Assembly (NCBI GenBank): GCA_030647115.1
Contig: JAUSJZ010000010.1
Coordinates: forward strand, 4,540-68,539
From: a bacterium
GTDB lineage: Bacteria > Patescibacteriota > UBA1384 > CAILIB01 > JAUSJZ01
Length of the DNA stretch: 64,000 nt
Reading direction: 5' to 3'
In this document: positions 1-64,000 of the stretch, one piece after another
Position numbering within the stretch: position 1 is the stretch's first letter
Layout: every line of letters begins with the position of its first letter
Made by a program: the position numbers and the translations under genes
Notes under the pieces: generated by a model
Database searches by the model: none
Seen by the model: only the letters and a program-made list of their open reading frames with translations
Told to the model about the DNA's origin: nothing

Positions 1-116
1 ATGGTGGTGCGAGATCCATTGCTATCGTCAATCAACACTACCTCGCTCGAGCGTATTTGCTCATTGATAGGCAGCAAACTATGTGCCGAATTGAATTTGG
101 TATTTCGCTTACTCAA
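1..116 (-). CDS. infC: translation initiation factor IF-3, 5' part (runs off window start)
   Basis: Manual translation from TTG at 116 gives (M)SKRNTKFNSAHSLLPINEQIRSSEVVLIDDSNG, matching the IF-3 N-terminal INExIR..EV.LID..G motif. An in-frame TAG lies directly upstream. Not in the ORF track. Confidence 0.85.
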   Translation of the reverse strand, partial: MSKRNTKFNSAHSLLPINEQIRSSEVVLIDDSNGSRTT

Positions 117-126
117 CTACTGAAAC

Positions 127-155
127 AATTTACCAGATACATCGTACTCTGACAA
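127..155 (-). promoter_or_regulatory. putative sigma70 promoter of infC
   Basis: TTGTCA-17 nt-TAAATT with a TG extension, ending 10 nt before the TTG. Confidence 0.55.
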
Positions 156-159
156 TACC

Positions 160-915
160 TCATTTGATATTGGGATTCTTTTTGACAATAAGACGTAACG
201 CTTTAGGGATGACACTGAACTCAATTGGAGTACGGGCAATAGTGGTACGGTCGATTATCAGATTAATTGGCTCGGGTGACGTTAGACGTAACGTGTCGGC
301 ACTAAATTCACTCACCGACAGTGGTAAATCATGATGTTTGAACCGCTGCCACCAGCCGCCGAAACCGGTCTTTTGTTGTAAGACCACCTCACAGCGCACT
401 ACTACCTGATGTTCGTTGTTGGCGGTGGTACGGGTGTTAATAGTAACGGTGGCCGGGGTCAGTTTAGCTTGATAATCGGCGGTTATGACGGTAATTTCGC
501 CGCGACCGCTGACATCGAGTATGGCCTTGGTTAAGAATAAATTGCTGTTGTTGATGTGACCCAACGGGGCGTGCTGCCAACGGCGTTGGCGCAGAGCCAC
601 AATTGCCTCTTCCCAATTGCTGACCCCTATTTTTTCTAATAAGGCCAGGTGTTCACCCAGAGGGATGATGCCGAGTACCATATCAAACCGCAGTAGCCGG
701 GCCGCTACTTTGTTAACCAATTTGGGGTCGCCGACCGCCACCACCGTCTGGTAACCTTTCTGATGGGCATCTGATAGACAGTATTCGATGCTTTTAGTCG
801 GGTTCAAATGAATAATTTCACCAGCAATACCTTGGCTTACTACAGCATCTTCAATCTGTTTTGCTGTTTCAGCCAACCGCCTATTGGTGGGTTGGTCGAA
901 GATAAAATAGTACAC
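160..915 (-). CDS. diacylglycerol kinase (DAGK_cat)-like protein with degenerate ATP motif
   Basis: VVAVGD..LVNKV and LGIIPLG pattern; DAGK-like C-terminus TPIEFSVIPKALRLIV; GGDGT motif not intact. Confidence 0.65.
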   Translation of the reverse strand: MYYFIFDQPTNRRLAETAKQIEDAVVSQGIAGEIIHLNPTKSIEYCLSDAHQKGYQTVVAVGDPKLVNKVAARLLRFDMVLGIIPLGEHLALLEKIGVSNWEEAIVALRQRRWQHAPLGHINNSNLFLTKAILDVSGRGEITVITADYQAKLTPATVTINTRTTANNEHQVVVRCEVVLQQKTGFGGWWQRFKHHDLPLSVSEFSADTLRLTSPEPINLIIDRTTIARTPIEFSVIPKALRLIVKKNPNIK

Positions 916-930
916 GCCCTAAAAGAGAAA

Positions 931-1485
931 TTACTCTTCTAGTTCTAGTTTGGGCTTGGGTTTTTTGATGGGTTCTTCGGGCTCTGTCTCATCTTCAGTA
1001 TCGTCTTCAGTATCGTCTTTAACTTTGGGTTCGTCTTCAGCCTCGGGTTCGTCTTCATCTTCACCTTCAACCTCGGTTTCGCCTTCATCTTCGTCGGTAC
1101 TACCGATACTAGATTTTAGGGAAGAGAGCCTGTCTTCAGCTATAATCGGTGGTTTAATATCAACCATCGCCGATGAGCCGTTAAAAATGGCCCCCGGTTG
1201 AACGTGCAGGGTTTTGACCTTGACGTCACCGTCTACTCGACTCTCCGGTAGCATCTCGAGGGTATCGCTGGCTTCGATTGAGCCCTCAACCGCCCCGGCC
1301 ACCTGAACATTCTGGGCCTTAATTGGGCCAACGACCTTGGCATTTACCCCGACGACTACCGATTCATCAGAAATAACATCGCCCTTAACCGTACCGTTAA
1401 TCAAAATTGAACCACTATTTTTGATGCTGCCGGCTAGCTCAACATCTTCACCGACCATTGTGTCAAACTCTTGGGTGTTCTCCAT
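931..1485 (-). CDS. bactofilin (polymer-forming cytoskeletal protein, CcmA family) with acidic C-terminal tail
   Basis: Beta-helical repeats LAGSI..ILINGTVKGDV..VVGPI.AQNVQVAGAVEGSI..VDGDV..VQPGAIFNG. Confidence 0.9.
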   Translation of the reverse strand: MENTQEFDTMVGEDVELAGSIKNSGSILINGTVKGDVISDESVVVGVNAKVVGPIKAQNVQVAGAVEGSIEASDTLEMLPESRVDGDVKVKTLHVQPGAIFNGSSAMVDIKPPIIAEDRLSSLKSSIGSTDEDEGETEVEGEDEDEPEAEDEPKVKDDTEDDTEDETEPEEPIKKPKPKLELEE

Positions 1486-1544
1486 TTGAGGCCCTTACTT
1501 GTCTTGTATAACTAGTGTAGCACACTATTATCAAGTCATAGTGC

Positions 1545-1573
1545 TTGCTAAAAATGAAAAACTATGATAAATT
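1545..1573 (+). promoter_or_regulatory. putative sigma70 promoter of uvrA
   Basis: TTGCTA-17 nt-TAAATT with a TG extension. Confidence 0.5.
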
Positions 1574-1602
1574 CGCTCTGATTTAGATTTAATTTTGAAC
1601 GA

Positions 1603-4452
1603 ATGCATGAATCGGTTATAACCGTTACCGGTGCCCGCGAACACAACCTCAAAAATATTGACATAATTATCCCCAAGGACAAGCTGGTAGTAATTACCGG
1701 TTTGAGTGGCTCGGGTAAATCTTCGCTAGCCTTTGATACTCTTTATGCCGAAGGCCAACGTCGCTATGTCGAGAGTCTATCGGCCTATGCCAGACAGTTT
1801 TTGGGTATCATGGAGAAACCCGATGTCGATCACATTGAAGGGTTATCGCCGGCGATCTCGATTGACCAGAAAAATAGCTCGCGTAACCCCCGTTCAACGG
1901 TAGGCACGGTCACTGAAATATACGATTACATGCGCCTTTTATGGGCTCGAGTGGGAGAAGTCTACTGTCCCAAGGGCCACGGCAAGGTTGAACAGCAATC
2001 AGCCAGCCAAATAGCCGATAAGATTATCAGCCTGGCCAAGGGTAAAGTGGCTCGTATAATGATTCAGGCACCCTTGGTGCGTGATCGTAAAGGGGAACAT
2101 CGTTTAGTAATTTCCGGTTTAATAAAGAAAGGTATTGCTCGGGTAGCGGTTGATGGCCAGGTGTTGGAGATTGAAGAGGCCGCCACCCTAGATCTAGACA
2201 AACAGAAGAAACACACCATCGCGGCGGTTATCGACCGCTTATTGGTTGATGGCACCGAAGGCGATAAAACCGATTTAAGTCAGGAAGAACGCATTCGAAT
2301 ACTCGATTCGGTCGAAAAAGCCCTGAAGATCTCGGACGGCTTAGTGGAGATAGTTGATACCGAGAAAGGGAAGTCGGAGTTGTTCAGTGAACACTTTGCC
2401 TGCAACAAGTGTGACTTTGCTCTGCCCGAATTGGAGCCGCGCGTCTTTTCATTTAACAGTCCCCACGGGGCCTGCCCGAAGTGTCAGGGTCTGGGTACTT
2501 TACAGCAGCTAGATGCCAAGCGCATTGTACCCAACGGCAAGCTGACTATCTCTGAAGGGGCTATTAGACCGTGGAGTCGTTCGACCAACAGTGAGACCTG
2601 GATGATGCGCATATTACAGGCGGTTGTCACTAAACACAATTTTGACCTTGATACGCCGTTCAATAAACTAAAAAAGAGACAACAAGACATTGTGCTCTAC
2701 GGCACCGCCGAAGAGCTATACAGTGTCAACGGTTACGAAACAATGTATGAGGGTGTCATACCAAATTTAGCGCGCCGCCATAAAGAGACCGACTCCGATT
2801 ACATTCGGACCGAGATTGAAAAATATATGATTAGCCAGATCTGCCCCGTCTGTTTGGGTGGTCGTCTCAAAGAAGAGATCAAGTCTATCAAAATTGGGGA
2901 TAAGTCAATTGTGGAAGCCAATGCGATGGATATCAACCTGGCCGAGACTTTCTATCTTAATCTACCCAAGAAGCTAAGTGAGATGCAGTTAACAATTGCT
3001 AATCAGGTGCTGAAAGAGATCTCGACGCGCATTAAGTTCTTAAAAAATGTTGGTTTGGATTATCTGACACTAGATCGCAGTGCGACCACTCTGGCCGGCG
3101 GCGAAGCGCAGCGAATTCGACTGGCGACTCAAATCGGTTCCGGTTTAACGGGGGTTCTTTATATTTTAGACGAGCCCTCAATTGGGCTCCACCAACGCGA
3201 TAACGACAAACTGCTCGAGACCTTAAAAGAACTGCGCGACCTGGGTAACTCGGTCATTGTAGTGGAGCACGACGAGGATACGATGCGAGCGGCCGACTAC
3301 TTAATTGATATTGGGCCTGGTGCCGGCAAGCACGGTGGTGAGGTGGTCGCTTTGGGTACGCCCGAAGAGGTGACCAAAGCCAAGGGGTTAACGGCCGAAT
3401 ATCTACGGGGTGATAAAAAGATCAAGGTGCCGACGGTGCGTCGCCAACCGACCAGACGCGAACTAACGGTGGTAAAGGCGAGCGCCAATAATCTGAAAGA
3501 TATTAACGTGACCATTCCGTTAGGTTTGTTCGTCTGTGTCACGGGTGTCTCTGGTTCGGGTAAATCCACCTTAGTCTACGACATTGTGGCTAAAACACTG
3601 GCCGGACACTATCACCGCGCCCGCACCATACCGGGCCAACACAAAGAGATTAAGGGTCTAGAACAACTTGATAAGGTTATTATTATTGATCAGTCACCCA
3701 TTGGGCGTACACCGCGCAGTAACCCCGCTACCTACACCGGTGTCTTTACCTACGTACGCGAGCTGTTTGCGGCGACCAAAGAGGCCAAATCACGCGGGTA
3801 CAGTTCGGGGCGCTTCTCCTTCAATGTTAAGGGAGGTCGTTGTGAAGCCTGTGCCGGTGACGGTGTCAAAAAAATTGAAATGAACTTCTTACCCGATATT
3901 TACGTCAAGTGTGAGGTCTGTAAGGGTAAACGCTATAACGAAGAGGCACTGCAGATTATGTACAAGGGCAAAACCACGGCCGAGGTCTTAGACATGACCA
4001 TTGATGAAGCACTGGAGTTCTTTCAGAACATCACGGCCATTAAACGCAAATTAAAGGTTCTGTCAGATGTCGGCTTGGGTTATATGCACCTGGGGCAGCC
4101 GGCGACGACACTGTCGGGTGGTGAGGCGCAGCGTATTAAACTGGCCAGTGAACTATCCCGTCGCAGCACCGGTCGAACCATCTATATTTTGGATGAACCG
4201 ACTACCGGTCTGCATTTCGATGACATCAACCGCCTGTTGCAGGTGCTACAGCGTCTGGTGAGCAAGGGCAACTCGGTCTTGGTGATTGAGCATAACATTG
4301 ACGTCATCAAGAGTGCCGACTGGATCATTGACCTCGGCCCCGAGGGTGGGGCGAAGGGTGGTTATGTCATTGTGGAGGGTTCGCCCGAGACGGCGGCGGC
4401 TCACGCCAAGAGCTATACCGGTCAGTATTTGAAAAGAGTACTATCGAAGTAG
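1603..4452 (+). CDS. uvrA: excinuclease ABC subunit A
   Basis: GAREHNLKN, two Walker A motifs ([18 protein letters not shown]), zinc fingers, LSGGEAQR signature. Confidence 0.99.
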
Positions 4453-4479
4453 TATCGGTCGCCAAAAAGGAGGCGGAAC

Positions 4480-4734
4480 ATGGTTCTACGCGATGACCGA
4501 ACGGGGAATCCACTGGGGGTACTGGTCTGGGCCGAAATTACCTTCAGTGATCACAGTGGTCCCAAGGGTAAGCTGTACCAGGCCTCTTCTGAAGAAGTAG
4601 CTCGCAATTGGATTGAGGATATCTTCAGAATAGGCCCCTGTTTCTACGGTCTGAAGCCACTCGACTGGCAGTGTCTACCTGCCGATACGGAGTCGCACGT
4701 CATTGCCATCGTGTCAGTCCCGGTCACCCCTTGA
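4480..4734 (+). CDS. hypothetical protein (84 aa)
   Basis: ATG preceded by a strong AGGAGG RBS; fills the uvrA-rnpB gap; followed by a hairpin. Confidence 0.6.
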   Translation: MVLRDDRTGNPLGVLVWAEITFSDHSGPKGKLYQASSEEVARNWIEDIFRIGPCFYGLKPLDWQCLPADTESHVIAIVSVPVTP

Positions 4735-4750
4735 CGGGGTGGCCTTTTCT
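4722..4750 (+). terminator. intrinsic terminator after the 84-aa ORF, overlapping the rnpB -35
   Basis: ggtcacccc-ttgac-ggggtggcc followed by ttttct. Confidence 0.6.
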
Positions 4751-4758
4751 GTTACAAT
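4731..4758 (+). promoter_or_regulatory. rnpB promoter
   Basis: TTGACG-16 nt-TACAAT with a TG extension, just before the RNA 5' end. Confidence 0.65.
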
Positions 4759-4765
4759 CACCCTG

Positions 4766-5119
4766 ACCACTTTTGGTGACTGATTACGTGGCTGCGCAAG
4801 CAGAGGAAAGTCCGGGCTTCAGTGTCATCGTTGTTGCTAACGGCAACCCACCGCAAGGTGCGAGCTAGTGCCACAGAAACGATACCTCCGGCGAAGCTCC
4901 AGAACGAAAGTATCAGGAGCGGAGCCGGAAAGGGTGAAATAGTGCGGTAAGAGCGCACTGGTTTGCTAGGTGACTAGCGAATCGAGGTAAACCTAACGGG
5001 AAGCAAGGTGGGTTGGACTGTAGACACATCAAAAGGTTGACACACCGTGTCTGTAGAACCCACCGCTTAGATAGATCACGTAATAAACAAAACCCGGCTT
5101 ATCGGTCACCAGGGGTGGT
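4766..5119 (+). ncRNA. rnpB: RNase P RNA (type A-like, no P18)
   Basis: GAGGAAAGTCCGGGC, AGTGCCACAGAAA, GGTGAAA, GGTAAACC and ACAAAACCCGGCTTA conserved regions; P1 (ggtgactgat/atcggtcacc) and P2 (attacgtg/cacgtaat) pair. Confidence 0.97.
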
Positions 5120-5134
5120 TTTTTAGTTAAACTA

Positions 5135-6034
5135 TTAGAGCAATCCGCCAGTCATAATTCGGTATTCTCTCTTGGAGTCCCAAATACTGGTTAGTGCTTT
5201 GAAATTCTTATCTGGTTCCAGCATTAATGTCGCCAACTGATCAATCTCTTGTAGTACTTTTTCTTTCAGGTTAGTAAAGTTGCTATAGCTGACAATCTCT
5301 GGAACATGTAGGTAAATGATTTCGTTGTTCATCAAGCAGTGAAAGTCATAAAACAACTCCCAAGCAATCGCCATTAATCCCTCAAAACCACCGGCATTGT
5401 AGAAATGTTTTTCGTCAATCTTGCCCGCGCGCACTTGCAACCAAGCAGCGGCAGAAAAGTCGAAAGTACCTTGTGGCAAATCATAGAAGTTTAGTTTTGT
5501 GTAATTGTGTAGACTACCGTCGACATCAATTGTGACCCAGCGTGATTGCCCCTCATCCCAGTACTGATCTATCCAATGATCATCACTTTTTCCTACCGGA
5601 AGACCCTCCACCATAAAATACGGAGCAAAGCCAGACCTAACTCTGGTGGGGATGCCTTTTGATTTTAAAATTGCTGCCACTAAAAGAGAGTCATGCCGGC
5701 AAGTCACAACTAGTTTATCTTCCGGATTGCGATCGAGAGTAAGCCCCCTGGCATCCCTTCTGAAAAGCTCTGCCATCATTGCTGAAACGGTTGGAAAAAC
5801 ATCATCTTCTGGTTGTCTGTACCAAGGAACCCTGTTCATGTCACCGTATTTCAAATCAGAATTAGTACCCGTATTGCCGGCTTTAAGAGTCGTGCGGTGG
5901 ATGATCTGTTTTCGCACCAAAAGTCCAATTTCCTTAATGTCGTTTGGTAATTCTTCTCTAAGGTACTTTTCATACAAACCAGGATTGGTATAGAGGCTAA
6001 AACACTTATAGTGGTCTATGATTACCTGTTGCAT
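5135..6034 (-). CDS. transglutaminase-like (Cys-His-Asp) domain protein
   Basis: TCRHDSLL..GIPTRVRSGFAPYF..DHWIDQYW..RWVTID, the TGc fold pattern. Confidence 0.85.
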   Translation of the reverse strand: MQQVIIDHYKCFSLYTNPGLYEKYLREELPNDIKEIGLLVRKQIIHRTTLKAGNTGTNSDLKYGDMNRVPWYRQPEDDVFPTVSAMMAELFRRDARGLTLDRNPEDKLVVTCRHDSLLVAAILKSKGIPTRVRSGFAPYFMVEGLPVGKSDDHWIDQYWDEGQSRWVTIDVDGSLHNYTKLNFYDLPQGTFDFSAAAWLQVRAGKIDEKHFYNAGGFEGLMAIAWELFYDFHCLMNNEIIYLHVPEIVSYSNFTNLKEKVLQEIDQLATLMLEPDKNFKALTSIWDSKREYRIMTGGLL

Positions 6035-6102
6035 GATTGAAATTTATATTATTTTTAGTCAAACTAACTCTACTTCCACATCTACTTCTTGCTCTCAAAC
6101 TA

Positions 6103-6247
6103 TGGTCGGGGACCTGGATTGAGGTTGTCAAGTCAGTCCCTCGCACCTTTTAAGCTTAATACTCGGGACTGATTTTGACAATCCTCGGTTGAATGGTGCC
6201 GTTTCAAGCTAATCGTACCATTCAACACGAACCAGTGGTTCGAACCC
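6103..6247 (-). repeat. tRNA-Gln 3'-end-derived structured element, copy 1
   Basis: tggtcggggacctggatt + two long hairpins (6121-6186, 6188-6226) + cgaaccagtggttcgaaccc (+ strand). Confidence 0.85.
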
Positions 6248-6260
6248 TTATCACTAGGTC

Positions 6261-6299
6261 AAAAGAAAAAGGTCTACCAGAAGGTAAACCTTTTTCTTT
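6261..6299 (-). terminator. terminator-like hairpin between the two elements
   Basis: aaagaaaaagg..ccag..cctttttcttt inverted repeat with A and T tracts. Confidence 0.65.
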
Positions 6300-6406
6300 G
6301 GCTCGGGGACCTGGATGGTGACCGTCAAGACAACCGTCATTGACTGTCACAGCCACCGTGGTCGTTGACACTATACCACGGTGGCCCGAACCAGTGGTTC
6401 GAATCC
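6299..6406 (-). repeat. tRNA-Gln 3'-end-derived structured element, copy 2
   Basis: tggctcggggacctggat + two hairpins (6318-6350, 6352-6385) + cgaaccagtggttcgaatcc (+ strand). Confidence 0.85.
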
Positions 6407-6414
6407 TTTACCTC

Positions 6415-6465
6415 AAAACAATACGCCATAGCTTCAGAAAGAAATTATCTGAAGCGACGGCGTAT
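6415..6465 (-). terminator. terminator-like hairpin after tRNA-Gln
   Basis: atacgcc..gcttcaga / tctgaagc..ggcgtat inverted repeat followed (minus strand) by tgtttt. Confidence 0.6.
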
Positions 6466-6538
6466 GGCTCGGGGACCTGGATTCGAACCAGGATTCACGG
6501 CTTCAAAGGCCGCTGTCCTACCATTAGACGATCTCCGA
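6465..6538 (-). tRNA. tRNA-Gln(TTG), CCA encoded
   Basis: TCGGAGA..CTAATGGTAGG..GCGGC-CTTTGAA-GCCGT..CCTGG-TTCGAAT-CCAGG-TCCCCGA-G-CCA cloverleaf. Confidence 0.97.
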
Positions 6539-6551
6539 ATACGGTTCAACT

Positions 6552-6941
6552 TTACTCGTTTGGCACGTATAAGTAAACCTGTCGCTCTCTGAACCCCAAC
6601 TTTTGGTAAAGCAGGTGCGCTTCGGGTGAACCGGGGTCGGCGTAGACGTAACAATCTGGATATTGTACCAAGACCATCTGCATCAAGGCCGAGGCGATGC
6701 CCTGGCGACGATAATTGGGGTCAACCAGCAAATCGGCGACTAGAGTAAAGCCCACTCCATCGCTAATGGCGCGCACAACCGCCACCACCTGATTATCAAT
6801 CGCGGCGTAAGCGGCAAAATTGCTTTTGGAGAAGGCGAAAATGACTCGCTCTTGGCGGGCAAGATCCCAATCGGGGTGGGCCAGGGTCAGTAAGGAGAGA
6901 TGTTGGTCGTGTTGGGGGGCGATGGGGTAGTAGGTAATCAT
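6552..6941 (-). CDS. GNAT family N-acetyltransferase
   Basis: LLVDPNYRRQGIA (motif A) and LYQKLGF. Start placed at ATG 6941 (6944 also possible), 7 nt after a TATAAT; the longer ORF overlaps the divergent gene. Confidence 0.9.
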   Translation of the reverse strand: MITYYPIAPQHDQHLSLLTLAHPDWDLARQERVIFAFSKSNFAAYAAIDNQVVAVVRAISDGVGFTLVADLLVDPNYRRQGIASALMQMVLVQYPDCYVYADPGSPEAHLLYQKLGFRERQVYLYVPNE

Positions 6942-6999
6942 CATTACTATTATACATTTGTCGAAATTACAGTACAATAATGGAAAATAGTAATTAGCT

Positions 7000-7713
7000 A
7001 TGCTTGCTATCATCTCGAACGCCCGACGTGGAGTACGCTGGTGGGTAAAGGTCTTATGGTCGTTACTGTTAATTGTGGTGGCTGTCTTGGTGGTAATGTC
7101 GATAGACCGACGTACCAAGCCGGTTAACTTAAATCAACCGGGCCAGACCGGGGGCACCGATTCCCAAAAATTAGAACCAACCGCTACTAATGAGACTGCG
7201 ATCGACACCCCGGTACCACCGGTTACCACTGAAGCTCCAAAAAAAGAAGAGACGCCGGTTACCGAAAACAAGCCGGCCGAGCCGGTCAATTATGATGGCA
7301 CCGACGTTCATCTAGGCCCCATTACGGTTAAAATACCGAAACAGTGGTACTTTACCTACTCGCAAGAGTCGGTCGGCCAACTGCTTAACTTCGGGACGCA
7401 GACTTTTGGCCCCGATAACCCTTATACAGCCGCTATGGCTGACGATGCTAGTGGTTACGTGGGCCCATACGAGAGCATCCCTTCCGAGGCAGTGGGGGCC
7501 TTAGTTGAAACCAATAATATCACACTAGCCAACGGCCAAACTATTGAGAAGAAAGTCTACCGCGGCAATACGGCTGACAATGTTGATCTAACCCAGGTGG
7601 TGGTGAAGCTGAAAGTGGCCGATAAAGAATATGGGGTGCTGTTTTATACCCAATCAAAAAACGACACCCAACTGAAACGACTGTCAGACATGTTGCAGAT
7701 TATGGCCTATTAG
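7000..7713 (+). CDS. membrane-anchored extracytoplasmic protein (N-terminal TM, P/T/E-rich linker, possible PsbP-like domain)
   Basis: Hydrophobic stretch VLWSLLLIVVAVLVVM, low-complexity linker, TVKIPKQW motif. Confidence 0.6.
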   Translation: MLAIISNARRGVRWWVKVLWSLLLIVVAVLVVMSIDRRTKPVNLNQPGQTGGTDSQKLEPTATNETAIDTPVPPVTTEAPKKEETPVTENKPAEPVNYDGTDVHLGPITVKIPKQWYFTYSQESVGQLLNFGTQTFGPDNPYTAAMADDASGYVGPYESIPSEAVGALVETNNITLANGQTIEKKVYRGNTADNVDLTQVVVKLKVADKEYGVLFYTQSKNDTQLKRLSDMLQIMAY

Positions 7714-7749
7714 CTTGCTCGACAACCCATTATCTGATAAGGCTAAAGG

Positions 7750-9606
7750 GTGACAAACTACCAAGAGATACTACACAACAGCTCCGCTATCTTCATGCTG
7801 ATTAACAGAGCGGGTAGTGTGGTTTACGTTAATAAGGTTCTCTATTCTATCTCTACTAAAACCATAAAGGCCCGTGGTTTGGATGTGTTAGAGGGGCTAA
7901 TGAGTAAGGGTGATCGCCATCTCCTGGCCACCGAATTAGAATCGGTCTGGGCCGGTATGGGCAACGAACGTTTTTGGACGACTAACTTAAAGATACCCGA
8001 GCTAGGTTTAGTGACGGTGACCATGCGTTCCTGGCTGCTGTCACCCCAGTTGATTGTGCTAGAGCTAAACGATATCTCCGCCACCAGTGAGGCTTACCGC
8101 GAGATTGTCCAGTCGGAACGAGAGCTGGCCCTGACCAGCAAACTGGCCCAGTTAAGAACCAAGTATATCTCTGAAGACGCCTTTTATCACGCCATGCTGA
8201 AACTTATTAACCACGAGGTTAAGGCAGATGGGGCATTGCTTTACTTTAAAACCGACAATCGGCCGGGCCAGTTGGTGGCTGGGGTAAGTGAAGATGACCG
8301 AATATTTGATATTGATCTGACAAATCTAATTGCTGATCTGACGTCACACCGAGTGGAGCTTCAACGAAAACAGCTACTTCAGTGGCAGAGCAGGTTGAGC
8401 GTACCGCTACACAACCAAGATGGACCGGTGGGTTGGTTGATTTTGTTTTCGGAAGAGCCAACCAATTTTGACTGGGTCAGTATCAGGCTGATAACCAAGG
8501 TAGGCCATTTCTTGAATCACTTAGTTACCCTCGACATCATGCGCCGGCAACGGGAACACTCCCAAAATATATCGGCGACTATCTTTGCCAGCGTGCAAGA
8601 CGGTCTGATAGTGTTTGACGACAAAGGAGTAGTGATTGATATTAACCCGCCAGCGGCGGCCCAATTACAGCTTAGGCCTGGTAAAAAAAAGGTGCTACTG
8701 GAGAATCTGGTTATACCCGGCTATAAAGACGCCATCAATCGGTTTTGGCAGCGCTTGCAAACCAGCGGTAAGGCCAAATGTCGGGTTAAGCTGGGTGGCG
8801 ATAGTCAGCCAATATACGAACTAGAAGGGGTGCGCATCGCCACCGAACAACAGCTGGTCTACCTAGGCAATATTAAAGATGTCTCCCTGTGGGTCAATCG
8901 ACAAGAGCTACTACAGCAGAAGACCCGCCGGTTAGAGCAAATTGACCGGTTGAAAGATCAATTTATCTCCATGGTGTCGCATGAGCTGCGTTCCCCCCTG
9001 ACAGTCATCAAAGGGCATCTATCACTCTGGCAGAAGAACCGACAGTCAATCGATCAAGCATCAATTGAGGCGGTTACCCAGGGGGCCGAACGGCTCGACC
9101 GCTTCGTCGGAGATATCTTGTTAGCCGCCCAAATGGAGTATGGCGAATTACCACTTAGCTATTCCAAAATAGATTTACCGCACAATTTTACCAATTTGGT
9201 GAATCAGCTAAAACCGATGATTGAGGAGAAAGAGCTCAAACTAACCACCAAAATAGCACCGCTCAATATTGAGATCGATGCCGATAGATTTAACCAAGCC
9301 ATTGTCAACATCCTAATGAATGCTATCAAGTATTGTAACCAGGGTGACAGTATCACAATCAACCTCCGTCGTAACGAGCGGGGAATCACCATCACTATCG
9401 CCGACACGGGCCCGGGTATTGCCCAGAAACACTTAGCCCATATCTTTGACCGCTTTTTTAAGGGTAGTAGTAGCTCGGTCGGTGCGGGCTTGGGTCTGTT
9501 CATCACCCATCAGATAGTAAGCAGGATGGGTGGGCACATTAGTGTCACCACCAAATTAAACCAGGGTACAAAATTCACCGTAAGTTTGCCCGTCAGGGTA
9601 TACTGA
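7750..9606 (+). CDS. cytoplasmic PAS/GAF sensor histidine kinase
   Basis: H-box SHELRSPL, N-box NILMNAIKY, DTGPGI, IFDRFF, GAGLGL; PAS-like DGLIVFD..INPPA; no TM segment seen. Confidence 0.95.
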   Translation: MTNYQEILHNSSAIFMLINRAGSVVYVNKVLYSISTKTIKARGLDVLEGLMSKGDRHLLATELESVWAGMGNERFWTTNLKIPELGLVTVTMRSWLLSPQLIVLELNDISATSEAYREIVQSERELALTSKLAQLRTKYISEDAFYHAMLKLINHEVKADGALLYFKTDNRPGQLVAGVSEDDRIFDIDLTNLIADLTSHRVELQRKQLLQWQSRLSVPLHNQDGPVGWLILFSEEPTNFDWVSIRLITKVGHFLNHLVTLDIMRRQREHSQNISATIFASVQDGLIVFDDKGVVIDINPPAAAQLQLRPGKKKVLLENLVIPGYKDAINRFWQRLQTSGKAKCRVKLGGDSQPIYELEGVRIATEQQLVYLGNIKDVSLWVNRQELLQQKTRRLEQIDRLKDQFISMVSHELRSPLTVIKGHLSLWQKNRQSIDQASIEAVTQGAERLDRFVGDILLAAQMEYGELPLSYSKIDLPHNFTNLVNQLKPMIEEKELKLTTKIAPLNIEIDADRFNQAIVNILMNAIKYCNQGDSITINLRRNERGITITIADTGPGIAQKHLAHIFDRFFKGSSSSVGAGLGLFITHQIVSRMGGHISVTTKLNQGTKFTVSLPVRVY

Positions 9607-9610
9607 AAAC

Positions 9611-10243
9611 ATGTTCAACCAGCGATTATTACCGGCCATTTTAGAGCAGAGTGCCCTGTCGGTTAAACGCAAACTGGAACAGTTGGCAGCGTTATCTGAC
9701 TCAGTCCAACTAGATTTTATGGATGGCACTCTGACCGACAGTAAGACGCTTGATCTGGATGAACTACTGCGGCTGGCTACCAACTTCAAAATTGAGGTTC
9801 ACCTCATGGTTGCTAAACCAAGCCAGTATTTTCTAACCCTGGCGACGGGTAAGGTAAAAGCCTGCGTCATCCACCAAGAGAGCTATGACGACCAGTCTGA
9901 TCTAATCAAAGACTGTCAGGCACTGAAAGCCCTGGGTATTAGTCCTAGTATCTCTTGTTGGCCAGACGCGGAACCTGAAACTGTAGCTGAAGCCAAATCT
10001 TATCAAATTATGGGAGTGGTTCCCGGTCAGGTGGGCCAAACTATTATCGGTAATACGCGAACGCGAGCACTTAACCTCAAGCAACGGGTGCGGCGTGGTG
10101 TTATGATATCACTAGACGGGGGAGTTACGTCTGCTGTTGTCAGTGACCTGGCAGATGTAGTCGACCGTTTTATTGTGAACAGCTGGCTCTATTTAAAAGA
10201 GCCGGAGATACAGTGGCGTCTGTTAGAGCAGGCGCTAAAATAA
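9611..10243 (+). CDS. rpe: ribulose-phosphate 3-epimerase (divergent)
   Basis: QLDFMDG, VHLMV, MGVVPG, DGGV motifs; operon context. Confidence 0.8.
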   Translation: MFNQRLLPAILEQSALSVKRKLEQLAALSDSVQLDFMDGTLTDSKTLDLDELLRLATNFKIEVHLMVAKPSQYFLTLATGKVKACVIHQESYDDQSDLIKDCQALKALGISPSISCWPDAEPETVAEAKSYQIMGVVPGQVGQTIIGNTRTRALNLKQRVRRGVMISLDGGVTSAVVSDLADVVDRFIVNSWLYLKEPEIQWRLLEQALK

Positions 10244-10260
10244 CAAAGAAAAGGAGGGCA

Positions 10261-11271
10261 ATGGCATATGCAGTTGCGATTAACGGTTTTGGCCGCATTG
10301 GTCGAACTGCTTTTAAGATTGCCTTAACTAGGCCGGAGATTGAAATAGTCGCTATTAACGACCTGGCTGCAGCCGAATCACTAGCTTATCTACTGCGTTA
10401 TGACACCGCCTATGGCAAATACAGTGAAGAGGTAGCCGTTGACCAAAACTCCTTAGTTGTCGGAGGCCAGTCCATTCCACTTTTTGCCGAACCAGACCCT
10501 ACCAAACTACCCTGGCGTGATTTAAACGTTGACGTGGTAGTCGAGTCTACCGGTGCCTTTACCAAAAGAGAGCAGGCCGAGCAGCACCTAACAGCCGGTG
10601 CCAAGGCGGTTGTCGTCTCCGCTCCCGGAAAAGGTGATAATCCAATTACTATCGGGGTCTTGGGGGCGAATGAATTAAATGCTACCACCGAAAAACTATT
10701 CTCGAACGCCTCTTGCACGACTAATTGCATCTCACCTATCATGGCCATTTTAGACGCCGAGCTGGGGGTTGCTAAAGCGATGATGACGACAATTCACGCC
10801 TATACTGCTTCTCAAAATATTCAAGACGGACCGAACAAAGATTTTCGTCGGGGGCGCGCCGGAGCCGCCAATATCATACCGACGACCACCGGAGCAGCCA
10901 CAGCCACGACGGCCGTTTTGCCAAATCTCAAAGACAAATTTAACGGGTTTGCGCTACGGGTACCGCTTATTACCGGCTCAATTAGTGATATTACGGCGGT
11001 TGTCAAGCGCCAGACTACCGTGGCCGAGCTCAATCAAATATTCACCGACAAGGCCGATAAGGGTTTACTAAAAGGTATACTACAGGTCACTACCGAGCCC
11101 ATCGTCTCGAGTGATGTCATTGGTTCATCGTATTCAGCCATCGTTGATCTCTCCTTTACCCAGGTTGTGGGTGGTGACCTGGTTAAAATTGTAGCCTGGT
11201 ATGACAACGAGTACGGCTACTCCTGTCGTTTAATTGACCAGGTAATCGCGATTGCTAAACAAGTGGCATGA
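10261..11271 (+). CDS. gap: type I glyceraldehyde-3-phosphate dehydrogenase
   Basis: AINGFGRIGR, NASCTTNC, WYDNEYGY; ATG 10261 after AGGAGG. Confidence 0.98.
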   Translation: MAYAVAINGFGRIGRTAFKIALTRPEIEIVAINDLAAAESLAYLLRYDTAYGKYSEEVAVDQNSLVVGGQSIPLFAEPDPTKLPWRDLNVDVVVESTGAFTKREQAEQHLTAGAKAVVVSAPGKGDNPITIGVLGANELNATTEKLFSNASCTTNCISPIMAILDAELGVAKAMMTTIHAYTASQNIQDGPNKDFRRGRAGAANIIPTTTGAATATTAVLPNLKDKFNGFALRVPLITGSISDITAVVKRQTTVAELNQIFTDKADKGLLKGILQVTTEPIVSSDVIGSSYSAIVDLSFTQVVGGDLVKIVAWYDNEYGYSCRLIDQVIAIAKQVA

Positions 11272-12104
11272 CCATTTATACGCTCGAAAAAAAGGCCTAT
11301 CACATTAGAGAGCAGGTAATTAAAATGCTGCTGGCCGCTAAATCGGGTCACGCGGCCGGTTCGTTAGGAGTGGCCGATATTATGACGGCTCTTTATTTTC
11401 GCTATCTCAATCATCAACCTAAAAAACCCGACTGGGAGGGTCGAGACCGGTTTATTTTGTCTTGTGGTCACCTGGTACCGGTCTGGTATGCCACCCTAGC
11501 CGAGGCCGGCTATTTCGATCAGGCCCAACTGACCGGTCTACGGCAATTTGGCAGTAAACTGCAGGGTCACCCTAAAAGGGGTCTGCTACCTGGGGTGGAG
11601 AATACCGGGGGGCCCTTGGGCCAAGGGGTTTCACAGGCTGTCGGACGAGCGCTGGCCGCGCGTTTGCTGAAGGCTAAATACCGAATTGTCTGCCTGATGA
11701 GTGACGGTGAACAGCAGGAGGGCCAGGTCTGGGAAGCTCTAATGACGGCCAGCAAATATAAATTATCTAACCTAACTTTTATAGTTGATCGCAATAATAT
11801 TCAGATAGACGGTCATACCGAAGATATCATGCCCCTTGAACCACTGCGGGCCAAATACGAGGCCTTTGGTCTAGAAGTGCTCGAAGTTGACGGGCATAAC
11901 ATTAAGGCAATTTTGGACTGTTTGAGTCAGGCCGAAGCGACCTATGAGAAACCGACGATTATTATGGCTCATACTATTGCCGGCAAAGGAGTCAGTTTTA
12001 TGGAGCAAGAACCGAATTGGCACGGTCGGGCACCCAATAAAGAAGAGGCGCTACGAGCGCTGCAACAACTACGAACACTAGAAGGAAGAATCGAACATGA
12101 TTAA
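11268..12104 (+). CDS. transketolase, N-terminal (TPP-binding) subunit
   Basis: SGHAAGSLG, DRFILSCGH, LQGHP, SDGEQQEG, WHG. Confidence 0.95.
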   Translation: MTIYTLEKKAYHIREQVIKMLLAAKSGHAAGSLGVADIMTALYFRYLNHQPKKPDWEGRDRFILSCGHLVPVWYATLAEAGYFDQAQLTGLRQFGSKLQGHPKRGLLPGVENTGGPLGQGVSQAVGRALAARLLKAKYRIVCLMSDGEQQEGQVWEALMTASKYKLSNLTFIVDRNNIQIDGHTEDIMPLEPLRAKYEAFGLEVLEVDGHNIKAILDCLSQAEATYEKPTIIMAHTIAGKGVSFMEQEPNWHGRAPNKEEALRALQQLRTLEGRIEHD

Positions 12105-13053
12105 GGAACTAGCTACTGCCAACGGCTCATTACGCAACGGGTTTGGAGACGCGCTGGTAGAACTGGGTAATTTAAATTCTAAGGTGGTGGTGATCACCGC
12201 TGACCTAAAAGAGAGTACGCGGGCCACTACCTTTGCCGAGCGCTTTCCCGAACGCTTCTTCGACGTGGGCGTTGCGGAACAGAATATGATGGGGGTAGCG
12301 GCCGGTTTGGCACAAGAGGGCTTTATTCCCTTCTGTACCAGCTTCGCGGTTTTTAATCCGGGTCGTAATTGGGACCAGTTGAGAGTTAGTGTCTGTTATG
12401 ACAACGCCAACGTGAAGATTATTGGCGCCCATGCGGGTCTGACTGCCGGAGGCGATGGGGCGACTCACCTCGGTCTCGAAGATCTGGCAATCACCCGAGT
12501 CTTACCAAACCTGGTGGTGTTGGCACCGGCCGATATTCACGAGACCAGAATGGCCACCCTAGCGGCTGCTGCCTACGCCGGGCCAGTTTATATCAGGTTT
12601 GGGCGCAGTGATGAGCCAATTATCTTCAAACCGGGTGAACAATTTAGCATCGGTAAGGCCAAAGTTATGCGCGAGGGTCGCGACATTGCCCTTTATACTA
12701 CCGGCAGCATGTTAGCCCCGACCCTGGCGGCCGCCGCTTATTTGGATAGTAATAAGGTGAAGGCGGCCGTGATTCATTTCCCCACCGTAAAACCGTTAGA
12801 TAAGACGACTGCTATTGAATACGCCCGACAGACCAAGGCGGTGGTAACGGTCGAGGAACATCAAGTCGATGGCGGTTTCGGCAGTGCTATTAGCGAAGTA
12901 CTCTCTGAAAATTGGCCGGTACCCCTAAAGAGAATGGGGGTGAACAATACCTTTGGGGAGACGGGCTCACCCGTTGAATTGCGGCGAAAACACAAATTGC
13001 AGAGTAGCGATATCGCCGCTGCGGCCGTGAAACTGTTACTCAAACATCGATGA
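12097..13053 (+). CDS. transketolase, C-terminal subunit
   Basis: GVAEQNM, DGATH, GPVYIR, VTVEEH. Confidence 0.95.
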   Translation: MIKELATANGSLRNGFGDALVELGNLNSKVVVITADLKESTRATTFAERFPERFFDVGVAEQNMMGVAAGLAQEGFIPFCTSFAVFNPGRNWDQLRVSVCYDNANVKIIGAHAGLTAGGDGATHLGLEDLAITRVLPNLVVLAPADIHETRMATLAAAAYAGPVYIRFGRSDEPIIFKPGEQFSIGKAKVMREGRDIALYTTGSMLAPTLAAAAYLDSNKVKAAVIHFPTVKPLDKTTAIEYARQTKAVVTVEEHQVDGGFGSAISEVLSENWPVPLKRMGVNNTFGETGSPVELRRKHKLQSSDIAAAAVKLLLKHR

Positions 13054-13916
13054 TCACCACTTTGGTACCGGTCTTGCACCAGGCCCAGCTCAACCGTTAC
13101 GCCGTCGGCGCCTTCAACACCAATAACCTGGAGTTCAGCCAGGCCATCATTGAGGCAGCCCACGAAGAGCAGGCACCGGTTATTATCCAACTCTCACCTA
13201 AAGCCATGGTTTACGGTGGTAAGGCCCTTTTTTGTCTGACACAAGAGTTGGCTGCCAACACCGACGTACCGGTAGTCATCCACCTCGATCACGGTAGGAA
13301 ATTGAGTGATCTCAAACTGGGGCTCGAATGGCAGATGAGCTCGGTCATGATGGATGCCTCCGCGTTGAGTTTTAAACGCAATGTCGACGCTACCAAAGAA
13401 GCGGTCCGATTGGCACACCGTCATCGTGCCAGCGTCGAGGGTGAGTTGGGTACGATTGGAGGTCAAGAGGACTATGTTACTGGTGATGATCAGAATTCCT
13501 ACAGCTTAGACCAGATCAAAATATTTGCTAAGGAGACCCGAGTCGATGCGTTAGCCCTTGGTTTGGGGACCAGCCACGGTTTGCCCGTTAAGAACGAACA
13601 CGTCGATCAAAATATCTTAAAACAGGCCCGGGCCGCTGTCACCACACCCCTAGTTTTACACGGTGCCTCAAATATTGCTCCACTGGTAATTCGTAAGGCA
13701 ATTTTAAACGGCATCACTAAAATCAATATTGATACCGAGTTACGGCAACCATTTACCGGTGCAGTCCGCCATGCGCTGGCGACTGACCACCGACTCTTTG
13801 ACCCCCGGGAATACCTGGGAGTGGCCCGGGCAGCCGTCAAGGAGAGAGTGAAGCAAAAGATTAGATTATTTGGTTCAGCCAATAAAGCCAACTATGGATA
13901 TCCACGTTTTAGGTGA
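13050..13916 (+). CDS. fba: class II fructose-bisphosphate aldolase
   Basis: AVGAFN, HLDHG, VEGELG, GTSHG, VLHG, KINIDT. Confidence 0.95.
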   Translation: MITTLVPVLHQAQLNRYAVGAFNTNNLEFSQAIIEAAHEEQAPVIIQLSPKAMVYGGKALFCLTQELAANTDVPVVIHLDHGRKLSDLKLGLEWQMSSVMMDASALSFKRNVDATKEAVRLAHRHRASVEGELGTIGGQEDYVTGDDQNSYSLDQIKIFAKETRVDALALGLGTSHGLPVKNEHVDQNILKQARAAVTTPLVLHGASNIAPLVIRKAILNGITKINIDTELRQPFTGAVRHALATDHRLFDPREYLGVARAAVKERVKQKIRLFGSANKANYGYPRFR

Positions 13917-14856
13917 TGTAACAATCGACAACTTCATCTTTATTGATCATAATGATGCGGTTTTAAATTGTCGGCTCAATACCGACAACTGCACCTTGAG
14001 TGTGAAATACGGCGAGAAAACGCCGGTCAAGGAACTGTACCATTCAATTGGCGGCAACGCGGCTAACGTAGCGGTTGGTTTAACTCGCTGTGGTCTATCA
14101 AATAAACTGTATACCGAAGTCGGTGCTGATGTTGCTGGCCAACAATTAATAGATACCTTAAAAAAAGAGGGCGTTAACGTCAGCCAGGTCGAGGTTGTCT
14201 CTAAGAGGGCAACCAACCAATCGTATATCATTTTGTACTTAGGCGAACGAACTATCTTCTCTTATCATGAACCCGATCAAAAACTTGCTATCAATATTAA
14301 AGATAGTGATACGGTCTATCTTACCTCACTCGGAAAAGGGTGGCAGGAAGTGTATGAGAGTGTCTTAAATAGTAAGCTGTTAATTTACCAACCGGGGACC
14401 ATTCAGATAAGAGCTGGTTGGCGACAATCTAAAGCGATATTAGCTAAATCGGGTATTCTGATTCTCAATTACACCGAAGCAGAGAGTCTGCTTGGCAAAA
14501 CCTATTCGAACGGTAAAGATCTGTTAAACGCCCTGCTAAATACGGGTGCCAAAGAGGTGGTTGTAACCAAAGGCAAGGCCGGTTCACTAGCCGCTAACCA
14601 GTACGAGTTTTATGAAGCGGGAGTTTGGCATGAGGCTATTAAAAAAGAATCAACCGGCTCTGGTGATGCCTACACCAGTGCCTATGTCGCTAGTCGGCTA
14701 AAAGGTCTGGGTATCGATGTAGCAATGCAGGCCGGCACGTTGAACGCCGGTTACGTGATGCAGGAGATTGGCGCTCAAGCAGGCTTGCAACGATGGGATG
14801 AGCTGATGAAAGCCGTTAAATCGAGTAAGATAACGGTTAAAAATATAAATGATTAG
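13894..14856 (+). CDS. PfkB family carbohydrate kinase
   Basis: GGNAANVA, VVTKG..GS, STGSGDAY anion hole; ATG 13894. Confidence 0.92.
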   Translation: MDIHVLGDVTIDNFIFIDHNDAVLNCRLNTDNCTLSVKYGEKTPVKELYHSIGGNAANVAVGLTRCGLSNKLYTEVGADVAGQQLIDTLKKEGVNVSQVEVVSKRATNQSYIILYLGERTIFSYHEPDQKLAINIKDSDTVYLTSLGKGWQEVYESVLNSKLLIYQPGTIQIRAGWRQSKAILAKSGILILNYTEAESLLGKTYSNGKDLLNALLNTGAKEVVVTKGKAGSLAANQYEFYEAGVWHEAIKKESTGSGDAYTSAYVASRLKGLGIDVAMQAGTLNAGYVMQEIGAQAGLQRWDELMKAVKSSKITVKNIND

Positions 14857-15811
14857 CAAGAAAGTCGTTGTTTTGAGAGAGATACCGGCCGTGGCAATTG
14901 AATTGCTGGCTAAGAAATATCAGGTTGATGTCAATCAGTCGGGTCGGGTTCTGACCCGAGAGCAGTTGTATCATCGAGTGAAAGGGGCTAGCGCCATCAT
15001 CTCACTGCTGACCGATCGCATAGATGGGGCGGTGGTCAAGGCCGCTGGGCCACATCTGGCAATTGTCGCCAACTACGCGGTGGGGTTCGATAACGTAGAA
15101 CTGAAGGCCTTACGTGAGAAAAACATTGTGGTAACTAATACGCCGGGCGGAGTAACCGAAGCGGTCGCGGAACATACATTAGCCTTAACTCTGGCAGTGG
15201 CGCGTCGGGTGGTAGAAGCGGACAAATATGTCAGAAGCGGTCGCTATAAGCAGTGGGAACCATTACTCTTTTTAGGGCAATCACTAGTCGGCAAGACGGT
15301 GGGTATAATAGGGGCCGGTCGTATTGGTTCGGCCTTTGGTCGCATGATGCATCGAGCCCTCAAGGCAAAGCTACTCTACTTTGATACTCAACGTAACGCT
15401 GAATTAGAGCGGTCAATCGGAGCTACCAAGGTCTCTCTCAACGCCATTATGGAGCGCAGTGATATTATCTCTATTCACGTCTGTCTAACACCGCAGACCA
15501 AACACCTGATTGGTAGGGCCCAGTTAGCAGCCATGAAACCGACGGCTATTTTAGTAAATACCGCCCGGGGCCCGGTTATAGATGAAAGCTGTTTAATAGA
15601 TTGTCTCAAAAATAAAAGTATCTTCGGAACCGCCCTAGATGTTTATGAAAATGAACCCCACTTAATACCGGGCACTCGAGCACTCAACAATATAGTCCTG
15701 ACGCCTCATATTGGTTCAGCTACCGATGATGCCCGAATAGAGATGGCCGTCACGGCGGCCCGTAATGTTATCGCTGTACTATCTGGTCACGTCCCGCTCA
15801 ACCCCGTTTAA
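14849..15811 (+). CDS. D-glycerate dehydrogenase / glyoxylate reductase (D-2-hydroxyacid dehydrogenase)
   Basis: AVGFDN, GAGRIG, NTARG, LDVYENEP, TPHIGSAT. Confidence 0.93.
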   Translation: MISKKVVVLREIPAVAIELLAKKYQVDVNQSGRVLTREQLYHRVKGASAIISLLTDRIDGAVVKAAGPHLAIVANYAVGFDNVELKALREKNIVVTNTPGGVTEAVAEHTLALTLAVARRVVEADKYVRSGRYKQWEPLLFLGQSLVGKTVGIIGAGRIGSAFGRMMHRALKAKLLYFDTQRNAELERSIGATKVSLNAIMERSDIISIHVCLTPQTKHLIGRAQLAAMKPTAILVNTARGPVIDESCLIDCLKNKSIFGTALDVYENEPHLIPGTRALNNIVLTPHIGSATDDARIEMAVTAARNVIAVLSGHVPLNPV

Positions 15812-15824
15812 AAACGATATCCTC

Positions 15825-15852
15825 TTGACAAGCTATACCAACCTGCCAGAAT
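15825..15852 (+). promoter_or_regulatory. putative sigma70 promoter
   Basis: TTGACA-16 nt-CAGAAT with a TG extension. Confidence 0.55.
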
Positions 15853-15881
15853 AAGGACAGATTAGAAGTTAACATGCGTAT

Positions 15882-16124
15882 ATGGCTTACGAGTATACCA
15901 ACTCAAAAGGACAGCTCTACCACCTCCACTCGAAGGAGGTAACCTTGAAGGGTAACCTTCAGATGAAGATCTTCTACTTTAAGAAGGAGGTCGACGAAGA
16001 GTTCGCGATTGATGAACTACCGGCCGACCGAGAGGTCGTCGAGAATGAGCGCACCGGTTTACCGCTCGTGCGACGTAAGCGAACCGAAGAAGAGGCTAAG
16101 GAAGAGGCTAAAGAAAAAGGCTAG
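15882..16124 (+). CDS. small hypothetical protein (80 aa), stand-alone unit
   Basis: Own promoter and terminator; coding-like codon usage; YTNSKGQLYHLH..VVENERTGLP pattern. Confidence 0.8.
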   Translation: MAYEYTNSKGQLYHLHSKEVTLKGNLQMKIFYFKKEVDEEFAIDELPADREVVENERTGLPLVRRKRTEEEAKEEAKEKG

Positions 16125-16145
16125 GCAAGACTAGCTCTTAAGTAG

Positions 16146-16180
16146 GAAAAGACCCCATCGCTGGGGTCTTTTCTTGTTTT
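16146..16180 (+). terminator. intrinsic terminator
   Basis: gaaaagacccca-tcgc-tggggtcttttc followed by ttgtttt. Confidence 0.8.
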
Positions 16181-16211
16181 ATTGGGTCTTACTTGCTACA
16201 TTCTCTTGTAG

Positions 16212-17675
16212 ATGAAACGCAGCGACCTTTTCTTTACAGCCTTATTAATACCACTGGACTACATGGCGGTGGTAGTCAGTTTTATGTTGGCTTATCTTAT
16301 TAGAGTCAGTTATCCAACCATTGTACCAATCCACTGGTTGGGCCAGGTAGCCGACACGGTTAGCTACGAACCTGACCTGCAGCTTTATCCATTAATAGCC
16401 TATGTACCGGCTATTCTGTGGTTAGTAGCCGCCATGGTCGTTACTTTTATCTTTACCGGTCTGTATCGTGCCCGTCGCTTCACTAATACCTCGGAGGCTT
16501 CATCACAGATATTACGCTCCGTCGCTTATACCTTTTTACTACTGCTGCTGGTTACCTTCGTTAGGGGCAATACAATTTTACCCCGTCTGGTAATTCTATA
16601 TGCCATGGTTTTAACGGTCTTCGCGTTGGTATTAACTCGGTGGCTGGTCCATTTTATGAGAGTGATACTACAACGATACGGGGTTGGAGTGGTACGCGTC
16701 GCCGTGCTCGGTAAGAGGCGCAACGCCGATCGGGCAATCAGCTTCATTAACAGTTTTCGGGGTGAAGGATACCGCTTTGCCAGACAGTATTCATTGGGGG
16801 AACGAGAGAAGCTGTTGCGAGCGATCGACCGACGTAAATTTGATGAGCTAATTATCGCCGTTAATCACATTGATGAGCAGGAGCTGATTGATATTAGAGA
16901 GGCCTGTATTGAAAAACGGGTCGGTTTTGCTTTCGTGCCGAGCATGTTAGAGGTGCTGACTTCAAGAGTAGAGGTTAAAGACATGCGGGGATTTACGATG
17001 ATTGAGGTGCCACTGACCCCGTTGGAGGGTTGGGGCTATATCGTCAAAAGAATCGTTGATCTCACAGGTTCGATAGTGGGTCTTATTATACTTAGCCCGT
17101 TACTAATACTTATTGCTCTAGCCATCTATATCGATAGTCCCGGCCCAATCTTTTTTAAACACAAACGACTGGGTCAGCAACTAGAGGAGTTTTCGCTGTT
17201 CAAGTTTAGAACCATGAAGACCGAATTTTGTGACGGTGAGGGTTATGACAAGAAAAGGGCTCGGGCTCACTTTGAGGAGCTGCTCAACAATAATAAACAT
17301 TTGAAGGAAGAATGGCAGACCTATCAGAAGCTGAAACACGACCCCAGAGTGACTAGATTAGGGACCATATTACGTAAGACCAGTCTTGATGAATTGCCAC
17401 AGCTCTTTAACGCTCTAAGAGGAGATGTGAGCCTGGTTGGTCCCAGACCGATAGTCCGTAATGAGCTAGAAAAATATGGTCAGATGCGGCACCGTCTGTC
17501 GGCTATTAAGCCCGGTATAACCGGTCTGTGGCAGGTGAGTGGGCGTAATGATACTACCTATGAAGAGCGGGTGAGGTTAGATATGGTTTACGTGGAGAAT
17601 TGGAGTCTCTGGTTAGACGTTGTTATTATGTTAAAGACAATCAACACACTACTATTTAGAAAAGGTGCCTACTAA
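16212..17675 (+). CDS. undecaprenyl-phosphate glycosyl-1-phosphate transferase (WbaP/WcaJ family priming sugar transferase)
   Basis: N-terminal TMs; [39 protein letters not shown]. Confidence 0.95.
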
Positions 17676-18735
17676 ACGCCTGCGAGTCGCCCTCGTTAAG
17701 GACTGGCTAACTAGCTACGGTGGATCTGAAGAACAGTTGTGGCAGCTACACTTGCTCTACCCCGATGCTCCTATTTACACCTCTGTCTACGACGAGCAAC
17801 GGTTGCCGCAGTTTAAAAAAGCCACTATTAAAGAGATGTCCCTTTCGGGCTGGTTTAGAAAGGGCAGACGTTTCGAAAAATTGGCACTTATCTTACCCCT
17901 ATATTTTTCCACATTGCACCTGTCAGATTATGACCTGGTGATTTCGATCACATCGGGTTTTGCTAAAGCCGTGACAACCAACTCCCAAACCGTTCACCTG
18001 TGTATCTGTAACACTCCCATTCGGTTCGCGTGGGGTTTTGGTACCGATAAGAGGGGACTATTGGGTAGCATTCTGGCGCCCCTGTTCCGCTGGTTTGATA
18101 AACGGTCTGCTCAAAAAGTTGATTACTTTCTGGCCAATTCAGTCAATGTCGCCCGCCGCATCAAACAGGTCTACCAGCGCGATAGTGAGGTGCTGTACCC
18201 GCCGGTTCACGTCGAGAATTTTATTGATCTCAAACGCAGCCGCCAACCCGAAGGGCTGATAACGATTGGCCGTTTAGTTTATTACAAAAGAATAGATCTC
18301 ATTATTGCCGCCTGTAATCAACTACAACTACCGTTGACCGTTATTGGCACCGGCCCCGAAGAGAGTCGCTTACAAAAGCTGGCCGGACCGACAGTCAAGT
18401 TATTAGGTTTTTGTGACACCGCGAAAATTAAACAAGAACTGACTAAAGCCAAAGCCTTCGTCTTTGCCGCCGAAGAAGATTTTGGTATCGCACCGGTAGA
18501 AGCGATGGCAGCCGGGTGTCCGGTGATCGCCCTTAAAAAGGGAGGCTCGCTCGAGACGGTTACTAGTAAGACCGGCACTTTTTTTAACGAACAGACGGTA
18601 GACAGTCTGGTAGAGGCGATACAGCACCTGCCAGCAGACTGGGATATTGTCTCAATGAGAAAACAGGCCAATAAGTTTTCAGTGGAAAAATTTATTACCG
18701 GTGTTACCTCCTTTATTGATCGTTTTACACGATAA
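17665..18735 (+). CDS. glycosyltransferase family 4 (WbaZ-like)
   Basis: DWL..YGGSE, YPPV, GRLVYYKR, EEDFGIAPVEAMAAG. Confidence 0.93.
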   Translation: MPTKRLRVALVKDWLTSYGGSEEQLWQLHLLYPDAPIYTSVYDEQRLPQFKKATIKEMSLSGWFRKGRRFEKLALILPLYFSTLHLSDYDLVISITSGFAKAVTTNSQTVHLCICNTPIRFAWGFGTDKRGLLGSILAPLFRWFDKRSAQKVDYFLANSVNVARRIKQVYQRDSEVLYPPVHVENFIDLKRSRQPEGLITIGRLVYYKRIDLIIAACNQLQLPLTVIGTGPEESRLQKLAGPTVKLLGFCDTAKIKQELTKAKAFVFAAEEDFGIAPVEAMAAGCPVIALKKGGSLETVTSKTGTFFNEQTVDSLVEAIQHLPADWDIVSMRKQANKFSVEKFITGVTSFIDRFTR

Positions 18736-18761
18736 TTTATGACTGTGGCATAATAGAGGCA

Positions 18762-20285
18762 ATGAGAGAGAGGGCAAAGTTGTTTGCGTTGGTGTTGGTC
18801 ACACTGACCTTATTGTTGATGGCTCCAAAATGTCTGGCGTGGAGTGAAAGTAATAATTTCATTCTAGATGATGCCAGCATCGCCCCTAATTTTACCGGAG
18901 ATTCTGGTAACCAATCGATAACGGCCACGGTCAGCCCCTTACAAAATTCACAGAGTGCCAGCAATACTCTAAACGAAGCCGGAGTAACCATTAAGGCGGT
19001 CCTACCGACTCCTTTGGCACCGTCACTACAAGCAGTTGATGGTGTCACGAAAGTTCTTAACGTTAAAATTTCACTGGGTGATAACGATCGAGCCAGTCGG
19101 GTACAGCTAAGATTAGTCTCCACCGACGGTACTTATACGGGTTACTTCATACCAAACAGTCAGGCTGTCAGTGTTAGTGATAGCTGGGTAGGGTATAACA
19201 GCTGGGGTGAAGAGTGGCGTCAGCTAAAGGAACTAGACGTTAACAAACAATATCGAGCTCAAGTCAGGGTTAAGACCGATGATTTCAGTGTCTCTGAATT
19301 TAGCGCTTTCAGTGAGGTAGTTACTCCAAACGGTATTTTGACCGCAGAGACCGGCACTCCCACCAGCAGTGTTCTGCCTAAATCATGGCAAACGAGTCGG
19401 GCTAAAAGTCTCTTGACAGCCATCGCGACGGCCCTACTACCCTTAACCGCTGCTGCCCTAATAATTCAGGCGGGAGCGGCTATCTCTATTATTGGTGAAT
19501 TACTACTAAACCTACTGGGGCGTCTTCTGGCCTCACTGCTATCGCTAGCACAATTGGTTGCCCTTGCCGGTCGAAAAAAAATCTTTGGCCAGATAATGGA
19601 CAGTAAAACCAAAAAACCGGTGCCTGGAGCACAGGTCTCTTTATTACGCCCCGATACCAGGCGAGTCCTTGACATGCAAACGACCGACCAATACGGGCGA
19701 TACTATTTTATTGCCAACAATAAACAACCGTATCTGCTGACCATTAATAAAGAAGGCTTTGATTATTGGGAGCAGGTGCTGCACTACAAGATTAACCGTC
19801 GTATCTATCTGGGTGAAAGTCTAGAGAACGACGTACCGCTACTGAAAGATAAATTTAAAAAAACGAAGTTGATGAGGGGCCTAGAGACTATCAGGGTTCC
19901 ACTACTGTTAATCGGCTCCATCTCGTGGTTGGGTGTATTTATCCAACAACAGTCTGTTCTGACCTGGGGTCTGGGAGTTTATTACGTACTGGCTTGGGTG
20001 TTAGAAATATACATCAGAATACAACCGCGACCTTTTGGGTTAGTCGTGGCTGCCACGACCAATGAGCCTCTGTCTTTAGTGGTAGTGCGCATTTACAACA
20101 ATGTTCATAAGTTGATTGAGACGGTCATCGGTGATGAACAGGGTCGCTTTAAGACCCTACTGCAGCCCGGCCGGTACAACTTTACGTTTGCTAAACAAGG
20201 TTATAAACCGAATGAATTGAACGGAATTATCATTGACCGGCATCTGGCAAGCTTGAAAGTGGATGTCACCATGTATCGTGTATAA
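18762..20285 (+). CDS. membrane protein with an extracellular domain and two carboxypeptidase-regulatory-like domains
   Basis: Signal peptide, internal TMs, GQIMDSKTKKPVPGAQV..TDQYGRY and EPLSLVVVRI..DEQGRF..PGRY. Confidence 0.75.
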   Translation: MRERAKLFALVLVTLTLLLMAPKCLAWSESNNFILDDASIAPNFTGDSGNQSITATVSPLQNSQSASNTLNEAGVTIKAVLPTPLAPSLQAVDGVTKVLNVKISLGDNDRASRVQLRLVSTDGTYTGYFIPNSQAVSVSDSWVGYNSWGEEWRQLKELDVNKQYRAQVRVKTDDFSVSEFSAFSEVVTPNGILTAETGTPTSSVLPKSWQTSRAKSLLTAIATALLPLTAAALIIQAGAAISIIGELLLNLLGRLLASLLSLAQLVALAGRKKIFGQIMDSKTKKPVPGAQVSLLRPDTRRVLDMQTTDQYGRYYFIANNKQPYLLTINKEGFDYWEQVLHYKINRRIYLGESLENDVPLLKDKFKKTKLMRGLETIRVPLLLIGSISWLGVFIQQQSVLTWGLGVYYVLAWVLEIYIRIQPRPFGLVVAATTNEPLSLVVVRIYNNVHKLIETVIGDEQGRFKTLLQPGRYNFTFAKQGYKPNELNGIIIDRHLASLKVDVTMYRV

Positions 20286-20295
20286 TTAAGTTATC

Positions 20296-23200
20296 TTGAA
20301 GGGGCAAAGTCGACTAACATCACATTTGCGCCGTTTCTTGACCATATTTTTAGGTGTGGTGGTTTTGATGTTGTCGTCACAAACAACGTCTAGGGCAGCG
20401 ACGATCAACCAATTTACTTTTCAGGCGCGTATCTTGAGTAAAGACCGCACCAGTACTCCTACTGGCAATTACAACTTCCGTTTTAGCATCTTTAACGTCG
20501 AAACGGGTGGTTCACAGTTATGGCAGGAAACTACCAATGGGGTCACGGTCAATTACGGTAAGTTTACGGTCATTCTGGGAAATTCCACCAGCCTCAATTC
20601 AGTTAACTTTAATAGTGAGGCCCTATACCTGCTGGTGGAGTTTGATTCCGATAATAACGGCAGTTTTGACCAGTCATTTGATAATCGACTGGCTTTGACG
20701 GCCGTACCGGTGGCCCAGAACGCAAAAAAGCTTGGTGGTAAGAGTGGGTCTCAATTTGCCACTTTGACCGAGAACGAGACTGTCAGTGGCAGTTATCTAT
20801 TTGAAAACAACCTTACCGTACAGGGCACTACCGTTTTGGCGGCCAGTCTTAACGGTATGGTTAAAGCCTCATCTGGCACTATTCAAAATGCTATTGCCGG
20901 AGCCGACTATCAGGCACCAATTAGCTGGGGCGATGGCTTAACGGTAGATAATAACACCGCCGCTTTAGATTATAACTCCACCAACCTTAGAATAACCTCC
21001 GAGAAAATAAATACCATTCAAGATATTGCAACGGGTGCCACACCCCAATTTGCTCGAATAGGAGTTGGCCAGGCGGCCAATAACAGTCTGATCTCTCTAC
21101 CGGCGTCCACCGGAGCCACTGGTGGGTTTGACTTGGGGGGTGATGTTAACCTCTATCGTTCGGCCAGTAATACCCTCAAGACCGATGACAGTTTGGTGAT
21201 AGGCGGCACCTCGGCTGACTTATTGGCCCAAGGAGATTTACGACTCTACGATACCGACTCCTCAAACTACGTCGCTTTACAGTCTCCAACGTCCGTGTCA
21301 TCTAACATCGTCTGGACCTTACCGGGCACCGACAGTAGCGGTTGTCTCTCTAGTAATGGTTCCGGTACTATCTCCATCGCCGCTTGTTTGAGTGCTGCAG
21401 CTCCAACTGATGCTCAATATCTAACCCTGGCCGCAAATGGTACCCTGTCAGCCGAACGGATACTGCTAGGTACCAGCAATCAAATTATTTTGGCCGATAC
21501 CGGAGCCAACGGTAATCTAACGCTGTCACTGCCCCAAGACATTGCCACCAGTTCGGCCGTACAGTTTGGTTCGCTGGGGTTGGGTACGGCGGCCGGTTCG
21601 GCTAAATTAACTTTCACTGCCGCGACCACCGCCGCCGGAGGCATTGATTTTGGAACAGACGTTACGCTCTATCGCTCGGCCGCCAATCGACTCAAAACCG
21701 ATGACGTCTTAATAGTAGATACCGGAGCCAGTGTAACCGACATTACCAGTTTTGACGCAGGCACCGTAATGGTAGTGGCCAGTACCGGTCATTCTACTAT
21801 CTCGACCTATTCGACCAGAAACACTGACGGTAGCGCTATCGGTGGGATGCGGTTTTATGGCAATAATGATGCGGCCTCACCGTCAGTAATCCAGTACGGT
21901 ATCGTTAGCGGTTCAATAGTTGATAGTGCCGCTGGCGACGAGACCGGTAAGGTATCCATTTACACTAGAAATGATACGGCAAGCAGCAACGATTGGGGTC
22001 GCGTTGATTTTGATGAAAACGGAAAAATCTGGTTAGGGGCGGTCAGCGCTTCTGGTACTGGCACCAATGATGTTAATCTCTATCGTTCGACTACCGATAC
22101 CTTAAAGACTGATGATGCTTTCATCGCTGCCAACATCACTTCAGGCGGGTTGACATCGGGTCGTGTTACCTACGCCGGAGCCTCTGGTCTATTACAAGAC
22201 TCGGCCAGTATGACTTTCGACACCACTAACGGTCTGATTCTAGCGGCCGGTTCAGCCTCAGCACTAAAGCTATCTTCAACGGCCGGTACCGCTGTCGGTG
22301 GTTTACTCTTGGGTACCGATACCACTCTCTATCGCTCGACCACGGATACTTTAAAGACTGATGATAGTCTAATTGTCGCCGGTGCCTCACTAGATTTATT
22401 AACCCAGGGTGATGTGCGGCTCTATGACAGTGATTCTTCTAATTACGTCGCCTTCCAGAGCCCGGCCACAGTCGGTACTAATATCATCTGGACTTTGCCA
22501 AGTACCGACAGTTCGGGTTGTCTATCGAGTAATGGCTCGGCGACGCTCTCTTGGGCAGCCTGTAGTGGTTCGGGGAGTCTCGACGATGCCTATAATAATG
22601 GAAGTACAATTACCGTCGATGCTGGGGCAATTGTCTTGAACGACTCCGGCACCACTACAACCTTGTTCGATATTAATCAGTCGGGGGCGATTACCGGTAC
22701 GGCACCACTTATCGATGTCGATTACTCAACCTCAATCAACAACGCCGCTGACTACGCGAGTCTAAGCCTAACCGGAGTCACCAATGCCGGCGCCGGGTTC
22801 TCAATTGGTATTGATCTGGCTGGTTTTGATTACGGTATTCAATCGGCTCTGCCGTACGTATTATCTTCCTCTAAAGCAGCTGATAGCATCGACTTTCTCT
22901 CTAAGAAACCCGACAGTTCGGGTGGTACCCAGTTTCTCTTCGACACCAGTGCCACGGTTGCTACCGCTTCGTTATTCGCGGTGAAGAATAACGGTACCGG
23001 CAGTATCTTTGTCATTAATGGCAATGGTAGAGTAGGTATTGGCACTGAAGTAGCCGGGGATAAATTGGATGTTCAGGGGGGTAATATTCGTAACAGTGCC
23101 TTAGCCGGGGTGGGTAACCGGGCCGTTTATTCTGATGCCAATGGGGTACTAACCAACAGCGCCTCCGATCAAAATATAAAAACCAATATCGTATCGTTGG

Positions 23201-23913
23201 CTTCCAGTATGAGCGCCCTCGATACGATCTCTCAATTAAGGGGAGTCTATTACAATTGGCTCGATACTGATAGATTGGGTAGCCAACGCGAGATCGGCTT
23301 TGTTGCTCAAGAGGTTCAACCGTATCTACCGGAATTAATTGGATCTAATCATGACGGCACCTTGTCGCTCGATTATCCCAAACTAACGGCCGTCTTGACC
23401 GAAGCCGTAAAACAGCTTAATACCGAAGTCAAAGCTCTTCAGGGTACCACTATGACAGCAGAGGAGATTATCAGTCCGACCAGTAAAGATTTAATCTTGA
23501 GACCAAGTACGGGTAAGATACTCGCCCAGGGCTCCATTGATGTGGCGGGCACTTTAGTGGTGAGCGGGGCGACAACCCTCGCTGATACCCTGACGAAAGA
23601 TCTGGCGGTAGCCGGTACTTTTATGGTCAAGGGTAGCGGTACTGCCGACTACGAATTAGACGGTTCTGAAGACGATACCAATTTGATTGGCGGTACTGAA
23701 AAAGCTGCCATTGCCAACGGCCAGACTGAGACTAACATCAGTATTCCATCACAGGGCACCAATAATTATTCGGTTATTGCCACCTGGCTGAACGACCCCG
23801 GGCAATCATTCTGGACAACCGTAACCGACTCGGAGCATTTCAAGGTCAGGGTGAGTAACCCGGTCGCCGCCGATTCTACCTTCCGTTATCTACTAATCAA
23901 TAACGAACAGTAG
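20296..23913 (+). CDS. large secreted tail-fibre-like surface protein with peptidase S74 (intramolecular chaperone) domain
   Basis: Signal peptide; S/T/G-rich repeats; SDQNIKTNI..LRGVYYNW..IGFVAQEV..PELI..LDYPKLTAVLTEAVKQL. Confidence 0.85.
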   Translation: MKGQSRLTSHLRRFLTIFLGVVVLMLSSQTTSRAATINQFTFQARILSKDRTSTPTGNYNFRFSIFNVETGGSQLWQETTNGVTVNYGKFTVILGNSTSLNSVNFNSEALYLLVEFDSDNNGSFDQSFDNRLALTAVPVAQNAKKLGGKSGSQFATLTENETVSGSYLFENNLTVQGTTVLAASLNGMVKASSGTIQNAIAGADYQAPISWGDGLTVDNNTAALDYNSTNLRITSEKINTIQDIATGATPQFARIGVGQAANNSLISLPASTGATGGFDLGGDVNLYRSASNTLKTDDSLVIGGTSADLLAQGDLRLYDTDSSNYVALQSPTSVSSNIVWTLPGTDSSGCLSSNGSGTISIAACLSAAAPTDAQYLTLAANGTLSAERILLGTSNQIILADTGANGNLTLSLPQDIATSSAVQFGSLGLGTAAGSAKLTFTAATTAAGGIDFGTDVTLYRSAANRLKTDDVLIVDTGASVTDITSFDAGTVMVVASTGHSTISTYSTRNTDGSAIGGMRFYGNNDAASPSVIQYGIVSGSIVDSAAGDETGKVSIYTRNDTASSNDWGRVDFDENGKIWLGAVSASGTGTNDVNLYRSTTDTLKTDDAFIAANITSGGLTSGRVTYAGASGLLQDSASMTFDTTNGLILAAGSASALKLSSTAGTAVGGLLLGTDTTLYRSTTDTLKTDDSLIVAGASLDLLTQGDVRLYDSDSSNYVAFQSPATVGTNIIWTLPSTDSSGCLSSNGSATLSWAACSGSGSLDDAYNNGSTITVDAGAIVLNDSGTTTTLFDINQSGAITGTAPLIDVDYSTSINNAADYASLSLTGVTNAGAGFSIGIDLAGFDYGIQSALPYVLSSSKAADSIDFLSKKPDSSGGTQFLFDTSATVATASLFAVKNNGTGSIFVINGNGRVGIGTEVAGDKLDVQGGNIRNSALAGVGNRAVYSDANGVLTNSASDQNIKTNIVSLASSMSALDTISQLRGVYYNWLDTDRLGSQREIGFVAQEVQPYLPELIGSNHDGTLSLDYPKLTAVLTEAVKQLNTEVKALQGTTMTAEEIISPTSKDLILRPSTGKILAQGSIDVAGTLVVSGATTLADTLTKDLAVAGTFMVKGSGTADYELDGSEDDTNLIGGTEKAAIANGQTETNISIPSQGTNNYSVIATWLNDPGQSFWTTVTDSEHFKVRVSNPVAADSTFRYLLINNEQ
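21121..22563 (+). repeat. intragenic 89-codon duplication (21121-21387 and 22297-22563) plus four LYRS..LKTDD motifs
   Basis: Both copies are 267 nt and read GG..LG.D..LYRS...TLKTDDSL...DLL.QGD.RLYD.DSSNYVA.QSP..V..NI.WTLP.TDSSGCLSSNGS.T.S.AAC. Confidence 0.9.
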
Positions 23914-23945
23914 CGACCACAGTAGCTAACTGCTACTGTTGAAAC

Positions 23946-24914
23946 GTGGAATATCTAATACCGCACTACGGTTCTTTGAAATTGGTCAAGAAAGCGGTAC
24001 GCAGTATCAGACGCTGTGACGGTAACGCCCGCATTTTAATTGGAGACGATACCAGACTATTGCAGACGTCAGACTTTACGACCAAGGTAAATATTTTTAA
24101 AGGTCCGCAACGTGGATTTGCGGCTAACGTTAATAACCTGTTAAGGAATGCCCAATACGAGTGGGTAGTTATCATCAATAATGACGTTGAACTATTTAGT
24201 GACTGGCGGGTAATTATAGAGAATAATCTTGAAGAACTAGACCCAAAAATATACTGCCTGGCCAGCAGTCTCTACCGACCCGACGGGCGAGTAGATAGTT
24301 TTGGCGATAATTACTCTTGGTATGGTCAAGGCTACAATCGTTTTCATCTACTCTCACCGAAGAATAAGATGTACAATCGAGTGCGAGTGTTGGGAGCAAC
24401 CGGGGCTCTGATGGTTGTCAGACGTAGCGTTCTACTGCGCTATGGTGGTTTTTCGGAGATATTGGGTAGTTACTGCGAGGATACGGCCTTTCATCTCTTA
24501 GCCAATAATGATGGTTGGTGCAGTTATTTCATCCCGGACGCGCGGGCTTTTCACACCGGTTCCGCTACCTTCAACCTCGATCAAAAACTGCAGCTGTCGG
24601 CTCGTAATAGCCTTTTGGTCATCCGGTCGCTATTTAAGGGCAAGTTGAGGCAACATCTGTTAAGAAGGGCTTATCACTACTGGAAGTTAAAGGCTCTGTT
24701 CAGTCGTAAATTTCGATTGCAGATTTTAGAAGGCATTAGAGCCGGTTTGTCAGAAATACCCTATCGAGCAAAACGTAAAATTGATCATTGGCCGGATGGG
24801 TTATATTTTGAGGGTTTTGCCACCTCTACCTGGCGTCTGACAAAGCAGCTATTGGGTAATCGTGTAATCGCTAAGTTGGGGCGTCTATTCACCCTAAACG
24901 ACATTGATAGTTGA
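23946..24914 (+). CDS. glycosyltransferase family 2
   Basis: LIPHY, IGDD, GFAANVN, NNDV, GALMVVR, GGF..YCED. Confidence 0.88.
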   Translation: MEYLIPHYGSLKLVKKAVRSIRRCDGNARILIGDDTRLLQTSDFTTKVNIFKGPQRGFAANVNNLLRNAQYEWVVIINNDVELFSDWRVIIENNLEELDPKIYCLASSLYRPDGRVDSFGDNYSWYGQGYNRFHLLSPKNKMYNRVRVLGATGALMVVRRSVLLRYGGFSEILGSYCEDTAFHLLANNDGWCSYFIPDARAFHTGSATFNLDQKLQLSARNSLLVIRSLFKGKLRQHLLRRAYHYWKLKALFSRKFRLQILEGIRAGLSEIPYRAKRKIDHWPDGLYFEGFATSTWRLTKQLLGNRVIAKLGRLFTLNDIDS

Positions 24915-24943
24915 GTAATTTAGTGCTACTATAAAGAAGTTAG

Positions 24944-26917
<1,974 letters not shown>

Positions 26918-26918
26918 G

Positions 26919-29435
26919 ATGCCAAAAGCTAAAGATAATAAAAAACCGGCCAGTTTTATCGGGCGCGTCGAACAACGCGAGGTTGTCGATGAGATGCGTA
27001 CATCTTATTTAGACTACGCCATGAGCGTCATCGTTGCGCGAGCCTTACCCGATGTTAGGGATGGTTTAAAGCCGGTTCAACGACGCATCTTAGTTACGAC
27101 GCATGACCTAGGTCTGACAGCTAAAGCGAAACACCGCAAATCGGCTAAAATAGCCGGTGACGTTTCCGGTAACTACCATCCACACGGCGAATCCAATGTC
27201 TACCCGGCCATGGTGCGTCTGGCTCAAGATTTCTCTATGCGCTACCGCTTAATTGATGGTCAAGGTAACTTTGGCTCCATCGACGGTGACGAGGCCGCCG
27301 CCATGCGCTACACCGAAGCCCGTATGACTAGCCTGGCTGAACTGATGTTGGCCGACATTGAGAAAGAGACCGTACCCTACGTTGATAACTACGATAATAC
27401 CAGACAAGAACCGAGTGTTTTGCCGGCCGCCCTGCCCCAACTATTACTAAACGGAACTTTGGGTATCGCTGTCGGTATGGCCAGTAATATACCGCCCCAC
27501 AATATCGGTGAGGTCATTGATGGTGTAACCGCCACGATTGACAACCCCAACCTTGAACTGGAAGGACTGATGGAACACATCAAAGGTCCCGATTTTCCCA
27601 CCGGTGCTCATATCTATGGCATTGAAGGCATTAAACAGGCCTACGCTACCGGCCGTGGTCGGGTAGACATTAGAGGCATCGCCGAAATTGAGGAGTTTGA
27701 GGGCAAATCACGCATCGTCATTAGCGAAATTCCATATCAGGTCAATAAGTCAGAGCTGGTATTAAAGGTAGCCGAACTGGTGCGAACCAAAAAACTGGAA
27801 GGTATCTCTGACATCAGAGATGAATCTGACCGAACCGGTTTAAGGGTGGTCATTGAGCTCAAACGGTCAGCCTACCCGAAAAAAGTCTTGAACAGACTAT
27901 ATAGCCTGACCACCCTGCAAACCGCTTTCCATATTAATACGGTGGCTTTGGTGGATGGCATTGAACCGCGTACCCTCTCGCTGAAAGAGATTATCCAACA
28001 TTTTATTAATCACCGGGTCGTCGTAGTCACTAAACGTTCCGAGTATGACCTAGCCCGCGCCCAAGAACGGGCTCATATACTAGAAGGTTTAATCAAAGCC
28101 CTCGATCATATCGATGAGGTGGTAAAGATAATTAGGGCCTCCAAGACGAGAGAAGAGGCGCATAAGAAGCTAGTGGTCAAGTTCGGCTTCTCTAACGAAC
28201 AGACCGTCGCCATTTTAGACATGAGACTGGCCACCCTGGTTGGTTTGGAGCATGACCGGTTGGAAGCAGAGCTCAAAGAGAAGCAGGCCATAATTACTTA
28301 TTTACAGAGTATCTTGGCCGACAAGGTCAAACTGATGGCGGTTATTAAATCGGAATTAGTGGCTATTAAAGAAAAATACGCCGACAAACGCCGGACTAAG
28401 ATCTTCAAACAAGGCCTGGGCTCGTTCACCGCCGAAGACTTAATTCCCAACGAATCGGTTCTGGTTACCCTCACTAAGACTAATTATATTAAGCGCGTAC
28501 CGGTTACCGAGTACAAATCACAGGGCCGGGGTGGCAAAGGGGTGTTGGGCATGTCAACTAAAGAGCAAGATTCCGTTTGGTATACCAAAATTGCCAATAC
28601 TCACGATGATATTCTATTTTTCACCGACCAAGGCCGAATTTTTAAGACTAAAGTATATGAGTTACCGACCGCCAACCGCCAGGCCAAGGGTAACGCCATC
28701 GCTAATGTTATCCAGATTGCACCGGGTGAGACCGTTACGGCCGTCATTGCCGTCGAAAAAAGTATCTGGAGTGAAGAGAACAAATATCTATCGATGGGTA
28801 CCTTGATGGGGACCGTCAAAAAAACGGTGGTCAGCCAATACAAAAACGTCCGCAGTACCGGTATCAAGGCCATCAGTCTCAAAGACGACGACCAACTGCG
28901 CTGGGTTAATATTACTTGCCCCGAAGATTTGGTGATGCAGGTTACCACCAGGGGGCAGGCGATAGTTTACAAAGAAGCCGACGTCAGACCAATGGGCCGC
29001 AGCGCCGCCGGTGTGCGAGGCATCAGATTACGCGAGAATGACGAGGTAGTCTCAACCACCGTTATTCAAAGTGCCGTCAAAGACCAATCGGAGTTGTTAA
29101 TTGTCACCGGTAACGGTTTTGGCAAACGCACCGAGGTTAAACAATTTCCTTTCCAGAAACGGGGCGGAGTCGGTATCAAGGCCGCCAATGTCACCGGCCG
29201 TACCGGGCCGGTTGTCAGTGCTCAAGTCGTAACCGACGAAAAGAGCTCCGTCGTCATTACTTCACAGCGGGGTCAGGTTATTAAAACAATGCTCAAACAG
29301 GTCAAAAAGTTGGGTCGGGTAACCCAGGGTGTAGTAGTGATGCGTCTGAAGAAGGAAGATAAGGTCGCATCGGTTGCCATAATGGCACCGGAGGAATTAA
29401 TTATTGAACAAGAAACCGTTGTTAATAATGGATAA
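26919..29435 (+). CDS. gyrA: DNA gyrase subunit A
   Basis: DGLKPVQRR, YHPHG, AAMRYTE, GyrA-box QGRGGKG. Confidence 0.99.
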   Translation: MPKAKDNKKPASFIGRVEQREVVDEMRTSYLDYAMSVIVARALPDVRDGLKPVQRRILVTTHDLGLTAKAKHRKSAKIAGDVSGNYHPHGESNVYPAMVRLAQDFSMRYRLIDGQGNFGSIDGDEAAAMRYTEARMTSLAELMLADIEKETVPYVDNYDNTRQEPSVLPAALPQLLLNGTLGIAVGMASNIPPHNIGEVIDGVTATIDNPNLELEGLMEHIKGPDFPTGAHIYGIEGIKQAYATGRGRVDIRGIAEIEEFEGKSRIVISEIPYQVNKSELVLKVAELVRTKKLEGISDIRDESDRTGLRVVIELKRSAYPKKVLNRLYSLTTLQTAFHINTVALVDGIEPRTLSLKEIIQHFINHRVVVVTKRSEYDLARAQERAHILEGLIKALDHIDEVVKIIRASKTREEAHKKLVVKFGFSNEQTVAILDMRLATLVGLEHDRLEAELKEKQAIITYLQSILADKVKLMAVIKSELVAIKEKYADKRRTKIFKQGLGSFTAEDLIPNESVLVTLTKTNYIKRVPVTEYKSQGRGGKGVLGMSTKEQDSVWYTKIANTHDDILFFTDQGRIFKTKVYELPTANRQAKGNAIANVIQIAPGETVTAVIAVEKSIWSEENKYLSMGTLMGTVKKTVVSQYKNVRSTGIKAISLKDDDQLRWVNITCPEDLVMQVTTRGQAIVYKEADVRPMGRSAAGVRGIRLRENDEVVSTTVIQSAVKDQSELLIVTGNGFGKRTEVKQFPFQKRGGVGIKAANVTGRTGPVVSAQVVTDEKSSVVITSQRGQVIKTMLKQVKKLGRVTQGVVVMRLKKEDKVASVAIMAPEELIIEQETVVNNG

Positions 29436-31194
29436 AGAAACCAGAGAAATTGTCATTCCGTCGGTATTAACGGTTAAAGAACTGTCCGATTTAACCGATA
29501 TCTCGGTTAACAATATCATCACTGTTTTATTTCGATTTGGCATTATGGCGACTATCAACCAGGATATTGATTTTGATACCGCTCAAATTGTCGCTGACGA
29601 ATTCAACATCAATCTGGTAACCGCTCAAGAAGAGGCACCAACGGTAGCAGTTGAGAATGAGGCTAACAAAACCGAACGACCACCGGTGGTAACAATTATG
29701 GGCCACGTTGATCACGGTAAGACCACCCTGTTAGATGCTATCCGTAATACTTCGGTAGCCGAAAAAGAAGCCGGTGGAATAACCCAGGCCATCAGCTCTT
29801 ATCAGGTTAACGTTAATTATGAGAATAAAGAGCGAATCATCACCTTTGTTGACACTCCCGGCCACTCCGCTTTTGAGGCCATGCGCCAGCACGGTGCCAG
29901 TATTACCGACCTGGTAGTTTTAGTTGTAGCCGCTAACGATGGCGTAAAACCGCAGACGATAGAGACTATCAAACACGCCCGGCGTTACAACGTACCCATT
30001 CTGGTAGCTATCAATAAAATCGATCTGCCGGAAGCTGACGTCGAACGGACAAAGAGGGAACTGGCCGATCAGGAGCTAATTGGTGAAGCCTGGGGTGGAC
30101 AAACGGTAATGGTTGAGGTTTCAGCCAAGAAGAGAGAGGGTTTAGACAGTCTCTTAGATAGTATTTTGTTGGTAACCGACCTCATGGAACTCAAGGCCAA
30201 TGAGGAGTTGCCGGCATCGGGAGTAGTCATTGAATCAGAACTCGTCTCCGGGTTGGGGCCAATTGCGGTCGTACTGATACAGAACGGCAGCCTTAAACTA
30301 GGTGATATCGTGGCTATCGGTTCCAGTTACGGCAAGGTGCGCCTGATAGAAGACTATCGCGGTAAGAAAATAAGGTTAGCCCGTCCTTCCCAACCGGTTA
30401 GAATTGCCGGTCTATCAACCGTTCCCTCTTTCGGAGAACGTCTGGTAGAGGTTGATAACGAACATGAGGCCCGAGCCATTGCCCGACAGAACAACGCCTC
30501 GAATAACCGCGATAAAATTAGAAAACTAGCTGAAGCTCTCGGCAAAAACTCCCGTTTAGTCGGTAATCAGCGTGAATTATTGCTCGTAGTCAAGGCTGAC
30601 ACCCAGGGCTCACTAAATGCTATTACCGAATTAGTCCAGTCAGTATCCAATGATGACGTCGTCGTCAGAGTGTTAAAGAGCGGCGTTGGCCTGGTTAGTG
30701 AACAAGATATCGAAGCCGCCGCTACCTCAAAAGCGACCATTATTGTCTTTAATCAGAAGAATCCAACTATCATTACCAAATTGGCTGACCAAAAGAAGGT
30801 TCAGATACACACCTACAAGGTTATCTACGAGCTAGAGCAGCTGATTAACGAAGTAGTACGTGATCTGATGCCGGAGCTTCTGGTGGAGCGAGAAGTGGCT
30901 AAACTGCAGATTTTAAAGAGATTCAGAGACAATCGTAAAAAAATGGTTGTAGGTGGCTCGGTTGAAGATGGTGATCTGGAGAAAGGTCAGAAGATAGTCA
31001 TCAGAAAGGGGGCTGAAACCGTCGCAGCTGGTACTATAACCGAGCTGAGGGTTGGTAAAGAGATTGTAACCAAGGTCAGGGCAGGTAAAGAGTGCGGGGT
31101 TGAGTTTACTGTTCAAGAAGGAGATGAGACGGCCATTGCCGCCAATATGACTTTATTGGCCATCATCGTCGAAAAGGTCAAAAAGACGGTTTAG
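29428..31194 (+). CDS. infB: translation initiation factor IF-2 (short form)
   Basis: [23 protein letters not shown]; ATG 29428. Confidence 0.98.
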
Positions 31195-31217
31195 GGGCCA
31201 CTCTGTGGACAAACTGC

Positions 31218-31246
31218 TTGACTTATATTCAAGGCTCTGGTACAGT
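31218..31246 (+). promoter_or_regulatory. putative sigma70 promoter
   Basis: TTGACT-17 nt-TACAGT with a TG extension, 10 nt before the ATG. Confidence 0.6.
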
Positions 31247-31256
31247 GTTTTAGTCA

Positions 31257-32312
31257 ATGAATGACACCAATACAGAGGAACCTCCGATACGCCGCTCCCT
31301 CTTACAGAAACTTGGTCGTCTTAATCGCTTGGGCAAGCGGTTATTGCCAGCAAAATATTTTGCAATAAATGGTTCTATTTTAGGTAAACCGATATTCTGG
31401 GCACCAACATTACTGGTTGCAGCGGCTGTTTTTGGTAATTTATCTGAAAGCAAAACCCACGCTCAGACTATTTCCGATCTGATTGGGTTAGACCCCAAGA
31501 CCAAGCTGACAACCATGTCAGCTATCGATCAGTACACTCCTTTCGTTGAGGAGACTCGCGATGCCGATGTAGTGGTCACAGCTGGAATCATGCCGTCAGA
31601 CCTGGTTTTGACCAAACCCGGTTTAGCTCGCACCAATGTCAGACCGACAGAACAACCCAAACAACCGGAAAAGAGGGAGAAACCGGTTTATCACACTGTT
31701 GCTGCCGGTGAAACGCTATCAGAGATAGCCTCGAGCTATGGGGTTAGAGTAGCTTCCATTATGGTTGATAACGCTACCTTGACCAATAACGATCACCTTA
31801 AAATTGGTGATCAAATTAAAATACCCGCTGCTGACTATTCAGACGACTATTTAAAGAAAAATACGAAAACAGTGGTTGCCCAGGCTAATACCGGTCGTAA
31901 GGTAAGCGTGCGCGAAACCTCGGCTGCCAGATATGAAGATTCTGGTATGCCCGTTTTCGCTCGACCAGCCGGCTCAAGAGGAAAGAACGGTTATCACAAC
32001 TGGGCCATAGATATATCACCTGACGGTGGTAGAACTGTTATGGCCTCGGCTGATGGGGTCGTCGTTGAGGTAGCCGACGGCTGGGACGGCGGTTATGGTA
32101 AGAAGATCGTGGTTGATCACGGTAGTGGCTGGGAGACGCTGTATGCCCATCTAGACAGCATTTCAGTTAAAGCAGGGCAGAAAGTAGCTCAAGGACAGTC
32201 GATGGGCGTTATGGGGGCAACTGGCCGTACTTATCCTATCGGAGCGGTCCACCTTCACTTTGAGATTAGAAAAAATGGTTCTCGGTTGAATCCGATTAAC
32301 TACGTCGACTAA
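31257..32312 (+). CDS. LysM-domain M23 family metallopeptidase
   Basis: HTVAAGETLSEIA (LysM); GGYGKKIVVDH, YAHL, HLHFEI (M23). Confidence 0.93.
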   Translation: MNDTNTEEPPIRRSLLQKLGRLNRLGKRLLPAKYFAINGSILGKPIFWAPTLLVAAAVFGNLSESKTHAQTISDLIGLDPKTKLTTMSAIDQYTPFVEETRDADVVVTAGIMPSDLVLTKPGLARTNVRPTEQPKQPEKREKPVYHTVAAGETLSEIASSYGVRVASIMVDNATLTNNDHLKIGDQIKIPAADYSDDYLKKNTKTVVAQANTGRKVSVRETSAARYEDSGMPVFARPAGSRGKNGYHNWAIDISPDGGRTVMASADGVVVEVADGWDGGYGKKIVVDHGSGWETLYAHLDSISVKAGQKVAQGQSMGVMGATGRTYPIGAVHLHFEIRKNGSRLNPINYVD

Positions 32313-33283
32313 TGAATTTTGTCGATCAGGTTGAGTTAACTTTGATATCAGGTAAAGGAGGAGCTGGCCTAATCCACTTTCAAAGAGAGAAGTATCGACC
32401 TAATGGTGGCCCCGATGGAGGCGATGGCGGTCGGGGAGGTTCAATTATTATCAAGACCGACACCAATAAGCAAACTCTGGCTCACTTAACGGCCCTACAT
32501 CGTATTAAAGCCGCTAATGGGGCTAACGGCCAGACCGATCTAAAGAGCGGCAAAAGCGCGACTGACATTAACATTTTGGTCCCTTTAGGCACCGAAATCA
32601 TCCAAAACGGGGAAACGGTTAAAGATTTATCAAAACTGGAAGAATTTACGATTGTTAAAGGTGGCCGAGGTGGTAAAGGGAATTGGCACTTCAAATCAGC
32701 TACCAATCAGGCGCCGCGTAAAGCGGAACCGGGCGAAGAGGGGCAAAAAGCGATCTTCACCTTCAAATTAAAGTTAATTGCCGATATCGGGCTGGTTGGT
32801 CAGCCGAATGCCGGTAAGTCGTCGCTGTTGAACGCCCTTACTCGAGCCAGTAGCAGAGTAGCGGCCTACCCTTTTACGACGCTTGAGCCGCATCTGGGAG
32901 TGGTCAAACGAGACGAATGGGAGCGAGTAATAGCCGATATACCGGGTATTATTGAAGGCGCGGCGAACGGTAAGGGCCTCGGGCATGACTTTTTAGCTCA
33001 TATTGAACGCACATCTCTGTTGTTAATCTGCATCGCCGCCGATTCTGAATCACCCCAGCAAGATTATAAGGTGATCGAACGTGAATTAGGCGACTATTCC
33101 CCCCAACTATTAACTAAGCCGCAATTACTGCTTGTCACCAAGGCCGACCTACTGTCTCAAGCCAAATTAAAGTCTTTAAGTAAACAGTTTAAGACCTCTT
33201 TTCAAAAAGAACCTCTGACTACCTCTAGTGTAACGAATGAAGGTCTGAAAGAGTTGATTAATCAATTGCAAAAGCTTGTTTGA
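32312..33283 (+). CDS. obg: GTPase Obg
   Basis: GGPDGGDGGRGG, GQPNAGKS, YPFTT, DIPG. Confidence 0.98.
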   Translation: MNFVDQVELTLISGKGGAGLIHFQREKYRPNGGPDGGDGGRGGSIIIKTDTNKQTLAHLTALHRIKAANGANGQTDLKSGKSATDINILVPLGTEIIQNGETVKDLSKLEEFTIVKGGRGGKGNWHFKSATNQAPRKAEPGEEGQKAIFTFKLKLIADIGLVGQPNAGKSSLLNALTRASSRVAAYPFTTLEPHLGVVKRDEWERVIADIPGIIEGAANGKGLGHDFLAHIERTSLLLICIAADSESPQQDYKVIERELGDYSPQLLTKPQLLLVTKADLLSQAKLKSLSKQFKTSFQKEPLTTSSVTNEGLKELINQLQKLV

Positions 33284-33318
33284 CATTAGTTGCACAATGC
33301 ATTATTATTAGGTAGAAT
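33280..33318 (+). promoter_or_regulatory. tandem sigma70 promoters of rpoB
   Basis: TTGACA-17-TATTAT (33280-33308) and TTGCAC-17-TAGAAT (33290-33318). Confidence 0.6.
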
Positions 33319-33403
33319 TGATAAGGGTGTTAGATTTAAAAGTTAGAAGCCGGCTGTAATACAGCTCAGTTTTTAAGGGCTGTCTTTTGGTTTTTATATA
33401 TAT

Positions 33404-36400
33404 ATGACTACACAAAAACGTCGGATCATCGGCAAATCCAGTGAATCGTCACTCGAATTGCCGAACCTCATCAAAGTACAGACCGATTCGTATGACTGGT
33501 TCTTAACCGAAGGAATTAGAGAACTGTTAGATGAAATCTCACCCATTGAAGATATCACCGGTCGCAATTTAGTACTAACGTTCGAAGATTTTACCTTCGA
33601 CAAACCGAAGGCGACGTCCGAAGAAGCGCGCGATAAAAACTTAACTTTCAAATCGGCCTTAAAGGTTCGAGCAGTACTCACTAATAAGGTAAGTGGAGAA
33701 GTCATTGAAAACGATGTCTATCTGGGTGAATTTCCCATGATGACTCGCTACGGTACTTTCATTATCAACGGTATTGAGCGAGTTGTGGTTAACCAGATAG
33801 TCCGTTCATACGGTGTTTTGTTCGCTAAAGAAGTTACCCAAGGTAGAGACCTCTTTGGAGCCAAATTAATACCGGCTCGAGGGGCTTGGTTAGAATTTGA
33901 AACCAACCACCGCGATGTTATATCAGTTAAGGTAGATCGTAAACGACGCATACCAGTCACCACTTTCTTAAGAAGTCTGGGTTACGGTAAGACCGAACAG
34001 ATCGAAAAGCTCTTTGCCGGAGTCGATACTCACCCAGATCACCGCTACATTGCCACCACCCTCGAAAAAGACCCCGCTTTAAATGACGAAGACGGCTGTG
34101 TCGAGGTTTACAAAAGAATTAGACCCGGAGATTTAGCCACTCCCGAAAATGCCCGCACTTTCATTAACGACATGTTCTTCCAATTGAAGCGTTATGACTT
34201 GGGCAAAGTCGGTCGCTACAAACTAAACAAACGACTCAACCAGAATGTGGAGATAGACCAGAAGAGTCGCATCTTAGGTAAAGAAGATATCGTCAGCATC
34301 ATTAAAGAGATTATTGCCCTCAACAATACTCCCGGCGCACTATCAGACGACATCGACAACCTCGGTAACCGTCGCATCAGAAGCGTCGGCGAACTGGTAC
34401 AAGGTAGAGTCAGAGTAGGTCTGATGCGCATGGAGCGTATCGCGCGTGATCGCATGTCGGTCTCCGACCTAGACACGGTGACACCGGCCCAGCTTATCAA
34501 TGCCCGACCGGTTGTCGCTGCTTTACAAGAGTTCTTTGCCTCCAGTCAGCTATCCCAATTTATGAACCAGACCAACCCACTAGCCGAGCTGGAACACAAA
34601 CGTTGTGTCACCGCTACTGGTGCCGGTGGTCTATCACGCGAACGAGCCGGTTTTGATGTCCGCGACGTTCATGCCAGTCACTACGGTCGTCTCTGCCCGG
34701 TTGAATCACCCGAAGGCCCGAACGTCGGTTTGGTACAGTATTTGGCATCTTACGCCCGCATCAACGATTATGGCTTTGTGGAAACTCCTTACCGTATCGT
34801 TTCCAAGAAAAACGGTCGTCCTTTTGCTACCGATAAAATTGTTTACCTCGATGCCAGTGATGAAGAACAGCTGGTTATCGCACCAGCATCGGTTCTGATA
34901 GACGAGAAGGGTCAGTTCACCGAAGAACGAACGGCGGTGCGTAAATTTGGTCACCCAGTTATTGAAAAGACAGCCAATATCACTCACGTCGACGTCTCAC
35001 CGGTACAGACTTTCAGTATCTCTACTAACCTCATACCTGGTTTGGGTAATGATGAAGCCGCCCGCGCCATGATGGGTTCCAATATGCAGCGACAGGCCGT
35101 TCCTTGTGTCAAGCCCGATTCACCGGTAGTGGGTACCGGCATGGAAGAAGAGGCTGCCCGTGACTCCGGTGCCATCGTCACCGCTGAAGAAGCCGGTGAA
35201 GTAGTAGATGTCAGCTCCGATCGTATCGTGGTCAAAGGTAAATCAAAGCTAGAATATAACCTGGTCAAATTCATCCGTAGTAACCAGGGCACACTCATTA
35301 ATCAACGCCCAACGGTTAGTGTCGGCGAGAAAGTAGTCAAGAGACAGGTCATCGCCGACTCATCGGCTACCGATAAAGGTGAATTGGCGCTAGGACAGAA
35401 CGTCTTGGTTGCCTATATGTCTTGGGGCGGTTACAACTATGAAGATGCTATTATCGTATCTAACCGCCTGGCTAAACTCGACAAATACACCTCTATTCAT
35501 ATCGAAGAGTATGCCATTGAGATTCGTGATACTAAGTTAGGTCCTGAAGTGTTGACCCGAGACATTCCCAATGTCTCGGAAGATGCCCTCGCCAACCTCG
35601 ATGATGAAGGTGTTATTAGAGTAGGAGCCGAGGTGCATTCAGGAGATATTCTCGTCGGTAAAATTACTCCTAAAGGTGAGACTGAACTAACCGCTGAAGA
35701 GAAACTGCTACGGGCCATCTTCGGTGAAAAAGCGAAAGAGGTACGAGACTCTTCACTACGACTCCCGCACGGTCAGCACGGTAAGGTTATTGGCATCAAA
35801 CGTTTCTCTAAAGACGCTGGAGACGAGCTCTCGGCCGGTGTCTATGAATTAATTGAAGTTACAGTAGCCCAGATGAGAAAAGTCTCGGCCGGTGACAAAC
35901 TAGCTGGTCGCCACGGTAATAAGGGTGTTATCAGCATTATCGTACCGCAAGAAGATATGCCTTTCCTGCCAGATGGCACCTCAATCGATGTTATTTTGAA
36001 CCCCCTGGGTGTCATCTCCCGTATGAACCTCGGTCAGATTATCGAAACCACCATCGGTTGGGCCGCCAGTAAGAACGGCGAGAAAATCGCCATCCCGGTT
36101 TTCAATGCCCTCACCGAACCCCAATTACGAGGTGAACTCGAAGCAGCTAATTTGCCTGGTTCCGGTAAAACTGTCCTCTATGACGGCAAAACCGGTGAAC
36201 GTTACGACCAGGAAGTGTTGGTTGGTACCAACTACATTATGAAGTTGATCCACTTAGTCGACGACAAGATGCACGCCCGTAGCGTCGGCCCTTACTCCAT
36301 GATTACGCAACAGCCTTTAGGTGGTAAGGCCCAGTTTGGTGGACAACGCTTCGGAGAGATGGAGGTCTGGGCGCTTGAAGCCTACGGAGCCGCTCACACC

Positions 36401-36727
36401 CTGCAAGAGATGCTGACCATCAAATCAGATGACACCTATGGCCGCTCTAAAGCCTATGAATCAATTATCAAGGGTGAAGAGATTCAAAAACCAAGCGTAC
36501 CGGAGTCGTTTAACGTCTTAGTGCGTGAATTACGCGGTCTGGCCTTGAACGTCGATTTGGTCGGCCGAGCCGAAGAAGCGCTGGCGGCCGAAAAGATGCG
36601 ACAGTTACAGCAAGACGACATTGATAAGAAAGAAATTGTCTTGCCAGATACCGATCTGACCGAGATTGGCACCCTACAAGATGAAATTGTGGTAGAAGAA
36701 CCAGTAGCAGAAGATAAAAATGAGTAA
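33404..36727 (+). CDS. rpoB: RNA polymerase subunit beta
   Basis: SSQLSQFM, GSNMQRQA, GDKLAGRHGNKG, GGQRFGEME. Confidence 0.99.
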   Translation: MTTQKRRIIGKSSESSLELPNLIKVQTDSYDWFLTEGIRELLDEISPIEDITGRNLVLTFEDFTFDKPKATSEEARDKNLTFKSALKVRAVLTNKVSGEVIENDVYLGEFPMMTRYGTFIINGIERVVVNQIVRSYGVLFAKEVTQGRDLFGAKLIPARGAWLEFETNHRDVISVKVDRKRRIPVTTFLRSLGYGKTEQIEKLFAGVDTHPDHRYIATTLEKDPALNDEDGCVEVYKRIRPGDLATPENARTFINDMFFQLKRYDLGKVGRYKLNKRLNQNVEIDQKSRILGKEDIVSIIKEIIALNNTPGALSDDIDNLGNRRIRSVGELVQGRVRVGLMRMERIARDRMSVSDLDTVTPAQLINARPVVAALQEFFASSQLSQFMNQTNPLAELEHKRCVTATGAGGLSRERAGFDVRDVHASHYGRLCPVESPEGPNVGLVQYLASYARINDYGFVETPYRIVSKKNGRPFATDKIVYLDASDEEQLVIAPASVLIDEKGQFTEERTAVRKFGHPVIEKTANITHVDVSPVQTFSISTNLIPGLGNDEAARAMMGSNMQRQAVPCVKPDSPVVGTGMEEEAARDSGAIVTAEEAGEVVDVSSDRIVVKGKSKLEYNLVKFIRSNQGTLINQRPTVSVGEKVVKRQVIADSSATDKGELALGQNVLVAYMSWGGYNYEDAIIVSNRLAKLDKYTSIHIEEYAIEIRDTKLGPEVLTRDIPNVSEDALANLDDEGVIRVGAEVHSGDILVGKITPKGETELTAEEKLLRAIFGEKAKEVRDSSLRLPHGQHGKVIGIKRFSKDAGDELSAGVYELIEVTVAQMRKVSAGDKLAGRHGNKGVISIIVPQEDMPFLPDGTSIDVILNPLGVISRMNLGQIIETTIGWAASKNGEKIAIPVFNALTEPQLRGELEAANLPGSGKTVLYDGKTGERYDQEVLVGTNYIMKLIHLVDDKMHARSVGPYSMITQQPLGGKAQFGGQRFGEMEVWALEAYGAAHTLQEMLTIKSDDTYGRSKAYESIIKGEEIQKPSVPESFNVLVRELRGLALNVDLVGRAEEALAAEKMRQLQQDDIDKKEIVLPDTDLTEIGTLQDEIVVEEPVAEDKNE

Positions 36728-39700
36728 TATGCAACCAAAGGAAAACAGTGGCGCCGTTGACTTTACGGCGGTCAAGCTCGGGGTAGCCAGCGCTGAAGAA
36801 ATATTACGCTGGTCCTATGGCGAGGTTCTCAAACCAGAGACAATCAATTATCGTACTCAAAAACCAGAACGAGACGGGCTATTTTGTGAACGCATTTTCG
36901 GCCCGATTAAAGACTATGAATGTACCTGTGGTAAATACCGCAAGATTCGTTACCGCGGCGTTATCTGTGACAAATGTGGAGTTGAGGTCACTAAATCATC
37001 GGTACGACGCGAACGCATGGGCCACATCGATCTGGCCGCTCCGGTAGCCCATGTCTGGTATATCCAGGGTGTGCCGAGTACGCTCGGGACCATATTAGAC
37101 GTATCGGTCAGCGATTTAGAGAAAGTGGTTTATTTTGCCGCTTTCATTATCAAATCAGTCAACGAGGGTATCCGTCGTCAGGCAGTTGAAAATCTGGACC
37201 GCGAATTTCAGGAGTATAAAGATCAGGTTCTAGGCAAGACTAAAAAAGGTGATGCTTCAGATGATGTGATGGTCAAATTGAATGAGATTGAGGGGCAGTA
37301 TCGTCTAGAGAAAAGTCTGTTAGATAGTTTGGCTCCGGTCAAAATTATTTCTGAACAACGCTACCACGAATTGTCCCTTAAATACGGCCAAATTATTGAC
37401 GTCGGCATTGGCTCCGACGCCATTTTGGAACTCTTAAAAGAGGTAGATATCAGCGAACGCATCACTACCCTCGGTACTCTGGTAGCAGACGCGTCACCCG
37501 TAGCCAAGCGCAAACTAATGAAACGCATCAAACTATTCACTGACCTTAAACGAGCCAAGATTAAACCAGAGTGGATGGTATTGATCAGACTACCAGTCAT
37601 CCCACCAGATTTAAGACCAATGGTTCAGCTCGATGGCGGACGATTCGCCGCGTCGGACCTAAACGATCTTTATCGACGCGTTTTGAACCGTAACAACCGT
37701 CTCAAAAAACTATTGAACCAAGGGGCGCCTGAAGTTATTACCCGCAACGAGAAACGCATGCTACAAGAAGCGGTCGATGCTTTAATTGACAACAACGCCC
37801 GTCGCGGTAAGGTGGCCGCCTCCACCAACGGCAAACGTCGCCTAAAGTCACTATCAGATATGCTGCGCGGCAAACAGGGCCGTTTCCGTCAAAACCTGCT
37901 CGGTAAAAGAGTAGATTACTCCGGTCGTTCGGTTATTGTTATTGGTCCGAGCTTACGTTTGAACGAATGTGGTATTCCGAAAATTATGGCGATTGAACTA
38001 TTCAAACCCATGGTTATTAGCCGGTTAATCAGAGACGGCCACGCCCATAACGTTAAGCAGGCCACCCGCTTAATCGAGCAGGGTGAAGATTTTGTCTGGG
38101 ATATTCTAGAAGAGATAACCAACAAACATCACGTATTGTTAAACCGTGCCCCTACCTTGCACCGTCTCGGTATTCAAGCCTTCAAACCGGTTTTGGTTGA
38201 CGGTAAGGCAATTCAGGTACACCCAAATGTCTGTCAGGCCTTTAACGCCGACTTCGATGGAGATCAGATGGCGGTACACGTACCACTCTCGGAACAGGCG
38301 CAGAAAGAGGCTGCTGAAATTATGTTATCCTCTAAAAACCTGCTCAAACCGGCCTCTGGCGATCCAATTTCTGGTCCGCGGCTAGACATGACCTTGGGTA
38401 TTTATTACCTGACGGGTGAAGATGAAGGAGCCAAAGGCGAAGGCAAGATTTTCTACAGCCCCAAAGAGGCTATTCGGGCCTTTAACGAACACGCAGTCGA
38501 TCTGCGGGCTAAGGTAAAGGTGCAATATCCACGCGAAGATCACCAAGAACTGGTTGAAACCACTATCGGCCGAGTCATCTTTAACGAGAGCATTCCGGTC
38601 GAACTGCGGTTTGTGAATGAAGAGTTAGATAAGAAAAAATTGAACAGTTTCTTTAGTGATTCCTTCAACAAACTAGGTATCGATACGACAGCCTTACTGG
38701 TGGATATTATCAAAGACCTCGGTTTCAAATACGCCGAGTATTCCGGTATCACCTTTGCTATTGCCGACATCGTCCATCCGGACGAACGGGAAGCCATTAT
38801 CGATGCGACCGAGCTGCAGTTGGCCCAGGTAGATTTGCAGTTCAGACGCGGTCTGATAACAGAGAATGAACGTTATCTGAAAACGGTTGAGTTGTGGTTT
38901 GATGCTCAATCACAAATTGAGAAAGCCCTGATTAGTAAACTAAGCGGTAAAAACCCGGTCGTACAGATATTCAAGTCTGGTGCCCGCGGTTCATTGTCAC
39001 AGATGCAACAGATTTCCGGTATGAAAGGTTTGGTAGCCAACCCATCTGGTCGCATTATTGAAATTCCAATCAAGAACAACTTTAAAGACGGTTTATCGGT
39101 CTTTGAATATTTCGTCTCCACTCATGGCGCCCGTAAAGGTCGGGCCGATACCGCTCTGCGTACGTCTGACGCCGGTTATTTAACCAGACGTTTAGTAGAC
39201 GTCGCCCAAGACGTAGTTATCTCCGAGGTAGATTGCGGCACCAAGAATGGTATTAAGCTTCATAAACAAGACTTTGTCGAGTTGGGAGAATCATTCACTA
39301 CGGCTTTAGTCGGCCGTTACCTGGCTGAAAAGACCTCGGGAGTGAAGGTTGGTGAGAAGATTGGTGTCCATAATGCCACCAAGATAGCGGAAGAGAATGA
39401 CTCGGTAACCGTTCGTTCACCATTACGTTGTACGACCCGTTGGGGTATTTGCCAGACCTGTTACGGTGAAGACCTAGCGGTCGGAAATGATGTCCGCATG
39501 GGTGAGGCCGTCGGTATTATCGCTGCTCAAGCTATTGGTGAACCCGGTACCCAGCTAACCATGCGTACCTTTCACACCGGTGGTGTCGCTTCATCTGGTG
39601 GAGATATTACTACTGGTTTACCTCGGGTAGAAGAGTTGTTTGAGGCCCGTTCTCCTAAAGGGGCAGCCACTCTGGCCACTATGTCCGGTACGGTAAATAT

Positions 39701-40457
39701 CGAAACCGTCGCTAACGGTAAGAAAGTCACTATTGCTTCCATGATTGATGCCAGCGATACAGTCCAACTGGAAAAGGGTTTGACCTGGTTTGTTAATGAC
39801 GGCGATAAAGTGAGAACCGATCAACCCTTAGCTAAAAGTGAGAAGGGCCAGGTTCAGAAGGCTCCCTATGCCGGTGTAGTATCCATCAAAGACAAGAAAT
39901 TGACTATTAACGGCCAGAAAGCTTCAGTGCAAGAAGAAGTATTTGACAACACCATCCAAATATTGGTCAAGGAAGGTGAGATGGTAGGGTCCGGTGACCC
40001 ATTGACCGAAGGTAATCTAGATTTGAAACAGACCCTAGATCTGAAAGATAGACAGACCGTCGAGAATTACATCATTAATGAGATTCAGAAGATCTACACC
40101 GCCCAAGGTCAGCCGATCAATAATAAGCACATTGAGATACTGGTTAGAAAGATGCTCTGTAAGGGTCAAATTACCGACCCCGGCACTTCTAAATACATCG
40201 AAGGTGAATTGATAGATATTTTAGAGCAACTCGACGAGATTGAAAAGTACAACATCAAATACACCGAAATCTTACTCGGAATCTCTAGAGTATCCCTTAA
40301 TACCTCGAGTTTCTTATCGGCCGCTTCCTTCCAAGAAACGACCAACGTACTGATGCAAGCGGCTATCAGAGGTCAAACTGATCACTTAAAGGGGTTGAAA
40401 GAGAACGTGATTATTGGTAAGTTAATACCTGCTGGTACTGGTTACAAAAAAAGATAA
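36720..40457 (+). CDS. rpoC: RNA polymerase subunit beta'
   Basis: [10 protein letters not shown]-terminal zinc finger, [13 protein letters not shown]. Confidence 0.99.
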
Positions 40458-40870
40458 TGCCTACCATAAATCAACTAATTAGAAGACCCCGTCAGAAACC
40501 GACCGCCAAGGTCAAGGCTCCGGCTTTGAAATACGCTTACAATGCCTTCAAGCGCCGACCGGTCGATAATAAGGCCCCCCAGAAAAGAGGTGTCTGTTTG
40601 AAGGTCTACACCGTAACTCCAAAAAAACCAAACTCCGCTCTGCGTAAGGTTGCCCGTATTAGATTGTCAAATGGCCACGAAGTAACCGCCTACATCGGCG
40701 GTGAAGGTCACACCCTGCAAGAGCACTCGGTCGTTTTGGTACGGGGCGGTCGGGTAAAAGACTTACCCGGCGTGCGTTACCACGTCGTACGGGGCAAATA
40801 CGATACCACCGGTGTCGACGCCCGACGACAAGGCCGCAGTCTGTACGGAGCTAAAAAACCCAAGAAATAA
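40457..40870 (+). CDS. rpsL: 30S ribosomal protein S12
   Basis: [20 protein letters not shown]. Confidence 0.99.
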
Positions 40871-40872
40871 CC

Positions 40873-41343
40873 ATGCGCGGCAAGAGAGCCAAAAAAAGAG
40901 TTTTAATACCAGATGCCAAGTACGATTCGGTTAACGTGACCAAACTGGTTAATTACGTCATGCAACGCGGTCAGAAAAAGACAGCGGAGGTTATTGTCTA
41001 TCAGGCTTTAGAAAAAGCCGCTGCCACGACCGAAAAGAAACCGTTAGAGGTGCTCAATAAGGCCCTCGATAATGTCGGCCCGTTGTTAGAGGTACGCAGC
41101 AAGCGCATTGGTGGGGCTAACTATCAGATACCATTTGAGGTCAACCCTGATCGACGCCTCATACTAGCCTTAAGATGGATCGTTACTGCCGCCCGCAGCG
41201 GTAAAGGGGTCAAGATGTCTCAAAGACTGGCTACCGAACTACTTAACGCCTACAAGAACGAAGGTACGGCCGTTAAGAAGCGTGAAGATGCTCACCGTAT
41301 GGCCGAAGCCAACCGAGCCTTTGCTCACTTTGCCCGTCACTAA
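40873..41343 (+). CDS. rpsG: 30S ribosomal protein S7
   Basis: RIGGANYQIP, MAEANRAFAHF. Confidence 0.99.
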   Translation: MRGKRAKKRVLIPDAKYDSVNVTKLVNYVMQRGQKKTAEVIVYQALEKAAATTEKKPLEVLNKALDNVGPLLEVRSKRIGGANYQIPFEVNPDRRLILALRWIVTAARSGKGVKMSQRLATELLNAYKNEGTAVKKREDAHRMAEANRAFAHFARH

Positions 41344-41367
41344 TATTTAATATCATCGATACCAACC

Positions 41368-43479
41368 ATGGTTGATAAAGTCTCCCTTGATCATGTACGC
41401 AATATAGGCATTATTGCCCATATTGACGCGGGCAAGACGACCGTGACCGAGAGAATACTGTTTTATACGGGTATTACCCATAAAATAGGGGAAGTGCACG
41501 AGGGTGAAGCTACCATGGACTGGATGGAGCAAGAACAAGAGCGTGGTATCACTATTACCGCTGCTGCCACGACCTGCTTTTGGACACCCACCTTCGGTAA
41601 CAACACCGACAACCACCGTATTAACATCATCGACACGCCCGGGCACGTTGACTTCACCATTGAGGTTCAGCGCTCGTTGCGAGTACTAGACGGGGCAGTA
41701 GTCGTCTTAGACGGTAAAATGGGCGTCGAGCCACAGACCGAGACGGTGTGGCGCCAGGCTAACGACAACAACGTACCGCGTATTATCTTTATTAACAAAA
41801 TAAACCTGCTCGGGGGCAACTTTGAACTCTGTATCGAGACAATTAATCAACGTCTGGCCAAAAATGCCCTAATTGCCGCCCTACCAATTGGTGTGGGCGA
41901 TGAGCACCGCGGGGTGGTCGATCTGGTTGAAAATATGGCTATTGTCTACGCCAACGACGAGAAGACAGAGATTAAACAAGAAGAGATACCGGCCGATTTA
42001 AAGGAGCAGGCCCATCTTTATCGCGAACGTCTAATCGAAAAAGCCGTCGAATCAGATGAAGTTCTACTCGAAAAATATCTGGAAGGCGAGGAATTAAGCA
42101 CGGCTGAAATTAGAACAGCCATTCGTAAATCAGTGCTAGCCAATGAGCTTTATCCAATTTTCGTCGGAGACGGACGCACGGCTATCGTAAAATATCTCCT
42201 TAATAATGTCGTTTCCTATCTACCGTCTCCACTAGACCTGCCTCCAGCCGTCGGTGAAGATCCAGACGACCCCGAGAAGCAGCTAGAGCGTAAACCGAGC
42301 AATGATGAGCCTTTAGCCGCCCTAGCCTTCAAAATCGCTTCGGACCCGTTTGTCGGTAAACTGACTTTTATTAGAATATACTCTGGTATTTTGAACAGCG
42401 GTTCGAACATTCTTAATGCCTCCAAAGGCGAGATAGAGCGCATCGGGCGCATCTTCCGTCTGCATGCCAACCACCGTGAAGAGGTCAAAGAAGGTGAGGC
42501 TGGTGAAATTGTCGCCGTCGTCGGTCTCAAACAGACCACTACCGGTGACACTCTGACCGACCCGAAAGCACCGCTAATTATGATGGGCATTAAGGCCACC
42601 CAATCGGTTATTTCGATGGCTATTGAACCCAAAACCAAGGCCGACCAAGAGAAACTGGGTATTGCCCTGGGTCGTCTAGCCGAAGAGGACCCGACTTTTA
42701 GAGTAAGTTCTAACGAAGAGACCGGCCAGACCATCATTGGTGGTATGGGCGAACTCCACTTAGATGTCTTGGTAGACCGCATGCGCCGCGAATTCAAGGT
42801 CGAAGCCAACGTCGGTGCTCCCCAGGTTGCCTTCAAAGAGACTATTCGTAAAGAGGTCGAACAGGAGCACAAGTATGTACGACAGTCTGGTGGTCGGGGC
42901 CAATATGGTCACGTCTACATCAGAGTCTCACCTAATGAAGTAGGTAAGGGTTTTGAATTCATTAACTCCATCGTCGGTGGAACCATACCAAAAGAGTATA
43001 TTCCAGCGGTACAGGCCGGTGTGAAAGAGGCCCTAGAACGGGGTGTTATCGCCGGGTATCCGGTCATCGATGTTAAATGCGAACTCTTTGACGGCACCTT
43101 CCACGAGGTAGACTCATCGGAAATAGCCTTTAAAATTGCCGGCTCCCTGGCTCTACAAGAGGCCGTACGCAAAGCCGACCCGGTTATACTCGAACCAATT
43201 ATGGCCGTCGAGGTCACCACACCGGAAGACTTCTTCGGTGACGTCATGGGCGACCTCAATGCCCGTCGCGGGCGCGTTAACAACACCGAAGACCGCGGTT
43301 CGGTTGGGGTTAAGGTTATACAGGCCGAGGTGCCACTGGCCTCAATGTTTGGCTACGCCACCCAATTACGTTCTATGACCCAGGGTAGAGCTAATTACGT
43401 GATGGAGTTTGCCAATTACGCCGACGTGCCCCGTCATATACAAGAAGAGTTAACTGCCGGTAAACACAAAAGCAGTTAA
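41368..43479 (+). CDS. fusA: elongation factor G (atypical G4/G5 motifs)
   Basis: [37 protein letters not shown]; str operon position. Confidence 0.98.
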
Positions 43480-43489
43480 GACTGATGTG

Positions 43490-43517
43490 TTGACAGATAA
43501 GACCAATCGGGTATAGT
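43490..43517 (+). promoter_or_regulatory. internal promoter of tuf
   Basis: TTGACA-16 nt-TATAGT. Confidence 0.6.
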
Positions 43518-43593
43518 ATTTAAGGAGTGAGCCGTTTGACTCGAGTGTTTGGGTTCAGAAACAACTTTATATAACAAAAACTAACAGCTTATT

Positions 43594-44775
43594 ATGGCCG
43601 AGAAATTTGAACGCAGCAAACCGCACGTTAACGTAGGCACCATTGGCCACGTTGATCACGGTAAAACAACTTTAACCGCCGCCATCACCCAGGTTCTCTC
43701 TAAAGAGGGTAAGGCTAAGGCGATGAGTTTTGATCAAATCGATAACGCTCCTGAAGAGCGCGAGCGTGGTATTACCATTGCTACCACTCACTGTGAATAC
43801 GAATCTGATAAGCGTCACTACGCCCACGTCGATTGTCCCGGCCACGCCGACTATGTTAAAAATATGATTACCGGTGCCGCTCAGATGGACGCCGCTATTT
43901 TGGTTGTCTCTGCCCCTGACGGTCCAATGCCTCAAACTCGCGAGCATATCCTCTTGGCTTACCAGGTCGGTGTACCGCAAATAGTCGTTTTCTTGAATAA
44001 GGTAGATATGGTTGATGATGCAGAGCTATTAGAACTGGTAGAAATTGAGATCCGTGAATTGTTAACCAAATATCATTTCCCCGGCGATAAAACTCCTATT
44101 ATCAAAGGTTCAGCCCTTAAGGCCCTTGAAGGTGATGAGAAAGCCGGCGAAGCGATCAAAGAGTTAATTCAAGCCCTTGATGATTACGTTGTCGACCCGG
44201 TGCGTGAAATTGACAAAGACCTACTAATGCCGATTGAAGATGTCTTCTCGATCAAAGGTCGTGGCACCGTCGCTACTGGTCGTATTGAGCGCGGTCAGGT
44301 CAAAGTTAACGATGAGGTTGAGATAGTCGGTGTTAAACCGACCCGCAAGGTAATCGTTACCGGTGTAGAGATGTTTAAGAAGATGCTTGATTCCGGTCAA
44401 GCCGGTGACAACGTCGGTATTTTGCTGCGTGGTATTGAGCGAGAAGAGATTGAGCGTGGTCAGGTTTTGGCCAAACCAGGTTCAATTACCCCTCATACCG
44501 AGTACGAAGCCGAGGTTTATATCTTAAGCAAAGAAGAGGGTGGACGTCACACACCATTCTTTAAGGGCTACAAGCCGCAATTCTACGTGCGTACTACCGA
44601 TGTTACCGGTGAAGTAGAGTTGCCAGAAGGCGCCGAGATGGTTATGCCCGGTGACACCGTCAATCTAGTCATCAAGCTCATCGTCCCGATTGCTCTTGAA
44701 GATGGTATGCGCTTCGCCATCAGAGAAGGTGGTCGTACCGTCGGAGCCGGTGTAGTAACCAAAATAATCAAATAG
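43594..44775 (+). CDS. tuf: elongation factor Tu
   Basis: [22 protein letters not shown]. Confidence 0.99.
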
Positions 44776-44783
44776 GTACACAA

Positions 44784-44816
44784 GCAGCTCTCTAAGCAAT
44801 TAGAGGGCTGTTGTGT
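44784..44816 (+). terminator. hairpin after tuf (weak terminator or mRNA stabiliser)
   Basis: gcagctctctaa-gcaa-ttagagggctgt with a poor U tract. Confidence 0.55.
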
Positions 44817-44843
44817 CTCTAGCAGAGACTAAATTATAAGAAG

Positions 44844-45170
44844 ATGGCCAAGACTGAACAATCATATAAACAACGTATCCGCATCCGCCTTAAAGCGTAT
44901 GATCATCGTATTATCGATTCTGCCGCTAAGCAGATAATCGAGACGGTTGAGCGTACCGGAGCCCGCACCATTGGGCCCATACCGCTACCAACCGATAAAT
45001 CGATTTATACCGTACTGCGGTCGCCGCACGTCCACAAGGACTCACGGGAACAGTTTGAGATGCGCACGCACAAGCGTATGATTGACGTCTTTGACCCCGC
45101 TTCCAACACCATCGACAATCTCATGCATCTAGACCTGCCTGCCGGGGTAGATGTAGAGATGAAGATGTAA
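44844..45170 (+). CDS. rpsJ: 30S ribosomal protein S10
   Basis: [23 protein letters not shown]. Confidence 0.99.
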
Positions 45171-45177
45171 CAATTAA

Positions 45178-45244
45178 CCGATACTACCCTAATTTGGGGA
45201 CAAGTCGGCTCAATAGTTTGAGCCGTTAATATGGCTCAATTTTT
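45178..45244 (+). promoter_or_regulatory. putative attenuator or ribosomal-protein leader
   Basis: Three mutually exclusive stems, the last followed by TTTTT. Confidence 0.5.
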
Positions 45245-45249
45245 ATAAA

Positions 45250-45771
45250 ATGGCTTTCATGATTGCTAGTAAACAAGGTATGACTCGTATCCATCGTCAA
45301 GATGGTAGTATTGCTGCGGTCACTGTTTTGAAATGCGAACCCCTGAACGTGCTTGGACAACGGACAACCGCCAAAGACGGTTATTCGGCTACTATTGTCC
45401 AATCAGGTAAGACTACCAAAGAGACCCAATCTGATAAAACAAAACTCGAAGATTTCACGGCCGACCAATTAGTTAAAATTGTCGGTGTCACTAAGGGTAA
45501 AGGCTTCAGTGGTACCGTTAAACGACACGGGTTCAGCATTGGCCCCAAATCACACGGTTCACATAATATGAGAGCGCCCGGCTCAATTGGTTCCGGTTAT
45601 CCACAACGAGTCGTCAAGGGTCGACCGATGCCCGGGCGTTTAGGAGCCACCCAAACCACCATCACTACCTTTGTTGAATCGGTCCTAGACAAAGAAAACC
45701 TATTATTGGTCAGAGGCTCCGTTCCTGGTAGCCGTGGTACCATTTTAACGGTTGAAGGAGTACAGCAATGA
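45250..45771 (+). CDS. rplC: 50S ribosomal protein L3 (short)
   Basis: [24 protein letters not shown]. Confidence 0.97.
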
Positions 45772-46373
45772 ACATCTCGTTAATTAACCAAGAATCAATC
45801 GGTGAGATGACATTCCCTAAGTCGCTCGAGCGCGAGGTGTCACCACTATTAATAAGCCAGTACGTGGCTTATGTTCAGAGTGCTACCACCAAGAAGACCG
45901 GTCACACCAAAACCAGGGGTGAGGTTAGTGGAGGGGGTAAGAAGCCCTGGAAACAGAAAGGCACCGGCCGCGCCCGTCACGGTTCCTCACGGTCTCCAAT
46001 CTGGACCGGTGGTGGTGTTGTCTTTGGACCTCGACGCGAACAGGAAAAAACGGTCCGCATGAATAAAAAGATGAGAAGGTTGGCACTGGCAGCCTTATTG
46101 ACCATGGCCGCCAAAGATAAGCGACTGGCGGTAGCCGAATTTGACGAGACTAACGCTCCTAAACAGATAAGAACCCAACTACAGCAGTATCTTGCTCAAA
46201 AAGACGCCGTTCTGGTCATCCAAAGCATGGCTTCACCACTGAAGAAAGCCTCGAACCTCGATAAAACCAAATCAATCTCTATCAATCGTTTTGGGGCGCG
46301 ACAGTTGTACTCCAAAAAAATGATCGTTTTTGATAAGGAATCATTTGATAATCTGGTAAATCGACTGCAATGA
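45768..46373 (+). CDS. rplD: 50S ribosomal protein L4
   Basis: [23 protein letters not shown]. Confidence 0.98.
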
Positions 46374-46663
46374 AAGCTCATCTAACCGAAAAGTCGGTCA
46401 CTCTAGCCAACCAAGATCATCCTTGTTTCACCTTTTTAGTGAATAAGGCCGATACGTCAGCCCACATCAAGGCGCTGGTAAAGACCTTATACCAGGTAGA
46501 TGCGACCGACATCAGATTTATCAACAACGTTGCCAAACAGGTTAAATTCAGAGGTAAGAAGGGCTCGCGTGGTGCCATCCGTAAGGCCATAATCACCCTC
46601 AAGCCCAAGCAGAGAATTGACTTATTTGACGTGAAAGAAGAAAAACCGACCGATGGCAAATAG
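46370..46663 (+). CDS. rplW: 50S ribosomal protein L23
   Basis: LTEKS, KAIITL; synteny. Confidence 0.93.
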
Positions 46664-47462
46664 ACTATTAAAACCAACCTCCGCCGGCCGGCGCGGCATG
46701 ACCGCGCGTGATTTTAGTATGGTCACCGATAACACCAGAATAAAAAGCCTGACTGCCAGCAAGAAAGAACAGGCGGGTAGAAATACTCAAGGCCACTTAA
46801 CTGTGCGACATCGCGGTGGCGGTGCCAAGAGACTCTTTCGTACCATTGACTTTAAACGTAACCTAGAAGGTCAACAGCAGGTCAAAGCAATCCAGTATGA
46901 CCCCAATCGTACCGCCAGAGTTGCCTTACTAGAGAATAAACAGGGCGAGAACAGCTTCATCTTAGCCACTACAACCATGAAGGTCGGTGACACTATTAGT
47001 CACGGTCCCACGGCCGAGATTAAGGATGGCAACACCCTGCCACTGCAAAACATACCGGTAGGCTTAACCGTGCACAACATTGAGGGCCAGCCGGGTCAGG
47101 GTGGCAAGTATGCCCGCGCTGCCGGCACCTACGCCATTTTGCAAGGACTAGATAACGGCTATGCTACAGTTAAACTGATGAGCGGTACCATTATGAAGAT
47201 AAGCGATCGTTGTCTTGCAACTTTGGGCCAAACGAGTAACATACATAACGCTAGTGTAGTCATTGGTAAAGCCGGACGAAATAGAAATCTCGGCAAGAGA
47301 CCAACCGTTCGTGGTAAGGCAATGCACCCGGCCGCTCACCCCCATGGTGGTGGTGAAGGTAATAACGGTATTGGTTTACGCAAAGGACCCAAAACGAAGT
47401 GGGGAGCCCAGGCTTTGGGTGTGAAGACTAGCAAACGCAACCGTAAAAAGAAACTAAAATAA
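46653..47462 (+). CDS. rplB: 50S ribosomal protein L2
   Basis: RHRGGG, YDPNR, RPTVRG, HPHGGGEG. Confidence 0.99.
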   Translation: MANRLLKPTSAGRRGMTARDFSMVTDNTRIKSLTASKKEQAGRNTQGHLTVRHRGGGAKRLFRTIDFKRNLEGQQQVKAIQYDPNRTARVALLENKQGENSFILATTTMKVGDTISHGPTAEIKDGNTLPLQNIPVGLTVHNIEGQPGQGGKYARAAGTYAILQGLDNGYATVKLMSGTIMKISDRCLATLGQTSNIHNASVVIGKAGRNRNLGKRPTVRGKAMHPAAHPHGGGEGNNGIGLRKGPKTKWGAQALGVKTSKRNRKKKLK

Positions 47463-47465
47463 GCG

Positions 47466-47771
47466 ATGGCCCGTTCAATCAAAAAAGGTTCATACACTCA
47501 CTACTCAATCTTAGAGAAGATTGGTCGTCTTAGAGCTGGTGATAAAACCGTTATCAAAACCTGGAGTCGTTCATCTACTATTATCCCCGAGATGATCGGT
47601 TATCGTTTCGGCGTGCATAACGGTCGCACCTTTACGGAACTGTTAGTCACTGAAGATCATGTGGGTCACAAGCTTGGTGAATTTTCCCCGACCCGTAAAT
47701 TCACCAGACACGGTGGTCGCATGGCTAAAGATCAGGCCGACAGCACTAAAACTGGTAACAGAACCGAGTGA
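47466..47771 (+). CDS. rpsS: 30S ribosomal protein S19
   Basis: KTWSR, VHNG, GHKLGEF. Confidence 0.99.
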   Translation: MARSIKKGSYTHYSILEKIGRLRAGDKTVIKTWSRSSTIIPEMIGYRFGVHNGRTFTELLVTEDHVGHKLGEFSPTRKFTRHGGRMAKDQADSTKTGNRTE

Positions 47772-48136
47772 TGATATACAGCTACAACGTTCGTTATCTG
47801 CGCATCTCACCGAAGAAGCTACAACAGGTTAGTGCCCTGGTTAGTGGTAGTAACACAAATAAGGCTTTGGATATTTTAGCGGTTCAAAAACAGAAGGGGG
47901 CCAGCATGTTATATCAAGCCATTAAATCGGCTCTGAATAACGCTGCTGCCACTAATATTGATTTGAACCACTATCGCATTGTCGGTATCGCCTGTAATAA
48001 AGGTCCGGTATTCATGCGTCGTTGGGTCAGATTACGCGGAACATCAACTCCCAAAAGAAAGTACACCACCCACGCCCGCATCGATTTTGGCGAAACCAAA
48101 CCAAAACAGTCAAAAGTGAAACAGCCCGCTAAATAA
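47768..48136 (+). CDS. rplV: 50S ribosomal protein L22
   Basis: RISPKK, SALNNA, NKGP; synteny. Confidence 0.93.
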
Positions 48137-48138
48137 TT

Positions 48139-48810
48139 ATGGGACACAAAGTACATCCAAGCGGAATGAGGCGCGGTCTGCGGTCTGAATGGCCGTCGAA
48201 GTGGTTTTCTAGTGGTACCAAATATCGCGATCAGCTAATAGAAGACATCACCATCCGTAAACAAATCGGAGCCCGCTTCAATCAAGCCGGCATTGAAGAT
48301 ATCATCATCAAGCGCAACGCCAATCTGTTAGAGATTGAAATTAAAACGGCCAAGCCGGGTATTATTATCGGTCGTAGCGGTGCCGGTGCCAAGGGTCTCA
48401 AGGTATTAATTGAAGACCAGTATCGTAATTTACCTAAAGCCCAACAGCCTCACATCCGCATTAATATTGTCGAAATCAAGAACCCCGATTTATCGGCCCA
48501 ATTGATTGCCGAGAATATCGCCCGCTCCATTGAACGCCGCATTAACGTGCGTCGAGCCGTACAACAGGCATTAGAACGGGCTAAAGAGAAAGGCGTGAAG
48601 GGTATGAAAATAAGGGTCTCCGGTCGTCTGAACGGGGCTGACATCGCTCGCTCTGAATATGTAAACTACGGTTCGGTGCCTCTTTCTACCTTCAAATCAC
48701 AGATTGCCTACAGTTTGGTGCACGCTTTAACCGGTTTCGGTATCATTGGGGTTAAAGTCTGGGTCTACCGTGGTATTGATGAGCCATTAAGAGAGAGCTC
48801 TAAAAATTAA
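48139..48810 (+). CDS. rpsC: 30S ribosomal protein S3
   Basis: [29 protein letters not shown]. Confidence 0.99.
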
Positions 48811-48812
48811 TT

Positions 48813-49226
48813 ATGTTACTACCCAAGCGAGTTAAACATCGTAAACACCAGCGCGGCAGCAACCGCGGCGTAGCCGCACAGGGCTGCCACGTTAACTTTG
48901 GGCAGTTTGGTCTGCAGGCATTAGAGAACGGTCAGTTATCATCGCGTCAAATTGAGTCAGCCAGACGCGCTATTACCAGACATATTAAACGTGGCGGTCA
49001 GGTATGGATCCGTGTCTTTCCCGATCATCCTCTCACCAAAAAAGGAGCAGAGGTTCCGATGGGGAAAGGCAAAGGCGCCGTAGACCACTATGTAGCCAAG
49101 GTTAAACGAGGCCGAGTGTTGTTTGAAATCGGCGGTGTTGACGATGCCCTCGCCAGAGAGTCATTGCACCTGGCAGCGTATAAGTTGTCGGTTAAGACAG
49201 CTATTAAAGCGAGAATGACGATATGA
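48813..49226 (+). CDS. rplP: 50S ribosomal protein L16
   Basis: [20 protein letters not shown]. Confidence 0.99.
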
Positions 49227-49378
49227 AACGCCAAGACGAATTAATTAGTTGGCGTAAAAAGACTCCGGTGGCTTTGCGGGCTGAATTAAAGGAGATCAGA
49301 CTTGACAGCTCCAAAAAGATGACCCGGGCCAGAATTCTGACTATTTTACGAGAAAAGCAATTGGCAACCAATGAATAA
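49223..49378 (+). CDS. rpmC: 50S ribosomal protein L29 (51 aa, internally shortened)
   Basis: Manual translation [51 protein letters not shown]; ARILTILRE motif; synteny; below ORF-track cutoff. Confidence 0.88.
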
Positions 49379-49613
49379 GAAATTACACCTAATTCTAACC
49401 GGAGTCGTTGAAGGAGTACGTGAAAACACGGTCCGGGTTAAGGTGGCTCGTTTTAAGCGACATCCGATCTATCTGAAAAAATACACCGTGCACAAAACCT
49501 ATTTTGCCGTGTTACCAACCGGTTTGACGGTTAGTATAGGTGACGAGGTAAACATTATGAATCGCCCTAAAATGAGCAAGAGCAAGGCCTGGCAAGTAGT
49601 TAAAACACCCTAA
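49371..49613 (+). CDS. rpsQ: 30S ribosomal protein S17
   Basis: [20 protein letters not shown]; synteny. Confidence 0.95.
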
Positions 49614-49981
49614 TGGTACAACCAGGTAGTAGACTACAAATTGCCGATAATACCGGAGCACGCGTCATTGAATGCATTACGGTTTTAGGTGGAGCCGCTC
49701 GCGATGCCGCTACCGTAGGTGATATCATCTCTGCTAGTGTAAAGGTTGCCTCACCCCACGGTCAGGTAAAGAGAAAGGCCTTAGTCAAAGCGGTCATTGT
49801 GCGTCAGAAAAAAACCATGCAACGAGTTGACGGTTCCAATATCCGTTTCGACGAAAACGCGGCGGTCATCATTGATGCCAACAAAGAACCGGTCGGCACC
49901 CGCATCTTTGGCCCCATACCACGTGAGTTACGAGATATGGGTTACCGTAAGATAATTTCGCTAGCGCAAGAAGTATTATGA
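49613..49981 (+). CDS. rplN: 50S ribosomal protein L14
   Basis: [20 protein letters not shown]. Confidence 0.99.
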
Positions 49982-50301
49982 GAAAGATAAAAGTAGGCGA
50001 TACTGTTATTGTTAGATCTGGTAAAGACCGTACTAAAATTGGCCAGGTTGAAGTTATAATCGCCGGTCGGGCCTTGGTGAACGGTATCAATATAGTCAAG
50101 AAACACCAGAAGAAGACCGCCGCCACTCCGCAAGGAGGCATTATTGAAAAGAGTTTGCCGGTTCACGTGTCCAAACTGATGCTGATAGATGCTAAGCTGA
50201 AAAAACCGACTCGGGTCAGATTCCAGATAGACGCAGGCAAAAAGGAGCGTCGTTACACCAAAAGCCAGGAATTGGTTACCGTAAAGACCACCACCAAATA
50301 A
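49978..50301 (+). CDS. rplX: 50S ribosomal protein L24
   Basis: GDTVIV.SGKD KOW motif, GGIIEK. Confidence 0.98.
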
Positions 50302-50843
50302 TGTCACCAACAAACATCATTACCTCGAAGCCGAACCTCGAAGCTCTCCAAAAAGAGCTGGGCTTGAAGAACATCGAAGCCACCCCTCGAATTAAAGGTG
50401 TCGTGTTAAATGTCGGTGTCGGTCGTATCGTGGAAAAAGAACAACGACAAAAGGTAGCCGAATTTTTAGGTAGAATCGCCGGTCAAAAGCCGGTTCCGAC
50501 CAAAGCTCGTAAATCGGTGGCTGCTTTCAAAATTAGAGAGGGCAACATCGTCGGTTATAAAGTTACCTTGCGCGGCGCTAAGATGTATCGTTTTCTTGAT
50601 AAATTGATTAACGTCTCTCTGCCACGCACGCGTGACTTTAGAGGTATCAAAAAAACAGCCGTCTCTAAATCTGGTATCAGCCTGGGCATTAAAGACATCG
50701 CCATCTTCCCCGATATCAAACCGGAGGAACTAAAAGAGAACCAGGGCATTCAGGTCAATATAATTTTATCTAATATCAATCAAGAGACAGTTAATAAAGT
50801 AGCACAATATTTAGGCTTACCCCTAGAAAAAGACAATGGCTAA
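50301..50843 (+). CDS. rplE: 50S ribosomal protein L5
   Basis: [24 protein letters not shown]. Confidence 0.98.
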
Positions 50844-51021
50844 AACATCATTAATAGTTAAGGCAAATCGACAACCCAAATTCTCAACCCGTAAAGTAAC
50901 CCGGTGTAAGCTTTGTGGACGCTCAAAAGCCTATATGCGTACCTTCGGTATGTGCCGGCTCTGCTTCCGCGAATACGCCTCACGTGGTGAGATACCCGGT
51001 ATTAAAAAAGCTAGTTGGTAA
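50836..51021 (+). CDS. rpsZ: 30S ribosomal protein S14 type Z (zinc-binding)
   Basis: [20 protein letters not shown]. Confidence 0.98.
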
Positions 51022-51022
51022 T

Positions 51023-51397
51023 ATGACAGACCCTATTGCAGATACAATTACCCGCATCAGAAATGCGGTCATGACCCAAAACAAAGCATGTGAAATTTTA
51101 GCTTCGTCTTTTAACAGTCGTCTTTTAGAGCTGCTCAAAGAAGAAGGTTACTTAGGTGAGATCAGCCGCGATGAACAGAACCCACGGGTATTGAAGGTAA
51201 ACCTCCTATCTGATAAGATTCATGGGTTGAAGAGATTAAGTAAACCGGGCCGTCGTCTTTATGTTGGCCACAAGCATATTCCGATTTCACTTTCCGGCTA
51301 CGGTACTATCATTGTTTCGACACCAAAGGGTTTACTGACCGGAAAGTCCGCTCGACAGCAACATTTAGGTGGAGAATTAATAGTCGAAATAAACTAA
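51023..51397 (+). CDS. rpsH: 30S ribosomal protein S8
   Basis: MTDPIADTITRIRN, SKPGRRLY, GGE; start at ATG 51023. Confidence 0.98.
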   Translation: MTDPIADTITRIRNAVMTQNKACEILASSFNSRLLELLKEEGYLGEISRDEQNPRVLKVNLLSDKIHGLKRLSKPGRRLYVGHKHIPISLSGYGTIIVSTPKGLLTGKSARQQHLGGELIVEIN

Positions 51398-51401
51398 CAA
51401 A

Positions 51402-51944
51402 GTGTCACGCATCGGTATTAAACCAATTGAATTACCTAACGGCGTTACCGTCAATGAACAAGACGGTCTATTAGAGGTGACCAACGGTAAGAACGTTTTG
51501 CCGGTGAGTTTGCCGAAATCACTGGAATTAGTCACTAGTGACCAAACTTTATCAATCAAGAGAAAGAATAACGATCAAGAGACATTGGCCCTACACGGTA
51601 CAGTACGGATGCTACTAGCTAATGCCATTCAAGGTCTGGCAGAGGGCTGGAATAAGGTGCTTGAGTTTCACGGCTCTGGTTACCGAGCGGCTGTTACTGA
51701 TCGCGAACTAGAGCTGCATCTGGGCTATTCACATCCGATTGTCTACCACATACCTGATGGCATTGAAATCACGGTCGTGAAGAACCACATCACCGTCAGT
51801 GGCTACGACAAGCAACAGGTCGGTCAGGTAGCCGCTATTATTCGCGATTATCGTAAACCGGAACCCTACAAGGGTAAGGGCATCAAGTACCGTGGTGAAC
51901 ACATCATTCGTAAAGTAGGCAAGGCCTTAAAGAGCACCGCCTAA
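51402..51944 (+). CDS. rplF: 50S ribosomal protein L6
   Basis: SRIG, LGYSHP, PEPYKGKGI. Confidence 0.99.
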   Translation: MSRIGIKPIELPNGVTVNEQDGLLEVTNGKNVLPVSLPKSLELVTSDQTLSIKRKNNDQETLALHGTVRMLLANAIQGLAEGWNKVLEFHGSGYRAAVTDRELELHLGYSHPIVYHIPDGIEITVVKNHITVSGYDKQQVGQVAAIIRDYRKPEPYKGKGIKYRGEHIIRKVGKALKSTA

Positions 51945-52270
51945 TGAATAATACAGCCCGAACAATTAGAGTCAGAAATAAGCTCAAGCTTGTTTCGAGC
52001 CGCCCACGATTGAGCATCTTTAAAAGCAACCGTTATCTTTCGGTACAGCTAATTGACGATCAAAACAATAAGTCTATTTTAGGGGTACACGAGAAAAAAA
52101 TGGCTGGCAAGACTAAAATAGAACGAATCAAGCAATTGGCCCAACAGACGGCCGAACAGCTTAAACAAGCCAAACAGACTAAAGTATATTTTGATCGCGG
52201 CAAAAACAGATATCACGGTCAGATTGCCTCATTTGTTGAAGAACTACGACAAGCTGGTATAAATATCTAA
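51944..52270 (+). CDS. rplR: 50S ribosomal protein L18
   Basis: RPRLSIFKSN, FDRG..YHG. Confidence 0.97.
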   Translation: MNNTARTIRVRNKLKLVSSRPRLSIFKSNRYLSVQLIDDQNNKSILGVHEKKMAGKTKIERIKQLAQQTAEQLKQAKQTKVYFDRGKNRYHGQIASFVEELRQAGINI

Positions 52271-52271
52271 G

Positions 52272-52769
52272 ATGTACAATAACGAAAACCGTCACAATAA
52301 TCAGCGCAACCGACCCCGACCGGTTAGTGAATACGAAGAGAAGATAGTTGACGTGGCTCGCGTTACCAGAGTAGTTAAGGGTGGGCGTCGCATGCGTTTT
52401 CGAGTATTGGTAGTCATCGGCAATAAGAAAGGCCGAATTGGAGCCGGCATTGCTAAGGGTTCGGAAGTACCAACCGCCATGCGAAAGGCGATTGAGACTG
52501 CTAAAAAGAAGATGTTAGACGTGGTAATTACCGATAGTGGTTCCATACCACACGAGACCAGAGCCCGTTATTCGGCCAGTGAGATTGTTCTTTTCCCAGC
52601 TCCAGAGGGTTCTTCACTCGTCTCCGGCGGTACCGCCAGAACGGTTTTAGAGCTCGCCGGCTACAAGAACATTGTCTCTAAGAGTCTCGGGTCAAATAAC
52701 AAGCTAAACTGCGTCTTTGCTACCCTAGAAGCCCTAGAGAACCTTAAGAAGCGTAATTTAACCCAATGA
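52272..52769 (+). CDS. rpsE: 30S ribosomal protein S5
   Basis: [22 protein letters not shown]. Confidence 0.99.
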
Positions 52770-53182
52770 TTGCCTTAGTAAAAATACACCATTCGAAAAA
52801 GAGAGTTGGCCGCGGCATTGCTGCCGGTCAAGGTAAGACCGCCGGCCGAGGCACCAAAGGGCAAAACTCACGTACCGGTAAGAAAAGACACTCCGGCTTC
52901 ACCACCGGTGCCAGCCCGTTGCAGATGCGCCTGCCCAAGATTGAGGGCAATAAGGTGGTCAATCGATATTACAGCCTTACCACCGATAGACTGGCACAGT
53001 TTTTCCAAAAAGACGATGCGATTACTATTAAGGAACTGCAGCACCACGGCCTACTACCTCAAAAATTGCCGCCTAAGGCGGTCGTTAAGGTTATCATGGG
53101 GACCAAACAAGACTTCGATCTAAAGCTAGATTCAGCTATTGCTCACTCCAAAAGCATAGTCGTTAAAGTTGAAACCGCTTAA
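52766..53182 (+). CDS. rplO: 50S ribosomal protein L15
   Basis: [26 protein letters not shown]. Confidence 0.97.
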
Positions 53183-54455
53183 AACACTCATCACTATATT
53201 CAGAATTCCTGAATTAAGGAAAAGAATCTTGATAGTAGTGGGTTTGCTGGCCCTCACCAGAGTCGTTTCAGTTGTGCCATTACCTGGTGTTAGCGGCCAA
53301 CAGCTAGCCAATTTCTTTCAAGCCAATCAGGCTCTAAATCTACTCAACCTCTTTACCGGAGGCGGTCTGATGAATATCTCCATCGCTCTAATGGGAGTCG
53401 GACCATACATCACCGCTTCAATCATCTTCCAGCTACTGGGGTATATTATTCCTTCCTTAGAAAGTTTACAGAAGGAAGGTGAGATCGGCCGCCAGAAGAT
53501 TAATCAATACACCAGATTGGCCGCCGTGCCGCTGGCAATTATCCAATCTTTTGGTACCCTGACCCTGCTCCGAAATTCCGGAGTGATAGATAGCTGGAAT
53601 GCCTCATCTCTGTTATTAATGCTCACCGTTTCCACCGCTGGCACCCTCTTTTTAATGTGGATTGGTGAACTTATTTCAGAATACGGTATTGGTAACGGCA
53701 TGTCCCTCATCATCACCATTGGTATCATTGCCGGCTTTGAGAACTCATTTGCCCAAACTACCAGAAACGTTACCGCTGGAGGAACTTCTTCACTCAACCT
53801 AATCGTGTTTTTGGCCGTAGCTTTAATCACCCTGGCAGTAGTAGTCATGGTAACCGAAGGGGTCCGTAATATACCCATTACTTACGCCAGGAGTACCAGA
53901 GGCCGGGGTATGCTGGGCCGAGTAAACTCCACCCTACCGGTCAAGATTAATAGTGCCGGTGTCATACCAATTATCTTCGCCATCTCCTTAATACTGATAC
54001 CCTCAATCGCCGGCCAATTTTTTCAAAAAAGTGCCACTCTGTGGATAGCCCATACGGCTCAATTTCTCGTAACCGTTTTTGACCAACGTCACTGGTTTTA
54101 CTCACTGGCTTATTTTGTCTTGGTCTTTGCCTTCTCTTATTTCTACACCTTTATCATCATTAAGCCAGAAGAGATGGCGGAGAATCTGCAACGCCAAGGA
54201 GGTTTTGTCCCCGGTATTAGACCCGGTAACGATACGGCCTACTTTATTTATAATGTGGTTAATCGTCTGACCTTTCCAGGGGCCCTCTTTCTGGGTATTA
54301 TCGCCATCATGCCGATTGCCATCCAAAACATGACGAAAATACAGACAATATCGCTCGGCGGCACCAGTATTCTAATCGTTGTTAGCGTGGTTTTAGATAC
54401 GATACGACAGATTGAAACTCAAATTGCGGCCAGAACCTACGAACATATGGCATGA
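53169..54455 (+). CDS. secY: preprotein translocase subunit SecY
   Basis: [44 protein letters not shown]. Confidence 0.99.
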
Positions 54456-55105
54456 GAGCCTGTTCTACACTAGTTTTAATATCAATTATCATTATTTACG
54501 CCTATAGACTCGGCTACAACCGGGCGGCCGACAGTTTGAATATTGACGCTAATACTACCACTACCACAGTCTCCACCGGTGCCACCACAACACCGACCGA
54601 GACGGAAATTGTCGCCCAGGCGGAAACACTGACCGACGGCGCCGCTACGGTCACCCATAATGTTACCGACGGGGAGACCTTATTTCTGATCGGGTTGAAA
54701 TATGATGTGCTTTGGACAACCATCGCCAGCGCTAACGCAATCACCGAAAACACACCGTTAAAAACCGGTATGAAATTGATAATTCCACTTAATAAGAACG
54801 GCCAGGTTACCAAGACCGAAACCTTGAATATATCTGCTGATGACGGTCAGAAAACTCAAACTGTCGTTAACCACGGTGAACAGACCTGGCGAAAGGATGT
54901 CTTAGAAGTTGTACGGCGAACAATGCCAGTAGACTATCATTTAATTAACGATGACCCGTTGTCTATGACCGCCCAAGACAAGAGTGCCGGTACGGCTACG
55001 GTTGAGGTGCAACACGGAACACAAAAGTTTATAGTTGAACTAATACAACCCCAAGACAAGGGTGACAATGGTATCTGGTACATCGCTAAAATAAGTAATC
55101 TCTAA
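54452..55105 (+). CDS. membrane-anchored LysM-domain protein
   Basis: N-terminal TM, Thr-rich linker, HNVTDGETLFLIG..IASANAI..LKTGMKLIIP. Confidence 0.85.
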   Translation: MRACSTLVLISIIIIYAYRLGYNRAADSLNIDANTTTTTVSTGATTTPTETEIVAQAETLTDGAATVTHNVTDGETLFLIGLKYDVLWTTIASANAITENTPLKTGMKLIIPLNKNGQVTKTETLNISADDGQKTQTVVNHGEQTWRKDVLEVVRRTMPVDYHLINDDPLSMTAQDKSAGTATVEVQHGTQKFIVELIQPQDKGDNGIWYIAKISNL

Positions 55106-55761
55106 TGAAACGCTTTACTTTTTTGTTTGTGGGGCCACCTGGTAGTGGCAAAGGCACTCAAGCCGAGGCGGTTGCAGACAGCCTGGGGCTGCCACACGTC
55201 GATGTGGGCGCTCTGTTGCGAGAATTAGCCGATTTAGACAACAATACCGGACGGTTGATTAAGTCTTTAATGATAGCCGGTAAAACCGTACCAGAAGAGG
55301 TTGTTTTAGAGGAACTGCTGGTTCATTTAAAGATGCTTGATTTATCTAAGGGCCTAGTCTTAGACGGTTACTGTCGCACTCAAAAACAGGCTAAGGACCT
55401 GCTAAACTTACAGACCCAAGGGGTCATCCCACCCATTGTTGTCATCTCCATTAAGGTTGACGATAATTTATTGCAAGAACGCATCACCACCCGGAAATAC
55501 TGTGAGTTACGAAACGGCGAGAAAAAGAATATTGACAATAGTTTTAGTGTCATCGACTGCCAGCAGCAAGGGGGACACATCAGCAAACGGGCCGACGATA
55601 ATCTGACAACCTTTCACGAACGACTAAAGTTGTACCACGAGCAGACAGAACCGGCGATCGCCGACTTAAAAGAGACTTCGAAAGGCCTAATTATGGTTGA
55701 CGGTACGCCGCCAATTAAGTCGGTTGAGGCAACCATTGCTCAACAGATACAACATTTGTAA
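55105..55761 (+). CDS. adk: adenylate kinase
   Basis: GPPGSGKGTQA, LDGYCR, RADD. Confidence 0.93.
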   Translation: MKRFTFLFVGPPGSGKGTQAEAVADSLGLPHVDVGALLRELADLDNNTGRLIKSLMIAGKTVPEEVVLEELLVHLKMLDLSKGLVLDGYCRTQKQAKDLLNLQTQGVIPPIVVISIKVDDNLLQERITTRKYCELRNGEKKNIDNSFSVIDCQQQGGHISKRADDNLTTFHERLKLYHEQTEPAIADLKETSKGLIMVDGTPPIKSVEATIAQQIQHL

Positions 55762-56537
55762 TGGCTTTAATAAAGACGCCAACCCAGTTAAACCTTATCA
55801 GACAGGCCGGGCAGAAATTGGCCCGGGTTTTGGTGGACATTAAGACTAGTGTCAAGCCCGGTGTCACGACCTTGGCCCTTGACCAACAGATAGGCAATCT
55901 CATTAGTAAAGAGAGGGCCACTCCGTCATTTTTGCACTATGAAGGTTACCCCTACACTACGTGTATTTCAGTCAACGAACAGGTTATCCACGCTTTTCCC
56001 AGTACCTACCAGCTAAAAGAGGGGGACATCGTCACTATCGATGTTGGTCTCTGGTATAAGAGAGTCTGCGTCGACGCTGCCCGCACCTATGCCGCTGGCG
56101 CGATATCAGATACCAACCGGACACTATTAACAACTACCCAGAAAGCCTTACAGGCTGGTATTGCTCAAGCGCAGGTGGGCCAGAGAATAGGTGCCGTTAG
56201 TAGTGCCATACAAGCAGTAGCTCAAGCCAATAAGCTGGGCATCGTCCGTTCATACACGGGCCATGGCGTCGGAACTGCCGTGCATGAGGATCCTTCAGTA
56301 CCCAACATTGGGGTAAAAACAGACGGGCCACAGATCAGAGCCGGTATGGTACTGGCTATAGAACCCATGTTTACCCTCGGTTCGGGTGACGTTTACACTG
56401 AAAATGACGGTTGGACCGTAGTAACGGTTGATAAGAGTTGGGCGGCTCAATTTGAGGACACGGTTATTGTGACGCCTCAAGGACCAGAAATAGTTACCAG
56501 ATTATTGCATAAAGTAAAAAAGTCTGATATTGTTTAA
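55761..56537 (+). CDS. map: type I methionine aminopeptidase
   Basis: CISVNE..IH, DVG, DAART, GHGVG, HEDP, AIEPM. Confidence 0.98.
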
Positions 56538-56563
56538 GGGGTCTTCACCCATATTTGTTTTTA

Positions 56564-56860
56564 ATGTCCAAATCTGAAATACAATTTAACGGAGAAGTAA
56601 TAGAGGTTAAACCCAACACTACCTTCGATGTAGAACTAGAGAACGGCAGCATTATCTTAGCCAGGTTGGCCGGTAAACTGCGAGTCCACTACATCCGCAT
56701 TACCGAAGGAGACTGGGTTACAGTCGAGATGTCTCCTTATGATTTAACGAAGGGCAGAATTGTACGACGTTTAGATGAATATGAAAGTAAAAGACTATCA
56801 AGAGAGAAACAAAGTCATCAAACATTAGACGTAGATAATGAAAGTCCGAGCATCAGTTAA
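56564..56860 (+). CDS. infA: translation initiation factor IF-1 with C-terminal extension
   Basis: [28 protein letters not shown]; ATG 56564. Confidence 0.96.
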
Positions 56861-56954
56861 AAAAATGTGTATCAGTTGCCAAATAGTTCGCCGCGAGGGT
56901 GTCGTGCGGGTGATTTGTAAAAAAAATAAAAAACATAAACAACGTCAAGGCTAA
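56838..56954 (+). CDS. rpmJ: 50S ribosomal protein L36 (zinc ribbon type)
   Basis: Manual translation [38 protein letters not shown]. Confidence 0.98.
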
Positions 56955-56956
56955 TT

Positions 56957-57337
56957 ATGCGTATCGCTGGTGTAAATATTGTTGATTCGGCCCAAGTGCA
57001 GAGCGGTTTAACAGCCGTTTACGGTATTGGTCGTAGTTTGAGCGAACAGATATGCCGTGAGTTGAATATTGACCCGTATAAAAAAGTCTCTGCTCTGACC
57101 GAGAGCGAAGATCAACTGCTTCGAGCGAAACTCGAAACTCTGAAGATCGAAGGTGACTTACGCTCCAGTATCCAACAGTACATCAAGCACCAGACCACTA
57201 TGAATAGCTATCGCGGTATCAGACATGCTAAAAAATTGCCGGTTCGCGGTCAGCGGACCAAGACCAATGCCCGTACTAAGCGTGGTAAAAAAATAACCGT
57301 CGGCAGCGGTCGTAAACCAACTGCCCAAAAGACCTAA
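56957..57337 (+). CDS. rpsM: 30S ribosomal protein S13
   Basis: RIAGVNI, LPVRGQRTKTNAR. Confidence 0.99.
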   Translation: MRIAGVNIVDSAQVQSGLTAVYGIGRSLSEQICRELNIDPYKKVSALTESEDQLLRAKLETLKIEGDLRSSIQQYIKHQTTMNSYRGIRHAKKLPVRGQRTKTNARTKRGKKITVGSGRKPTAQKT

Positions 57338-57339
57338 CC

Positions 57340-57717
57340 ATGGCCAAAGCAACCAAAACAAAAAAGAAATCAATTGGCCTGGGCGTTTTATACGTCAATG
57401 CTAGCTTTAATAACACCATGCTAACCCTCACCGATAAAGAAGGTGACACCTTGGCCTGGTCTAGTAGTGGTAAAGAAGGTTTCTCGGGTTCTAAAAAATC
57501 AACTCCTTTTGCGGCTGCTCAAGTTACTAAAACCATTATTGAAGCCATGAAAAAGATGGGTATAACTCAATTAGAGATCATCGCCAGTGGCGTCGGCAAC
57601 GGTCGTGACTCTGCTTTGCGTATGGTATCTTCTTCCGGAGCCGATATTATTAGCATCGCCGACCGCACACCGATGCCTCACAACGGTTGCCGTCCCCGTA
57701 AAAGTAGAAGGGCTTAA
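57340..57717 (+). CDS. rpsK: 30S ribosomal protein S11
   Basis: ASFNNT, STPFAA, PHNGCRP. Confidence 0.99.
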   Translation: MAKATKTKKKSIGLGVLYVNASFNNTMLTLTDKEGDTLAWSSSGKEGFSGSKKSTPFAAAQVTKTIIEAMKKMGITQLEIIASGVGNGRDSALRMVSSSGADIISIADRTPMPHNGCRPRKSRRA

Positions 57718-58311
57718 ATGGCTAGAAATATAAACTCCTGCAAACAGTGCCGCCGGGCCGGTGAAAAACTATTCCTGAAAGGGGAACGCTGTTTGGGTCC
57801 AAAATGTGCCTTCACGAGACGCTCCTTTGCCCCCGGTATGCACGGTAATGCTCGTCAACGTCGATTATCAGATTATGGTGTCCAGTTGAGAGCCAAACAG
57901 AAAGCCAAACTGATTTATGGCTTACTAGAGAAACAATTCAGACGCTATATCGGTTTAGCCCAGAAGGCTGATAATACGGGGTTTGCCCTGTTGAGGTTAT
58001 TGGAGACCAGACTTGATAATATTGTCTATCGCACCGGTATGGCCTCTTCACACGCTGAAGCGCGACAGCTAGTCACCCACGGTCATGTAAAGGTAAATGG
58101 CGTAAAAAGCAGTATACCCAGCTATCAATGCCGTGCGGGTGATAAGATAGAGTTAGAGAAGGGACACGAGGTAAAAGAGAAACCAACTTCAGAGATGCCT
58201 GGTTGGTTGACATCTGACGGCAAAACAGCTACTGTTGGTGAGTTAAGCAGTCGTGATCAGATAGATACCAACCTTAATGAACAACTTATAATAGAATTTT
58301 ATACACGCTAA
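57718..58311 (+). CDS. rpsD: 30S ribosomal protein S4
   Basis: CKQCRR..KC, LETRLDNIVYR, ARQLVTHGH. Confidence 0.99.
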   Translation: MARNINSCKQCRRAGEKLFLKGERCLGPKCAFTRRSFAPGMHGNARQRRLSDYGVQLRAKQKAKLIYGLLEKQFRRYIGLAQKADNTGFALLRLLETRLDNIVYRTGMASSHAEARQLVTHGHVKVNGVKSSIPSYQCRAGDKIELEKGHEVKEKPTSEMPGWLTSDGKTATVGELSSRDQIDTNLNEQLIIEFYTR

Positions 58312-58312
58312 T

Positions 58313-59239
58313 ATGTTTGACCACGAAATTTTTGTCAAGATGACCGAAGAGTCCGCTAAAGAGGCCACTTTTGAGATTGAGCCCCTAACGGCCGGATTTG
58401 GTCACACTATCGGTAACTCGCTCCGCCGAGTCTTATTGTCTTCGTTAGAAGGTGCAGCGGTTGATACTGTTAAGATCGAAGGGGCCGACCACGAATTCAC
58501 CACCATTCCCGGTGTGCGTGAAGATATTGTGGAAATTATTTTGAACTTAAAACAGCTCCGTTTTGACCTCAAAACAGATGAGGCAACCTTACTGCTCGAA
58601 AAATCTACTAAAGGTCCGGTGACCAGCAAAGATTTTAAACCCAACGCCGATTGTGCTCCCACTAGTTTAGATCAGCCGATCGCTAATATAAATGGCAGCG
58701 GCAAACTACAGCTGGAAATTGTAGTAAAAAAAGGCCGGGGTTATGTCACCGTGGAACAGAAAGACACCAAATCTAACCCGGTCGGTGTCATCAGTATCGA
58801 TAGCACTTATTCACCGGTGGTGGCCACTTCTTACGAGGTAGTGCACACCCGTGTCGGTCAAGAGACCAACCTCGATAAAATTGTCTTGCACCTAGAGACT
58901 GACGGCTCCGTCTCTCCTAAAGAGGCTCTAGCCGAATGCTCACAGGTACTAGTAGATCACTTTGTCAGAATTGGTGGCTTGCCCGAACAGCAGATTGAAC
59001 CCATCACTACCACTGCTAAAACAGAAACTGCAACCGCATCTACCGAGCCCTTAACACCAAAGATGAAAATTGAAGAAGCCGGCTTTTCGTCTCGAACCAC
59101 CAATGCGTTATTGACAGGCGGTTACAAAACCGTCAGTGGGCTATTGCGCTTGAGTGAAATTAAACTAGAGAGCATTAAAGGTTTAGGCGCGAAGGGACTG
59201 GCTGAAGTTAAAGAGGCCCTTGCCAGAGTAGATTTGTAA
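58313..59239 (+). CDS. rpoA: RNA polymerase subunit alpha
   Basis: GFGHTIGNSLRRVLLSS, GRGYV, RVGQ, CTD RTTNAL..GLG.K. Confidence 0.99.
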   Translation: MFDHEIFVKMTEESAKEATFEIEPLTAGFGHTIGNSLRRVLLSSLEGAAVDTVKIEGADHEFTTIPGVREDIVEIILNLKQLRFDLKTDEATLLLEKSTKGPVTSKDFKPNADCAPTSLDQPIANINGSGKLQLEIVVKKGRGYVTVEQKDTKSNPVGVISIDSTYSPVVATSYEVVHTRVGQETNLDKIVLHLETDGSVSPKEALAECSQVLVDHFVRIGGLPEQQIEPITTTAKTETATASTEPLTPKMKIEEAGFSSRTTNALLTGGYKTVSGLLRLSEIKLESIKGLGAKGLAEVKEALARVDL

Positions 59240-59241
59240 TC

Positions 59242-59601
59242 ATGGCCAAACAGTTCAAACTATCCCGCAAGAAAGCTAATCGCGACGCTTTAATTAGCAA
59301 TCTGGTATCTAGTTTGATTGTGAATGGTCAAATTATGACAACTGAAAAGAGAGCCAAGGCGACCAAGCCGGTGGCCGAAAGAATACTCACCAAGGCACAA
59401 CAACCAACATTAGCCAACCAGCGTCTGATAAGATCATCAATAAACACGTTGGCAGCCGATTATTTGTTAAAAACACTCAGTCAAAAACTGCCTAAAAAAA
59501 ATGGCGGCCTGGTGCGTCTAGTGAAAGTCGTCGCCAGAAAAGGTGATGCCGCCGATAGAGCCAGTTTAATAATTACCACAAATGGAAAAGCGTTGGGTTA
59601 A
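59242..59601 (+). CDS. rplQ: 50S ribosomal protein L17
   Basis: LSR...RDAL, I.TTEKRAK, GG.VRL.K...RKGDAA. Confidence 0.95.
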   Translation: MAKQFKLSRKKANRDALISNLVSSLIVNGQIMTTEKRAKATKPVAERILTKAQQPTLANQRLIRSSINTLAADYLLKTLSQKLPKKNGGLVRLVKVVARKGDAADRASLIITTNGKALG

Positions 59602-59956
59602 GATATCTGCCAAAGAGCAAAAGTTGGGTCGACTAGCTACCAAGGTGGCCGGTCTATTGATCGGTAAAGATTTACCGAACTTTCAGTCTAATCAAGGAGC
59701 GCTCACCCACGTGGTAGTCGTAGATTGTCGTGATATTGTCATTACAACCAGACGATTGACCGAAAATGTCTACCACCACACTGGTTATATTGGAAACCTA
59801 AAAACAACCACTCGAGCTGAAATGTCACCTACTGAAGTGGTCAGAAAAGCCATCTCTGGTATGTTACCCAAAAACAAAACCCGCCGGTCATTAATGCAGC
59901 ACCTGCACTGTCAATTAGAACACGATCATCCTTTTAAACAATATCTTAATGAATAA
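59582..59956 (+). CDS. rplM: 50S ribosomal protein L13 (short)
   Basis: LGRLATKVA..L.GK, HHTGYIG, GMLPKN. Confidence 0.96.
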   Translation: MEKRWVKISAKEQKLGRLATKVAGLLIGKDLPNFQSNQGALTHVVVVDCRDIVITTRRLTENVYHHTGYIGNLKTTTRAEMSPTEVVRKAISGMLPKNKTRRSLMQHLHCQLEHDHPFKQYLNE

Positions 59957-60323
59957 GAGTACGACTCTAAGAGGTACCGGTAGAAGAAAATCGGCCGTGG
60001 CCCGGTCGATGTTCACCGCCGGTAAAGGCCTGGTAACTATTAATGGGCGCGAGGCTGAATTACCGGCCAATGCCGCCGCCCCACTTATTTTAGTCGGTAA
60101 AAGAGATGCTTTTGACATCAGTATCAAGGTTTCAGGAGGTGGTCTAACCGGTCAGGAAGGGGCGATGAGACATAGTATTGCCAACGCCCTGGTAGATTTT
60201 GACGCTGATCTTAGACCGACTTTGCGTAAGGCCGGCTATTTAACACGCGATGACAGAAGCAAGGAGCGCAAGAAATACGGTTTGAAAAAAGCCCGCCGCG
60301 CTCCCCAGTGGTCTAAACGATAG
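59949..60323 (+). CDS. rpsI: 30S ribosomal protein S9
   Basis: GTGRRK, GGGLTGQ, ERKKYGLKKARRAPQWSKR. Confidence 0.99.
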   Translation: MNKSTTLRGTGRRKSAVARSMFTAGKGLVTINGREAELPANAAAPLILVGKRDAFDISIKVSGGGLTGQEGAMRHSIANALVDFDADLRPTLRKAGYLTRDDRSKERKKYGLKKARRAPQWSKR

Positions 60324-60327
60324 CCTG

Positions 60328-60702
60328 ATGCGACGTGTCATCCCACTGACACTTGCCGGTATCGTCACCTTCTCTCTTTTACTCTGGAATATTCTGACTA
60401 CCAGCCCCATTGGGCACCCCCAGTTGAGCATTTTATTACCCTCTGTTCTCGGTCTAACCCTATTTTCATGGTTGATGTTTATTCGTCTATCTTTCGCCCG
60501 TAATAATAACGGCCAATCGACCCTCAAAACACTGATCAGACAGAATTTACTGATTGCAATCTTAAGTGGCAGTCTGCTCTATCTACAAGGCCTACGCGTG
60601 TTAACCCTCATAGATGCTATATTGTTAATAGCCGCCACTGTATTATTAGAATTATTTTTTATGTCGGAAAAGACCGATGTTCGAACACCGAAAGATGACT
60701 GA
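60328..60702 (+). CDS. hypothetical membrane protein (about 4 TM)
   Basis: Four hydrophobic stretches; tightly packed between rpsI and pheS. Confidence 0.75.
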   Translation: MRRVIPLTLAGIVTFSLLLWNILTTSPIGHPQLSILLPSVLGLTLFSWLMFIRLSFARNNNGQSTLKTLIRQNLLIAILSGSLLYLQGLRVLTLIDAILLIAATVLLELFFMSEKTDVRTPKDD

Positions 60703-61657
60703 ATTAAAAGCCACTATTAACCGCTTATTAGCCTCTTCCAAGCTTAGCCCGAGTGAAAAGTTGCACCAGATACTGGGTAGAAAGGGTATTTTAAAGGCTG
60801 CCTACGATGAATTGCCTGGGCTGAAGCAGGCAGAGCGAATTGAGCGGGGCCGGCTCTTGAATCGGTTGAAGCATAAAGTTCAGCAGCAACTTGAAGACAA
60901 TGACCTATCAACCGCTGATCCGGGCTTCGATTTAAGTCTGCCACCATTAGACCTACCCATTGGTACCATGCACCCGATCAACCAAACGATGGATCGGATG
61001 GTAGATATTTTTATGCGGTTGGGTTTTGAAATATTTACCGGACCGGAAATTGTATCGGACGAGAATAACTTCGGTCTGCTAAATTTCCCCGCTGACCACC
61101 CGGCCCGCGACACCCAAGATAGTTTCAGTTTGGTTAATAGCAAACTGATGCTGCGCACCCAAACGTCAGCCGTCCAAATACCAATTATGAAGAATCATGA
61201 CCTACCAATGCGTATCATTGTGCCAGGTAAGGCTTTTCGGCGCGAAGTTAATGCCACTCACATGCCCATGTTCCATCAATTGGAAGGGTTCATTGTCGAT
61301 GAACAGGTGCGCTTCACCGATTTAAAGGGTGTCTTGAGTGAATTTATGAAACAATTTTTCGGTCAGGAGTTAAAAATGCGTTTTCGAACACACTACTTTC
61401 CTTTCACCGAACCCAGTGCCGAAGTAGACATCTGGTGGCAGAGAGAGAGTGGCACCGGTCGATGGTTAGAAGTTTTGGGCTGTGGTATGATACACCCCCA
61501 GGTTTTAGAGAATGCCGGTATTAACAGCAAGAAATTTCAGGGTATTGCTTTTGGTCTCGGTTTAGAGAGACCCTTCATGTTAAGACATAAGGTCGATGAC
61601 ATGCGACTTTTATATGATAATGACGAATCATTTCTCAAATCATTCTTTCAACTATGA
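60695..61657 (+). CDS. pheS: phenylalanine--tRNA ligase alpha subunit
   Basis: HPARDTQD, LRTQTS, FHQLEG, YFPFTEPS, GCGMIHP, AFGLGLER; start at 60695 or 60677. Confidence 0.98.
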   Translation: MTELKATINRLLASSKLSPSEKLHQILGRKGILKAAYDELPGLKQAERIERGRLLNRLKHKVQQQLEDNDLSTADPGFDLSLPPLDLPIGTMHPINQTMDRMVDIFMRLGFEIFTGPEIVSDENNFGLLNFPADHPARDTQDSFSLVNSKLMLRTQTSAVQIPIMKNHDLPMRIIVPGKAFRREVNATHMPMFHQLEGFIVDEQVRFTDLKGVLSEFMKQFFGQELKMRFRTHYFPFTEPSAEVDIWWQRESGTGRWLEVLGCGMIHPQVLENAGINSKKFQGIAFGLGLERPFMLRHKVDDMRLLYDNDESFLKSFFQL

Positions 61658-64000
61658 TAGTTCCACTCACCTGGTTAAAACAGTACGTTAATATTAAATC
61701 AACCCCGGCCGTTTTAGCCGAGCGCCTGACGCTACAGGCCGCTGAAGTTGAGGAGATAATTGAACCGCCACTGCCGGTAACGACCGCTCTAGTGGCTACC
61801 GTCATTGATATCAAGCCCCACCCCAACGCCGACCGCTTAAAACTGGTAACCGTGACCCTTAAGGGGACCACCAAAACAATCGTCTGTGGCGCACCCAACG
61901 TTGAGGTTGAGATGGTCGTCCCCTTTATACCGGTAGGAGGCTACTATTTTGACAATGAAGAGAATCTGTTGACACTAGGCAATGCAACAATTAGAGGAAT
62001 AGATTCGGCCGGTATGCTCGCCAGTGAACGTGATTTAGGAATTTCTGATTCGCATTCCGGCCTGATGGTCTTGCCTGATAGCGCCAAAAATAAAAAAACC
62101 GTCAGTGGTGCTCTAGAGTTAAATAGTGCGGTCTTTAAACTAGAGATTACCCCCAACCGGTCAGATCTCTTCTCGATAATCGGCCTCGCCCGAGAAGTAT
62201 CCTACATTGAAAAGACCAGGTTGACGCTACCTAGTTTCGGAACCTTCAGCCACCAAGAATCACTCGCTCTCCTTAAACCAACCGTCAAGACAGACTTCTG
62301 TTCGCGTTACTGCACCATTGTTATCAACCACATTGAGAACCAAAATTCGCCCAGCTGGTTGTCGAACAGGTTAAGATTAGCCAGTATACGACCCATCAAT
62401 GCCATTGTGGATATCACCAACTACGTCATGTTAGAATACGGCCAGCCGTTGCACGCCTTTGATTATGACCAACTGAAACAGACCGATAAGGGTGTTAACC
62501 TCGAGGTGAGACCGGCGAAGAATAATGAGACGCTCATCGCCCTAGACGGAGTCAATTATCAGCTAAAGACAACCGACACCGTCATTGCCGATGATGAAGG
62601 GGTACTGGCCCTAGCCGGTATTATTGGTGGTACGAGAACGGCCGTTAGTTATCAGACAAAAACCATCTTGCTGGAGTCAGCTATCTTTCACCCTGGTAAC
62701 ACTCGACGCACGGCCAATCGGCTCGGTTTAAGAACCGAATCATTAACCAGATTTGAAAAGGGTCTCGACCCTGATCTACAAATTATCGCTTTAAAAAGGG
62801 CGGCTACCTTGATAAACGACATCTGTGGCGGTAAACCAACCGGTAAATTATTTGATCTCAATTTCATTCGCAAAAAAACGGTCACTATTACCGTCTCTTT
62901 AGAACGCATTAGACAGCTGGTCGGTATTAACTTTGAGAAACAGTTTGCCAAAAATGCGCTGTCAGCCCTCGGTTTTCAGGTAACTAGTACCAGTCAGTTT
63001 GGTTTGCGAGTAACACCACCGTCGTGGCGGTTGGATATTGAACGAGAAGAGGATATTGTCGAGGAACTAGTACGACTTTACGGTTATGATAATCTTCCCA
63101 ACACCCTGCCAATCGGCACCGCGATTGACCTGCCGCAGACAACGAACGAATATTCATTAACGCGCTCTATTAGGTCATTAGTGACAGCAGCCGGTGTAAC
63201 CGATATTATTTCACAACCTTTCTTAAGTTCTAAAGATGCCACTTTATTTCACCTCAATAAATCAAGTCTGGTCAAGATTAATAACCCCACTACCGTAAAT
63301 GAACAGTATTTACGCCCCAATATTACCAGTCTATTATTGCGCCGAGTGGGCACGAACAGTATTGAGAACGAATCACTGCTAATGGCCGAAATTGGCCACG
63401 TGTTTAGTCATAGCCAAAATAGAATTAGCGAGAGCGTCCACTTGGGGCTTGTCTCACTGACCAAAGAGCCGGTAGCTCAAGCCCGTCTGATAAAGGGCAT
63501 ACTTTCAAACATTGGTATCGTTACGGAAAAAGAATTCCCGGTAGTCTTTAGTAACAGTTCGGCGACGTCAAGGTTAGTACGACCAGGGCACGAAATAATA
63601 ATTACCAATAATAAACGGGTGGGTTGGTTGGGTTTGGTAAGTAACACCGTCACCCAGGCACTCAAACTGAAAGGTAACCGTTACGTGGTAGCGGCAGAAC
63701 TCAACTTAGATGGGCTAATCAACAGCCCCTCATTAATTCAGCTGTACCAGAAGCCAAGCATTTATCCGGCCTCTTCTAGAGATCTGTCTCTTTCATTACC
63801 AATGGCTGAACCAGCTAATTTGGTGATCACTCACCTGAAAAAAGGGGTTGATTACCTGAAAGATGTTTTAGTTATTGATGAATACTACCAACCGACCTGG
63901 CGTAGTTTAACATTGCGGTTTGTCTTCCAATCGGATAACCGTACTCTGACCGAGAGCAATATTGATGGTAGTCTAAAACAGCTCAAACACAATATTAGTA
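61654..64000 (+). CDS. pheT: phenylalanine--tRNA ligase beta subunit (runs off window end)
   Basis: MIVPLTWLKQYV, HPNADRL, VCGAPN, ITPNRSD, GQPLHAFD, RFEKG, PSWRLDI. Confidence 0.97.
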   Translation, partial: MIVPLTWLKQYVNIKSTPAVLAERLTLQAAEVEEIIEPPLPVTTALVATVIDIKPHPNADRLKLVTVTLKGTTKTIVCGAPNVEVEMVVPFIPVGGYYFDNEENLLTLGNATIRGIDSAGMLASERDLGISDSHSGLMVLPDSAKNKKTVSGALELNSAVFKLEITPNRSDLFSIIGLAREVSYIEKTRLTLPSFGTFSHQESLALLKPTVKTDFCSRYCTIVINHIENQNSPSWLSNRLRLASIRPINAIVDITNYVMLEYGQPLHAFDYDQLKQTDKGVNLEVRPAKNNETLIALDGVNYQLKTTDTVIADDEGVLALAGIIGGTRTAVSYQTKTILLESAIFHPGNTRRTANRLGLRTESLTRFEKGLDPDLQIIALKRAATLINDICGGKPTGKLFDLNFIRKKTVTITVSLERIRQLVGINFEKQFAKNALSALGFQVTSTSQFGLRVTPPSWRLDIEREEDIVEELVRLYGYDNLPNTLPIGTAIDLPQTTNEYSLTRSIRSLVTAAGVTDIISQPFLSSKDATLFHLNKSSLVKINNPTTVNEQYLRPNITSLLLRRVGTNSIENESLLMAEIGHVFSHSQNRISESVHLGLVSLTKEPVAQARLIKGILSNIGIVTEKEFPVVFSNSSATSRLVRPGHEIIITNNKRVGWLGLVSNTVTQALKLKGNRYVVAAELNLDGLINSPSLIQLYQKPSIYPASSRDLSLSLPMAEPANLVITHLKKGVDYLKDVLVIDEYYQPTWRSLTLRFVFQSDNRTLTESNIDGSLKQLKHNIS

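Follow-up and report, generated by a model that had tools for sequence, protein, structure and literature searches.

The sublocation classes of tRNA integration sites include a T-loop type, and casposons are accompanied by a long duplication of a tRNA 3' end. At tyrT/rtT of E. coli, 178-bp tandem repeats stand behind the tRNA, each carrying a terminator and finishing with about 19 nt copied from the 3' end of that tRNA; to our knowledge, these repeats have neither an inverted T-arm copy nor a core shared across different tRNAs. The attP(+) site of CTX phage is a folded single strand that serves as an XerCD substrate, and the target of IS608 is TTAC. By the Islander definition, islands are bounded by a tDNA and a displaced tDNA fragment and encode a non-Xer tyrosine integrase (PMC4383910). 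Strand exchange at integron attC sites takes place on a folded single strand with extrahelical bases and RYYYAAC/GTTRRRY core boxes (PMC5027507), while the enzymes of IS200/IS605 elements and REP sequences cut beside a bulged hairpin at a position selected by a guide (PMC8266576, PMC6006769). The guides of IS200/IS605 are 4 nt long.

The locus described here lies in a 64,000-nt stretch of bacterial DNA (GCA_030647115.1 JAUSJZ010000010.1:4540-68539, hereafter the window), from an ultra-small groundwater bacterium whose genome assembly of 617 kb is 86% complete. Gene finding places a tRNA-Gln(TTG) on the minus strand at window positions 6465-6538, and this is the target gene of two gene-less units of 166 and 196-197 bp located 3' of it (spacings of 166 and 197 start-to-start, and 196 end-to-end). 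In the direction of the tRNA, each unit consists of a hairpin (T), a 14-15 nt spacer, an inverted copy of the T arm, the 5' half of the T arm in direct orientation (CTGGTTCG), two further hairpins (A and B), and a tail that copies the tRNA 3' end, all on the minus strand. In unit 1, hairpin T1 (6422-6464) starts from the base after CCA and is followed by a spacer beginning TTG (6407-6421), likely the decayed continuation, of equal length, of an inverted copy of the acceptor 3' end. Next come a 12-nt exact reverse complement of the tRNA that is the putative guide (6395-6406), the direct half-arm CTGGTTCG with which it pairs (6387-6394), hairpin A (6351-6386), hairpin B (6318-6350), which is a short variant of a conserved GTCAA..TTGAC hairpin with one extrahelical base, and tail 1 (6299-6316), which begins 7 nt after TTGAC and matches tRNA nt 59-76 at 18/18 positions. 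In unit 2, hairpin T2 (6262-6298), with A-rich and T-rich arms, abuts the CCA of tail 1 and leads through a spacer beginning TG (6248-6261), again likely a decayed inverted copy, into an inverted T-arm copy with one G.T wobble against the tail (6236-6247), the same direct half-arm CTGGTTCG (6228-6235), hairpin A (6188-6226), hairpin B with the family core GTCAA-AA-TCAG...CTGA-C-TTGAC (6121-6186), and tail 2 (6103-6120), which comprises nt 58-76 minus G73 and is likely the displaced original end of the gene. An A5.C68 mismatch in the acceptor stem of the tRNA-Gln itself may have been left by replacement of the 3' end. Two occurrences each of an 18-mer, a 15-mer and the 17-mer TTCGAACCACTGGTTCG were counted in the 617-kb genome, where 2e-5, 1e-3, and 7e-5 would be expected by chance.

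All features of the two modules that an earlier, sequence-only reading had described are present at the positions it gave, with some corrections of detail: nt 58 in the tRNA-proximal copy is C rather than A, and the CGTT said to open the hairpin A loop is there when read on the plus strand but is not conserved in the family alignment. The T hairpins called terminator-like do abut CCA; a consensus terminator scan made 0 calls for them, however, and the likeness is one of appearance only.

Compared with tRNA/tmRNA islands, the modules likewise show a restored tRNA with a displaced 3' fragment in direct orientation, tandem arrays, and a T-loop-type junction, but they are gene-less, lack an integrase, measure 160-230 bp, form one family at 12 isotypes, and carry a target-matched inverted copy and a two-hairpin core at the junction. 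As for attC and the CTX attP, the strand is predicted to fold so that it would rebuild a duplex site with extrahelical bases; it keeps this fold while its sequence varies, and it occurs in arrays. Unlike attC, the modules have a TTGAC-N7-8-(A)NNCC junction without RYYYAAC/GTTRRRY, have a predicted multi-branched fold, and target the tRNA T arm rather than attI or dif; unlike integron cassettes, the units are empty of ORFs, and an IntI gene was not found. With IS200/IS605 derivatives and REP sequences they have in common two imperfect subterminal hairpins, a bulge that is conserved, a complementary stretch on the 5' side of the hairpins by which the cut site could be chosen, and a location of cores at gene 3' ends, with 4/6 solo cores starting near TTAC. 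The guide-like stretch is nevertheless 9-17 nt and target-specific instead of a tetranucleotide, and the tRNA-linked modules duplicate 9-19 nt of the target, whereas IS200/IS605 elements duplicate none. They also differ from REP sequences in lacking GTAG/GTGG 5' of the hairpin foot in the alignment, and from both groups in numbering fewer than 10 copies per genome and in that a Y1 transposase is missing from 7/7 carriers. Like the tyrT/rtT repeats, the modules stand in tandem behind a tRNA and end in a copy of its 3' end, but here no Rfam match is found; like casposons, they involve a long tRNA 3'-end duplication, but without terminal inverted repeats or a casposase and at a size 50-100 times smaller. 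The modules can be likened to a cross between the remnant of a tRNA-integrating island and a single-stranded DNA substrate of the attC or IS605 type, yet in each comparison a defining feature is lacking. A full-text search of articles outside subscription journals returned no paper describing this architecture.

We consider it probable, at roughly 0.6, that these modules are non-autonomous, gene-less fold-back mobile elements acting as single-stranded DNA, whose inverted copy pairs with the target, and that an HUH or tyrosine enzyme supplied in trans would cut them where hairpin B has its foot.

The modules at tRNA-Gln are not an assembly artefact, since one contig from run X1, possibly the source sample, covers positions 5000-6521 with 0 differences and the modules were found again in three runs of a second study, on groundwater samples. 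The same locus varies among strains, as judged from contigs of three samples of that one other study (depth about 3-14, one contig per arrangement). In X4, T2 comes straight after the tRNA and leads into core 1, so that the first 166-bp unit is missing precisely at the 18-nt repeat. In X2, the order of the cores is swapped, with a core-2 variant ahead of the tail, T2, and core 1. X3 has core 1 and its tail, and the next 475 nt, ahead of the RNase P gene, are of other sequence; unit 2 and the neighbouring gene at 5135-6034 (minus strand) are both missing. This accessory gene, which has 43% GC and a weak transglutaminase-like match below the Pfam cut-off, is thus replaced along with unit 2 in one other strain; its one homolog among 60 class genomes lies away from any tRNA, and it is a possible candidate for cargo. 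Within the cores, strains differ mostly in loops and upper stems, and exchanges between them involve both the tail and the shared 17-nt motif, so that the rearrangements could represent ordinary recombination between short repeats. Among the contigs, neither a circle nor a junction of one was seen. A class A RNase P RNA gene at window positions 4773-5116 is convergent with the transglutaminase-like gene.

The suggestion that the two units belong to a family is borne out by relatives at other tRNAs, each with its own T-arm sequence. ARAGORN reports 31 tRNAs in this genome (G000), of which tRNA-Arg(TCG) and one tRNA-Met have the unit with their own tails, and the family here comprises units at tRNA-Gln (two), Arg, Met, and Asn (two). 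Models built from the modules of this genome identify carriers in 7/13 genomes of the order, and we measured 21 tRNA-linked modules at 12 tRNA isotypes, bearing in mind that modules of one order are kin and that counts therefore overstate independence. On a metagenome contig (L030), two modules stand in tandem behind tRNA-Met, and tRNA-Glu is accompanied by a truncated one. The hairpin-B pattern gave 10 matches in genome contigs, 4 of them true tRNA-linked modules and 6 without a tRNA, and 15 in metagenomes, where 2 are tRNA-linked, a few are solo hairpins, and the remainder are apparently chance; named records sharing the pattern carry the labels Berkelbacteria or Saccharibacteria, which places this bacterium in the Patescibacteria. 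The exact core was absent from the genomes searched outside the order: 0/398 by pattern, 0/150 with model R2, and 0/151 genomes of another class with model R3 (with 23 candidates scored per genome). Model R3 recovered the same 7 carriers, and its weak match among 138 other class genomes was rejected on proving to be coding sequence. The pattern GGRTTCGAACC..GGTTCG, which is too specific, had 0 matches in 60 relatives. Searches of viral contigs returned 0, 89, 0, 36, 0, and 3 pattern matches, with no module among those scored (80 of the 89 were scored by model); the phages and plasmids searched gave no match, and no autonomous copy was present among the loci read.

The frame in which the cores sit is wider than the core itself. 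In five regions of G005, 7/11 tRNAs show the frame, mostly with other cores, and in four other genomes of the phylum we found 7 tRNA- or tmRNA-end loci at which hairpin T is followed by an inverted copy, 5/7 with a direct tail within 300 nt; matches to the frame pattern away from tRNAs numbered 3 in other phylum genomes. Conversely, hairpin A+B cores are also found outside the tRNA frame, in either orientation (L029, L035, L080, L081, L082), at the ends of rpoD, a nusA-like gene, and another gene and in rRNA operon spacers, with a start near TTAC in 4/6 of these solo cores. In G005, a hairpin-B element (L073) lies antisense to tRNA-Val at its 5' end, where it uses the 7-nt acceptor-stem match that the 3' module uses as well. 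The antisense copy and the solo cores in either orientation indicate that module orientation is independent of transcription. A second core family uses the same frame in this genome at tRNA-Val GAC (C10), Leu TAG (C32), and His (C42), and more weakly at C3, with its junction at nt 56, c-GNA-g triloops, and an inverted copy matched to each tRNA. In G133, a frame with a different core is found 3' of the tmRNA gene (L260).

Hairpin T adjoins CCA, and the next bases are TG in 16/21 modules, TTG in 3, and TAG in 2. Between the inverted copy and hairpin A stands GGTTCG. In a tRNA-Ser module of G005, the 17 nt after hairpin T are an exact reverse complement of the tRNA end, from which the spacer elsewhere is likely the decayed first stretch of one long inverted copy, and the whole unit a fold-back of the tRNA 3' end; the decayed spacers themselves differ only slightly in similarity to the cognate tRNA end (4.0 of 11 positions) and to others (2.9). 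In its T-arm part, the inverted copy varies with the target. T-loop nt 59 is complemented in 13/13 true, readable inverted copies (7 A, 4 G, 2 T), from a set of 23 modules of which 7 unreadable ones and 3 mis-picked regex matches that are not inverted copies were set aside. Inverted copies in the Asn, Gln(CTG), and Ser modules match the gene exactly over 12-17 nt, exceeding the internal pairing of the module. The mean longest exact match is 8.9 with the cognate tRNA and 6.4 with non-cognate ones; the cognate ties or does better in 10/21 modules and beats all non-cognate tRNAs in only 4/21, as expected from the resemblance of T arms to one another. At L046, L008, L044, L055, and L051, the direct or inverted copy has TGA in place of the T-loop TTC, a change that would put tandem G.A mismatches into the fold-back helix, and such tandem pairs are known for their stability.

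The split of the T loop, reported at one position for both copies, is right for these two and for 11/21 modules in all, while the other 10/21 split later, after the T stem, with tails of 9-14 nt; several of the latter retain a direct T-arm copy 5' of hairpin A. In modules of the T-loop class, nt 59 is located 7-8 nt past the TTGAC of hairpin B in 11/11 cases.

That the frame begins exactly at CCA, with an inverted copy opening with TG in 16/21, could also fit an RNA-mediated retro-element, in which the inverted copy would be a primer-binding site for the cognate tRNA, or its cDNA, and a reverse transcriptase in trans, such as a DGR reverse transcriptase, would copy the module back. Tails of 18-19 nt are comparable in length to a retroviral PBS, and this genome has a reverse transcriptase with an Avd-like neighbour. 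We nonetheless regard this reading as improbable: the would-be priming part next to CCA is the part that has decayed, G002, G003, and G007 have no reverse transcriptase match, the changes in inverted copies and tails, judged by eye, are not limited to A or T positions as in DGR mutagenesis, and the loops of hairpin B are of DNA type.

Hairpins A and B are supported by covariation, as would be expected of structured elements. In the stem alignment, 82% of cells are paired and 13/21 pairs have changed on both sides, a figure inflated by related sequences; 0/500 shuffles scored as high, and slid controls reached 25-39%. Hairpin B, whose fold is predicted, has a conserved AA/C bulge and strand-biased triloops, with GNA motifs 19 times on the tRNA strand and 4 times on the opposite strand, while G.T wobbles (35 vs 40) show no strand bias. 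Among 29 hairpin-B apical loops, we count 12 GNA/ANA triloops, 1 GNRA, and 0 UUCG, although the window's own two copies have no clear triloop. By comparison, 34 loops predicted in the first 60 nt past CCA include 4 UUCG and 4 GNRA. In DNA, ANA triloops behave like GNA. GNA mini-hairpins are far more stable in DNA form than in RNA form (PMC13037366; PMC3201870), and the triloop sequences in hairpin B thus favour a DNA rather than an RNA signature. Unit 2, if excised, is predicted to form a four-way junction; in the predicted excised circle, GTTCG and the ANNCC that opens the tail are both partners of the inverted copy, which in the predicted integrated state would instead be able to pair over 12 bp with the intact tRNA gene.

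These results also weaken the alternative, raised by the sequence-only reading, that the modules are functional CCA-ended, tRNA-like RNAs, which would be co-transcribed with the tRNA and released by tRNA-processing enzymes. The cores do fold stably on the tRNA strand as RNA (z -3.9 and -6.1 against dinucleotide shuffles) as well as DNA (z -4.6 and -5.4), an RNase P RNA gene lies 1 kb off, and CCA is kept in 11/21 downstream tails. It is lost in the other 10/21, however, and tail conservation runs the wrong way for such RNAs, with nt 59-67 on the junction side kept at 97/99 positions and nt 68-76 decayed to 67/99 (at an offset chosen to fit the proximal half). The acceptor 5' strand is not conserved, every unit sits behind a hairpin with RNA-type loops, antisense copies exist, and the modules have no match in Rfam 15 at gathering score, where only tRNA, tmRNA, RNase P, and group I intron were found. 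Functional RNAs of this kind are therefore quite improbable; the triloops, the distal decay and CCA loss in the tails, the antisense copy, and the solo cores in either orientation together favour a DNA substrate. A group I or trans-splicing ribozyme was rejected, the core being too small, with no G before the tail and no Rfam match.

No mobilising enzyme is encoded near the modules, as had been noted from the sequence, and no ORF with a family match lies inside the units. The further expectation that an HUH, tyrosine, or serine enzyme would co-occur with them found no support in the family searches. Y1_Tnp (PF01797) is absent from all 7 module-bearing genomes of the order, including this one (86-100% complete), and present in 1/13 order genomes, a non-carrier in which it has a stop, and in 1/5 further genomes. 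PF00589 is represented by an Xer-like protein in 12/13 order genomes, with one match in 5/7 carriers and two in the remaining carriers; none among the 13 is a carrier-specific integrase, and the only such protein of this genome is Xer-like and located away from the modules. PF00239 matches in this genome, in 3/5 carriers, and in 1/5 further genomes, PF00078 (DGR-type in this genome) in 2/5 carriers, PF02371 in 1/5 genomes, and PF04986 in 0/5, its controls being equally silent. PF01541 yields a UvrC-sized protein in all genomes and an extra small stand-alone protein in 5/5 carriers, without palindromic flanks or a tRNA. In G002, the genome richest in modules (97% complete; 9 model matches on 4 contigs), the searches yielded a single Xer-like PF00589 protein and gave no match for a serine recombinase, reverse transcriptase, Y1, or IS110. 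The DGR-type reverse transcriptase of this genome (L003, G000 C23:20607-22203) lies beside ftsZ and is read as such from its Avd-like neighbour.

Large serine recombinases that target tRNAs are present in G000, G003, and G005, and other-core modules lie at the far end of two islands of this kind, as they might if modules were plain scars left at attachment sites, or what deletions have left of islands that target tRNAs, in particular islands with large serine recombinases, which these bacteria commonly harbour. But each of the two serine-recombinase islands, in G005, is closed by a tail repeat of its own ahead of hairpin T, which places the modules as stacked behind the islands and not as part of them. 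The family-A core moreover has no match in the recombinase loci, nothing being shared beyond 13-mers, and G002 and G007 carry modules without a serine recombinase match. The plain form of this reading is largely refuted, and we hold scars to be very improbable. One of the recombinases in this genome (L002, G000 C47:4167-5771) has a reading frame that ends within a tRNA-Ala on the opposite strand, and a short remnant of the end of its gene is found on C20, 3' of tRNA-Ser(CGA), with an inverted and a direct tail fragment.

That no mobiliser co-occurs would be expected if no enzyme is involved at all. Template-switching at hairpin T and the T arm would then yield direct-inverted-direct triplications, independent palindromic cores resembling REP or MITE sequences would land inside them, and transformation and recombination would shuffle the arrays. 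The hairpin A+B cores outside the tRNA frame, the strain exchanges at both shared repeats, and the unrelated cores in the same frame in other genomes all fit this scheme. It leaves unexplained why the TTGAC-to-junction distance is constant in all 11 modules, why each unit has a hairpin T of its own rather than a duplicate of the same one, and why hairpin B is bulged and conserved in sequence across genera, and it is in our view unlikely. The last of these features makes it likely that hairpin B has a protein partner.

If the modules are single-stranded fold-back elements, as we favour, the following course can be envisaged. On single-stranded DNA of the lagging strand or from transformation, the T arm of the target would invade the inverted copy. 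A single strand exchange at G57/A58-N59 would join the 5' part of the tRNA to the tail of the element, restoring the gene, and the same exchange would link hairpin B to the old tail; replication would fix the product, and repeats would stack. The trans-acting enzyme would bind hairpin B, whose sequence is fixed and which has the AA/C bulge. An HUH/Y1-type enzyme is a tentative candidate for this role, a tyrosine recombinase of the attC/CTX type a rather less likely one, and an enzyme of another class less likely still. Rewriting of the guide for a new tRNA might proceed by fold-back synthesis primed at hairpin T, which is a guess. A broader proposal, which we put forward as possible but doubtful, is that these modules belong to a new class of DNA-guided elements, single-stranded cruciform circles with their own 10-30-nt guide, rewritten from each target by fold-back synthesis, that would insert into any tRNA T loop through an undescribed enzyme acting in trans, which many core families across Patescibacteria would have in common.

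Should the inverted copy be a working guide, the modules would represent natural, reprogrammable DNA-guided insertion with a guide of 10-17 nt, would point to an enzyme still to be found, and would account for variable arrays at tRNA ends in the gene-poor Patescibacteria, which are mostly without integrases and CRISPR. The conserved hairpin B and the fixed junction offer a ready substrate for pull-down and cleavage. If no enzyme exists, the modules still make up a repeat family that no catalogue lists and that misleads the prediction of islands in these genomes.

Several further arrangements were seen at tRNA genes of this genome. No empty site for the tRNA-Arg module appeared in contigs mapped to the tRNA-Arg/His cluster; one X2 contig has about 200 nt, not 126, between tRNA-His and tRNA-Arg. 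On contig C33 (L276:194-421), a group I intron splits the anticodon loop of a tRNA-Asn gene that ARAGORN missed, and the two family-A modules at tRNA-Asn lie directly 3' of it, with a third, degenerate module about 0.9 kb beyond the pair, past a 206-aa gene. At C1:5213-6705, AT-rich cargo of 1.4 kb and a tail repeat of 14 nt, without an integrase, lie 3' of a tRNA-Arg(GCG). Finally, a third repeat type occupies about ten tRNA 3' ends (C3, C7, C9, C17, C20, C30, C32, C42), where a perfect palindrome of about 26 nt is found at CCA and shared short palindromes follow about 70-100 nt past it.

Follow-up and report, generated by a model that had tools for sequence, protein, structure and literature searches.

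Few specificity determinants in biology are as conserved as the aspartate of the NKxD motif (G4), and elongation factor G (EF-G) is a universal and essential GTPase. In the 64,000-nucleotide stretch of a Patescibacteria genome analysed here (the window), the fusA gene encodes an EF-G in which this aspartate is replaced by asparagine (NKIN) and the G5 loop is rewritten as well. This locus raises the question of whether an EF-G rebuilt in this way is still driven by GTP and, if so, which residue reads the guanine base.

The identity of the gene product was assessed by profile searches, structure prediction and genome context. Its score against TIGR00484 (1061.1 bits, cut-off 659.4) covers residues 1-699, and the Pfam domains GTP_EFTU, GTP_EFTU_D2/EF-G_D2, EFG_III, EFG_IV and EFG_C make up the five-domain EF-G architecture. 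The protein matched EF-G of T. thermophilus (PDB 1dar_A) with an E-value of 4.8e-268. When an AF2 model of this EF-G (mean pLDDT 79.8) was submitted to Foldseek, all 50 matches listed were EF-G structures, the best TM-score among them being that of 3zzu_A (TMq 0.86). Assignments to paralogous groups were rejected, as the scores fell far below the respective cut-offs for EF-G2 (NF009377, 525.5 versus 890), for a further EF-G2/Tet-type family (NF058620, 491.7 versus 1000) and for Tet ribosomal protection proteins (NF012153, 364.4 versus 775). A search of the genome itself (86% complete) returned one full-length EF-G; the other four matches comprised EF-Tu, IF-2 and fragments at contig ends that look by eye like LepA and TypA, and the search of this 86% complete assembly gave no further EF-G of canonical type. 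The placement of fusA in the str operon, as proposed in an earlier reading of the sequence only, agrees with the neighbouring genes, the upstream ORFs being read as S12 and S7 and tuf lying downstream (Table 1). Overall, the score, the domains, the predicted fold and the place in the operon all identify the product of this fusA as an EF-G, and it is the single housekeeping copy found in the genome.

Table 1. Coordinates of fusA, its neighbours and the sequence elements discussed in the text (positions within the window; residue numbers are those of the encoded protein)
Feature	Position	Strand	Basis or remark
Two ORFs directly upstream of fusA (S12 and S7 by eye)	40457..40870, 40873..41343	+	str-operon context
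fusA, elongation factor G, 703 aa	41368..43479	+	Open frame, TIGR00484 and Pfam
G1 / P-loop AHIDAGKTT, residues 17-25, canonical	41416..41442	+	A17-T25 invariant in EF-G alignment A1
G3 / switch II DTPGH, residues 89-93, catalytic His93, canonical	41632..41646	+	Invariant in alignment A1
Altered nucleotide-base module (G4, G', G5), residue 118 or earlier to about 300	41719..42267	+	Partition trees, divergent block, within-genus pair
M118	41719..41721	+	Met in altered-type EF-Gs; A/G/S in canonical ones, N in canonical ones of family f39
G4, N143-K144-I145-N146 (AAC AAA ATA AAC)	41794..41805	+	Guanine-reading Asp replaced by Asn
G149-G150 after G4	41812..41817	+	Mostly G-A in canonical EF-Gs
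G' subdomain, about residues 160-257, in the probably exchanged module	41845..42138	+	AF2 secondary structure, discriminating columns, identity profiles
G5 loop, G267-D268-G269-R270-T271 (GGA GAC GGA CGC ACG)	42166..42180	+	One residue shorter than GSA[LF]KN
tuf, EF-Tu, NKVD (135-138) and GSAL (172-175) canonical	43594..44775	+	Directly downstream of fusA

The sequence-only reading had reported canonical G1-G3 motifs next to an altered G4 (NKIN) and G5 (GDGRT), with normal EF-Tu and IF-2 in the same window, and all of this was reproduced by translation and HMMER alignment. The G2 motif RGITI (residues 59-63) is canonical, includes the switch I Thr and is invariant in EF-G alignment A1, and the domain IV tip loop GGRGQYGH (residues 508-515), which translocation requires, is identical in the aligned T. 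thermophilus EF-G. IF-2 reads NKID and VSAKK. When the protein is aligned to T. thermophilus EF-G, N146 stands opposite the Asp of NKMD, and D268 and G269 stand opposite the S and A of GSAL; after a one-residue gap in G5, R270 pairs with the next Lys. NKIN at 143-146 departs from the classical GTPase consensus [NT]KxD, and D268-G269-(gap)-R270 from the G5 consensus [ST]A[KLF]. The AF2 model places the G5 loop between a strand (262-266) and a helix (273-284) with a pLDDT of about 90.

To count how the two motifs are combined, we used an alignment of 224 EF-G rows. In 118 of these, N146 is accompanied by D268-G269-R270, the remaining 106 have Asp together with [ST][AS], and mixed combinations are absent (0 rows). 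Each of N146, D268, G269 and R270 is thus invariant (118/118) among altered-type rows. Co-variation of the two sites, suspected from the single sequence, is borne out by these counts: the pairing occurs in 118/118 altered rows, and N146 with a canonical G5 in 0/106. Of two further positions, residue 118 is M in 118/118 altered-type and 0/106 canonical rows (in family f39 the two types differ as M versus N) and likely provides second-shell packing under the G4 loop; residue 150 is G in 118/118 altered-type rows versus A in 103/106 canonical ones. Additional type-specific positions lie within the G' subdomain (176, 180, 199 and 202). A conserved-peptide search provided 80 outgroup loci, mostly from other phyla (76 of them long enough for alignment), and all 80 were read as canonical. 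Among the best 120 database homologues, 112 were altered, 8 canonical and none mixed. N146 and D268-G269-R270, with its one-residue deletion, occur only together.

Neither chance nor sequencing error is the source of this pair of motifs: of the 120 best homologues, 112 have the same two states. The probability that the assembly or the reads are at fault, or that the gene is decaying, is negligible: the 703 codons run without a frame break, the catalytic and ribosome-contact motifs are intact, and the altered form recurs in 126 sampled genomes.

The spread of the altered form was surveyed in 401 Patescibacteria genomes, 393 of which had an EF-G. The pattern FxNKINxxGG was matched once in each of 126 of the 401 genomes, compared with 3 matches for a reversed control pattern. 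In just three of the signature-bearing genomes were there two EF-G matches, each time from a single gene that was cut by contig ends or broken into neighbouring pieces, and a canonical back-up EF-G was found in none of the 126 sampled. A check for a second, canonical fusA, which had been suggested from the sequence alone, therefore came out negative both in the genome itself and in these 126. In a Bacillota control, a relaxed pattern matched 7 of 301 genomes versus 3 for its reversed control, and the matches looked at (5 of the 7) were frames with stop codons, none of them EF-G. In about a third of the sampled Patescibacteria genomes, the altered module is thus part of the only EF-G. Either form of EF-G is present among close relatives. 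We found no published description of an altered EF-G module in the literature.

The G4 and G5 motifs belong to one module with a phylogeny unlike that of the rest of the gene. In a tree of residues 101-300 from which the motif columns had been removed, a single branch set all 42 altered-type rows apart from the others (SH-aLRT 96.5), whereas the tree of residues 301-703 needed 10 changes of type and rejected an altered-type grouping (delta lnL 270.75, p-AU 0.00016). Two genomes from one genus differ in type, one having a canonical EF-G (G236) and the other an altered one (G076): identity is 0.90 over residues 1-110, drops to 0.48 over 111-300 and returns to 0.90 from 301 to the end. Their L7/L12 proteins compared by BLAST are 0.99 identical overall and 1.00 identical across the last 68 residues, that is, throughout the C-terminal domain. 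In four close pairs of altered and canonical genes, the best-fit divergent block begins at residue 145 with LLR values of 29-45, versus 4-5 in same-type control pairs. The right edge of the module differs by gene pair (276 to about 420), and the left edge is not placeable within residues 107-145 because this stretch is conserved in all EF-Gs. Against a separate history of the module, one clade holding all altered-type genes was not rejected by an AU test on the whole gene (p 0.77). A quick free search on the whole gene pointed to four origins; as the constrained tree surpassed it by 39.8 lnL, its result was not trusted.

The spread of the module would be due to homologous recombination among the EF-G genes found in related lineages. 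The competing idea of convergence, in which the signature arose several times with fast divergence of G' after each switch and no exchange of modules, appears highly improbable to us. It is true that G' evolves faster than any other part of EF-G, also when genes of the same type are paired (0.63-0.87 identity), and that AU tests on the module partition for three altered/canonical sister groups of the C-terminal tree gave p-values of 0.0066, 0.43 and 0.215, so that the C-terminal grouping was rejected in only one of the three and not rejected in the other two. Convergence would, however, require the same deletion and at least 10 invariant or near-invariant residues to be gained repeatedly; the module partition unites all altered types even without the motif columns; and the EF-Gs of the within-genus pair are 0.97-1.00 identical across residues 451-690 (240 C-terminal residues) and only 27-40% identical around G5. 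Overall, the altered module is phylum-wide, probably exchanged between EF-G genes and not peculiar to this genome, a point that the sequence-only reading had missed.

As to what the module does, the explanation that we consider best, and moderately probable, is that the guanine-reading carboxylate has moved from G4 to G5 and that GTP is still used. The Asp lost at G4 (NKxD to NKIN) would be matched by the Asp gained at the first G5 position (S to D), with GTP still driving the factor. In canonical GTPases the G5 Ser adjoins both the Asp of G4 and the guanine edge that carries N1 and N2, a contact for which we found no citable statement in the literature; the placement of D268 relative to the base is accordingly a prediction from its alignment to the canonical G5 and from general structural knowledge. 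D268, the putative new guanine-reading carboxylate, would act in one of two ways, either taking the bonds from guanine N1-H and N2-H directly or positioning N146 so that the carbonyl of this Asn faces the base. The backbone NH that contacts O6 would be preserved by G269. R270, for which base stacking or a salt bridge is predicted, would take over from the deleted Leu/Phe as the residue that stacks on the base. As G5 gains an invariant Asp at a position neighbouring the lost G4 Asp, a compensated guanine-reading pocket is the more economical reading. GTP is needed in the cell anyway, since EF-Tu, IF-2, Obg and Der of this genome keep the G4 Asp and a guanylate kinase was found. Both proposed contacts have precedents among GTP complexes: in a structural survey (PMC11594714), 61 of 298 complexes have N1/N2 read by an acidic residue (Asp or Glu) that is not part of NKxD, and an Arg or Lys can stack on the base by a cation-pi contact.

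The main alternative is that the rebuilt pocket changes or relaxes specificity, with ATP, any purine NTP, or XTP/ITP driving translocation in about a third of Patescibacteria, which we regard as a tentative possibility. The G4 Asp is, after all, lost in every altered-type EF-G (118/118), and neither this genome nor any of the 126 signature genomes yielded a canonical back-up. Adenine N1 could receive a hydrogen bond from the amide of the Asn. The G5 loop, shortened by one residue and rich in Gly, could offer purine position 6 another set of backbone groups, which counts against relocation, and N146 is itself invariant and not free to vary, and therefore has its own function, to which the recognition of another base could belong. 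Asp-to-Asn is also the classic xanthine switch, converting Ypt1 from guanine to xanthine nucleotides at the same site (D124N, binding neither GDP nor GTP; PMC2120555). On the other hand, the invariant carboxylate of D268 suits guanine N1-H/N2-H and would repel adenine N1, N143 and K144 are unaltered, and the other GTPases seen in the genome are all canonical. Moreover, XTP and ITP are not normal abundant pools. The alternation of both modules in one genus, with an identical L7/L12 C-terminal domain, is easiest to reconcile with the same job and the same fuel, although interchangeable modules in close relatives do not discriminate between fuels because ATP is available too. The stronger version, a translocase without specific GTP dependence in about a third of Patescibacteria, its Asn/Asp/Arg pocket taking ATP or any purine NTP and its module passed on by recombination, is rather unlikely; if true, these would be the first cells known with an elongation cycle partly uncoupled from the guanine-nucleotide pool.

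The sequence-only reading had also raised insensitivity to (p)ppGpp, and this part found no support. It seems very unlikely that the module renders EF-G immune to (p)ppGpp, or to some other analogue of guanine nucleotides, and leaves GTP use intact; in its favour is the general consideration that rebuilding the base pocket could shift the relative affinity for such analogues. What distinguishes (p)ppGpp from GDP/GTP is the ribose 3' position and not the base, a RelA_SpoT domain was not found in this 86% complete genome, and among relatives the domain shows no association with EF-G type (3/7 altered versus 11/23 canonical). NDK was not found in the 86% complete genome, but 39 of 41 relatives have it, all 6 other altered-type genomes among them, and it has no link to the EF-G module.

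The finding is significant because a large natural group of organisms has a sole EF-G without the NKxD Asp, and because this loss is always accompanied by a new Asp and Arg on the loop that follows. Should GTP still be the fuel, the module amounts to a natural experiment in rebuilding guanine specificity and a caution against motif-based calls of 'GTP-specific'; should it not, a major bacterial lineage powers translocation with another energy currency. That modules alternate within a genus, in an otherwise near-identical gene, shows recombination inside a core translation gene and supplies matched natural pairs for direct biochemical comparison.

Compared with canonical bacterial EF-G (T. thermophilus 1DAR; S. 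aureus 2XEX/3ZZU), the protein described here is alike in length, five domains, str-operon position, G1-G3, catalytic His, domain IV loop and predicted fold, and is 56-60% identical to the Thermus EF-G chains. It differs in having Asn for Asp at G4, D-G-(gap)-R-[GT] for [ST]-A-[LF]-K-N at G5, M118, G150 and several type-specific G' positions, and in a module phylogeny separate from the rest of the gene. EF-G2 and Tet proteins are homologous five-domain translational GTPases; the present gene, in contrast, is far below their cut-offs and is the sole EF-G, in the str operon. Engineered Asp-to-Asn 'XTPase' mutants reportedly include EF-Tu D138N and Ras D119N. They share with our case, as does Ypt1 D124N (PMC2120555), the change of the same NKxD residue to Asn, but are single laboratory substitutions in which the pocket is otherwise unchanged and GTP binding is lost. 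The altered EF-G, on the other hand, is natural, ancient and the sole copy, and the rest of its pocket is not unchanged, G5 being rebuilt with an invariant Asp and Arg that always accompany the Asn. The closest parallel is offered by the 'D/E plus' GTP-binding proteins (PMC11594714), in which an acidic side chain of another element takes the guanine N1/N2 bonds, as is proposed here for D268; the accessible part of that survey reports no translational GTPase of this kind retaining the N and K of NKxD, the arrangement that our alignment would predict for this EF-G.

The fusA gene of the window is flanked by two ORFs judged by eye to be S12 and S7 on one side and by a canonical tuf on the other. 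Its product scores 1061.1 bits against the EF-G equivalog TIGR00484 (cut-off 659.4), shows a complete EF-G domain set in a Pfam scan and has T. thermophilus EF-G (1dar_A, E 4.8e-268) as its top solved-structure match. With an AlphaFold2 model (mean pLDDT 79.8, from a 45-sequence alignment), all 50 Foldseek matches listed were EF-G structures, 3zzu_A having the highest TM-score among them (TMq 0.86). The translated ORF reproduced exactly the altered G4 and G5 motifs, and their positions, proposed in the sequence-only reading (see table; residue numbers are those of the window's EF-G). N146 aligns with the Asp of NKMD in Thermus EF-G, D268 and G269 with the S and A of GSAL, and R270, after a one-residue gap, with the Lys. 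The EF-Tu (NKVD, GSAL) and IF-2 (NKID, SAK) of the window are canonical, as the same reading had stated, and a whole-genome motif scan showed the G4 Asp kept in Obg and Der. A sequencing or assembly artefact was excluded. Between G2 and G3 the protein carries an 8-residue insertion relative to T. thermophilus EF-G (TPTFGNNT and flanks; residues 73-82, window 41584-41613); insertions of like length are patchy among both altered and canonical Patescibacteria EF-Gs.

Features of the EF-G gene and its sequence motifs
Feature	Sequence or product	Residues	Window position	Strand	Type
fusA ORF	EF-G, 703 aa		41368..43479	+	
G1	AHIDAGKTT	17-25			canonical
G2	RGITI				canonical
G3	DTPGH	89-93			canonical
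G4	NKIN	143-146	41794-41805	+	altered
G5	GDGRT	267-271	42166-42180	+	altered
Domain IV loop	GGRGQYGH				canonical

Co-variation of NKxN with GDGR, which had been proposed for testing, was complete in both samples. The best 120 homologues comprise 112 altered (NK[IL]N with [GA]DG-R) and 8 canonical (NKxD with G[ST]A[LF][KR]N) proteins, and a 224-row alignment 118 and 106, with no mixed case in either set. These rows combine 119 of the best 120 proteins with 105 EF-Gs from fetched loci, leaving out the 960-aa homologue P0003, loci L001-L005 and four loci with an EF-G below 600 aa. Columns 146, 268 and 269 separate the types completely; all 118 altered rows share M118, N143, K144, N146, G149, G150, D268, G269 and R270, position 145 is Ile in 117 of them, and columns 147, 176, 180, 199, 202, 266 and 271-275 are further discriminating. 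The window's family differs from the majority altered form (L147, L148, V176, H180, K199, V266, T271, A272) and retains the invariant core. Canonical EF-Gs of family f39 (L130-L133) have the sequence NKLDAIGGD, whose G-G is elsewhere a mark of the altered type, and carry N at position 118; some module-linked positions are thus not strictly tied to the Asp/Asn state.

A DNA pattern for F-x-N-K-I-N-x-x-G-G matched exactly once in each of 126 out of 401 genomes drawn evenly across the Patescibacteria (3 matches for the reversed control), a lower bound given the strictness of the pattern. This count includes the window's own genome and the unpublished G189; leaving out G189 gives 125 of 400. Among high-quality genomes 116 of 338 are positive, and among genera 93 of 320; the residue after NKIN, read from the matches listed, is Leu, as in the window, in 28 and Gln in 98 of the 126. 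Named altered-type matches belong to Patescibacteria or CPR lineages in every case, and the EF-G is canonical at 80 of 80 loci from other genomes, nearly all of other phyla. A Bacillota sample gave chance-level matches (7 in 301 genomes vs 3 for the control; none of the five inspected is an EF-G). Among 29 relatives whose EF-G was read, 6 are altered, including the same-family genome G001, and 23 canonical, including all 8 members examined of a family of the same order (f2). One EF-G from a record titled as an uncultured Gammaproteobacteria MAG (L094) nests among Patescibacteria canonical EF-Gs in trees; its contig may be mis-binned. Full-text literature searches, supplements aside, turned up no description of the altered motif pair.

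No back-up for the altered EF-G was found. Searching the window's genome (617 kb, 48 contigs, 86% complete) identified one full-length EF-G and no second, canonical fusA, for which a check had been suggested; EF-Tu and IF-2 account for two of the remaining four matches, and fragments at contig ends, which look by eye like LepA and TypA, for the other two. EF-G (E <= 1e-60) is present in 393 of the 401 genomes, with two matches in 15, of which 3 are pattern-positive; the paired matches represent a single gene cut by contig ends in G155 and G170, and one in adjacent pieces in G319. None of the sampled altered-type genomes holds a canonical EF-G alongside. A 2.1-Mb Patescibacteria genome (G110, contig C143, L124) carries, besides its canonical EF-G, another EF-G-like gene that is only distantly similar (28% identity). 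In the window's genome, a 266-aa ORF with LAGLIDADG_3 (27 bits, E 5.3e-06; L002, contig C17, 698..1498) lies directly upstream of the ORF, truncated at the contig end, that was read by eye as lepA. Nucleoside diphosphate kinase (NDK) was not found in the 86% complete genome; in most genomes of the class (relatives G001-G040) a single 200-250 aa frame carries its profile split into two matches (~1-52 and 58-135), pointing to an insertion within that fold.

The clearest case of module exchange comes from family f39, where nine fetched genes agreed with the pattern (4/4 negatives canonical, 5/5 positives altered). Two genomes of its genus g82, G236 (NKLD, GTALKN) and G076 (NKIN, GGDGRG), share amino-acid identity of 0.90 over residues 1-110, 0.48 over 111-300 and 0.90 from 301 to the end. 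In 30-codon windows, amino-acid and nucleotide identities are 0.27-0.40 and 0.34-0.47 over residues 226-285, and 0.97-1.00 and 0.82-0.93 over 451-690. The C-terminal domain of the stalk protein L7/L12 contacts the G' region; the L7/L12 of this pair are 0.99 identical, with identical C-terminal 68 residues. This mosaic, together with the identical L7/L12 ends, suggests that recombination has swapped the two forms as alternative modules, both of which serve the same ribosome.

Trees of 90 rows (42 altered, 34 canonical Patescibacteria-like, 14 outgroups), built after dropping motif columns 140-152 and 262-277, are consistent with such exchange. For residues 101-300 one branch sets apart all altered rows (SH-aLRT 96.5), whereas for residues 301-703 this grouping needs 10 changes and is rejected (delta lnL 270.75, p-AU 0.00016). 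The whole-gene tree does not reject it (p 0.77), the constrained tree being better than a short free search by 39.8 lnL, which we read as the strong module signal dominating. The reverse tests, of C-terminal groupings in the module partition, are weaker support (1 of 3 rejected, p 0.0066; others p 0.43 and 0.215). The C-terminal tree joins altered and canonical rows as close sisters (e.g. P0022/P0067, support 99), with identities of 0.76-0.89 (residues 1-100), ~0.55 (101-300) and 0.80-0.86 (301-703); same-type control pairs keep 0.78 over residues 101-300. For the altered/canonical pairs, the divergent block that fits best has its start at residue 145 in 4/4 cases and its end at 276-313. M118 is perfectly type-linked. 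Strong conservation across 119-144 prevents the left edge from being located, so that the module may start as early as residue 118 or before it.

Convergent origin of the altered form is unlikely in view of the shared deletion, the many residues in common and the mosaic EF-Gs inside one genus. As to function, the guanine base is bound by G4 and G5 (PMC5084732), and an Asp-to-Asn change in the NKxD of Ypt1 shifts that protein to xanthine nucleotides, with loss of GDP/GTP binding (PMC2120555). Changed or relaxed nucleotide use would accord with the invariant N146, the altered G5 backbone and the equal availability of ATP; we consider it possible but rather doubtful. Insensitivity to (p)ppGpp, also raised from sequence alone, or any link of the module to (p)ppGpp, found no support.

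We lean, by a modest margin of confidence, towards GTP remaining the fuel of this EF-G through a relocated Asp. The canonical Ser at the first G5 position adjoins the G4 Asp; with the new Asp, D268, placed there, one carboxylate would stay at the N1/N2 edge of the pocket, where it would either bind guanine itself or set the orientation of N146. G269 would preserve the backbone NH to O6, R270 would stack on the base in place of the deleted Leu/Phe, and M118 would occupy the room underneath. Around G5 the AlphaFold2 model runs, as expected, from a strand (262-266) through a loop (267-272) into a helix (273-284), with pLDDT ~90. In many GTP complexes an Asp or Glu outside NKxD reads N1/N2 and an Arg or Lys stacks on the base (PMC11594714).
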